The position numbers were made by a program, and so were the translations under genes. Source: Gammaproteobacteria bacterium (GTDB lineage Bacteria > Pseudomonadota > Gammaproteobacteria > Pseudomonadales > CAMLJR01). Taken from it: a stretch of DNA of 38,244 nucleotides. The stretch lies in the NCBI GenBank assembly GCA_050485745.1, contig JBJHBY010000004.1, forward strand, positions 1 through 38,244. Direction: 5' to 3'. Each line of letters starts with the position of its first letter. Within the stretch, counting starts at the first letter, position 1. Positions 1-38,244 of this stretch are shown here, in pieces. Under the pieces are notes generated by a model. That model saw only the letters and a program-made list of their open reading frames with translations. It was not told where the DNA came from and did no database searches.

Positions 1-194
1 GGGCGTCGTTGCAACGCTCGTCAAGGAGAGCAAACCCTTGACCTTCGCGCTGCGCCTCGCCAGTGTACGCCAGAGGCTCCGCTGAGCCATTGCCGAATTG
101 ATCAGAGGTGCCTTTGCACCGGTCGGACCGGCTGACTACTCAGTATAGTGCACGTCCGGCACTTGTCCCTGCGCAGGAAAATCTTCCTCCGGGC

Positions 195-230
195 TTGACC
201 TTTGCGCGGGTGATTCTTAGAATGCGCGCC
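195..230 (+). promoter_or_regulatory. sigma70 promoter of the tRNA operon with GC-rich discriminator
   Basis: TTGACC (195-200), 17-nt spacer, TAGAAT (218-223), then GCGCGCC; typical stable-RNA promoter layout about 40 nt upstream of tRNA-Glu. Confidence 0.85.
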
Positions 231-269
231 ACTTCAATGGTGCAGTCCAGCGCACCCGGAGTGCTCGGC

Positions 270-345
270 GTCCCCTTCGTCTAGTGGCCTAGGACACCGC
301 CCTTTCACGGCGGGAACAGGGGTTCGAGTCCCCTAGGGGACGCCA
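270..345 (+). tRNA. tRNA-Glu (anticodon TTC)
   Basis: 76 nt GTCCCCTTCGTCTAGTGG...; anticodon arm CCGCC-CTTTCAC-GGCGG; T loop GGTTCGAGTCC; encoded 3' CCA. Confidence 0.98.
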
Positions 346-354
346 CTATTTCAT

Positions 355-432
355 GCGGGAGCGGCCCTGTTTGTGCAGGGCGTCAACCTTGACGAGGTTG
401 AGGCGGGGCGCGCAGCCTCGCGAGTTCTCGCG
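355..432 (+). ncRNA. tRNA-like cloverleaf related to tRNA-Gly (pseudo-tRNA or novel ncRNA), GAC triplet at the anticodon position
   Basis: Folds by eye into 4 stems: 355-362/424-431, 364-369/376-381, 383-388/396-401 (7-nt loop TTGACGA), 403-409/415-421; shares GCGGGA, CAACCTTG..GGTTGAGG and TCGCGAGTTC with the adjacent tRNA-Gly; lacks TTC T-loop, D-loop GG and CCA. Confidence 0.55.
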
Positions 433-463
433 ACCTCCCCGGAGGTCGAATGTCAGGTTTCAT

Positions 464-539
464 GCGGGAATAGCTCAGTTGGTAGAGCGCAACCTTGCCA
501 AGGTTGAGGTCGCGAGTTCGAATCTCGTTTCCCGCTCCA
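464..539 (+). tRNA. tRNA-Gly (anticodon GCC)
   Basis: 76 nt GCGGGAATAGCTCAGTTGGTAGAGC...; anticodon arm CAACC-TTGCCAA-GGTTG; GTTCGAATC; 3' TCCA. Confidence 0.98.
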
Positions 540-549
540 TATCCAGGTC

Positions 550-580
550 ACACGGCCCCGCCTCCACAGGGCCGTGTTGT
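550..580 (+). terminator. possible terminator/processing hairpin after tRNA-Gly
   Basis: ACACGGCCC (550-558) / GGGCCGTGT (569-577) 9-bp inverted repeat; U-tract is weak. Confidence 0.4.
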
Positions 581-706
581 CCCAAGCCCCCCCCCAGCCC
601 CTTGTCTACCCGTCCCGTTGTATTCTACAGTGCCTGATTTTCCATCCCGCTCCTGCCCGCAAACGGTCGGTGCAGTGGGCCGTACCCTGATACAAGTGGG
701 AGATGC

Positions 707-1636
707 ATGAGCGCGGCGCTGTCGATCAGCAAGCTGACCAAGGTCTATGACAATGGTTTCCAGGCCCTGAAGGGCATCGACCTTGAGGTGCCGGAGGGTG
801 ACTTCTTCGCCCTGCTGGGCCCCAACGGCGCTGGCAAGTCCACCACCATCGGCGTTATCTGCTCCCTGGTGCGCAAGAGCAGTGGCAGCGTCAGCGTTTT
901 TGGTCACGACATCGACCGCGACTTCGCCGCCGCCAAGCGAGAGCTCGGTATCGTGCCCCAGGAATTCAATTTCAACAACTTCGAGCGCATTTTCGATATT
1001 GTCGCCAACCAGGCCGGGTACTACGGCCTACCGCGGAAGCTGGCCCAGGAGCGCGCCGAGAAGTATTTGCGCCTGCTCGGCCTGTGGGACAAGCACAACG
1101 GCAACGCACGCATGCTCTCCGGCGGTATGAAACGGCGCCTGATGATTGCCCGCGCCCTGGTGCACGAGCCGCGCCTGCTGATCCTCGACGAGCCTACCGC
1201 AGGTGTCGACATCGAATTGCGCCGTTCGATGTGGTCGTTCCTGCAGGAGATCAACCGCAACGGCACCACCATTATCCTCACCACCCACTATCTGGAGGAA
1301 GCCGAGCAGTTGTGCCGCAACATCGCCATCATCAACCATGGCGAGATTGTCGAAAACACGGCCATGAAGTCGCTGCTCCAGACTCTGCACCAGGAGGTGT
1401 TCATCCTCGACTTGCGTGAAGCCCTGCCTGAGAGCCTGGAGCTGCCGGGTTTCGACTGGCGCGCCACGGATAGCCAGAGTATCGAGGTGGTGATCGATCG
1501 CGAGCGCGGTCTCAATCACCTGTTTGAACTGCTGCAGCAGCGTGGCCTGCAGGTGACCAGCATGCGCAACAAGGCCAATCGCCTGGAGGAACTGTTCGTG
1601 ACCCTGCTGGATCAATCGGGGAGGGCGGCGTCATGA
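707..1636 (+). CDS. yadG: ABC-2 type transporter ATP-binding protein (YadG-like)
   Basis: Walker A GPNGAGKST, signature LSGGMKRR, Walker B LILDEP, TTH switch, C-terminal RNKANRLEELF typical of YadG. Confidence 0.9.
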   Translation: MSAALSISKLTKVYDNGFQALKGIDLEVPEGDFFALLGPNGAGKSTTIGVICSLVRKSSGSVSVFGHDIDRDFAAAKRELGIVPQEFNFNNFERIFDIVANQAGYYGLPRKLAQERAEKYLRLLGLWDKHNGNARMLSGGMKRRLMIARALVHEPRLLILDEPTAGVDIELRRSMWSFLQEINRNGTTIILTTHYLEEAEQLCRNIAIINHGEIVENTAMKSLLQTLHQEVFILDLREALPESLELPGFDWRATDSQSIEVVIDRERGLNHLFELLQQRGLQVTSMRNKANRLEELFVTLLDQSGRAAS

Positions 1637-2409
1637 TTCACTGGCAGGAGCAGAGCATTGCCTTCCGTACCATCGTGCGCAAGGAGATCCGGCGCTTTCT
1701 GCGGATCTGGCCGCAGACCCTGTTGCCCTCCGCAATTACCATGACCCTCTACTTTATCATCTTCGGCAACCTCATCGGTTCACGCATCGGTGAGATGGGC
1801 GGCTTCCGCTACATGGAATTCGTGGTGCCTGGCCTGATCATGATGGCGGTTATCACCAACTCCTACGCCAATGTGGTGTCGTCCTTCTTCGGGGCCAAAT
1901 TCCAGCGCTTCATTGAGGAAATGCTGGTCGCCCCGGTATCCCATCACACCATTCTGCTCGGCTTCGTGGTCGGGGGCATGACGCGCGCGCTGCTGGTGGG
2001 GCTGGTGGTAACGCTGCTGTCCCTGTTCTTCACCCGCCTGCACATCCACAACCTGGGGGTGACGGTGGGGATCCTGATGATGACCGCCCTGCTGTTTTCG
2101 CTCGGAGGCTTTATCAACGCGGTGTTCGCCAATAATTTTGACGATGTGTCGATCGTGCCGACGTTCATTCTCACGCCGCTGACCTACCTGGGGGGGGTGT
2201 TCTACTCCATTGATCTGCTATCGCCATTCTGGGCAGGTCTGTCCCAGCTCAACCCCATGCTGTATATCGTCAACGCCTTTCGCTACGGCGTGCTCGGGGT
2301 GTCCGACGTGAACGTTGTATGGGCCTTTGTGATGGTGACGAGCTTCACGGTCGTCGCCTATATCTATTGCCTGCATCTGCTGGCGACCGGAAAACGCCTG
2401 CGTCAATAG
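1633..2409 (+). CDS. yadH: ABC-2 type transporter permease (YadH-like)
   Basis: KEIRRFLRIWPQTL, PGLIMMAVITNSY, TPLTYLGGVFYS; about 6 hydrophobic segments; ATGA overlap with the ATPase gene. Confidence 0.9.
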   Translation: MIHWQEQSIAFRTIVRKEIRRFLRIWPQTLLPSAITMTLYFIIFGNLIGSRIGEMGGFRYMEFVVPGLIMMAVITNSYANVVSSFFGAKFQRFIEEMLVAPVSHHTILLGFVVGGMTRALLVGLVVTLLSLFFTRLHIHNLGVTVGILMMTALLFSLGGFINAVFANNFDDVSIVPTFILTPLTYLGGVFYSIDLLSPFWAGLSQLNPMLYIVNAFRYGVLGVSDVNVVWAFVMVTSFTVVAYIYCLHLLATGKRLRQ

Positions 2410-2434
2410 CGGCCCGCCAGGGCGCCGGAGGACC

Positions 2435-3259
2435 ATGACGATGACCCACGACGACCTTCCCCTGGGCCGGCAGGTCGACTGGCCGGAGCGCTACGCCCCC
2501 GAGCTGCTGGCGCCGATTCCGCGACGTGGCCCCGGTCGGGATGATGCCGGGCGCCCTCAATCGTTTACCGGCTTCGATCTGTGGCAGGCCTGGGAGTTGT
2601 CCTGGCTCAATCCCGCAGGTCGGCCCGAGGCTGCGTTGGGGCGCTTCGTCGTGCCCTGCGAGTCCCCGGCCATGATCGAATCCAAATCCCTGAAGCTCTA
2701 CCTGAACAGTCTCAATCAGCATCGCTTTGAAAGTATCGAGGCGGTGCGCAGCTGCATTGCCACGGACCTGGAGCGTTGCGCCGGTACTCCGGTACGAGTG
2801 CAGTTGCTGGCGCCGCGGCAGTGGCAGACCTTGGCGCCTGGTCAGCCGCGGGGTGACTGCCTGGACAGTCTGGAGGTCAGCATTGACCGGTACCATCCCG
2901 ATGCGGGCCTGTTGGAGCTTGAGGGCGGGTCCGAGCAGGCACAGTGCTATCACTCGCATCTGTTGCGCTCGCTGTGCCCGGTCACCGGGCAGCCGGACTG
3001 GGGCAGCCTGGAGGTGCGCTGGCATGGTCCGCGGCTGGCGCCGACGTCCCTGCTGCGCTATATCGTGTCCTATCGCCAGCATCAGGGCTTTCACGAGCAG
3101 TGCGTGGAGCGCATCTTCTCTGACTTGTACGCTCTGTGCCAACCCCGCGAATTGACGGTCAGTGCCTGGTACCTGCGCCGTGGCGGGCTCGACATCAATC
3201 CGGTGCGCAGTACCCATGCATCGAACAGTGATGGACTGCCGCGCCTGCTGCGCCAGTGA
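2435..3259 (+). CDS. queF: NADPH-dependent 7-cyano-7-deazaguanine reductase (bimodular QueF)
   Basis: ESKSLKLYLNS QueF motif, catalytic CPVTGQPDWG, FHEQCVE, RRGGLDINP; GGAGG RBS. Confidence 0.95.
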   Translation: MTMTHDDLPLGRQVDWPERYAPELLAPIPRRGPGRDDAGRPQSFTGFDLWQAWELSWLNPAGRPEAALGRFVVPCESPAMIESKSLKLYLNSLNQHRFESIEAVRSCIATDLERCAGTPVRVQLLAPRQWQTLAPGQPRGDCLDSLEVSIDRYHPDAGLLELEGGSEQAQCYHSHLLRSLCPVTGQPDWGSLEVRWHGPRLAPTSLLRYIVSYRQHQGFHEQCVERIFSDLYALCQPRELTVSAWYLRRGGLDINPVRSTHASNSDGLPRLLRQ

Positions 3260-3268
3260 GGAGCCGTT

Positions 3269-4012
3269 GTGGACAAGAAGACCTACCAGCGCCGACTCGA
3301 GAAGCTGCAATCTGAACTGAACGTGTTGCAGCAGTCTCTGGTGCGCAGTGGTGGACGCGCAGTGATTGTGCTCGAAGGCTGGGATGCAGCCGGAAAGGGC
3401 GGGATCGTGCGACGCATGGCCTGGTGTCTGGACCCGCGCGGCTTCAAGGTTTGGTCCATCGGTGCGCCGGATGTCCACGAGCAGGGGGAACACTGGCTGA
3501 AGCGCTTCTGGAGCCGCGTGCCCCGGTCCGGCGAAATCGCTGCCTTCGACCGTTCCTGGTACGGCCGGGTGCTGGTGGAACGGGTTGAGGGCTTCGCCAC
3601 GTCTGCTGCGTGGCAGCGTGCCTACGACGAGATCCGCCAGTTTGAGGCCAGCCTGCTCGCCGAGGATTATCGCATTGCCAAGCTGTTTCTGGACATTTCC
3701 GCCGAGACCCAGTTGCAGCGTTTTCGCGAGCGTTATGACGACCCGCACAAGCGCTGGAAGCTCACCCCGGAAGACCTGCGCAATCGCCGTCGACACGCCG
3801 ATTACGAAGCCGCCTATGCGGAGATGCTGGAGCATACCAGCCAGCCCGGAGCCCGCTGGCAGCGCATCGCCGCCGACGACAAGCGCGCCGCGCGCATAGC
3901 CTGTTTCGAACATATTCTCTCCGCACTTGGAGACGGCCTTCTGCTCGAGCCCTCACAGCCAGAGGCGGAAATCGTCGAGTATTTCGAGCGAGGAGAGGGA
4001 GCGAAGCGTTGA
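3269..4012 (+). CDS. ppk2: polyphosphate kinase 2 family protein (single domain)
   Basis: EGWDAAGKGG P-loop, LDPRG, FDRSWYGRVLVERVEG, KRWKLTPED; GTG start with GAGGAG RBS. Confidence 0.9.
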   Translation: MDKKTYQRRLEKLQSELNVLQQSLVRSGGRAVIVLEGWDAAGKGGIVRRMAWCLDPRGFKVWSIGAPDVHEQGEHWLKRFWSRVPRSGEIAAFDRSWYGRVLVERVEGFATSAAWQRAYDEIRQFEASLLAEDYRIAKLFLDISAETQLQRFRERYDDPHKRWKLTPEDLRNRRRHADYEAAYAEMLEHTSQPGARWQRIAADDKRAARIACFEHILSALGDGLLLEPSQPEAEIVEYFERGEGAKR

Positions 4013-4031
4013 GGAGAGGGAGCGAAGCATT
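3990..4031 (+). repeat. 21-bp tandem duplication spanning the ppk2 stop codon
   Basis: GAGGAGAGGGAGCGAAGCGTT then GAGGAGAGGGAGCGAAGCATT (20/21 identical). Confidence 0.85.
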
Positions 4032-4061
4032 GATGCAGCGATCACCAACCGGAGAAGCCGC

Positions 4062-5324
4062 ATGTCGATGACCACCCTGGCCCTGATTGTGGTTGCGGAG
4101 CTGGCACTGTTGCTGCTGGGGGTCTGTATTTTCCTGTTGTTTCACCTGCGCCGCCTGCGTCGCCGGATGCACTCGCAAGGCACCGACGCACCGTTGCGCG
4201 GTGACGAGGCAGCCGTCGCGCCCGCGCCGGTTCCGGATTCAGCTCAGGATGAGAGTGAGCAATGGCTGGATGCACTGGATGCCCGGCTGGATGCGACCCG
4301 GGATCATCATCTTTCACTGCGGCCCGATCGCGACATCGTTCTTGACCTGACCGCGGACAGTGACCCGGAGCGGCGGGTTGCCAGCTTGCGCCACGCCTTT
4401 CTGGTGGCGGAGAAGGAAGCGGCTTTGATGGCCGATGGCGAGCCGGTCAGCTGGTCGATGCTGAACACCAAGCTCGGGCAACTGCTCGCCTTTATCGAGG
4501 AGGCGGCCCAGGCCTCTTCGGCAGCGACTCCGCAGAGCCAGGCAGACGATGATTCTGCCGCGGGCGACGGTGATATCGATGTCCTGCGCCAGGCCTGGAC
4601 GCGCGCCCGGGAGCAGGCGGAACGCGATTATCACGCCTTGCTCGAGCACCTGCAGGCCATGGAGGGCAGCGAGGTTCTGCAGCAGTGGCTGAGCGACTAC
4701 GACCAGCGCCATCAGCGCTTTGGCGAACAACTGCAGTCAGGCGCGGCCGCGGCCGATGATACCCCTCCACCTCCAGTATCTGTGGACACCGGCGAGCCAC
4801 GTATGGGGCAGCGCCTGCTGCAGCAACAGGAGGAAATCCGGCGCCTGCACAACATGGCGGCTGATCAATTCCGCGAGATCGACGGCCTGCGCAAGCGCCT
4901 GGAAGCCTTGGACGACGCGGATGAGGAAGAGCGCAGCGCGATGACCGTGGAGCTGACCACGCAACTGGAGCAACTGTCTCGCTACCTGAAGGAGTCCGAG
5001 ACCTGTACCACGCTGCTGGAAGAAGAACTCAGTCGCGCCGCAGAGGAAAACAGGCGCATGGAGACCGAGCTGCGCGGCTTGATGGACAAGGTTTCCGGGT
5101 TGTCCTCGGCGGATGTGGAGCAGTTGCAGGATCTGGTTGCCGCATTGACCGAGGAGGGGCGCCGCCTGCTGCAGACTGTCGGCACCCTGGCGGAGGACAA
5201 CAGCGCCCTGCGTGCAAAGGTCGACGCGGACGTAGCCGATGCTGACGAGTCTGCACCGCGTGAGTCGGGTGACGACCTGCTCGACATGGAGCTGCTGGAC
5301 GTCGACCCGCCATCGCGTAACTGA
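4062..5324 (+). CDS. membrane-anchored acidic coiled-coil protein, function unknown
   Basis: ATG at 4062 after GGAG; N-terminal hydrophobic helix followed by RRLRRR; long E/Q/L heptad-rich C-terminal half; host-like codon usage. Confidence 0.75.
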   Translation: MSMTTLALIVVAELALLLLGVCIFLLFHLRRLRRRMHSQGTDAPLRGDEAAVAPAPVPDSAQDESEQWLDALDARLDATRDHHLSLRPDRDIVLDLTADSDPERRVASLRHAFLVAEKEAALMADGEPVSWSMLNTKLGQLLAFIEEAAQASSAATPQSQADDDSAAGDGDIDVLRQAWTRAREQAERDYHALLEHLQAMEGSEVLQQWLSDYDQRHQRFGEQLQSGAAAADDTPPPPVSVDTGEPRMGQRLLQQQEEIRRLHNMAADQFREIDGLRKRLEALDDADEEERSAMTVELTTQLEQLSRYLKESETCTTLLEEELSRAAEENRRMETELRGLMDKVSGLSSADVEQLQDLVAALTEEGRRLLQTVGTLAEDNSALRAKVDADVADADESAPRESGDDLLDMELLDVDPPSRN

Positions 5325-5333
5325 GCCCGTGTC

Positions 5334-6686
5334 TTATCCCGCTGGCACCGTCAGGATCGCCGTGGCGATGGAGAAGTAGATCAGGATGCCGCAGATATCC
5401 GCGATCGAGGTGATCAGCGGGGCACTGGCGGTGGCCGGATCGAACTTCATTCGGGTGAGCACGAAGGGCAGGAGCATGCCGATCATGCTGCCGACCACCA
5501 CCACCAGCACCATGGCGAGTGACACCACCATCGCAACCTCGGTACCGCCACGCCACAGGCCCAGGCCCCATACCGCCGCCCCCATGGTCAGGCCGAGGCC
5601 GGTGGCCACGCCAAGCTCCTTGCCCCAGAGCTTGAGCCAGTCGCGCGTTTCCACGTCGCCGGTGGCCAGGGCGCGCACCATCAGCGTTGCCGCCTGGGAA
5701 CCGGCGTTGCCGCCGGAGTCGACGATCAGTGGCAGGAAGAAAACCAAAGCGATGACGGCCTCGATGGTCTCCTCAAAATAGGCAATGCCGGCGCCGCCGA
5801 AGATGTTCATGAACACCAGCAATACCAGCCAGCCCACGCGCTTGCGATACAGCAACGAGGGCCGGGCGTCGCGCAGGCTCAGGTTGATGGCCTCCATACC
5901 ACCCAGCTTGTGGAAGTCCTCGGTGTTCTCTTCTTCCACCACATCCATCACGTCGTCGACGGTGACTACACCCAGAAGCATGCCCTGACGGTCGACGACC
6001 GGCAGCGCAGTGATGTCGTAGTGCTGGATCAGGTCCACCGCCTCGGTACGGTCCTCCCCCGCCTGCACGCTGACTACTGTGCCGGAAAGCAGGCTTTCGA
6101 CGGTCTCCTCGGGAGCCAGCATCACCAGGCGCTTGAGGCTGACCGTGCCCAGCAGATGGCCGCGGTGGTCGCACACGTACAGGGTGTTGATGTTTTCTTC
6201 CGGTTCCCCGTGACGGCGCACATGGGCCAGGGCCTGGGCCAGGGTCCATTCCGGGCGCACCGCGACGAAGCGTGTAGTCATCAGGCGGCCGACACTGTTC
6301 TCGGGATAACCGAGCAGTTTCAGCGCCATCTTCATATCGTTGGTGGAGAGCAGGCGCAGCAGTTTTTCCAGTTGTTCCTGATCGACCGATTCCAGCAAGG
6401 CAGTGCGGTCATCGGGCAACAGCTCGGCAAGCAGTGCACGACCACTGGCGTCGTCCAGGGCGTCGAGCAGATCCGACTGGTTGGCCAGGTCCAGATAGGC
6501 AAACACATCGGAACGCTCGTCCTCGGGCAGCTGCCGGAAGGCCTGCTGCAAGTGCTCCAGCTCGAGCTCGTCAAGGACGCTGGCAATGTCCTGCACGTGC
6601 ATCCGGGCATAGTGCTCCGGCAGTTGTTCCCAGGCCTCGCGCTGGATCAGGTCGAGCAACAGTTGGGTTTCGGGCTTCATTTCCAT
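5334..6686 (-). CDS. mgtE: magnesium transporter MgtE
   Basis: N domain, two CBS domains (GRLMTT; LPVVD...LLGVVTVDD), 5 TM helices with GGNAGSQ and DPATASAPLITSIAD (conserved Asp); start moved to ATG 6686 after an AGGGGG RBS. Confidence 0.95.
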   Translation of the reverse strand: MEMKPETQLLLDLIQREAWEQLPEHYARMHVQDIASVLDELELEHLQQAFRQLPEDERSDVFAYLDLANQSDLLDALDDASGRALLAELLPDDRTALLESVDQEQLEKLLRLLSTNDMKMALKLLGYPENSVGRLMTTRFVAVRPEWTLAQALAHVRRHGEPEENINTLYVCDHRGHLLGTVSLKRLVMLAPEETVESLLSGTVVSVQAGEDRTEAVDLIQHYDITALPVVDRQGMLLGVVTVDDVMDVVEEENTEDFHKLGGMEAINLSLRDARPSLLYRKRVGWLVLLVFMNIFGGAGIAYFEETIEAVIALVFFLPLIVDSGGNAGSQAATLMVRALATGDVETRDWLKLWGKELGVATGLGLTMGAAVWGLGLWRGGTEVAMVVSLAMVLVVVVGSMIGMLLPFVLTRMKFDPATASAPLITSIADICGILIYFSIATAILTVPAG

Positions 6687-6777
6687 GGGTCTTTCCCCCT
6701 TTTTCGGACATGCGCGGCCCGCCACGTTAGTCTGTCATGCGCTGATGACAGATCATCGGTGGCCGGCACAGGGGTGA

Positions 6778-7467
6778 TCAGAAGGCGACAGCGAATCCGA
6801 GGGTCGCGGCATTGTCGCTGTGGCTGCTGAAGCGGCGTTGCCAGGCAACGTCGATCAGCAGGGCGTCGAAGGCGAAGCGCAGGCCGGCCTGTACGCGGGT
6901 GCTGCCGCGGTGATCGCCCCAGGTCTCCGCCACCAGGTGCAGCGGCCCCTCGACGGCGTATTCCAGCGCGGCACCCCAGATCACGGCGTTACGATCGTCC
7001 CTGGCCCAGGCCCAGCCCAGGTTGTAGTGGCTGGTGAGGCGCTCACTGTGGGGAATGCTCAGGGGCACATAGAGCTCGACGTCGTCGACGCGCTTGCTGT
7101 CGTCATTCCAGATGGCCGCTGCGGCCAGGCCCATGCCGAAACCGTGATCATCCTGGGTGCGCCAAAGGGTCTTGCCTTCCAGGGCAACCTCGGTATGGGT
7201 GTCGCCACCCTCCTGGACGCGGCTCAGCCCCAGGCCCAGGTCGAACTGCCCGGTGGGATTGCAGGTGGGGAGTACCGTGAACTCGTTATTGTTGCCGTTG
7301 AAGTGGGTGTACCAGGTTTCCACCTCACAACGGCCGGCGTCGACCAGCGCGGCGTCGTCGACGGCAAAGTGGCCGCCCAGTGCGAGGGCCTGGCTGCTGC
7401 CGATGAGCAGGCCGGTGGCCAGCCAGGGCTTGAGGGTCTGGTGCTTGCGAATCAGTGTATACAGCAT
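6778..7467 (-). CDS. exported protein, probable outer-membrane beta-barrel
   Basis: signal peptide (LLIGSSQALA), alternating hydrophobic/aromatic beta-strand pattern, C-terminal Phe (LGFAVAF); GGAG RBS; 91 nt upstream of mgtE on the same strand. Confidence 0.7.
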   Translation of the reverse strand: MLYTLIRKHQTLKPWLATGLLIGSSQALALGGHFAVDDAALVDAGRCEVETWYTHFNGNNNEFTVLPTCNPTGQFDLGLGLSRVQEGGDTHTEVALEGKTLWRTQDDHGFGMGLAAAAIWNDDSKRVDDVELYVPLSIPHSERLTSHYNLGWAWARDDRNAVIWGAALEYAVEGPLHLVAETWGDHRGSTRVQAGLRFAFDALLIDVAWQRRFSSHSDNAATLGFAVAF

Positions 7468-7694
7468 GGTGCTTGCTCCGTGTCTTGAATGGTTTCTCGC
7501 GCCATCGCTTCGCAGCGGGGCGCGGGTTCAAAAAACGGATACCTGATCGGAGGTGCCAGCATTCATCATCGCAAATGCCTGAGCATGATGCGGCTCGAAG
7601 AGACTGGCTGTTGAGGTTCCGGTTGGGCATCCCGCATTCGTCACGGGAGCCGACCGCTGGCTGATCGCGATTGATCAGCGGAGGAACGGAGGGC

Positions 7695-7751
7695 TTACCG
7701 CGCGAAGGCCGTGCTGACAGTGTTGGTCAGGCAACAACTGCAGGGTTCCAT
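7695..7751 (-). CDS. putative 18-aa leader peptide MEPCSCCLTNTVSTAFAR (MgtL-like position)
   Basis: GGAGGA RBS 9 nt before ATG, just downstream of a near-consensus promoter and about 230 nt upstream of the barrel-mgtE genes; MEP start and F-x-R end recall MgtL. Confidence 0.6.
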   Translation of the reverse strand: MEPCSCCLTNTVSTAFAR

Positions 7752-7785
7752 CGAGGGTGGTCCTCCATTGCTTGAGTCGGCGGCG

Positions 7786-7813
7786 ATTTTACGTACACGG
7801 GTCAGCATGTCAA
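7786..7813 (-). promoter_or_regulatory. sigma70 promoter for leader / barrel / mgtE unit
   Basis: minus strand TTGACA (7813-7808), 16-nt spacer, TAAAAT (7791-7786). Confidence 0.7.
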
Positions 7814-7925
7814 CCTTTTGGGTCTTTGTCGTGGTCGGGCATTGCAGTGCATGCTTGCAGCGGTGACGATCGCGCTGCGTTGACTTCAATTCCATTAATT
7901 CCATTCCTGTATGCGGGAGAACACC

Positions 7926-8771
7926 ATGTCTGCGAACAGACCTGTTGCCCTGATCACCGGCGCCAGCCGCGGCATCGGTGCCAATATCGCCCTGCACCTG
8001 GCGCACGCCGGTTATGACCTGGCGTTGAGCGCACGCACCGTCAGTGACGGTGAGGTGCGGGATCACTCGCCCGCTGCGAGCCGACAACTGCTGACGGCAC
8101 TGCCCGGCAGCCTCGCGGCCACCGCGGAGGCGGCCCGTGCCGCCGGTGCGAAGGTGCTCGTGGTGGCGGCGGATCTGTGTGATCGCGAGGCCCTGCGCGC
8201 CGTAGTGGAGCGCACGCTCGCCGAACTGGGTGCGGTCGATGTGCTGGTCAACAACGGTCAGTTCATTGGCCCCGGCCATATGGAGCCGTTTCTGGATGCT
8301 CCCTTCAATGGTATCGAGGGGCATATCCAGGGCAATTTGCTGGCACCCCTGTGGCTTTCTCACCTGGTGCTGCCCGGTATGGTCGCCCGCGGTGGTGGTG
8401 TGGTCATCAATATCAGCTCCGCCGCCGGCGAGTGGGACCCGCCGGCGCCGCCCGGGCAGGGTGGCTGGGGCCTCGCCTACGGCGTGTCGAAGGCCGGTAT
8501 GAACCGCATTGCCGGCTGCCTGCACGCCGAACTCAAGGGGCAGGGTGTCACCGCGCTCAATGTGCACCCGGGCTTCGTGGCGGTGGAGCGCATGCGCCAG
8601 GACGAGGCCGTGCTGGGGGTGGATGCCAGCGTTGGTGCACCCCCGGACGTCGTGGGCGCCTGTGTCGCCTGGCTGCTGGCGGACCCGGAGCGGCTGGCGC
8701 GCTTTGCCGGCAAGACGGTGGAGGCCCAGGATGTGTGCCGCAACGAGGGGCTGTTGCCGGGTTGGGGATGA
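7926..8771 (+). CDS. short-chain dehydrogenase/reductase (SDR)
   Basis: TGASRGIG Rossmann motif, DVLVNN, NISS, catalytic YGVSK; ATG 7926 after GGGAG. Confidence 0.9.
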   Translation: MSANRPVALITGASRGIGANIALHLAHAGYDLALSARTVSDGEVRDHSPAASRQLLTALPGSLAATAEAARAAGAKVLVVAADLCDREALRAVVERTLAELGAVDVLVNNGQFIGPGHMEPFLDAPFNGIEGHIQGNLLAPLWLSHLVLPGMVARGGGVVINISSAAGEWDPPAPPGQGGWGLAYGVSKAGMNRIAGCLHAELKGQGVTALNVHPGFVAVERMRQDEAVLGVDASVGAPPDVVGACVAWLLADPERLARFAGKTVEAQDVCRNEGLLPGWG

Positions 8772-8785
8772 GGACTGCCGGGAAT

Positions 8786-8927
8786 TGTCCGGATTTTGTA
8801 CAGCCAGGTGTCGTGTGGTTTTACAGTTGAGCGCGACGCTGGCTGTTACCGTTCGCTTCGATTGTTCGGGCACTTTTGTAACATTATGATTTGGAATAAA
8901 AATATTATTTATGGTCCATAAAGTGCA
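8786..8927 (+). promoter_or_regulatory. sigma54 promoter with two upstream activator sites and a probable IHF site
   Basis: TGT-N11-ACA at 8786-8802 and 8809-8825 (second ends TTTACA); IHF-like AATCATAATGTTA on minus strand 8879-8891; TGGTCCATAAAGTGCA (GG-N10-GC) at 8912-8927. Confidence 0.65.
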
Positions 8928-8995
8928 TAAGTAACGCCAGGCCGGGTTCCACCCCCGGCTGCAGTGCACATTATTTTTATGGATCGAGGTAGCAC

Positions 8996-9622
8996 ATGAC
9001 ATTGAAAGCGAAGCTTGCCGGTACCGCACTGGCCCTGGGTTTTTCCGTCTCCCTGGTGGCCGCGCCGCTGTTCACCATCGAGCACGATTACGGTACGTCC
9101 ACCTACACGCCGCCCAGCCTCGGGGCCGGTACCTGCGACACCCTGAACAGCAACTCAGTCACCGTGCGCACGGGCAGCAACTGCCAGCGTTTCTACGATA
9201 CCTTTGATTTCTCCGACATGACCTTTGGTGAGATCACGCACTTCGAGTTGACGGTGAGCGTCAGTGGCACGAGTAACCAGTTGATCAATGAGAGCTGGCG
9301 TGTACGTCCGGGCGTCTCAGCGACCGAGGCCCCCAATCCGCCGGCCGGCAATGTGCTGCCGAACAATGGCACACAGACCTTCGTCTTCAATGAAGGTAAT
9401 CTGAGCGTCTTCCAGGACATCGTTGACAACGGTGCGTTCTACCTGTGGTTCTCCCAGTATGGCCTGCAGTGGCCTTCGGACCACAACTTCACCCTCCACT
9501 CCGCCTCCCTGAGCGCCTACGGCACCGCCGCCGCAGTGCCCGAGGCCGGCTCCCTGGGTCTGCTGGCCCTGGGTCTGGTGGCCCTGGGTGTGGCGCGTCG
9601 CCGGCAGCAGCCCGCTGTCTGA
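8996..9622 (+). CDS. PEP-CTERM sorting-domain surface protein
   Basis: N-terminal signal peptide; S/T/N-rich body; C-terminal VPEAGSLGLLALGLVALGVARRR (PEP variant, TM helix, basic tail); GAGGT RBS. Confidence 0.85.
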   Translation: MTLKAKLAGTALALGFSVSLVAAPLFTIEHDYGTSTYTPPSLGAGTCDTLNSNSVTVRTGSNCQRFYDTFDFSDMTFGEITHFELTVSVSGTSNQLINESWRVRPGVSATEAPNPPAGNVLPNNGTQTFVFNEGNLSVFQDIVDNGAFYLWFSQYGLQWPSDHNFTLHSASLSAYGTAAAVPEAGSLGLLALGLVALGVARRRQQPAV

Positions 9623-10162
9623 TTTGACGTTGTCATCCGCGCTCTGCTGGTCGGTGGTGACCGGCAGGGCCAAAAAAGAAGCCCCTGACCCACAGGCCGT
9701 TAATTTAATGTATTGATAATGCCGGGTGTAAGAGGTGATGTCTTTTTAAGCGACTTATCGGCGGATTAAATGGGTAAGAAATCTTCCGGTGGCGTGTCGG
9801 AGGCGGAAGACCATCCGCCGCCCGGCGCAACGCCTGCGATTCCCATTCACGGCGGCTTTGGTTCGTGCGGACATCAAAACGCCGGACCTTTCCAGGTAAG
9901 GGCCAGCGGTTGTAGACCGGCGGGATCTCGGTTCATGACGAGGAAACCATGCACGGGCAATCCAGGTATCCGCGGAGCTTGCTCGGATCCGTCGGGAAGT
10001 TCCGCTTCTTCCTGGGTCAGGACTCTGGTGTCAGAGCGGCCTGTTGCTCCGACGTTATCTATTTCCGATGAATGTCGGAACGTCCATGTAGAAATATTCT
10101 CTGGGGTCTTGCCGCCGTTGCCGAAGCACACGTTATTGGAGGAAGAGAGAATGGAGAACGGC

Positions 10163-10606
10163 ATGGAAAATAGGGCGTGGAGGAGAACGCGTTAAGACGA
10201 GTTCACTGCCGTGGAGGCGGTGGTCACCGTAGTTGTGTTCGCGATCCTCTCCGCCTACGCGACACTGGAGCTCTTCGGACTGAAAGAATCGGCCGATGCA
10301 ACCGAGGACGTTCCTAAGATAAAAGTGAGGGAGGCCAGGTTTAGTCAGGAAGCTCTGGATACTGGAAGAGCGGGAGGCAGGCCTGCTATCGGAAGCGCCG
10401 CGGAATTTCGCCAGAAGGTGGTCGCGCAGTCCGCTCCGGATAATGCTCTGATTCCGGTAGATTGGAGGTTCGAGACTTGATACGAAGAGGCCAAGTTAAA
10501 TCAGGCGACGTGGAGCTATATGACTTTAAACAACGCGGATCTCTTCTATATCGAGACGAAATACTCACCAGACGGAGCTTTTCTTTACGATGCCCCGTCA
10601 AAATAA
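10163..10606 (+). pseudogene. type IV pilin / pseudopilin-like pseudogene with two in-frame stops
   Basis: one frame reads MENRAWRRTR*DEFTAVEAVVTVVVFAILSAYATLELFGLKESA...DWRFET*YEEAK...DAPSK* (147 codons); basic leader, F+1/E+5 and hydrophobic helix of prepilins, with G-1 changed to E. Confidence 0.55.
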
Positions 10607-11380
10607 GCGAACCCGAATTACGATGGCCCCTTCGTTTTAAATCAGGATTCTCTTTGGAAAAGAAGATTTTATAAGGCAGATTTCTCCTCGTTGAAGACGA
10701 GGTCCGTCCAGCACGATCCTCTATCAGAACACCTCGATCTGCTTGATCAGCATGAGGTTTGATATATTAACCGTAGTTTCAGGGGAAGCTATGTGGGGGG
10801 AACCATGGAAAGCCGATATAGCCCTGGGAAGGAGCAATAAATTACTCCACTACCGCCCCCAGCCTTGATTCAGAGGATCGAATTTCAACGCAATTGAGCC
10901 TTGGGCCAGAGAGCTCAGACTTGATTACTCATTCTATTCCGGCAGGTATGAGGTTCTGTACTTAATACGAGGATTATCGGGCTTCTCGTCGTCGAATATG
11001 AATGCATGGCACGAACAGGAGGCGGGTGGATGGAGAGGAAGCGGTGTGTTCTCTTCGGGTCCTGATATCGGCATCCCCACCCCCGCCCCGGGTGCTCTTC
11101 CTTCCGGCCCGGGAGGGAGGAAACTATCCTGTGGCAGCAGTCGGCTCCGGCTAGTGTGTGTCTTCGGGCAGAAAGCTTCCGAATTACAAGAGCTTCTCGA
11201 ATACTCTGACGAGCTCTCCGGCCGATCCGGTTGCCGAGCTTGTGAGCGAGGCCGTCGGCGATTCGACGAGCTGTCCAAGATACGTTATCGAGCGGGCCGG
11301 CTCCCGATCGGGATGGCCCCGAAATGCCGGACGGGTTAAGATTCGAAAGCCTTCGAATGACATAATAAACAGGTCGGATC

Positions 11381-14300
11381 ATGGAATACGAGCAACGGAC
11401 AGGCGAATATCAGGCCAACGATGCAGACAACCTCGTCGGAGAGCTGTTCTCTGGAGGTATTACCGTCGGCGAAGCGATTGAACGGCTGAGAACGCGCCTG
11501 CTGGACTTGTCCGGGCGGAACCGGCTACTCAACTATCGGCACCCGAAAGGGCGTTGCATACAGATCGTCGACGAGCCTAACATCAACCTCGTGTTCGATC
11601 GTCTCTATGTGGACGGCAAAGGCGTTCCTTTCAAATACGTGTCAGAGCCGCCACCCGACTTCTACGAGGGAAAAAGACCGGAGGCCAGGATTTACGCTCC
11701 GCGAGTCGGCATCTCGACGTCGTTCGAGTTTTCTCCGAATCCGGAGGGTTCTTCCGGTCGTCGGCTGCACGGAATACAAACCCTGCTGTATCCAGCCGAT
11801 CTTGAGCGGAAACTGCGAAAAATATCCAGCGAGGCCAAAACGGCGGTGGAGGAGACCGGCTCCAATATGCTGTTCCTCGTGTTCGGATTTCTCGAATTCT
11901 ACGATAGCGAGGACTCGGAGCGTCCAATGCTGGCCCCGCTCCTCTCCCTTCCCGTAATCCTGGTTCGCGGTGACATAGATCAAGAGACTCGCACCTATCA
12001 GTACACGGTTCAGCACAACGGTGAGGATTTGGCCGAGAACCATACGTTGCGGGAGAAATTGAGGCGGGATTTCATGCTCTCCATTCCTGAGTTCGGGGAG
12101 GAGGATGTGCCAGAGACCTATTTCAGGAACATCGAGGATGCAGTGAAGAATAGGCGTCGCTGGAGGGTGCGACGCCAGATCACACTTGGCATGCTCTCCT
12201 TCGGAAAGCTAGCCATCTGGTCCGATCTGGACAGCAAGAAGAACCCCGCCTTGACAGAGCATCGCCTAATCCACTCCGTCTTCTCTGGCGGGGCGGGCGG
12301 AGGAAGTGGTGACGGCGGTCTGCATGCCGAAGACTATAAAATCGATGATCTTCCGGAGGGTTCGAAGCCCCTCATTTATGACGCCGACTCGTCCCAGCAC
12401 AGCGCGATCATCGACGTGCTCGCAGGCAAGAATCTGGTCATCAACGGTCCTCCCGGAACTGGAAAATCGCAGACGATCACCAACATCATTGCGGCGGCCC
12501 TCTCGAGTGGGAAAAAAGTCCTGTTCGTTTCGGAAAAACTGGCGGCACTCGAGGTGGTTAGGCGTAGACTCAACTACGCTGGCCTCGGTCATTTCTGCCT
12601 TGAGTTGCATTCGCACAAGACGCAGAAAAAGAAGTTCCTTGAAGATATAGGAGCGCGCATTGAAAAGAAATTTCCTCCTCCCGCCCAGTTCCAGACGAAG
12701 CTGTCCACGCTCCAGCGACAGAAGGCAGAACTGGCCCGCTATGCCGAGCTGATGGGGAGCCGAGTCGGCAATGCCATGGGCCTTACGATCAACGAGGTAT
12801 TCTGGGCTGCTGAGCGGCGCAGGCAGGAACTCGGAGCCCTGGCGGCGGAGGTGAACGCCATCGGGTTCCCCGACGCAGCCAGCTGGACCCACGACGACGT
12901 CGCCGTCCGCCGTTCCAGCCTTGCGGCGCTGGCGGAATCGTATGATGCCATCGGAGGATACGCGTTGGGTCATCCTTGGTGGGGGTTCCTACCCGAACCT
13001 CTGTCTCCCTCCGACGACGAGATCATCGCGCGGATGATTCATGGAGCGCTCGAACATGCCCGCGTAGCAGATGCCGCCGCCGACAAGGCTGTGGCTTTTT
13101 TCGGACTGAAGGGTCAGCCGTCGGTCGCCGAAGCGAAGAAGATCCGGGTCGCACTCGATTCGGCTCCACCCGTTCCGGACGAGTTGAATCCTTCGCTGTT
13201 GCTCCAGCTCTTCGATCCCAATTTCGACCCGAACGGTCGGCGCAGTTCGCGACTTCTCTCTGATGTCGCCTCCGGGATAGACAAAACAAGGAAGCTTTTC
13301 GAGGCGGCAGCACAATCGCTTGCAGACGGCTGCAGGCTATCCGCCGAGGAGGAAAGAGAAGCTCGCGACATCGCGGAAAACCATCGCCTGACACCATCGC
13401 TACTATCGGCCGACATCGGCATGGCTCACGAAGCAGTCGTGAGACTGGAGAAGTCAGTCGCCGCGTTTGAGGTGGCGGCCAAGGCCTCGGCGCCGGAATA
13501 TGGCCCCGCAGGAAGTGCTGCCTCGGAGTCGTTCTTGGCGGAATTGGCCTCCGAAGAAGCGTCCGGCCTTGGGCCGTTTGCTATCCGATCCATAGCGGAG
13601 AGAGCGGCCGCCGTCATGGAGATCGCCGCCTCCATATCCCAGGCACTATCCCGCGTGGAGGCTATCGTCTCGCGGAGAGGCTTGCCTTTCGACGCGACGC
13701 CTGACTCTGTCGCTCGTCTCGCGGATTCTGACGGGATTGCCGGTCTCGTAAAAGGAATCTGCTGCGACGAGCCGGCTTTGGGGAAGGCCAGACGTTTGTC
13801 TTCATTCGGCCTCGCGCATAAACCCGTCGATGAAATCACCTTGCTAAAGGAACGTCTCGACGCCAACCTGTCCTCCAGTGCCTTGGCGCTGGAGCGCTGC
13901 TCTCAGGTTGCCGAACGCCTCGGAGTTCCGTTCGACTCCTCGGTCAAGGCGGTGGCGGAGGTCAGAGCGCTGGCGCAAATTGCCGAATCTGCGCCTAAGG
14001 AGCTGCTCGAATATCGCAGACCATCGTTCGGATATCCCGCAACTTCGGAACTGATCGACAGAATCCGTGCCGCGCTTTCCGCAGAGAAGACCGGGAGGGA
14101 GTCGTTCGAAAAATTGTTCTACATGGATGCTCTTCCATCTGTCGGAGAAATTAAAAACGCCGTGATTTCCCTTCGCGCCAAGGACGGATTTCTCGCTTTT
14201 TTCGACAGGGATTGGCGTGAAGCCAAAAAACTTCACGCGAGTCTTTCGAGGGAGAGGAGAAGGCTGTCCGGCCGCGATAGATCGGAGGAATTGGCGCAGC

Positions 14301-17300
14301 TTGCCGCATGGATCGAGGCTCGAGACGCTTTTCTGTCGAACGGGGAGTTGATCGAGACTTTCGGAGGATTGTTCAGGGGGCTGGAAACTGACCCGGCGAA
14401 AATCGCTCGGCTCTATAGCTGGTATCAATCCTCAAAGACTGTTCTAGCTAGATGCCCGGGATTGTCGGAGCAGATCGATCTGACCACGACGTCTGCCGAC
14501 CGACTAGCGGAGCTGGCCGCGAAAGCTGAGGCGTGCGAGGCTGACGTCCGGCTTCTGGATAATTTTGGATCAGCTGTTCGTGAGATATTCGGAGCTGATG
14601 TTTCCGGTTTCCGCGAGGCGCTCTCGAAAGGGTATGTCCATGCGTTCGAAGTGCTCGCTCAGGCGTCGGCCAGCATGGAGAAGGTCATCGAATTTTTCGG
14701 AGAGCGAGCCGAGAAAACGTTGTCTCCGAAAGATGCTCTGCGTTTGATGGAGGCTAAGGCCGATCTAGATGCGGCGTCTCCGGATCTTTCGTCTTTAATG
14801 GGTGCGAGAAAGATGCTTAAGACCGCAGGGGGCGACGAACTCGGCGTGCTGGCGGATCTGACCGGGGGGCCTTGGAGTACCGCTCTGACCCACATCTCCG
14901 AGCGAGCCGCGTATGCCGCCGAGATTGCCTCGACAGCAGCTTCCTTCGCAAGTCAGGAGGTTCCCCTCTCTGCGGCGGAGGCTTTTGCCAAGGCCAAGCT
15001 TGAACTCGACGAGGCTTGGTCCGTCGTATCCGCTCCTCCCGCGTGGAATCGATTCGAAAACTGGTTTGATTTGACAGAGGCCGCCCGCTCGAACGCATCT
15101 GCCGCCAGGCAAGTTTTGGAGCGTTTCTCTTCCATTGCGAGGAGCGGCGTCTCAACCTCTGCAGTGTTCTCCGCGATGGACATGGAGAGCGAGGCGAATG
15201 AGATTCTGGATCGCTTCTCCGCGTCGGAAGATGTTCGTCGGATGCTGGGAGAGGTCTTCGAAGGCGCGAAAACCGATCTGCATCTGCTCTCGATTACTCA
15301 TGCTTGGGGTTCAGCGATTTGCGCGTTGAAGCTCCCGAGGGAGATACGGAAAAGCCTGCTCTCGCAGAGTGCTCGCTTCTCTCTCGAAGAGGCGCGACGT
15401 TTCTACAGCGAGGTAGACGACGGCTGCAGTGAGGCAAAAGTCGCACTTGAGGAATTGTCGCGTTTCGGTTCGTTCTCCTGGGATGAGTGGCAGAGAACGG
15501 TCCGTAGCGCCATCGAGCGAGACTTTCCCTCCGAGATTGTCTCAAGGCTGCGCGAGCCGGCGGGAAAGCCCGAATCCATTCTTCCTTGGTCGAAATACCT
15601 CACGCTGAGGAACCAGGTACGGGAGGAGGGTCTCGATGGTTTCGTCTCCGCTCTTGAATCCAAAAGGCTTCCATCGACCGCGCTCGCGTCGGCCTACGAG
15701 CTGGCCGTATATCAGTCGATCGGGCGATCCGTCTATCAGGCTTTTCCCGAGCTGACGCGCTTCAACGGTTCCGCACACGATAAGGTTCGAGCAGATTACC
15801 GTGCGTTGGATGCGAAGATTGTTTCGCTGACAGGAAAGGATTTCGGCAGTCAGATTGAGAGTCGCACTCGAGTCCCTGAAGGACAGCGCGGATCGACGGT
15901 CGGCGACTACACCGAAATGCACCTCCTACGCAGAGAGATTAATAAGAAACGGCGTCATATTCCGATTCGCCAGTTAATCAAGCGAGCGGGCAAGGCCCTT
16001 TTGGAACTGAAGCCGTGCTTCATGATGGGTCCCCTGTCCGTCGCCCAGTATCTGGAACAGGGAGCGCTGAAGTTCGACCTCGTGGTTATGGACGAGGCAT
16101 CCCAGCTTCGCCCTGAAGAGGCTCTCGGCGCCATAGCTCGAGGTTCTCAGCTCGTTGTCGTAGGAGACCCGAAGCAGCTTCCTCCGACAAACTTTTTCGA
16201 CCGAATGGTCGACTCCGGCGACGAGGACGACGAAGACGAGGCTCCGGCCGCCATCAGCGGCATGGAGAGCATCCTGGACATCTGTCAGCAGATTTTCACC
16301 CCTGTAAGGAGTCTCCGCTGGCACTATCGGTCGCAGCACGAGTCCCTGATAGCCTTCTCGAACCACCATTTCTACAAAAACCTGATCATTTTCCCCTCTC
16401 CGTACGCCAAGAATCCCGGACTCGGTGTGAAATACCGCTACGTTCGCGGTGGTGTATACAAGGACAGGCAGAATATTCCGGAGGCACAGCGTTTGGTCGA
16501 CGCTGTTCTGGAACACATGCTCAAACGTCCGGACGAGTCGCTCGGTGTAGTCACGCTGAACCAGACCCAGCGAGAGCTGATCGAGGAGCTTCTGGACAAG
16601 AAGCTGAAAACCTTCGCTGAAGGCGCGGAGTTTATGGAGCGCTGGGAGGCCGAAGGTTGGCCCTTCTTCGTCAAGAATTTGGAGAACGTTCAAGGCGACG
16701 AGCGTGACGTGATCTTCATTTCGACTACGTTCGGCCAGGTGATCGGTACGAATAAGGTTAGACAGAACTTCGGGCCTATAAGCAGGCCCGATGGATGGCG
16801 GCGACTCAACGTGCTGTTCACCCGTTCAAAGCGTAGGATCGAACTGTTCACATCAATGAATCCGGAGGACATTATCGTCGACGAGAAGACTCCGCTTGGA
16901 ACTAAGTCTCTGCGCGACTATCTGGATTTCGCCAAGCGAGGCGTACTCGTTACGACCGACGAGGGAGAACGGGATCCCGACAGCGACTTTGAGGTTTCGG
17001 TAGCCAATGTCATCACGTCCATGGGCTACGAGGTGAAGCCCCAGTTGGGCGTGGCGGGTTTCTTCATAGACATGGCGGTTCGAAATCCCGATAGGCAGGG
17101 AGAGTTTCTGGCTGGTATCGAATGCGACGGGGCCACTTATCATAGCGGCTTCTCAGTCCGCGACAGAGACAGGATTCGGCAAGAGATTCTGGAGTCGCTC
17201 GGCTGGCGGGGCCGAATCCATCGCATCTGGTCGACGGATTGGTTCTACAACCCGCGCAGGGAAATCGAGCGGCTGAGAGGATTCCTCGAGGACCGTCGCC

Positions 17301-17680
17301 GCATATCGGCGATGGAGGGACCGGCGGATTGGGAGGAGGAAGAAGAGATCGACGAGGAAGCCCCCGTTGAACCCGTACAGGCTGCGGTCGCCGAGCTGGT
17401 GGCGGAGCTTGCCGAGTCTGCCGGAAGCGACGACTTGTTCGTGGAAGTCGGAGACCGCGTCACGTATTGCCCCGTCGACGATTCGGCGGATCGCCACAGC
17501 ATCCTGATTGTCGACAGCGAAAGCAATGTAAAGATGGGGCTGGTGAACGAGAATGCTCCGCTTGCCCAAGCTCTGCTCGGACTTGCTCCCGGGGACGAGG
17601 GCGTGTTGGATATCTCGGGCCAGAGATCTCGTCGGATTCGGGTCATCAAAGTTCAGCGACAGGAGGAGCTTTTGCCTTAA
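11381..17680 (+). CDS. DUF4011 - SF1 (Upf1/DNA2-like) helicase - Vsr/REase-like endonuclease - GreA/GreB C-terminal-like domain; Hhe-like anti-phage protein
   Basis: RLLDLSGRNRLLNY and EETGSNMLFLVFGFL (DUF4011); DADSSQ, GPPGTGKSQTITN, VSEKLAAL, DEASQ, GDPKQLPP, LRWHYRS, ENVQGDERD, RRLNVLFTR (SF1 helicase); IDMAV..GIECDGATYH..RDRIRQ..LESLGW..RIWSTDW (nuclease); VEVGDRV..APLAQALLGLAPGD (Gre C-term). Confidence 0.85.
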   Translation: MEYEQRTGEYQANDADNLVGELFSGGITVGEAIERLRTRLLDLSGRNRLLNYRHPKGRCIQIVDEPNINLVFDRLYVDGKGVPFKYVSEPPPDFYEGKRPEARIYAPRVGISTSFEFSPNPEGSSGRRLHGIQTLLYPADLERKLRKISSEAKTAVEETGSNMLFLVFGFLEFYDSEDSERPMLAPLLSLPVILVRGDIDQETRTYQYTVQHNGEDLAENHTLREKLRRDFMLSIPEFGEEDVPETYFRNIEDAVKNRRRWRVRRQITLGMLSFGKLAIWSDLDSKKNPALTEHRLIHSVFSGGAGGGSGDGGLHAEDYKIDDLPEGSKPLIYDADSSQHSAIIDVLAGKNLVINGPPGTGKSQTITNIIAAALSSGKKVLFVSEKLAALEVVRRRLNYAGLGHFCLELHSHKTQKKKFLEDIGARIEKKFPPPAQFQTKLSTLQRQKAELARYAELMGSRVGNAMGLTINEVFWAAERRRQELGALAAEVNAIGFPDAASWTHDDVAVRRSSLAALAESYDAIGGYALGHPWWGFLPEPLSPSDDEIIARMIHGALEHARVADAAADKAVAFFGLKGQPSVAEAKKIRVALDSAPPVPDELNPSLLLQLFDPNFDPNGRRSSRLLSDVASGIDKTRKLFEAAAQSLADGCRLSAEEEREARDIAENHRLTPSLLSADIGMAHEAVVRLEKSVAAFEVAAKASAPEYGPAGSAASESFLAELASEEASGLGPFAIRSIAERAAAVMEIAASISQALSRVEAIVSRRGLPFDATPDSVARLADSDGIAGLVKGICCDEPALGKARRLSSFGLAHKPVDEITLLKERLDANLSSSALALERCSQVAERLGVPFDSSVKAVAEVRALAQIAESAPKELLEYRRPSFGYPATSELIDRIRAALSAEKTGRESFEKLFYMDALPSVGEIKNAVISLRAKDGFLAFFDRDWREAKKLHASLSRERRRLSGRDRSEELAQLAAWIEARDAFLSNGELIETFGGLFRGLETDPAKIARLYSWYQSSKTVLARCPGLSEQIDLTTTSADRLAELAAKAEACEADVRLLDNFGSAVREIFGADVSGFREALSKGYVHAFEVLAQASASMEKVIEFFGERAEKTLSPKDALRLMEAKADLDAASPDLSSLMGARKMLKTAGGDELGVLADLTGGPWSTALTHISERAAYAAEIASTAASFASQEVPLSAAEAFAKAKLELDEAWSVVSAPPAWNRFENWFDLTEAARSNASAARQVLERFSSIARSGVSTSAVFSAMDMESEANEILDRFSASEDVRRMLGEVFEGAKTDLHLLSITHAWGSAICALKLPREIRKSLLSQSARFSLEEARRFYSEVDDGCSEAKVALEELSRFGSFSWDEWQRTVRSAIERDFPSEIVSRLREPAGKPESILPWSKYLTLRNQVREEGLDGFVSALESKRLPSTALASAYELAVYQSIGRSVYQAFPELTRFNGSAHDKVRADYRALDAKIVSLTGKDFGSQIESRTRVPEGQRGSTVGDYTEMHLLRREINKKRRHIPIRQLIKRAGKALLELKPCFMMGPLSVAQYLEQGALKFDLVVMDEASQLRPEEALGAIARGSQLVVVGDPKQLPPTNFFDRMVDSGDEDDEDEAPAAISGMESILDICQQIFTPVRSLRWHYRSQHESLIAFSNHHFYKNLIIFPSPYAKNPGLGVKYRYVRGGVYKDRQNIPEAQRLVDAVLEHMLKRPDESLGVVTLNQTQRELIEELLDKKLKTFAEGAEFMERWEAEGWPFFVKNLENVQGDERDVIFISTTFGQVIGTNKVRQNFGPISRPDGWRRLNVLFTRSKRRIELFTSMNPEDIIVDEKTPLGTKSLRDYLDFAKRGVLVTTDEGERDPDSDFEVSVANVITSMGYEVKPQLGVAGFFIDMAVRNPDRQGEFLAGIECDGATYHSGFSVRDRDRIRQEILESLGWRGRIHRIWSTDWFYNPRREIERLRGFLEDRRRISAMEGPADWEEEEEIDEEAPVEPVQAAVAELVAELAESAGSDDLFVEVGDRVTYCPVDDSADRHSILIVDSESNVKMGLVNENAPLAQALLGLAPGDEGVLDISGQRSRRIRVIKVQRQEELLP

Positions 17681-18220
17681 ATTGAGGATGATACGGCAAT
17701 CGAGGACCAAATGAAAAATGGCCCAGATACTTTGGCGACCATTTCTATGTCTACTGTCTGAGCCTGCCAGACGGTTACTCACTCTTTGGTATAAGGCCTG
17801 GGTTCGCTGAGGGGCTTAGATTTTCCACACATTAACTCAACGGATTGTCTGACCCCGGGCCTTTTCTGTGGCTGCAAATCGGCCTTGAGCCTTGGACCCG
17901 TTTACTGCCCCGACACGCTTTATCGTCGCGTTAATACGCGGCACAGGCATGTGCCGCCATTGCTCGATAGTCAATTTAATCTTTTTAAATACAATGATTT
18001 ACTTGTTTACCCCTCAGCATTTCAGATGCGTACATGCCGGCAGTCATCGAGTCCTGTCAGCGTACCAGGCTGATAATGTCACCGCTTGTTGACTTGCTGC
18101 CGGAAGCTGGGGAACAATCCATTGCCATGGTCCAGATGCATGGCAGTCTCAGGGCGGCTGTGTCTTGCTGCGGTGCCGGCGGTGTCCGGCGCATGAATCA
18201 CGATGAAGGGGGAACTTCCG

Positions 18221-18775
18221 ATGGATACACAACAGGCCGGTGCCGCCGGCAAGAGCAACGGCAGCCGCCGTGGGATCGAGGTATTTCGTGCCGCCGATGG
18301 CGAGCCGCTGAGCGAAACACAGATGCCGATGGAAGGCATCGATGAAAGCGTCATGGCAGGTTTCGCCAAGTTGATGGAGGCCGGCGGTGCCGAGGCCGGT
18401 GGCGAAGTGGTGCGCTGCCTGTTCAGGGAGCCGCAGGACGATGGCCTCAGCCTCTGTTATGCCTGGTTCAAGAGTGGCTTTATCCTGCCGCGTCACTCCC
18501 ACGATGCGGACTGCGTGTACTACATCATTGGCGGTGAGCTGAAACTGGGTAACCAGGTGCTGCGCAAGGGGGATGGCTTTTTCGTACCCTGTGACGCGCC
18601 CTACAGCTACCAGGCAGGCCCGGAAGGCGTGGAAGTCCTGGAGTTCCGCAACGCCGCCCGGTTCAATATCCTGTTCAAGAACAACGACGAGGCGCACTGG
18701 GAGCGCATGGCGGAGTCCTTCCGCAGCAATGCACCGAAGTGGCAGACCGAGACCGTCCCGCCCTCGGACCGTTGA
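18221..18775 (+). CDS. cupin-domain protein
   Basis: PRHSHDADCVYYIIGGEL and GDGFFVP..PY cupin motifs; ATG after AAGGGGG. Confidence 0.8.
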   Translation: MDTQQAGAAGKSNGSRRGIEVFRAADGEPLSETQMPMEGIDESVMAGFAKLMEAGGAEAGGEVVRCLFREPQDDGLSLCYAWFKSGFILPRHSHDADCVYYIIGGELKLGNQVLRKGDGFFVPCDAPYSYQAGPEGVEVLEFRNAARFNILFKNNDEAHWERMAESFRSNAPKWQTETVPPSDR

Positions 18776-18926
18776 GCGACGATCCGCCGTCACATGGCAC
18801 AGGAGGTGTCGCGTCTGGCCTCGCCTGACCTGAACCAGGCTTTGCCGGGCCGGGCCATTGCTCCGTGCACAATCGGCGAAGTCAGGCTATTTTTTCATGG
18901 GTCTTCCGTTTTACAGGCATCAAGGC

Positions 18927-19322
18927 ATGAAAAAAGTCCCGTTCCCGCTTTTGCCTCCCCTGGCGCTGACAGTCTTCGGGGTGCTGGCCGGCTGCGCCGC
19001 GCCGGGCAACAAGCCACTGGTTCAGCCGGGCACGGAGGTGGGGGTGATTGAAGTCCGCAACGCCGTCGACCGGGCCATTGTCGACCTGCGCATCGGGCGC
19101 TGTGGAGACACCCTTGGCTTTGGTTCGGACTACGGTTACGACCGCCTCGAGGGCCGCCGAATCGAGCCCGGCCAGGCGTTGCGCTTCGACGCTTCCTACG
19201 GTTGCTACAACGTCTCGGCCCTGAGCGGCAGCAACTCGTTCTTTGGTACCAGTCGCGAGCACTTTGGCACCGTGGTGGTGAATGAGAGCAACGTGGGGAT
19301 CGGCGTCTGGACGGTGCGCTGA
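18927..19322 (+). CDS. lipoprotein of unknown function
   Basis: MKK, hydrophobic stretch, lipobox LAGC; small beta-rich mature domain with 2 further Cys. Confidence 0.75.
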   Translation: MKKVPFPLLPPLALTVFGVLAGCAAPGNKPLVQPGTEVGVIEVRNAVDRAIVDLRIGRCGDTLGFGSDYGYDRLEGRRIEPGQALRFDASYGCYNVSALSGSNSFFGTSREHFGTVVVNESNVGIGVWTVR

Positions 19323-19341
19323 GTACGTCCGCCGGGACAAT

Positions 19342-19360
19342 GGCCCACCCGGGGTGGGCC
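19342..19360. terminator. hairpin between convergent lipoprotein and aceA genes
   Basis: GGCCCACC (19342-19349) / GGTGGGCC (19353-19360) inverted repeat; no clear U-tract. Confidence 0.4.
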
Positions 19361-19382
19361 GACGCGCGAGGCCTGGATGGTC

Positions 19383-20981
19383 TCAGGCAAACTGGTTCAT
19401 GGTGTTCAGGGCACCACCGGCCTTCAGTGCCGCCTCCCCGGCGAAGTACTCCTTGTGGTCGTCGCCGATGTTACTGCCGGCCATATCCTGGTGCCTGACC
19501 GCGGCGATGCCCTCGCGGATCTCGCGTCGCTGCACTTCCCGGACATAGGCCAGCATGCCATCCTCACCGAAGTAGCCCCGTGCCAGGGAGTCCGTGGACA
19601 GGGCCGCGGTGTGATAGGTGGGCAGGGTGATCAGGTGGTGGAACACCCCCGCCCGCAGCGAGGCCTCGCGCTGGAAGGCGCGGATGCGGGCATCCGCCTC
19701 GCGGGCGAGATCGGTATCGTCGTAGTCCTCGCTCATCAGGCGCGCGGCGTCGTAGCCCGCGACATCACGGCCCTCGGCGTGCCAATCCTCAAGGACCTGC
19801 TGACGAAAGTTCAGCGTCCAGTTGAACGACGGGCTGTTGTTGTAGACCAGCCTGGCACCGGGCACGACCTCGCGGATGCGTGCCATCAGTTGCGCAATCT
19901 GCTCCACATGGGGCTTCTCTGTTTCGATCCAGAGCAGATCCGCACCGTGCTGCAGGCTGGTGATGCAGTCCAGGACCACGCGCTCCTCACCGCTGCCGGG
20001 GCGAAACTGGAACAGGCCCGAGGGCAGGCGCCGCGGGCGTACCAGGGCGTCACCCTGGCGGATCACCACGTCGCCATTGGCAATATCCGCCGCGCTGTGG
20101 ATCACCTCGCCATCGAGAAAACTATTGTAGCGATCCCCGAGATCACCCGGTTCCCGGGTCACCGCGATCTGCCGGGTGAGGCTGGCGCCGAGTGAGTCGG
20201 TGCGGGCCACGATCACGCCGTCCTCGACCCCCAGCTCCAGAAACGCGTAGCGCACCGCCCGGATTCGCGCCAGGAACTCCTCATGGGGCACGGTGACCTT
20301 GCCGTCCTGGTGACCGCACTGTTTCTCATCGGAGACTTGGTTCTCGATCTGGATGCAGCAGGCGCCGGCCTCGATCATTTTTCTGGCCAGCAGATAGGTG
20401 GCCTCGGCGTTGCCAAAGCCGGCGTCGATGTCGGCAATGATCGGCACCACATGAGTCTCGAAGCCATCGATACGCTGCTCCACGGCGCGGGCGGCGATCT
20501 CGTCACCCCGGCTCCGGGCGCTGTCGAGTTCGCGGAACAACTGGTTCAGCTCACGGGCATCCGCCTGGCGCAGGAAGGTGTACAGCTCCTCGATCAGTGC
20601 CGGTACCGCAGTCTTCTCGTGCATTGACTGGTCTGGCAGTGGCCCGAAGGATGAGCGCATCGCCGCGATCATCCAGCCCGAAAGGTACAGGTAACGGCCG
20701 CGGGTGCTGCCGAAGTGGCGCTTGATTGCCAACAGCTTCTGCTGGCCAATGAAGCCGTGCCAGCAGCCCAGGGACTGGGTGTACTGCGTCGGGTCGGCAT
20801 CATAGGCGGCCATGTCGCGGCGCATGATGGCGGCGGTGTGGCGGGCGATGTCCAGTCCGGTGCGAAACCGGTTCTGCAGGCGCATGCGCGCGGCGGACTC
20901 GGGATTGATGGCCTGCCAGGTCGGGCCGTGGTCGGCGACCAGGCGGGCAGTGTGGCTGACTTCCTGTTTGTACTGTGGCAT
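19383..20981 (-). CDS. aceA: isocitrate lyase (long ~530-aa type)
   Basis: YLSGW, ADIDAGFG, catalytic EKQCGHQDGK, VARTDS, LWIET, YNNSPSFNW; start reassigned to ATG 20981 after AGGGA. Confidence 0.95.
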   Translation of the reverse strand: MPQYKQEVSHTARLVADHGPTWQAINPESAARMRLQNRFRTGLDIARHTAAIMRRDMAAYDADPTQYTQSLGCWHGFIGQQKLLAIKRHFGSTRGRYLYLSGWMIAAMRSSFGPLPDQSMHEKTAVPALIEELYTFLRQADARELNQLFRELDSARSRGDEIAARAVEQRIDGFETHVVPIIADIDAGFGNAEATYLLARKMIEAGACCIQIENQVSDEKQCGHQDGKVTVPHEEFLARIRAVRYAFLELGVEDGVIVARTDSLGASLTRQIAVTREPGDLGDRYNSFLDGEVIHSAADIANGDVVIRQGDALVRPRRLPSGLFQFRPGSGEERVVLDCITSLQHGADLLWIETEKPHVEQIAQLMARIREVVPGARLVYNNSPSFNWTLNFRQQVLEDWHAEGRDVAGYDAARLMSEDYDDTDLAREADARIRAFQREASLRAGVFHHLITLPTYHTAALSTDSLARGYFGEDGMLAYVREVQRREIREGIAAVRHQDMAGSNIGDDHKEYFAGEAALKAGGALNTMNQFA

Positions 20982-21064
20982 GGCGAATTCCCTGAAGGCG
21001 AGTGGTTGTTGAGTCATTGCCGGGCCAGGCTGGACAAACTGTAGGGCGGCGATCATGATTTTTG

Positions 21065-21103
21065 AAATCAATGTTTTTGATCTTCGCTATTCACGGGATG
21101 AAT
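21065..21103 (-). promoter_or_regulatory. bipartite LysR-type operator upstream of aceA (abuts lysR start)
   Basis: minus strand ATTCATCCCGTGAAT-N7-ATCAAAAACATTGAT; T-N11-A dyads; matched at the same spacing upstream of glcB. Confidence 0.7.
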
Positions 21104-21108
21104 TAACA

Positions 21109-22080
21109 ATGAACATCGAGCGTGTCGACCTGAATCTGCTGGTGTATCTGGATGTGCTGTTGCGCGAGCGCAACGTGACCCGGGCGGCCGAGTCCATTGG
21201 TCTCAGCCAGCCCGCGATGAGCAACGGCCTGCGTCGCCTGCGCGAGCTGTTCAACGACCCCCTGCTGGTGCGCACCAGCGAGGGTATGACGCCGACGGAG
21301 AAGGCGCGGCAGCTGCAGCCGCTGGTGGGCGATGCCCTGCAGACGCTGCAGCGCGCCCTGCAGACCAGCGCCGGATTCGAGCCCGCGGAGGCCAGCCGCG
21401 TGTTCCGCATCATGGTCAGTGACTACACCGAGGCCACCCTGATTCCGGCGCTGCTCGCGCAGTTGCACCGGGAGGCGCCGGGCATCGTGCTCGACATCCT
21501 GGCCCCCAGCGACATGAGCTTCGAGGATGTGGAGCGGGGCAAGGTCGACATGGTGATCAACCGCTTCGACAGCCTGCCGCAGTCCTTCCACCAGGTGACC
21601 CTGTGGCGTGACACCTACGCCTGTGTACTGGGTCGCGACAACCCGGTGCTGGGGGATTTCAATTTTGAAACCTACCTGGCAGCGGATCACGTCTGGGTCA
21701 GCAAGACCGGCTGGGGCGCGGGCATGGGGATCCATCCCGGTGACGCCAATCGCCTGGGCTGGGTGGATACGGCCCTGAAACAGCTCGGCCGCAGCCGCAA
21801 CATCAAGATCTTTACCCGGCACTACCTCTCGGCGATGTTGCTGGCGCGGCAGCGCAACCTGATCGTCACGGTGCCCAGCAAGGCCGCGCGCGTGGTGGCC
21901 AGCGAGGCCGACGTGGTGGTGCGGCCTCCGCCGTTTCCGATTCCCGCCATCGAGCTGAAGATGGCCTGGTCCCCGATCCTGCAACACAACCCGGCTCATC
22001 GCTGGATGCGACGGGTGCTCACCGAGCTGGCCAGTGAGATCGACCGGTGCAGCCGCGAGGAGGGCGCAGCCATTTGTTAG
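21109..22080 (+). CDS. LysR-family transcriptional regulator, divergent from aceA
   Basis: DLNLLVYLDVLLRERNVTRAA..LSQPAMSNGLRRLR HTH; DPLLVRT; PAHRWMR C-terminus. Confidence 0.93.
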   Translation: MNIERVDLNLLVYLDVLLRERNVTRAAESIGLSQPAMSNGLRRLRELFNDPLLVRTSEGMTPTEKARQLQPLVGDALQTLQRALQTSAGFEPAEASRVFRIMVSDYTEATLIPALLAQLHREAPGIVLDILAPSDMSFEDVERGKVDMVINRFDSLPQSFHQVTLWRDTYACVLGRDNPVLGDFNFETYLAADHVWVSKTGWGAGMGIHPGDANRLGWVDTALKQLGRSRNIKIFTRHYLSAMLLARQRNLIVTVPSKAARVVASEADVVVRPPPFPIPAIELKMAWSPILQHNPAHRWMRRVLTELASEIDRCSREEGAAIC

Positions 22081-22113
22081 CCTGCGCCCGGCGGGGACAC
22101 ATCCCTGTGCCGA

Positions 22114-22149
22114 CGATTAACCCGGCAATGTTCATCGCCGGGTTAATCG
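22114..22149. terminator. strong inverted repeat between lysR and glcB
   Basis: CGATTAACCCGGC (22114-22126) / GCCGGGTTAATCG (22137-22149), perfect 13-bp arms; no U-tract, so function is uncertain. Confidence 0.5.
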
Positions 22150-22175
22150 CCACCGTGCCGTTGCCATGCGGGGAT

Positions 22176-22214
22176 ATTCATTGGGTGAATGTTGGGAATA
22201 AAAAGCATTGCTTT
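22176..22214 (+). promoter_or_regulatory. bipartite LysR-type operator upstream of glcB
   Basis: ATTCATTGGGTGAAT-N7-ATAAAAAGCATTGCT, directly before a candidate TTGTCT-N18-TAACAT promoter. Confidence 0.7.
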
Positions 22215-22296
22215 GTCTGATGCGGAACATGCTGGCTAACATGCCTCCAACCCGACCGGATCGGGCCCGAGTGTCAACGTGAGAAGGAAAACCGTC

Positions 22297-24558
22297 ATGG
22301 CATCACTGCTTGTTGAGAGGCCCCGCCTCGTCGCCTACATCGATATCGCCGGCCTGCAGGTCCATCCCCGCCTGCAGCATTTCGTGGAGCAGGAGCTGCT
22401 GCCGGGCAGTGGTGTGGGCGCGGACCAGTTCTGGTGGGGCCTGCAGCGGCTGGTGGCGCAGTTCGCCCCGGAAAACCGGCGCCTGCTGCGGCAGCGCGAG
22501 GTGTTGCAGCAGCGCATTGACGAGTGGCACCTGGGGCATCGGGGTCGCCACCATGACCAGGACGCTTACGTCGCCTTTCTGCGCGAGATCGGTTATCTGT
22601 TGCCGGAGGGTGAGGACTTCTGCATCGGCACCGACGACGTGGACGACGAGATTGCCTTGCAGGCCGGCCCGCAACTGGTGGTGCCGGTCATGAACGCGCG
22701 CTTTGCCCTGAATGCCGCCAATGCACGCTGGGGCAGCCTGTACGATGCACTCTATGGCAGTGATGCCATTCCTGAAGACGATGGCGGGGGGCGTGAAGGC
22801 CCCTACAACCCGGTGCGCGGTGCCCGGGTGATCGCCCGGGGGCGCGCCTTTCTCGACGCGCACTTCCCTCTCGCCACGGCCAGTCACGCCGATACCGTCG
22901 CCTACCGGGTTCGCGATGGCCAACTGGTGGCGACCCTGGCCGACGGCACTGACACCGCGCTGGTGGCGCCCGCCCAGTTCCGCGGCTACCGCGGTGAGGT
23001 AGAGGCCCCCGAGGTGCTGTTGCTGCGCAATCCCGGCCACAATCCCGGTTGCGAGGGCGGGCTGCATGTCGAGCTGCTCATCGATCGCGGCCATCCGGTG
23101 GGGGCGACGGATGCCGCGGGCATCTGCGATATCCAGCTCGAGGCGGCGCTGACGACAATCATGGACTGCGAGGACTCCGTCGCCGCCGTCGATGCCGAGG
23201 ACAAGGTCCAGGTCTACCGCCACTGGTTGGGTCTGATGCAGGGGTCCCTGAAGGAGGCCATCCACAAGGGCAGCACCACTTTCGTACGCAGTCTCAACCC
23301 GGATCGCCACTATCGCGGTGCGGATGGCGCGGAGCTGACACTGCCCGGGCGCAGCCTGCTGTTCGTGCGCAACGTCGGCCTGCTGATGACCACGCCGGCG
23401 GTGCTGGACGAGCATGGCGCGGAAATCCCCGAGGGTATTCTCGATGGCCTGGTCACTGCCGCGGCTGCCCTGCACGACCTGCGCGGGGACGGCCGCCTGC
23501 GCAATTCGCGGCGTGGCAGTGTCTACATCGTCAAGCCCAAACTGCATGGCCCCGAGGAAGTGGCCTTCAGCAATGCCCTGTTCGATCGTATCGAGGACGT
23601 GCTGGGCCTGCGTCGCCACACTCTCAAGATGGGCATCATGGATGAGGAGCGACGCACCTCGGCCAATCTCAAGGCCTGTATTCGTGCGGCGAAAGATCGC
23701 GTGGTGTTCATCAATACCGGCTTTCTCGATCGCACCGGTGATGAGATCCACACGGCGATGGAGGCGGGGGCCTTTCTGCCCAAGGCGGAACTCAAGACAC
23801 AGCCCTGGCTGGCGGCGTATGAGCGCCGCAATGTGGCCATCGGGCTGGCCTGTGGCCTGGCCGGGCGCGCTCAGATCGGCAAGGGCATGTGGCCGGTGCC
23901 GGATCACATGGCCGCCATGCTCGAAGCCAAGATTGCGCATCCGCGCGCTGGTGCCAGTACCGCCTGGGTGCCGTCTCCGACGGCCGCGGTGCTGCACGCC
24001 CTGCACTACCATGCGGTGGACGTGGCCACAGTCCAGGCGCTGGCGGACACTGCCCAGAGTGCACCGCTGGAAACGATGTTGAGTCTGCCCCTGTTGGGAG
24101 AGCGCCACCTCGACGAGGCGGAAATCCAGCGCGAACTTGAAAACAATATTCAGGGCATTCTTGGCTATGTGGTGCGCTGGGTGGAGCAGGGCATCGGTTG
24201 CTCCAAGGTGCCGGACATCGACGACGTCGGGTTGATGGAGGATCGCGCCACCCTGCGCATCTCCAGCCAGCACCTGGCCAACTGGCTGCACCACGGTCTC
24301 TGCACCGAGGCTCAGATCATGGCGACCCTGGAACGCATGGCCGCGGTGGTGGACCGGCAAAATGCCGGGGATCCGGACTATCAGCCGATGGGCCCCGCAT
24401 ACCTGCAAAGCCTGGCGTTCTGTGCAGCGCGGGACCTGATCCTGCAGGGCAGGGAGCAGCCCAACGGCTATACCGAGCCGCTGCTGCACGCCTGGCGAAC
24501 GCGGGCCAAGTGGGAGCAGGGGCAGGCACGCCACCGCCCGGGCGCACGCGCCGGTTGA
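22297..24558 (+). CDS. glcB: malate synthase G
   Basis: [82 protein letters not shown]; ATG after AAGGA. Confidence 0.96.
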
Positions 24559-24672
24559 CGGCCGCGTGAAAATCGGGATTGATAGCGCACGCGCGCGCTG
24601 TGGCACTCCCGTCCGGCGGGCTGCGCAGTCCGCCGGTGGTTGCACCGGATGGCACTCACCAGGACAGGACCA

Positions 24673-25125
24673 ATGAGCGCAACGCCATCACTCTGGGTAC
24701 TCGGGCATTGCATCCGCCCACTCGATACCGATGACAGCTACGGCATGATCGAGGTCACCTCGCCACCCGGGGTTCCCGGGCCACCGCCCCATTACCACAA
24801 GCGCGAGAACGAGTTCTTCTTTGTGATCAAGGGTAGCCTGGATGTGATGGCCAATGGTGAGTGGCGTCGCTGCGATGCCGGGCAGTTCGTCGATCTTCCT
24901 CCCGGAACGATCCACACCTTCATCAACAACACCACGACGGATGTCGTCTGGGTGACCGGCTGGCGGCCCAAGGGCTTCGAGCGTTTCTTCACCGAGTTCG
25001 GTATTCCCGCCTCCCGTGCCGACGCACGCGAGGCGTCCGTCTCTGGTCCGGTGGTACAGGCCGCGGTGAGCCAGGTGGAGGCCTACGGCATGTTTGTGGC
25101 GGCGAGTCACGACACCGGCGGTTGA
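24673..25125 (+). CDS. cupin-domain protein (quercetinase-like cupin_2)
   Basis: GPPPHYHKRENEFFFVIKG and GQFVDLPPGTIHTFIN, giving an H-H-E-H metal site. Confidence 0.85.
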   Translation: MSATPSLWVLGHCIRPLDTDDSYGMIEVTSPPGVPGPPPHYHKRENEFFFVIKGSLDVMANGEWRRCDAGQFVDLPPGTIHTFINNTTTDVVWVTGWRPKGFERFFTEFGIPASRADAREASVSGPVVQAAVSQVEAYGMFVAASHDTGG

Positions 25126-25186
25126 TCTGCGCAGGCCATAGGACACGGGGGATTTTCCCTCAGGCACGCAGAGGACGTGTGCATGC

Positions 25187-25453
25187 TCAATGACCACGCC
25201 GGTACACCTGCCGGCGATGGCCGACCATGACCACCGTGACGATCAATTCGTTGTCACTGATCTCGTAGAGGATCCGGTACACACCCTGGCGAACCCGGTA
25301 GCGCTCACGTCCCGAAAGCTTCTCGCAGCCGGGAGGGCGTGGCTGTTCCCGCAGTGCTTCGATGCGCTGAAGGATGCGGGTCACATCCTTCCCGGGTATG
25401 GCGCGGAGATCCCTCGCGACGGACTGCTTGATGACGAGTTTATAGCTTGCCAT
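25187..25453 (-). CDS. type II toxin, RelE/ParE (RelE/StbE) family
   Basis: 88 aa, PRPPGCEKLSG..YRVRQGVYRILYEI..VGHRRQVY; overlaps the antitoxin 3' end by 14 nt. Confidence 0.9.
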   Translation of the reverse strand: MASYKLVIKQSVARDLRAIPGKDVTRILQRIEALREQPRPPGCEKLSGRERYRVRQGVYRILYEISDNELIVTVVMVGHRRQVYRRGH

Positions 25454-25673
25454 GGGCCTTGAGGTCGTCGAGCAGGGCCTCATAGGTCATTGATGGCTCC
25501 GCGACACGCGCTTCGAATGCTGCAAGGTCTTCCTGATCCTCCGCCAGTGCAGCACGTACCGCGTCATTGACGATCTCGGAAACGCTGCGGTGACTGTGCG
25601 CGGCCTTCAGCCGCAGAGCGGTATGGATCTGCGGGTCGAAGTAGATGGTTGTGCGTTTCGGCATTTCGCTCAT
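25440..25673 (-). CDS. ribbon-helix-helix (CopG-like) antitoxin
   Basis: KRTTIYFD beta strand, helices LRLKAA..SVSEIVNDAVR, acidic C-terminus; GGAG RBS; immediately upstream of toxin. Confidence 0.85.
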   Translation of the reverse strand: MSEMPKRTTIYFDPQIHTALRLKAAHSHRSVSEIVNDAVRAALAEDQEDLAAFEARVAEPSMTYEALLDDLKAHGKL

Positions 25674-25711
25674 GGTCACTCCAGGATCGCGCCAGTGCCC
25701 GGTATGCCGGC

Positions 25712-25762
25712 ATCGTGGCGTCATAACGTCATAATGTCAAGATGCCATATCGCCATGCGTCA
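25712..25762 (-). promoter_or_regulatory. TA promoter overlaid by 8-bp tandem repeats (probable RHH operator)
   Basis: plus strand CGTCATAA CGTCATAA TGTCAAGA TGCCATAT CGCCATGC at 25719-25758; minus strand TTGACA (25740-25735), 17 nt, CACGAT. Confidence 0.6.
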
Positions 25763-25835
25763 GTGGTGCATCGGCGCTGCCGGCGACCCACCTCTGTGTT
25801 AGGGTGCCGTGGTGACCCAGACCCGAGGCAGCCCG

Positions 25836-26132
25836 ATGCCAGGTTCCGACACGCTTCAGCCGCGCCTGCAATACCTGCTGGACTGCTATTACCACCAGAG
25901 CTGGGCCCACGAGGTGGGCAGCCAGGATGAAACCCGCTTGTGGCGTCATTTCCTGAAGGAAGAGGGCGGCAAGGGCGACCCGGTATTGCGCGCCGAGGTG
26001 GACGCACTGCTTGCGGCCGGCCCCGAGGCGGCCCATCGTCGACTGCTCGAAGCCGATTGTGCCGGTCGCCACTGGGCCGGCCCTGAAGACGCTGTTGCCT
26101 GGTTGCGGCAGCTGGCGGCCTTTCTGCGCTGA
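25836..26132 (+). CDS. CdiI-like contact-dependent inhibition immunity protein (orphan)
   Basis: 98 aa; LQYLLDCYYHQSW resembles the Y[FY]HQDW motif of a CdiI family, with a C-terminal WLRQLAAFL helix; GAGG RBS. Confidence 0.55.
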   Translation: MPGSDTLQPRLQYLLDCYYHQSWAHEVGSQDETRLWRHFLKEEGGKGDPVLRAEVDALLAAGPEAAHRRLLEADCAGRHWAGPEDAVAWLRQLAAFLR

Positions 26133-26165
26133 TTCGCCCGGCCGCGTTGATTCACTCCGTGCCCC

Positions 26166-26197
26166 TTGACTCTGGAGTTAACTCCAGGGTTTATCCT
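26166..26197 (+). promoter_or_regulatory. ZntR-type MerR promoter/operator
   Basis: TTGACT, 20-bp spacer holding the perfect dyad CTGGAGTTAACTCCAG, TATCCT; closely matches the E. coli zntA promoter as I recall it. Confidence 0.9.
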
Positions 26198-26261
26198 GCC
26201 CCCATGATGCAATGACTCGGCAGCCTGTGGCGCGCCGGTCATCCGATTCGGGGAGGGTTGC

Positions 26262-26711
26262 ATGAAGATCGGAGAATTGTCGCGACGGCATGACCTGAGC
26301 GCGGATGCGGTGCGCTTTTACGAGAAACAGGGCCTGCTCAGCCCAGGCGCGCGCAGTGCCGCGGGTTACCGTCTCTACAGCCAGGCCGACAGCCTGCGCC
26401 TGGCCTTTATCCTGCGCGCGAAGGCAGTAGGTTTCAGTCTGCAGGAAATCCGTGAACTGCTCGCCATCGAAGACAACAAGTCCCGCTGGCAGTGCGCCGA
26501 CGTCAAGGACCGGGTGCAGGAAAAATTACAGCACATCGAGCGACAGATGGCCGAGCTGCAACAGTTCCAGCACGCCCTGAGGCAACTGGATGAAGCCTGC
26601 TGCGGCGGCCCGATCAGCGCTACCGAGTGCTCCATCCTTGCCGCGCTGGAACAGGGGGGCGCGGTGGTGGAAGAGGTCCATGGTCCTGACGGGGGGCGGC
26701 GTCATGGCTGA
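26262..26711 (+). CDS. zntR: Zn(II)-responsive MerR-family regulator
   Basis: MKIGEL..VRFYEKQGLL..GYRLY HTH; WQCADVK and ACCGG..ECSIL Cys pattern of ZntR; cognate operator directly upstream. Confidence 0.85.
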   Translation: MKIGELSRRHDLSADAVRFYEKQGLLSPGARSAAGYRLYSQADSLRLAFILRAKAVGFSLQEIRELLAIEDNKSRWQCADVKDRVQEKLQHIERQMAELQQFQHALRQLDEACCGGPISATECSILAALEQGGAVVEEVHGPDGGRRHG

Positions 26712-27774
26712 GTTCGCGTTGAACTTCATGCAGCTGTTCGTCCTCTCCGCCCCCTGGCTGCTGGTCGGTCTGCTGGTGGCCGCGGTGATGAAGGCCTGGA
26801 TTCCCATGGACTGGCTGCAGCGACAGCTGGGTGGTACCGGTGTCGGGCCGGTGATCAAGGGCGCCCTGCTGGGGGCGCCACTGCCCCTGTGCAGCTGTGG
26901 TGTCATCCCTGCGGCCATGCAACTGCGCCGTGGCGGTGCCTCCCGCGGCGCCACGGTGGCCTTTCTCAGCGCCACACCCGAGACCGGTGTGGACTCGATT
27001 TCCGTCTCATACGTTCTGCTGGGCCCACTGATGGCGGTGGTGCGGCCACTGGCAGCAGTGCTCAGTGCCATCAGCGCAGGCCTGCTGGTGGGACGGGCGA
27101 CGACGGACGACGTTGCAGTAGCACCCGCCAGGGCCTGTTGCTCCGGTACGCACTCCACAACGACCCGTACTGTGGTCGGCGTTACCAGGCCCGGCCTGCT
27201 GCTCCAGGCGCGGGAGGCGCTGACCTACAGTACGGGCCGTCTGCTCGGTGATTTCTATTTGTGGCTGCTGATCGGGCTGTTCTTCGCCGCCCTGGTGCAG
27301 ACCCTGGTGCCGGTGGACTACCTGGCGCAGTACGGCGGCAGCCTGTGGACCATGCTGCTGATGGTACTGATCTCGGTGCCGATGTATGTCTGCGCCACCG
27401 CGTCGACACCCATTGCCGCGGCCTTGATGATGGTGGGGATATCCCCGGGTGCCGCCCTGGTGTTCATGCAGGCGGGCCCGGCCACCAACATCGCCACCAT
27501 CGCCGTGGTCCTGCGCGAGTTGGGTGGCCGCGCCCTGGCCGCCTACCTGTTCGGGGTGATCGTGATGTCGGTGTTCTTCGGTTGGCTGCTGGACCGGGGG
27601 CTGGCGTATTTCGATATCTCCGTCACCAGCGCCATGACCCATGCGCACTCGGTACTGCCGAGCTGGCTGGAGCAGGCCGCGGCCCTGTTGCTGGCGGTGC
27701 TCATCCTGCGTGTTGCCCTGCGCCAGTGGTGGCAGCGCGGGGAGCGCCGGTCATCGCCGGCGCGGGGCGTGTAG
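26704..27774 (+). CDS. SO_0444-like (DUF318/ArsP-type) metal efflux permease
   Basis: PLPLCSCGVIP, ATPETGVDS, PMYVCATASTP, AGPATN; central CC and C-terminal HAH; 8-nt overlap with zntR. Confidence 0.85.
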   Translation: MAEFALNFMQLFVLSAPWLLVGLLVAAVMKAWIPMDWLQRQLGGTGVGPVIKGALLGAPLPLCSCGVIPAAMQLRRGGASRGATVAFLSATPETGVDSISVSYVLLGPLMAVVRPLAAVLSAISAGLLVGRATTDDVAVAPARACCSGTHSTTTRTVVGVTRPGLLLQAREALTYSTGRLLGDFYLWLLIGLFFAALVQTLVPVDYLAQYGGSLWTMLLMVLISVPMYVCATASTPIAAALMMVGISPGAALVFMQAGPATNIATIAVVLRELGGRALAAYLFGVIVMSVFFGWLLDRGLAYFDISVTSAMTHAHSVLPSWLEQAAALLLAVLILRVALRQWWQRGERRSSPARGV

Positions 27775-27811
27775 CCGGATCCGCGGGTTGGCGGGGCAGG
27801 CCCCCTCCGGT

Positions 27812-30079
27812 TTATCCCGGCGAAACAGCCGAGACTGTCACCGGAATACCGTTCAGCACGCACGTGCCCGACAGCGGGTCCAGCGCCAGTTCGTCGGTGA
27901 GGGCGTTGGCGTTGGCGCCGGGCTGGCGGCTGCTGGCGGTACCGAGGCGGGTGCCGGTGCCCGAGTGGCCAAAGCCATGGGGCAGGCTGGCCACGCCGGG
28001 CATGATGTCTTCAGTGAGCTCCACGGGTACCCGCACTGTGCCCACCCGGGAGCTGAGGCTGACGATGTCCCCGGCGTTGATGCCATGCGCTGCCGCATCC
28101 ACCGGATGCATCAACAGCACACAGCGTGGCCGCCCCTTGGCCAGTTGCGGCAGGTTGTGCAGCCAGGAGTTCATGTTGCGCGGCTGGCGCCGGCCAATCA
28201 GTCGCAGGGGCTGGCTGGCACCGTCGTGTGCAAGTTCTGCCTCCAGCCGGGGCAGGTCCGCCATCAGGTAGGGGTGGGCGAGCTGGATGCAGCCGTCTTC
28301 GGTGCGCAGGATCTCCAGCAGCCGTGGCTGCAGCGGCCCCAGGTCCACCGGGCCGTTGGCGGCGCGCAGGCGCGCCAGGGACAGGCCCTCGCGCCCTGCG
28401 TCAAAGCCGTCGCCGTAGGGGCCACCGCGCAGCATTAGGTCCACCAGGCGCAGGGGCCCCGGTTCCGGTCCCAGTTGTGCCAGCACTGTTTCCACATCCT
28501 GGCCATGGGCCGGTGAGCCGGGGCGGGCCAGGGTGCGTTGCGCCTGCTGGCGCAGCAGTGCCGCGTCCAGGGTTGCGGCATCGCCGCCGTTCAGTCTCGC
28601 CGCCAGCTCCAGCAGGATGCGCCACTGGGGCATGCCGGCGGGATCCGGAGCCAGCACGGCGGGGGACCAGCGTGCGAAGTTGTGCACCGTGGTGCCCGCG
28701 GCCAGGGCGTCCACGGTCTCGCACTCCAGCAGGCTCAGGGGCGGCAGGATCAGGTCCGCGTGGCGGGTGGTCTCGTTCAGGTAGATGTCGATGCACAACA
28801 TGAAATCGAGTTGGCCCAGGGCGTGGTCCAGGCGCTCGCCATTGGGGCAGGACAGCACCGGGTTGCCGGCCAGGGTGATCAGGGCGCGCACGCGGCGCTC
28901 TCCGGCGGCGTCGATTTCCTCGGCCAGGGCGGCGGCGGGCAGCTGGCCGTCGATTTCCGGCAGACCACGCACCGCCGAATGCCAGCGTCCCGTCTCCATC
29001 CCGGGCAATGGCTTGCCGCCTTCCAGTTCACCGCCATGGGGGCGGGGAAACATCATCCCGCCCTCGCTATCCAGGTGCCCGGTGAGGATGCCCAGCACGT
29101 CCACCAGGGCGCTGGCCAGGGTGCCGAAGGGGGTGGTACAGGTGCCGATGCGGCCATAGCAGCAGGCGCGCCCGGCGTCGGCGAATTCCCGTGCCAGGCG
29201 TCGTGTCGTGGCCGCGTCGACACCGGTGGCGCTGGCCACGGCCTCGGGTGTGAACGGCGCCAGCGCGGCCGCCAGGGTGTCGAAACCCGCCACCCGTCCG
29301 GCCAGGTGGCCCCAGCGCACCAGGCCTTCATCGATCACCACCTGCGCCATCGCCGCGAGCAGCAGTGCATCCGTGCCCGGGCGGATGAAATGGTGCTCGT
29401 CGGCCACCGCCGCCGTTTCCGAGCGGCGCGGGTCGAAGACCACGATGCGGCCGCCGCGTTGCTGAATGGCCCGCAGGCGGCGCTTGATGTCGGGCGCGGA
29501 CATCAGGCTGCCCTGGGACACCAGCGGGTTGCCCCCCAGGCACAGGAAGTAGTCGCAGCGATCGATGTCGGGCACCGGTAACAGGGTATTGCGTCCGTAC
29601 AGCGCTCGCGAGCTGACCATCTTGGGAAAGTGGTCCAGCGTCGCGGCGGTGAACACGTGGGTGGTCATCAGCGCGCGCATGAAGTGGGTGGAGTAGAGCA
29701 TGGCACCCACGTCGAAGCCGGTGGGGTTGCCGATGTATACCCCCAGCGCTTCGTGCCCGTGTTGTTCGCGCACCGCCAGCAGGTGCGATACCGCGGTGTC
29801 CAGCGCCGTGTCCCAGTCGATTTCCTCCCAACTGCCGTCGGCGCATTTGCGCAGCGGTCGCCGCAGCCGCTCCGGATCGTGGTAGACCCCCAGCATCGCC
29901 TGGGACTTGGCGCAGACAAAACCCTGGCTGCGGCTGTCTTCGTCGTCGCCCTCCACCCGCAGGATCTGCTTCGCGGCCGGGTCCACCTGGATGCGCAGGC
30001 CGCAACTGGCCTCGCAGATGGAGCAGCTGCGTTTGATCCAGGTGGGGGAGGGAAGGGTATCGGGGGCTGGGGTCATCAT
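27812..30079 (-). CDS. molybdopterin-dependent oxidoreductase (DMSO-reductase superfamily), cytoplasmic
   Basis: CSICEASCG...VCAK [4Fe-4S] motif, DPERLRRPL, GGNPLVS, DPRRSETA, IRPGTD, ETTRHADLILP, MHPVDA, HGFG; no twin-arginine signal; start 30076 or 30079. Confidence 0.9.
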   Translation of the reverse strand: MMTPAPDTLPSPTWIKRSCSICEASCGLRIQVDPAAKQILRVEGDDEDSRSQGFVCAKSQAMLGVYHDPERLRRPLRKCADGSWEEIDWDTALDTAVSHLLAVREQHGHEALGVYIGNPTGFDVGAMLYSTHFMRALMTTHVFTAATLDHFPKMVSSRALYGRNTLLPVPDIDRCDYFLCLGGNPLVSQGSLMSAPDIKRRLRAIQQRGGRIVVFDPRRSETAAVADEHHFIRPGTDALLLAAMAQVVIDEGLVRWGHLAGRVAGFDTLAAALAPFTPEAVASATGVDAATTRRLAREFADAGRACCYGRIGTCTTPFGTLASALVDVLGILTGHLDSEGGMMFPRPHGGELEGGKPLPGMETGRWHSAVRGLPEIDGQLPAAALAEEIDAAGERRVRALITLAGNPVLSCPNGERLDHALGQLDFMLCIDIYLNETTRHADLILPPLSLLECETVDALAAGTTVHNFARWSPAVLAPDPAGMPQWRILLELAARLNGGDAATLDAALLRQQAQRTLARPGSPAHGQDVETVLAQLGPEPGPLRLVDLMLRGGPYGDGFDAGREGLSLARLRAANGPVDLGPLQPRLLEILRTEDGCIQLAHPYLMADLPRLEAELAHDGASQPLRLIGRRQPRNMNSWLHNLPQLAKGRPRCVLLMHPVDAAAHGINAGDIVSLSSRVGTVRVPVELTEDIMPGVASLPHGFGHSGTGTRLGTASSRQPGANANALTDELALDPLSGTCVLNGIPVTVSAVSPG

Positions 30080-30290
30080 CGGGCTCGTTATGGTTATGGC
30101 TATGGTGTGGTATCCGGCCTGTTGCCGGGCATTATTCATACGCTGTTTGGATTGGGGGCTCAAGTGAAATGCCGGGCGCCGGGATAATGGCCTGTACCCG
30201 GGGCATGGCGATAAGCAGTTTTTTGGGACATTCGTCCTGCTATGCTGTTTGCGACGGAATACCCCCGTTGCTTCTTCGAGGGAGTGGAGC

Positions 30291-31661
30291 GTGTCCAGAC
30301 TACTGACCGAGCAGGATGTGTTTCCCTGGGCCGAACGCGTGCTGGGTGGGCGCATCACCGCGTCGCAACGCCAGGGCGGGCGAGAATCCGGCGGACGCCC
30401 TGGCTGGTTCGTGCGGGTGCAGTGCACGGACGGCGAAAAACCCTATTACATCCGTGGCGATCGCGGTGGCGATTTCGGCTATATCCAGGAGTACGGCCTG
30501 CAGCGTGAAGTGGGCGTGCTGCGGCTCCTGCACGAAGAAGGCATTCCCGTGCCCGAGGTCATTGCCACCTCGGCATCGCCCAATGCCGCCATTCTCGAAT
30601 TCATCCCCGGAATCGGTGATTTTACCCTGATCGAAAGCGTGGAAGAGCGCGATCAGGTGGCTCGGGATTTCGCCCGGGTCATGGCACGCTGGCATGCGAT
30701 CCCGGCTGAGAAGTTCGCAGAGATCGGCATCCCCGTCCCCGCGGACCGGCAGGAACTGGTGGTGCGGGATCTGGAAGTCTGGGAGCGGGGGCACTTTCCC
30801 CTGATCACGGAACCCGTACCGCTGGTGACCTTTGCCTGTCGCTGGCTGCGCCGGAATATCCCGCAGATGCCCGAGCGCCTGGTGCTGGTACAGGGTGACA
30901 CGGGCCCCGGTCAGTTCCTGTTTGCCGACGGCAGGGTGCAGTCCGTGGTGGACTGGGAGCTTGCCGCCCTGGGTGACCCGATGCGCGAGCTGGCGCACAT
31001 CCGCACCCGGGACGTCTGGTACCCCACGGGCAATCTGCCGTCATGGTTCCAGTACTACAGCGAATTCAGTGGGGTGCCATTGGATGAGGCGCGGATCCAC
31101 TACTATAGCGTGATCGCGATGCTGACCACGGCCCTGGCTCTGGCGCCAGTGGTACAGAAGCTCAACCCGCGGGACGAGCATGCGGAGTGGATTGCCCAGG
31201 ATATCTGGTCGAAGCGTGCCACCATGGAGGCTCTGGCCGAGGCGGTGGGTGTGCCGCTGGCATCCATCGAGCTGCCGGTGGCGGATACGGCGGAGGTGTC
31301 GCGATTGTTTGATGCGCTGCAGGACAATCTGGCTGGTGAGCAGCTGCCAGCTATCGAGGATGGTTTTTTGCAGCACCGCATGCGCATGACCCTGCGGCTG
31401 GTATCGCATCTGCGCAATATCGCGGAAATCGGGCCCGCCATCGAGGATCTGGAGCTCGACGACATGCGTTCGGTGCTGGGGCATCGGCCAGCCAGTGTGC
31501 GTGAGGGGCAGCATGCCATGGATGCACTGGTGCGCCGGGCGGATGCGGACATGGATACGGCATTGATCCAGTATTTTCACCGTCACGCCCAGCGCCAGGA
31601 AGCGCTGATGCAGGGCGGCATGGGGCGTGCCGCTAACGCGCTGGCTTCAGCGATTCGTTGA
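30291..31661 (+). CDS. aminoglycoside-phosphotransferase (APH/ChoK)-like kinase family protein
   Basis: RE..VLRLL..GIPVPEV, LVQGDTGPGQFL catalytic loop, VDWELAALGDPM; GTG after GGAG. Confidence 0.8.
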   Translation: MSRLLTEQDVFPWAERVLGGRITASQRQGGRESGGRPGWFVRVQCTDGEKPYYIRGDRGGDFGYIQEYGLQREVGVLRLLHEEGIPVPEVIATSASPNAAILEFIPGIGDFTLIESVEERDQVARDFARVMARWHAIPAEKFAEIGIPVPADRQELVVRDLEVWERGHFPLITEPVPLVTFACRWLRRNIPQMPERLVLVQGDTGPGQFLFADGRVQSVVDWELAALGDPMRELAHIRTRDVWYPTGNLPSWFQYYSEFSGVPLDEARIHYYSVIAMLTTALALAPVVQKLNPRDEHAEWIAQDIWSKRATMEALAEAVGVPLASIELPVADTAEVSRLFDALQDNLAGEQLPAIEDGFLQHRMRMTLRLVSHLRNIAEIGPAIEDLELDDMRSVLGHRPASVREGQHAMDALVRRADADMDTALIQYFHRHAQRQEALMQGGMGRAANALASAIR

Positions 31662-33524
31662 ATTCCGGCGCTGTTTGGGCGGGGGTGATGCGGTCGCTGC
31701 TGTTTCACGCAGCGCACCGCGCAGCGCGCTCGCGCTCAGTCGCTCCTCGAACCCCCGGGGTTGGTCCAGCGCCATGCGGCGCAGGGCTTGTACTTCGCCT
31801 TCGGCCGGGCTGCCCCGCCAGCCTTGCAGCATCAGCCCGGCGAGTGCCAGCCGGCTGTGACTGGCTGTCTTCAGTTTCGCCAGTGCCGGCAGCAGCCGTT
31901 GCTCTGTCTCAGTGAATGCGGTGCCGAAGGGGAAGCGGGGCAACAACGCGTCACCCCGGGGTGATAGCCATTGGTGCAGGGATTCGGGTGTGTTGTGGCG
32001 GGCGTATTCAGGCAGACGGTAATCGGCGGGCAGCTTGCCGGCGGTCTTCGCTTCCCGTTCCAGTTCACCCTGAAAGCGGCTGTCGGCAATCTCCAAAAGG
32101 GCGGCGACGGTGTCGGCATCGCTCTTGCCGCGCAGGTCCGCGATACCGTATTCGGTCACGACGATGTCGCGCATGTGCCGCGGTACCGTCACGTGCCCGT
32201 ACTGCCAGCGTAGGTTGGATTGCAGTCCAGTATTACTCTGGCGAGTGGATGGCAGTGTGATCACCGCACGCGCACCGTCAAGGGCAAAGGCCTGCTCAAC
32301 GAAGTTGAACTGCCCGCCGACGCCGCTGACGACGCGGCCATCCTCGGTTCCATCCGAGACGACGGCTCCCAGCAATGTAACCATCATGGCAGAGTTCACG
32401 AAACGTGCATCGCTGCGCTTCTGCGCTTCGTCACCCCCGATGCTGCCGTAGAGTGCATTGGTGAAGGAAACCGGCATCATCGCGATCTGCGCGCGTTGCT
32501 CCTCGGGAAAAGCGTGCAATCTTGCATAGAAATCGTGGCTGTCCAGAAAAAAACCGGCGTGAATGGCGGCCCCCTGTTCTTGTCGGCGGATAATGCCCTG
32601 CTCGAACAGTGCCAGCATGCCGTCGACCAGCATTTCCGTGACGCCATACAGCCCGATCTGGAATGGTCCGCTTTCCTGAAAGCCCAGGAAAAAGGGGCAG
32701 CGTTCCCACAACGCTTCGGTTTTACCCTGCTGTCGCAGGATCAGTGCATTGGCGACTGCATCACCCACCTGGCCAATACCGATCTGCAAGGTGCCGCCAT
32801 CAGGGATAAGGCGCGAAACATGCAGGCCGATGGCATGCTCACGTATCGAGACGGGCTGCTTGACTACGGAGAATAGTCCAAAGGGTTTGTGCGGTGTTTC
32901 CAGGATTGCCGCACATTCATCGCTGCTGATTTCCGCTGGCCCTGGCATGAAAGGAAGGTCGGCATGAACTTGCCCGACCAGCGTGAAATCAAGTGCGCCC
33001 GACCGACGCAGCTCCAAAAGGTCGGTGCTGATATCGGTATTGCACGACAGGCTTAGCCGATGTGCGTCGCTGGCCAGCAGTTGCAGAATCAGGTTGGGCT
33101 TCTGGGCCAGCAATACATCCAGTGCATGAGTGTAGTTGGCGGAGACGTAGTTTTGTTGCGCGGCATCGATTCCGAGCCAGTTTGGTGCCTGAAAAAAGAA
33201 TTCGCTGACACTGATATTGTCAGGCAGGCGATCTTCTCGCAGCAGGCGGGCATATTCGATAGTTGGGTACGCGCCGAACAAGCGATCGAGTGCAGGCTCC
33301 ATGAATCGTCGCTCGAGGTCTCCGGAGGGCCGTGGGCGCTCCAGTGTGAGGGCGGTAAAGATCTGCAGCTTGATCGTTGAGTCAACACAGGCACGTTGTA
33401 CCAGTGCATTAACCAGTGTTACCGGTTTTCCAAGACCCAGTGGAAGGCCTGCGCGAAGATCCCGGCCAACGTGCTCGATAATCCAGTCGACTGCCTGTTC
33501 CGGGTCAGTGAAGTGTGCCGTCAT
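31647..33524 (-). CDS. acetyl-CoA hydrolase/CoA-transferase family protein
   Basis: PLGLGKP, SANYTH, SLSCNTD, DGGTLQIGIG, SGVGGQFNF, PRHMRDIVVTEYGIADLRGKSD; start reassigned to ATG 33524. Confidence 0.85.
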   Translation of the reverse strand: MTAHFTDPEQAVDWIIEHVGRDLRAGLPLGLGKPVTLVNALVQRACVDSTIKLQIFTALTLERPRPSGDLERRFMEPALDRLFGAYPTIEYARLLREDRLPDNISVSEFFFQAPNWLGIDAAQQNYVSANYTHALDVLLAQKPNLILQLLASDAHRLSLSCNTDISTDLLELRRSGALDFTLVGQVHADLPFMPGPAEISSDECAAILETPHKPFGLFSVVKQPVSIREHAIGLHVSRLIPDGGTLQIGIGQVGDAVANALILRQQGKTEALWERCPFFLGFQESGPFQIGLYGVTEMLVDGMLALFEQGIIRRQEQGAAIHAGFFLDSHDFYARLHAFPEEQRAQIAMMPVSFTNALYGSIGGDEAQKRSDARFVNSAMMVTLLGAVVSDGTEDGRVVSGVGGQFNFVEQAFALDGARAVITLPSTRQSNTGLQSNLRWQYGHVTVPRHMRDIVVTEYGIADLRGKSDADTVAALLEIADSRFQGELEREAKTAGKLPADYRLPEYARHNTPESLHQWLSPRGDALLPRFPFGTAFTETEQRLLPALAKLKTASHSRLALAGLMLQGWRGSPAEGEVQALRRMALDQPRGFEERLSASALRGALRETAATASPPPKQRRNSTNR

Positions 33525-33734
33525 GATAGTGTCCGCTGTCCGTGCATGTTCCGTGCACTCTGCCAAGGATGTGTCCTGCGACGCAATAGTCGAGCTGGTG
33601 GCGTACCCGGTTTTGCTTTGATCCGGTACACAGACTGCAGCGAGTATTGGCTGGGGCATCTCTGATTCATTCGGCAATGCCTCAGAGATCCGCCCTTAGG
33701 GGCCTGAGCGATCGCCGAATGCATCAGAAGTGTA

Positions 33735-34943
33735 TTAGTTATTGGCGGTCTTTCGTTGCGATGGGTTCGGGCTTCTTTCTGATCGGCGGTTGCGATAGGC
33801 GCTTGGTGTCATACCGGTGCGCTTCTTGAACTGGCTGTAGAACGTGGACTGATTACTGAAGCCCGAGGACAGGGCGATGTCGAACAGTTTGCGGTCCCGG
33901 CTGCCCTCGTCGCTCAGCAGCCTGCGGGCCTCCTCCACCCGACAGGTATTGATCAACTCGTAGAAGCTGCTGCCACTGGCCATGTTGATCGTCTGGCTCA
34001 GCTCCTGGGGTTTGACTTCCAGAGCCTGGGCCAGGGTGGGCAAATCCAGCTCCGGGTTGAGATGGGGGCGCTCCCGCTCCAGCAGCTGCCCGAGCTGCTG
34101 CCAGATTTCGTCGATGCGCTCACGGCCGACACCGGATTTGTGGTACTTCGTGGTGTCGTCTGCGGCTTTGGTCAGGGTTTCGCCCGCAACTATGGCGAGC
34201 TCCTGCGTGGCCGCCAGTGCGGCACGGATCGAGGCAGTAAAGACCCGTGGCTGTCGCAGTCCGCCGAGGGCGATCAGATACACCACGATCAGCGTCGAAC
34301 CAGCGTTGATCCAGACGCGAAGCCCGGCGTCGATTTGCTGCAGCAGGCGCAACAGGTCGAGGCTCAGCCCGAGCAGGTTCACCAGCACCATCAGCACAAT
34401 GGTCCAGTGCAACCACCACAGATCGACATGTTCCGTCGTTGACAGAGTGCGCTCCAGGCGTTGCCGGTGGCGGCGCAGGGCCCGCAGTGCGAGCAGGCCG
34501 AAGACAACGAACGCCAGGCTGACGTAGACCGTCAGCGCGATGGTGCTGGGCATGCGTTGCAGATCGACAACTGCGTACTGCAGCCAGCCGTCTCGGCTCA
34601 CCAGCCAGGCCCACCAGGCAATGGTCGGGAGCAGTGTCAGCAGCAACAGCAATTGTCGCGGCCGTAGCCGGAAAGCGGGGTCGGTCATTGCCCGCACATA
34701 AAGGTAGAGAGCCGGGGCCCCCATCAGACGAAATCCGAACGTCAGGCGGATCCACGCCGCCGGTGCCTCGCCGGGCGTGCTGTAGATGATGAACAGCCAG
34801 AACAGATGCAGAGCTTCGAAGCCGATGAACAGTGCCAGCAGTCGGTTGGCCAGGGCATTCTCGGAACGCAGCATCACGAGGAGGGCGCTCAACAGCAGGC
34901 CCTGCGATGCCCCGATCAACAGCACGTCATTGACTGCCAGCAT
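33735..34943 (-). CDS. membrane-anchored AraC-family transcriptional regulator
   Basis: about 6-7 N-terminal TM helices (GAPALYLYVR), C-terminal LSQTIN..SFYELIN..RVEEA..DIALSSGFSNQSTFYSQFKKRTGMTPSAYR. Confidence 0.88.
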   Translation of the reverse strand: MLAVNDVLLIGASQGLLLSALLVMLRSENALANRLLALFIGFEALHLFWLFIIYSTPGEAPAAWIRLTFGFRLMGAPALYLYVRAMTDPAFRLRPRQLLLLLTLLPTIAWWAWLVSRDGWLQYAVVDLQRMPSTIALTVYVSLAFVVFGLLALRALRRHRQRLERTLSTTEHVDLWWLHWTIVLMVLVNLLGLSLDLLRLLQQIDAGLRVWINAGSTLIVVYLIALGGLRQPRVFTASIRAALAATQELAIVAGETLTKAADDTTKYHKSGVGRERIDEIWQQLGQLLERERPHLNPELDLPTLAQALEVKPQELSQTINMASGSSFYELINTCRVEEARRLLSDEGSRDRKLFDIALSSGFSNQSTFYSQFKKRTGMTPSAYRNRRSERSPNPSQRKTANN

Positions 34944-35323
34944 GTCTGCCCGAAAAAAAGAGACTCTCCCGTTATGCGCGGGTGTCCGTCGTTATTTTGA
35001 CCGTGCTGCGGCACGGCTGCCGTCGGGTCGTCGTGCCCGGCGCTCGATCTGTGAAACCGGAGAATACGCATTCCCCCGCAATGCGTAAAGCACCCCCATA
35101 TGCCCGTGGTTATGGGCATTCTCCCTGGTTTTTTATCTCTCCCGATCGGAGTGGAGTCGCCTGCATGGTCTTCTGCATTGAGTTTGCGGGCGCTTCACGC
35201 ATGATTGACGGCATCGCGCAGGACCGGCGAGCGGTACTCACCGTGGACGCATTCCGCGTGTTCCGGTTCAAGAATGCAAACGAGCTATCGTCAAAAAAAC
35301 AGCATCTACCAGGGGGAGTGTGT

Positions 35324-37486
35324 ATGTCAGCGATTCGTCGATTCGGGCCCGTCACCGCCGTGACCGGGGCCATTCTCTGTGCGACACCCGGGGCGATGGC
35401 CCAGGCGCCATCCTATCTGGAAGAAATCGTGGTGACCGCCCAGAAGCGGGCAGAGTCGCTGCAGGAGACACCGATCTCCCTGGTGGCCTTTGGTGCCGAG
35501 CGACTGGAAAAGCTGGGTATTACGGACATTGGTGATCTGCAGGGCAACGTGCCCAATCTGCAGTTGAGCCCACACCCCAACAGTGCCACGACACCGCGCA
35601 TCTTCATCCGCGGGGTTGGCAATTTTGATGACCAGATTACCCAGGACCCCAGCGTCGCGGTCTACATGGATGGTGTCTATATTGCCCGCAATCAGGGTAT
35701 GGGTATGGACGTCGCCGACATCGAGCGTATCGAGGTTCTGCGCGGCCCACAGGGCACCCTGTACGGGCGCAATGCCACTGGCGGGGCGATCAACTTCATT
35801 ACCCGCGCACCGGAACTGGACACCCTGGCGTTCTCCCAGACGGTGGGTGTGGGCAACCGCGGCCATCGGCGCTCCCGCACCATGCTCAATGTACCGCTTG
35901 GAGACACGCTGGCCGCGCGTTTCTCTTACCTGATCAGCGAGCGTGATGGGTATGTCCGCAACAGCGGCAGTGGCGAAAGCCACTTTGGCAGCGAGGACCG
36001 CCAGGCCCTGCGCGCGGATTTTCGCTGGCAGCCCGCTGACGACTGGGATGTACGCTATGCCTACGACCGCTCACGGATTCAGGATACGCCATTCTTTCTC
36101 GCCTCGAACCAGCCGCTCGGCTCCAGTCTGAAACGGCCACGCCGCAGCGATCCGTCGGTGGATGACCTGCAGGCTCACGACGTTACCATCGACGGCCATC
36201 AACTCACGGTGTCCTGGGATGGTTCGGAAACACTGACGTTACGCTCCATCAGTGCCTATCGCGAGGTTGACAGCTTTCTTTACCAGGATTATCTCAGCGG
36301 CCTGTTCGGACCGTTTGCCTCGCTCATCACCGAGGACAACGTCAACCAGCGCCAGTGGAGCCAGGAGTTCCAGGCCCTGGGCAGTCTGATGGACAACCGT
36401 CTGGAGTACGTTGCCGGCGTCTACTTCGTGCGCGACAGTGGTAATACCCGGATTATCAATGTGCTGCCGGATCCTGGCGTCGTTATCCAGGCCAATGCCA
36501 GCATCGTCAACCGCGCCTATGCCGTCTACGCCCAGGGCACCTACATCCCCAACCTGCTGGAGGATCGCCTCAGCGTCACGGTGGGAGGTCGCTGGAGCCG
36601 TGATCAGCGCCGCGCCACCCTGGAAGACTTTCTGGTCAGCAATGGCGGCCTGGTACCCACCGCCGGGCCCGGGCGGGGTTCCCTCAGCTTCAACGACTTC
36701 AGCCCCAGCCTGACCCTCGAGTACCAGCTCGAAGAGTCCGTTAATCTCTATGCCAAGGTCGCCACCGGCTACAAGTCCGGGGGGTTCAATGTGCGTGCTT
36801 CCAGCATCGAAAGCTTCCAGCAGGGTTTTGAGGAGGAGAGTCTCATCTCCTACGAGGCGGGCATCAAGTCGGAGTGGCTGGAAAATCGCCTGCGCGTCAA
36901 CGCGGCGGTGTTTCGCGCCGACTACGATGATATCCAGCTGAACACCCAGTCGGATCTCACCGACCCGACTATCGCCGATATCCTCAATGCGGGGGAGGCG
37001 ACGATTCAGGGGGCTGAACTGGAGCTGACCGCGGTACCGGTACCGCGATTGCAGCTGGGCCTGAGCTATGCGTATCTCAGTGCCCGCTATGATCGCATCA
37101 CCGATGTCACGGGCAGCAATGTGACCGACCAGTACACCTTCGTCAACGCACCACGGCACAGCGTTTTCGTTGATCTGGATTACGACATTGCCAGTCTGAC
37201 GTTCGGCGATCTCAGCCTGAACGTCAACTATGGCTGGCAGGACAGAAAGGCGATCACCTCCAGCACGGCACAAGGCCGGTTCACGATACCGAACTACGGC
37301 TTGCTCAATGCACGCCTGACCCTGTCGGAGATCACTGGCCTGCCCGCAGGCAGCCTGCGTGTGTCACTCTGGGGCAAGAATCTGGAGAACAAGACCTACG
37401 CCTTCCTGCACGCGCCGTTGTTCGGGGGTATGCGGGCCTATGGTGAGCCGCGCACCTATGGTGTGGACATCACGTACGATTACTGA
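35324..37486 (+). CDS. TonB-dependent receptor
   Basis: signal peptide (AMA), TonB-box region LEEIVVTAQKR, plug IRGVG..YMDGVY..IERIEVLRGPQGTLYGRN..GGAIN, C-terminal KNLEN..PRTYGVDITYDY; GGGGAG RBS. Confidence 0.93.
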   Translation: MSAIRRFGPVTAVTGAILCATPGAMAQAPSYLEEIVVTAQKRAESLQETPISLVAFGAERLEKLGITDIGDLQGNVPNLQLSPHPNSATTPRIFIRGVGNFDDQITQDPSVAVYMDGVYIARNQGMGMDVADIERIEVLRGPQGTLYGRNATGGAINFITRAPELDTLAFSQTVGVGNRGHRRSRTMLNVPLGDTLAARFSYLISERDGYVRNSGSGESHFGSEDRQALRADFRWQPADDWDVRYAYDRSRIQDTPFFLASNQPLGSSLKRPRRSDPSVDDLQAHDVTIDGHQLTVSWDGSETLTLRSISAYREVDSFLYQDYLSGLFGPFASLITEDNVNQRQWSQEFQALGSLMDNRLEYVAGVYFVRDSGNTRIINVLPDPGVVIQANASIVNRAYAVYAQGTYIPNLLEDRLSVTVGGRWSRDQRRATLEDFLVSNGGLVPTAGPGRGSLSFNDFSPSLTLEYQLEESVNLYAKVATGYKSGGFNVRASSIESFQQGFEEESLISYEAGIKSEWLENRLRVNAAVFRADYDDIQLNTQSDLTDPTIADILNAGEATIQGAELELTAVPVPRLQLGLSYAYLSARYDRITDVTGSNVTDQYTFVNAPRHSVFVDLDYDIASLTFGDLSLNVNYGWQDRKAITSSTAQGRFTIPNYGLLNARLTLSEITGLPAGSLRVSLWGKNLENKTYAFLHAPLFGGMRAYGEPRTYGVDITYDY

Positions 37487-37542
37487 ACAGCGTAATTGTG
37501 GCGGTTGTGCTTCCAGGCCGGGACTGACATGGAGTAAGCGTG

Positions 37543-38244
37543 ATGTGCAAGCTGAATGGCTGGGTTTTTCTTGTTGCACTTTGTGCGACGTCGTTCGCTT
37601 CCGCCGGGAACCCCGTGGATTCCCCCTGGGCGGGCAGGGAGTATCCGCAACGCCTGCTCTGGGGGGATACCCATGTGCATTCCTCCTACTCACTGGATGC
37701 CAACCTGTTCGGGCTGGTGGGTTTTTCCCCGCGGGATGCGTACCGCTTCGCGCGGGGGGAGACACTGACCCTCGGCAATGGCCTGCAGGCGCGCATCAAC
37801 CGACCGCTGGATTTTCTGGTAGTGGCGGATCACGCCGAATACCTCGGGGTGATGCCGCTGGTGCGCGAGGGTGCCCCGTCGTTGATGACCAGCGCCGTGG
37901 CCCAACGCTGGCGGCGCATGCTGCATGGCGAAGGGGACCCCACCGCGGCGATGGTCGAAATTGGTGAATCCTACGAACGCGGCGAGGCCCTGGTCGAACT
38001 GCCGGAAGACCTGGACTCGCCCTGGAAGGCCATTGGTCGCATTGCCGATGAGGAAAACCGCCCCGGGGTGTTCACCGCATTCATTGGCTTCGAGTGGAGC
38101 GCGATGCCCGGGGGCGATAACCTGCACCGCGTCGTGATGTTCCGCGATGGCGGCGACAAGACCTCCCAGGTCGAGGCCTTCTCGGCGTTCGACAGCTCCG
38201 ACCCGCGCAAGCTCTGGCGCTATCTGGAGGACTATGAGGCGAAG
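37543..38244 (+). CDS. DUF3604 (PHP-like metallohydrolase) exported protein, 3'-truncated by window end
   Basis: absent from the ORF track (no stop); my translation MCKLNGWVFLVALCATSFASA...YPQRLLWGDTHVHSSYSLDA...AYRFARGE...PLDFLVVADHAE...FIGFEWS...NLHRVV; GGAG RBS; start 37540 (GTG) or 37543. Confidence 0.85.
   Translation, partial: MCKLNGWVFLVALCATSFASAGNPVDSPWAGREYPQRLLWGDTHVHSSYSLDANLFGLVGFSPRDAYRFARGETLTLGNGLQARINRPLDFLVVADHAEYLGVMPLVREGAPSLMTSAVAQRWRRMLHGEGDPTAAMVEIGESYERGEALVELPEDLDSPWKAIGRIADEENRPGVFTAFIGFEWSAMPGGDNLHRVVMFRDGGDKTSQVEAFSAFDSSDPRKLWRYLEDYEAK

Follow-up and report, generated by a model that had tools for sequence, protein, structure and literature searches.

A candidate family of leader-peptide switches upstream of magnesium-transport genes in Gammaproteobacteria

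What controls the porin-mgtE operon at this locus, and does the 18-codon open reading frame (ORF) in its folded 5' leader take part in that control? Leaders that respond to Mg2+ through an upstream ORF (uORF) have been described, in the published accounts available, for enterobacterial mgtA, corA and mgtCBR. The mgtE genes of Firmicutes are controlled by the M-box. The window, meaning the whole stretch of 38,244 nucleotides that was analysed, belongs to a Gammaproteobacteria bacterium (contig JBJHBY010000004.1), and an earlier note on it had proposed a translation-coupled attenuator of Mg2+ uptake with a Cys-rich, MgtL-like peptide. Judged by sequence comparison, the 18-codon frame and its folded RNA represent a conserved leader-switch family preceding Mg2+-transport genes, of which no description was found in the limited collection of literature searched.

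Leader and genes of the porin-mgtE operon

The promoter, the GGAGGA site, the 18-codon frame, the post-stop CCUCC, the hairpins and the U6 tract that had been pointed out in the earlier note were all located on the minus strand where it had placed them. The features of the locus are the following:

7786..7813, minus: predicted sigma-70-type promoter, TTGACA-16-TAAAAT (-35 TTGACA at 7813-7808, 16-nt spacer, -10 TAAAAT at 7791-7786)
7761..7769, minus: region 1, AAUGGAGGA, containing the ribosome-binding site of the leader ORF; predicted 5' arm of helix P1
7766-7761, minus: ribosome site GGAGGA, 9 nt 5' of the ATG at 7751
7751-7695, minus: leader ORF, MEPCSCCLTNTVSTAFAR plus TAA, 18 codons with an ATG start; 11 related ORFs at other loci
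7685..7706, minus: region 2, comprising the 3' end of the ORF, the stop codon and post-stop CCUCCGUU; predicted 3' arm of P1 or 5' arm of helix 2:3
7694-7680, minus: CCUCC-containing post-stop stretch GCCCUCCGUUCCUCC, partnered in the minimum-energy fold by AAUGGAGG (7769-7762), as the earlier note had suggested
7660..7679, minus: hairpin GCUGAUC-AAUCGC-GAUCAGC, predicted tip of helix 2:3
7658-7637 (full extent), minus: region 3, whose alternative partner is region 2
7620..7656, minus: helix P2 (regions 3 and 4), predicted antiterminator, -18.1 kcal/mol
7626..7632, minus: region 4, core GGAUGCC, 5' arm of the terminator-base helix in the minimum-energy fold of a 268-nt transcript
7530..7543, minus: region 5, GGUAUCC (7543-7537), then G, then U6 (7535-7530); 3' arm of the predicted terminator helix and U tract
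7478..7538, minus: predicted 3' hairpin, in the full-length leader only, pairing the U tract with sequence just 5' of the barrel gene's GGAG (7479-7476)
6778..7467, minus: barrel gene, 229 aa, first structural gene; predicted outer-membrane 12-stranded beta-barrel of the KdgM/NanC porin fold type
5334..6725, minus: mgtE, Mg2+ channel, 463 aa; Pfam MgtE_N, CBS and MgtE; TIGR00400 at 386 bits (cut-off 233)

The predicted promoter fits the consensus at 11 of 12 positions and was the sole promoter-like site in 7300-8000, compared to 0.2 expected from shuffles; its position places the predicted transcription start approximately 25-30 nt 5' of the leader ORF. The -10 element could be aligned across five members of the family described below, with TA.A.T invariant, and a -35/-10 pair was legible in the member sequences. 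A purine-rich site was found at the position equivalent to GGAGGA in the eight leaders of alignment A4 as well as the four MESSSC leaders. Within the window's own genome, the leader DNA is single-copy.

The first structural gene encodes a protein with a signal-peptide-like N terminus (label PF27733; 773 representatives). Its AlphaFold2 model (pLDDT 88.8) showed 12 strands, and Foldseek TMq values were 0.67 for VhGalP, 0.63 for NanC and 0.66 for KdgM, at 8-9% identity. The barrel protein gave no Pfam or NCBIfam sequence match, and its resemblance to KdgM/NanC is thus one of fold only. Among relatives, the barrel gene was present in one of the 61 genomes searched, namely the window's own, while an mgtE match was obtained in four of the 15 genomes of the window's family, the best non-self match having 48% identity. 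KdgM-like 12-stranded porins and MgtE are repeatedly encoded together, in either order, which suggests a dedicated outer-membrane route for Mg2+. Free Mg2+ is scarce in carbonate-rich alkaline waters, and a porin route may matter there.

Related leaders at other magnesium-transport loci

Twelve distinct related leaders, including that of the window, match the pattern NTG-GA..C....-AGTTGY; they come from nine genomes and two metagenome contigs. The reversed-pattern controls gave no match in three scans, one in another and three in another. L051 is a near-duplicate of L012, L142 occupies the same place as L024, and L013, L130 and L133 are three leaders of a single genome, G404. The carriers are few Gammaproteobacteria from several genera, mostly of soda-lake origin; the genomes G580, G629, G631 and G632, with four members, belong to one order, and L024 is labelled Thioalkalivibrio sp. 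All 12 leaders lie upstream of Mg2+-transport operons (mgtE, porin-mgtE, mgtE-porin or mgtC), distributed as follows:

Barrel gene and mgtE downstream: window, L012, L053
mgtE directly downstream: L022, L140, L142, L146, L147, L148
82-aa ORF, then mgtE: L013
mgtE, then a barrel homologue: L130
mgtC, an MgtE_N/CBS protein, GDT1 and PAP2: L133

Conserved short ORFs before barrel-mgtE loci, which the earlier note had named as a check, were indeed detected, with related ORFs at 11 other loci, two of them (L012 and L053) of the barrel-mgtE type. The leaders of other porin-mgtE loci (L014, L016/L056 and L055) fell outside this family.

The strict pattern with one mismatch, applied to 401 genomes of the order, matched 17 genomes, about the same as the reversed control, and among these none except the window's own adjoins a barrel gene or mgtE. 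The class scan of 401 genomes matched two genomes, compared to five control matches. Several candidates were rejected on inspection as chance matches: L121 lies inside an amidohydrolase-like ORF; L135, L136 and L138 are within coding sequence; L137 belongs to a CRISPR array; and L149, located between genes and ahead of a serC-like gene, has an out-of-frame stop. The sequence-only covariance model R1, searched against 87 sources, matched only its eight training loci and L051; it missed L024 and is thus not sensitive. For the locus scan, an 8-sequence barrel alignment was used, since the 22-sequence one was too diverse.

Comparison of the 12 members revealed that the short frame is a conserved leader ORF, apparently a translated one. 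The start codon is TTG in nine members, GTG in two and ATG in one, with CTG in none. Frame 0 extends for 14-23 codons, whereas the other frames vary from 2 to 95 in the eight members analysed, and each of the four MESSSC members has an ORF of 14 codons. In the eight members that end in CGG-TAA, the spacing between AGTTGY and CGG-TAA is 21, 21, 21, 21, 30, 33, 36 and 36 nt, in every case a multiple of three. L130 encodes Ser10 by TCA and its paralogue L133 by AGC, and the ORFs of L147 and L148 differ by a single synonymous change.

Conservation is concentrated in codons 1-6 (NUG GAR/GAY .. .. AGU UGY), and Met-(Glu/Asp)-x-x-Ser-Cys is the only conserved part of the peptide. The Cys richness that had been taken as the defining trait is therefore better regarded as a lineage trait: Cys6 is invariant, while seven of the 12 peptides have that single Cys and five have a second or third one within three residues. 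Ser5 is encoded by AGU in all 12 members, although AGT accounts for 11% of the Ser codons in the window's long ORFs. Codons 2-6 hardly vary at their synonymous sites, and a 1-nt indel between L022 and L140 alters the C-terminal residues, which together indicate that part of the conservation acts on the RNA and not on the peptide.

Alternative helices and the proposed switch

The fold of the window leader had a z-score of -2.97, and an equally good fold was obtained in one of 100 shuffles. Four helices were predicted to be mutually exclusive, namely 1:2 (P1), 2:3, 3:4 (P2) and 4:5, the last followed by the U tract. When the window and L012 leaders were folded under constraint, placing a ribosome on the start codon yielded 2:3 together with 4:5, and placing it at the stop codon yielded P2; L053, in which the terminator was present in all three constrained states, was ambiguous. 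The prediction and the covariation described below suggest that the choice among these helices may be made by ribosome position.

RNAalifold paired GCGG.UAAGC with GCUU.CCGC. Regions 2, 3 and 4 covary, reading AAGC/GCUU/AAGC in L130 and L133 and AAGG/CCUU/AA(C)GG in L142, L147 and L148, and in L146 the helix changes from CAG/CUG to UUG/CAG. A compensatory change was also observed in P2 between L022 (CUCACCU/AGGUGAG) and L140 (CUCACUU/AAGUGAG), and the helix of regions 4 and 5 covaries among the window, L012 and L053, with GGAU/AUCC, GGAA/UUCC and GGAG/CUCC, respectively. Strains at approximately 95% identity had no variant site in 7672-7788 (117 nt), compared to 14 in 7519-7671. Ten of the 13 variants in 7555-7671 fell on positions unpaired in both predicted states, which make up 29% of the positions (binomial P = 0.0005), and the other three lie in stems whose pairing is kept in all cases. 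The variants at 7671 and 7668 are in the loop of the 7660-7679 hairpin, which occurs in the window leader only when the post-stop sequences of the 12 members are compared, and those at 7624 and 7625 are in the internal loop of P2. The variant at 7519 breaks one predicted pair of the 7478-7538 hairpin, and support for that hairpin is thus weak.

Helix energies varied among members. The 2:3 duplex mostly failed to outperform shuffles (z from +0.5 to -3.4), and the P1 duplex surpassed 95% of shuffles in only two of eight members and was absent from the predictions for L022 and L140. Long 4:5 hairpins followed by a U-rich tract were predicted for L012 (-30.1 kcal/mol) and L053 (-29.2 kcal/mol); the window 4:5 helix has only 7 bp, closing a domain of approximately 80 nt, plus U6. 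A scan for consensus terminators returned no site at the window locus, so that the imperfect hairpin with U6 of the earlier note is non-canonical. A hairpin with a U tract was present in five of the eight members inspected, and an automated search for the 4:5 partner of region 4 returned inconsistent targets, so that Rho may bring about termination in some members. Downstream of the stop codon, C exceeds G, for example 24 versus 13 per 60 nt in the window and 24 versus 10 in L022.

The leader probably acts as a leader-peptide, translation-coupled transcription attenuator heading the porin-mgtE operon, analogous to mgtL/corL. In the proposed switch, region 1 would supply the start codon together with its ribosome site; region 2 would span the 3' end of the ORF, its stop codon and the CCUCC behind it; P2 would have regions 3 and 4 as its two arms; and region 5 would lead into the U tract. 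As long as region 2 is occupied, whether by pairing in P1 or by a ribosome that has reached the stop codon, P2 would form, the 4:5 terminator would be blocked and the operon would be ON. With a ribosome at the start or within the first six codons, region 2 would be free to pair with region 3, so that 4:5 could form and transcription would end at the U tract. By analogy with mgtL/corL, high Mg2+ would favor efficient loading of the leader ORF and early elongation, turning the operon OFF, and at low Mg2+ the leader would be translated poorly and the operon would stay ON. The leader start codon is weak in 11 of the 12 members and the ribosome site is predicted to be structured, and the invariant Ser-Cys codons AGU UGY, which are minor codons here, may hold the ribosome early in the ORF.

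In the available part of the published study, translation of the mgtL and corL uORFs is inversely related to expression of mgtA and corA via Rho, mgtA being regulated by uORF translation efficiency and corL starting with UUG (PMC11552253). The logic predicted here makes early stalling repressive, opposite to the reported MgtL stalling, and the sign of regulation is thus uncertain. We infer the Mg2+ signal, this sign, translation of the frame, and whether termination is intrinsic or Rho-dependent. The translation-coupled attenuator of Mg2+ uptake proposed in the earlier note is favored by the conserved ORF, the alternative helices and the placement of all 12 leaders before Mg2+ genes, but these do not extend to its suggestion of cysteine or thiophilic-metal sensing.

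Competing explanations and known leaders

A switch made of RNA only, either a metal riboswitch or a leader bound by a protein or sRNA, with the open frame as an untranslated or irrelevant by-product, would account for the conserved synonymous positions of codons 2-6 (with Ser5 as AGU throughout), for the co-variation of codon-2 GGAAC or GGAC(U) with a GUUC(C/G) or (A)GUCC partner, for the covarying helices, and for the L022/L140 indel, which shifts the peptide tail and keeps the nucleotides. Another RNA motif before mgtE, from Thioalkalivibrio, is classed as a riboswitch candidate in the accessible part of its report (PMC11109978). Such a switch is nevertheless unlikely, as it would leave unexplained a start codon that is always NTG with N never C, a purine-rich site 6-12 nt upstream in all members inspected, a frame 0 that is uniform in length where the other frames are not, indels in multiples of three, the TCA/AGC serine switch between paralogues, and the fixed position of the stop codon within helix 2:3. 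A chance frame in an ordinary structured 5' untranslated region is scarcely credible: short ORFs are common in GC-rich DNA and most single helix energies do not differ significantly from those of shuffles, but 12 related loci in several genera share frame, start type and context, and strain variation is absent from the 117 nt while the flanks vary.

Small proteins are known to act on Mg2+ transporters (MgtS on MgtA, MgtR on MgtC and MgtU on MgtB), and conservation at the amino acid level, with Ser10 as TCA or AGC and Asn11 in six of eight members, would suit a free functional peptide, for example a transporter regulator or chaperone encoded first in the operon; this is highly improbable for hydrophilic peptides of merely 14-23 residues with a variable C-terminal half, frame-shifted between L022 and L140, and with 170-650 nt of structured RNA between the ORF and the next gene. 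Sensing of cysteine supply or of a thiophilic metal (Zn, Co, Ni, Cu) through the Cys residues, raised in the earlier note, is very unlikely. It would fit the invariant Cys6 and the additional Cys in five peptides, but the single Cys of the other seven gives it little comparative support, and all associated operons concern Mg2+ (mgtE, mgtC, GDT1) and none cysteine or transition metals. Given the length of the ribosome tunnel, a nascent chain of 14-23 residues would not emerge. Copper sensing by the CXXC of nascent CruR, as described in the available part of the report (PMC9426467), offers a precedent, but CruR has approximately 140 residues or more, whereas the chains considered here would remain inside the ribosome.

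The preferred reading, a translated leader that switches RNA helices, resembles MgtL in design. In both systems, a short ORF (17 codons in E. coli; 14-23 codons here, in all 12 members) lies in the 5' leader of a Mg2+ importer gene, within alternative stem-loops and with its stop codon inside a stem, and E. coli mgtL (ATGGAACCT...TTCCGGTAAGCCCG) shares with the window ORF ATGGAACC at the start and TTC..CGGTAAGCCC at the end. They differ in the core of the peptide, which is Pro-rich and acidic in E. coli (MEPDPTP) and x-Ser-Cys here, where Pro3 occurs in four of 12 members, Pro at positions 5 or 7 in none, and the one acidic residue is at position 2. They also differ in the downstream gene, the P-type ATPase gene mgtA compared to mgtE or mgtC, and in termination, reported as Rho-only for mgtA, while a U-tract terminator is predicted here in some members. 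The Magnesium-II model RF01056 had no match in window 6500-8500 at E<=10, nor in 18-19 related loci, including all 11 other members, at E<=0.1; its gathering score is 40 bits and the positive control, E. coli mgtL, scored 125.8 bits. In the reverse direction, the model of the present family found nothing at E. coli mgtL. The resemblance to MgtL noted earlier thus holds for the design and for both ends of the frame, and does not place the leader in the MgtL RNA family. The corA leader of E. coli and Salmonella, likened here by its description in the accessible text, also has a short UUG-start uORF (corL) before a Mg2+ channel gene and two exclusive RNA structures, but it serves another transporter family in other taxa and with Rho-dependent termination.

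The M-box (ykoK) of Firmicutes likewise controls mgtE through a terminator-bearing leader, but consists of a large metal-binding aptamer with no leader ORF. Its absence, remarked in the earlier note, was borne out by the Rfam covariance scan, with no M-box match in the window (E<=10) or in related loci (E<=0.1), and no Rfam Mg RNA family matched the window at E<=10. The riboswitch candidate before mgtE, SRC-65-1 (the 'mgtE motif'), occurs, like the present family, in soda-lake Gammaproteobacteria, in its case in Thioalkalivibrio only; compared by description, it has P1-P4 with the ribosome site and AUG of the main ORF in P4, and the available part of the report mentions no uORF (PMC11109978). 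Other Thioalkalivibrio mgtE loci (L027, L029 and L036) carried a different leader that lacks this ORF, and the Thioalkalivibrio loci matched no Rfam family. The uORF attenuators of trp, his and ilvB resemble the predicted switch in having a leader ORF, a chain of exclusive helices, a U-tract terminator and a fold set by ribosome position; they differ in their run of cognate codons and biosynthetic operon, since there is no such run here and the operon encodes transporters. One additional helix layer (1:2, 2:3, 3:4, 4:5) compared to classical attenuators inverts the predicted logic.

It is possible, if rather doubtful, that Met-(Glu/Asp)-x-x-Ser-Cys (AGU-UGY) constitutes a new Mg2+-sensitive 'hard-to-translate' signal, acting at a chain of about six residues and replacing the proline/acidic sensor of MgtL. 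If so, the shared frame ends ATGGAACC...TTC..CGGTAAGCC would point to the origin of this family and of enterobacterial mgtL from one ancient gammaproteobacterial Mg2+ leader, which would have moved among mgtA, mgtE and mgtC while swapping its sensing codons. With this family, control by a leader peptide would reach mgtE and mgtC in other Gammaproteobacteria, with G404 using the leader three times, as a small regulon, and a Ser-Cys sensing core in place of prolines would offer a natural comparison for how ribosomes read Mg2+. The carriers include the named isolates Alkalilimnicola ehrlichii AK92 and Natronospirillum operosum G-116, which makes these predictions directly testable.

Leader and transport genes in the window

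The promoter, the GGAGGA ribosome site, the 18-codon ORF, the post-stop pairing, the hairpins and the U6 tract that the earlier note had listed were all read on the minus strand.

Features of the leader locus in the window
7813-7808 and 7791-7786, minus: promoter, TTGACA and TAAAAT with a 16-nt spacer, matching the consensus at 11 of 12 positions
7766-7761, minus: ribosome site GGAGGA, 9 nt 5' of the ATG at 7751
7751-7695, minus: leader ORF MEPCSCCLTNTVSTAFAR with its stop codon, from sequence reading
7694-7680, minus: post-stop stretch GCCCUCCGUUCCUCC, which pairs with AAUGGAGG in the minimum-energy fold
7679-7660 and 7656-7620, minus: hairpins
7535-7530, minus: U6
7467-6778, minus: barrel gene, 229 aa, outer-membrane porin-like product
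6725-5334, minus: mgtE, matching Pfam MgtE_N, CBS and MgtE, and TIGR00400
Start at 7926, divergent, upstream of the leader: short-chain dehydrogenase gene

The TTGACA/TAAAAT pair was the sole promoter-like site in 7300-8000, where shuffled sequences expect 0.2, and the 323-nt leader had a fold energy of -117.9 kcal/mol (z = -2.97). A consensus terminator scan of the leader region returned no sites, and an Rfam search of 6500-8500 (E<=10) returned no relevant match, in agreement with the earlier reading that an M-box is absent. The leader DNA is single-copy within its genome, which carries two more mgtE-like genes on contigs C267 and C345 (loci L007 and L010; 46% and 33% identity).

The barrel is 12-stranded and KdgM/NanC-like (label PF27733), with 773 representative clusters at E<=0.001. 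It adjoins mgtE repeatedly and in either order (window 6778-7467, minus; L012 2296-2976; L053; L014; L016/L056; L054; L055; L139 4025-4777, minus), and mgtE was absent from the flank in about 55 of the 61 metagenome barrel loci examined. The barrel may form an outer-membrane channel dedicated to Mg2+.

Distribution and gene context of the leader family

Close relatives were uninformative on conservation of the ORF; of 61 related genomes, the window's own was the single one with the barrel gene, and an mgtE match occurred in 4 of 15 genomes of its family, with a best non-self identity of 48%. An MgtE-peptide scan (one genome per species) yielded 39 loci, and searching metagenomes with a barrel alignment of eight sequences yielded 61. 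The same short frame was read upstream at L012 (near-duplicate L051), L053, L013 and L022. A pattern from these first members retrieved two further copies in G404, the genome of L013 (L130 and L133; reversed-pattern control 0), and one in G490, a relative of L022 (L140). L024, at the same place as L142, was spotted by eye, and a second pattern recovered three of its relatives (G629, G631, G632), giving 4 of 55 genomes in the order with no control matches. The search for conservation of the short ORF, which the earlier note had asked for at barrel-mgtE loci, gave 12 distinct leaders in total, from nine genomes and two metagenome contigs.

The family is rare in the sampled genomes, with one carrier among 75 in the order of G404 once four chance matches were discarded, two among 38 in the G405 family, one among 61 in that of G406, and one true carrier, the window's own genome, among 401 in the class sample. 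These counts are lower bounds because the patterns were strict and the first one missed L024. One further class-sample genome gave a match, to a loose pattern, at about 1500 of L149 (G942:C28): an intergenic ATG-GAT-AGC-CGC-AGT-TGC frame (MDSRSC..., 30 codons) before a serC-like gene. Despite its N-terminal likeness it was judged on inspection to be chance, having an out-of-frame CGGTAAG and no Mg gene nearby, with five control matches in the same scan.

Leader peptides and genes 3' of the leader
Window: MEPCSCCLTNTVSTAFAR; barrel then mgtE
L012: MEPSSCHCCNTMKRPFGRLA; barrel then mgtE
L053: MEPGSCNYCSEHGTRPRAR; barrel then mgtE
L013: MEPGSCHLNSNVISFGR; 82-aa ORF then mgtE
L022: MDSSSCRRSNARQQDAVRAQVDR; mgtE directly
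L140: MDSSSCRRQFARQPTAVRAAG; mgtE directly
L130: MDSSSCRCQSNVERTLLAR; mgtE then barrel homologue (28% identity, E = 8e-22)
L133: MDSSSCSCRSNHMLIPFVR; mgtC, MgtE_N/CBS protein, GDT1, PAP2 in order
L142 (G580): MESSSCTLTDNSQR; mgtE directly
L146 (G629): MESSSCTLTDYALR; mgtE directly
L147 (G631) and L148 (G632): MESSSCTLTDTTQR; mgtE directly

Genes for Mg2+ transport lie 3' of the leader in all 12 members. A sigma-70-type promoter stands at a conserved distance, with the -10 box aligned in five members and -35/-10 pairs readable in further member sequences. The 82-aa ORF of L013 (2737-2985) resembles, as judged by eye, an isolated MgtE N-terminal domain. G404, titled Alkalilimnicola ehrlichii AK92, has three leader copies, two of them 11 kb apart on one contig (L139, G404:C10:31000-50500) in the arrangements leader-mgtE-barrel and leader-mgtC-(MgtE_N/CBS protein)-GDT1-PAP2, and the third, L013, on another contig; as a set they resemble a small regulon for Mg2+ under one leader type.

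Constraint on the leader ORF and its RNA

Start codons in the 12 members were TTG (nine), GTG (two) and ATG (one), each leader having a purine-rich site 5' of the start. Frame 0 spanned 14-23 codons and the other two frames, in the eight members analysed, 2-95, and in the eight members ending CGG-TAA the distance from AGTTGY to CGG-TAA was 21 (four times), 30, 33, 36 and 36 nt. Ser10 is encoded by TCA in L130 and by AGC in its paralogue L133, the ORFs of L147 and L148 differ only by a synonymous ACC/ACT, and a 1-nt indel between L022 and L140 shifts the last codons and displaces the stop by 4 nt. Synonymous sites of codons 2-6 are almost invariant, Ser5 being AGU and Cys6 UGY in every member; in the long ORFs of the window, AGT accounts for 11% of Ser codons and TGT for 24% of Cys codons. 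The starts, ribosome sites, frame lengths, spacings and synonymous differences speak for translation, and the indel and the near-invariant codons 2-6 for a constraint on the RNA; probably both act. One Cys alone is invariant, so richness in Cys belongs to the window/L012 lineage. The proposed sensing of cysteine or thiophilic metals found no support.

Contigs of related strains from three runs (X2-X4), at about 95% identity with the window, were compared with it over 7300-7950. Variant sites numbered 14 in 7519-7671 and 13 in 7789-7856, and none was present among X2-X4 in 7672-7788, a segment that holds the last part of the -10 box, ribosome site, ORF and post-stop stretch. Within 7555-7671, where both predicted states leave 29% of positions unpaired, 10 of 13 variants fell at such positions (binomial P = 0.0005), and the other three, in stems, preserve pairing (G-U to A-U, A-U to G-U, C-G to U-G). 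The X2 and X3 contigs leave the window sequence at 7887, which puts the 5' edge of the module some 75 nt before the -35 box, and X4 has the upstream piece at another place in its contig. Adjacency to the divergent dehydrogenase gene is therefore not constant, and promoter, leader, barrel and mgtE behave like a module.

Alternative helices, proposed switch and known Mg2+ leaders

Five regions were distinguished: the ribosome site and start (1), the ORF 3' end with stop and post-stop stretch (2), the two arms of helix P2 (3 and 4), and a segment preceding the U tract (5); helix 1:2 is P1 and 4:5 the predicted terminator helix. In the RNAalifold structure of an 8-member alignment, GCGG.UAAGC of the stop region pairs with GCUU.CCGC, which forms the 5' side of the next hairpin. 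In a helix-by-helix duplex search, the 2:3 pairing was clear in 9 of 12 members and less so in L053, L022 and L140; P2 comes next in those members. Three regions are tied together by compensatory changes: AAGC/GCUU/AAGC (L130, L133) versus AAGG/CCUU/AA(C)GG (L142, L147, L148), CAG/CUG to UUG/CAG in L146, and, for P2, CUCACCU/AGGUGAG (L022) versus CUCACUU/AAGUGAG (L140). In L012 and L053 the most stable local hairpin (-30.1 and -29.2 kcal/mol) takes its 5' arm from the 3' arm of P2, and a U-rich tract comes right after it. In the window, the fold joins GGAUGCC (7632-7626) to GGUAUCC (7543-7537), immediately before GUUUUUU. Across window, L012 and L053 this helix has U-A, A-U and G-C as its fourth pair. 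P1 was predicted in the window, L012, L013, L130 and L133, was ambiguous in L053, and was absent from predictions for L022 and L140, in which the start region pairs with the ORF 3' end instead. A hairpin with a U tract was present in five of eight members, and a C>G bias 3' of the stop codon in most.

The 268-nt window transcript ending at the U tract was predicted to form 2:3 and 4:5 (-91.5 kcal/mol), and the full 323-nt leader P1 and P2. In constrained folds of the window and L012, 2:3 and 4:5 formed when a ribosome footprint covered the start with codons 1-6, and P2 without the terminator when it covered the stop codon; L053 kept the terminator in all states. These comparisons and fold models support a transcription attenuator in which ribosome position on the leader ORF would set a chain of exclusive helices, and comparative evidence backs the earlier proposal that Mg2+ uptake is under an undescribed attenuator coupled to translation. 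In the proposed switch, ribosomes that load or dwell early on the leader ORF would free region 2 and lead to termination, and read-through would follow if the leader is untranslated, with P1 intact, or if a ribosome sits at the stop codon. This logic follows from the folds and from the mgtL/corL precedent: as reported in PMC11552253, efficient uORF translation of mgtL/corL represses mgtA/corA in E. coli and Salmonella, with Rho-dependent termination and a UUG start codon in corL. From gene association alone we infer Mg2+ as the signal; the direction of regulation, and intrinsic versus Rho-dependent termination, are uncertain.

The window and 18 related loci, all 11 other members included, had no Rfam match, the control E. 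coli mgtL scoring 125.8 bits on RF01056, and a leader-family sequence model had no match at E. coli mgtL. Even so, the ORFs of E. coli mgtL and the window both begin with ATGGAACC and both have TTC..CGGTAAGCCC at the end, a hint of common descent that falls short of proof. The leader is a variant among uORF leaders of Mg2+ transporters, outside the MgtL RNA family as Rfam defines it, and its description was not found in the limited literature collection searched. PMC11109978 reports an 'mgtE motif' riboswitch candidate from Thioalkalivibrio alone; some Thioalkalivibrio loci (L027, L029 and L036) have another leader, without the short ORF. If that motif is the MESSSC subgroup (L142, L146, L147 and L148, each with 14 codons), part of the family is already published as an RNA motif, though not with the uORF reading or the wider distribution.

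Different short ORFs stand behind a strong promoter and ribosome site at other barrel-mgtE loci (L014 ~1993-2064; L016 ~1823-1858, L056 being identical; L055 ~2186-2236), and the leader-family model detected none of them. That of L014, a Halomonadaceae MAG, reads MEDPGSPLSSSAGVCQMVLAISL, with an acidic/proline, MgtL-like start, and two Wenzhouxiangella-type loci have a short ORF MSRH..NGG... It seems that uORF control in this mgtE clade comes in several unrelated versions. Close to its mgtE locus, a Thioalkalivibrio MAG has a yybP-ykoY Mn2+ riboswitch (L036 5583-5708, minus; 51.7 bits against a gathering score of 45).
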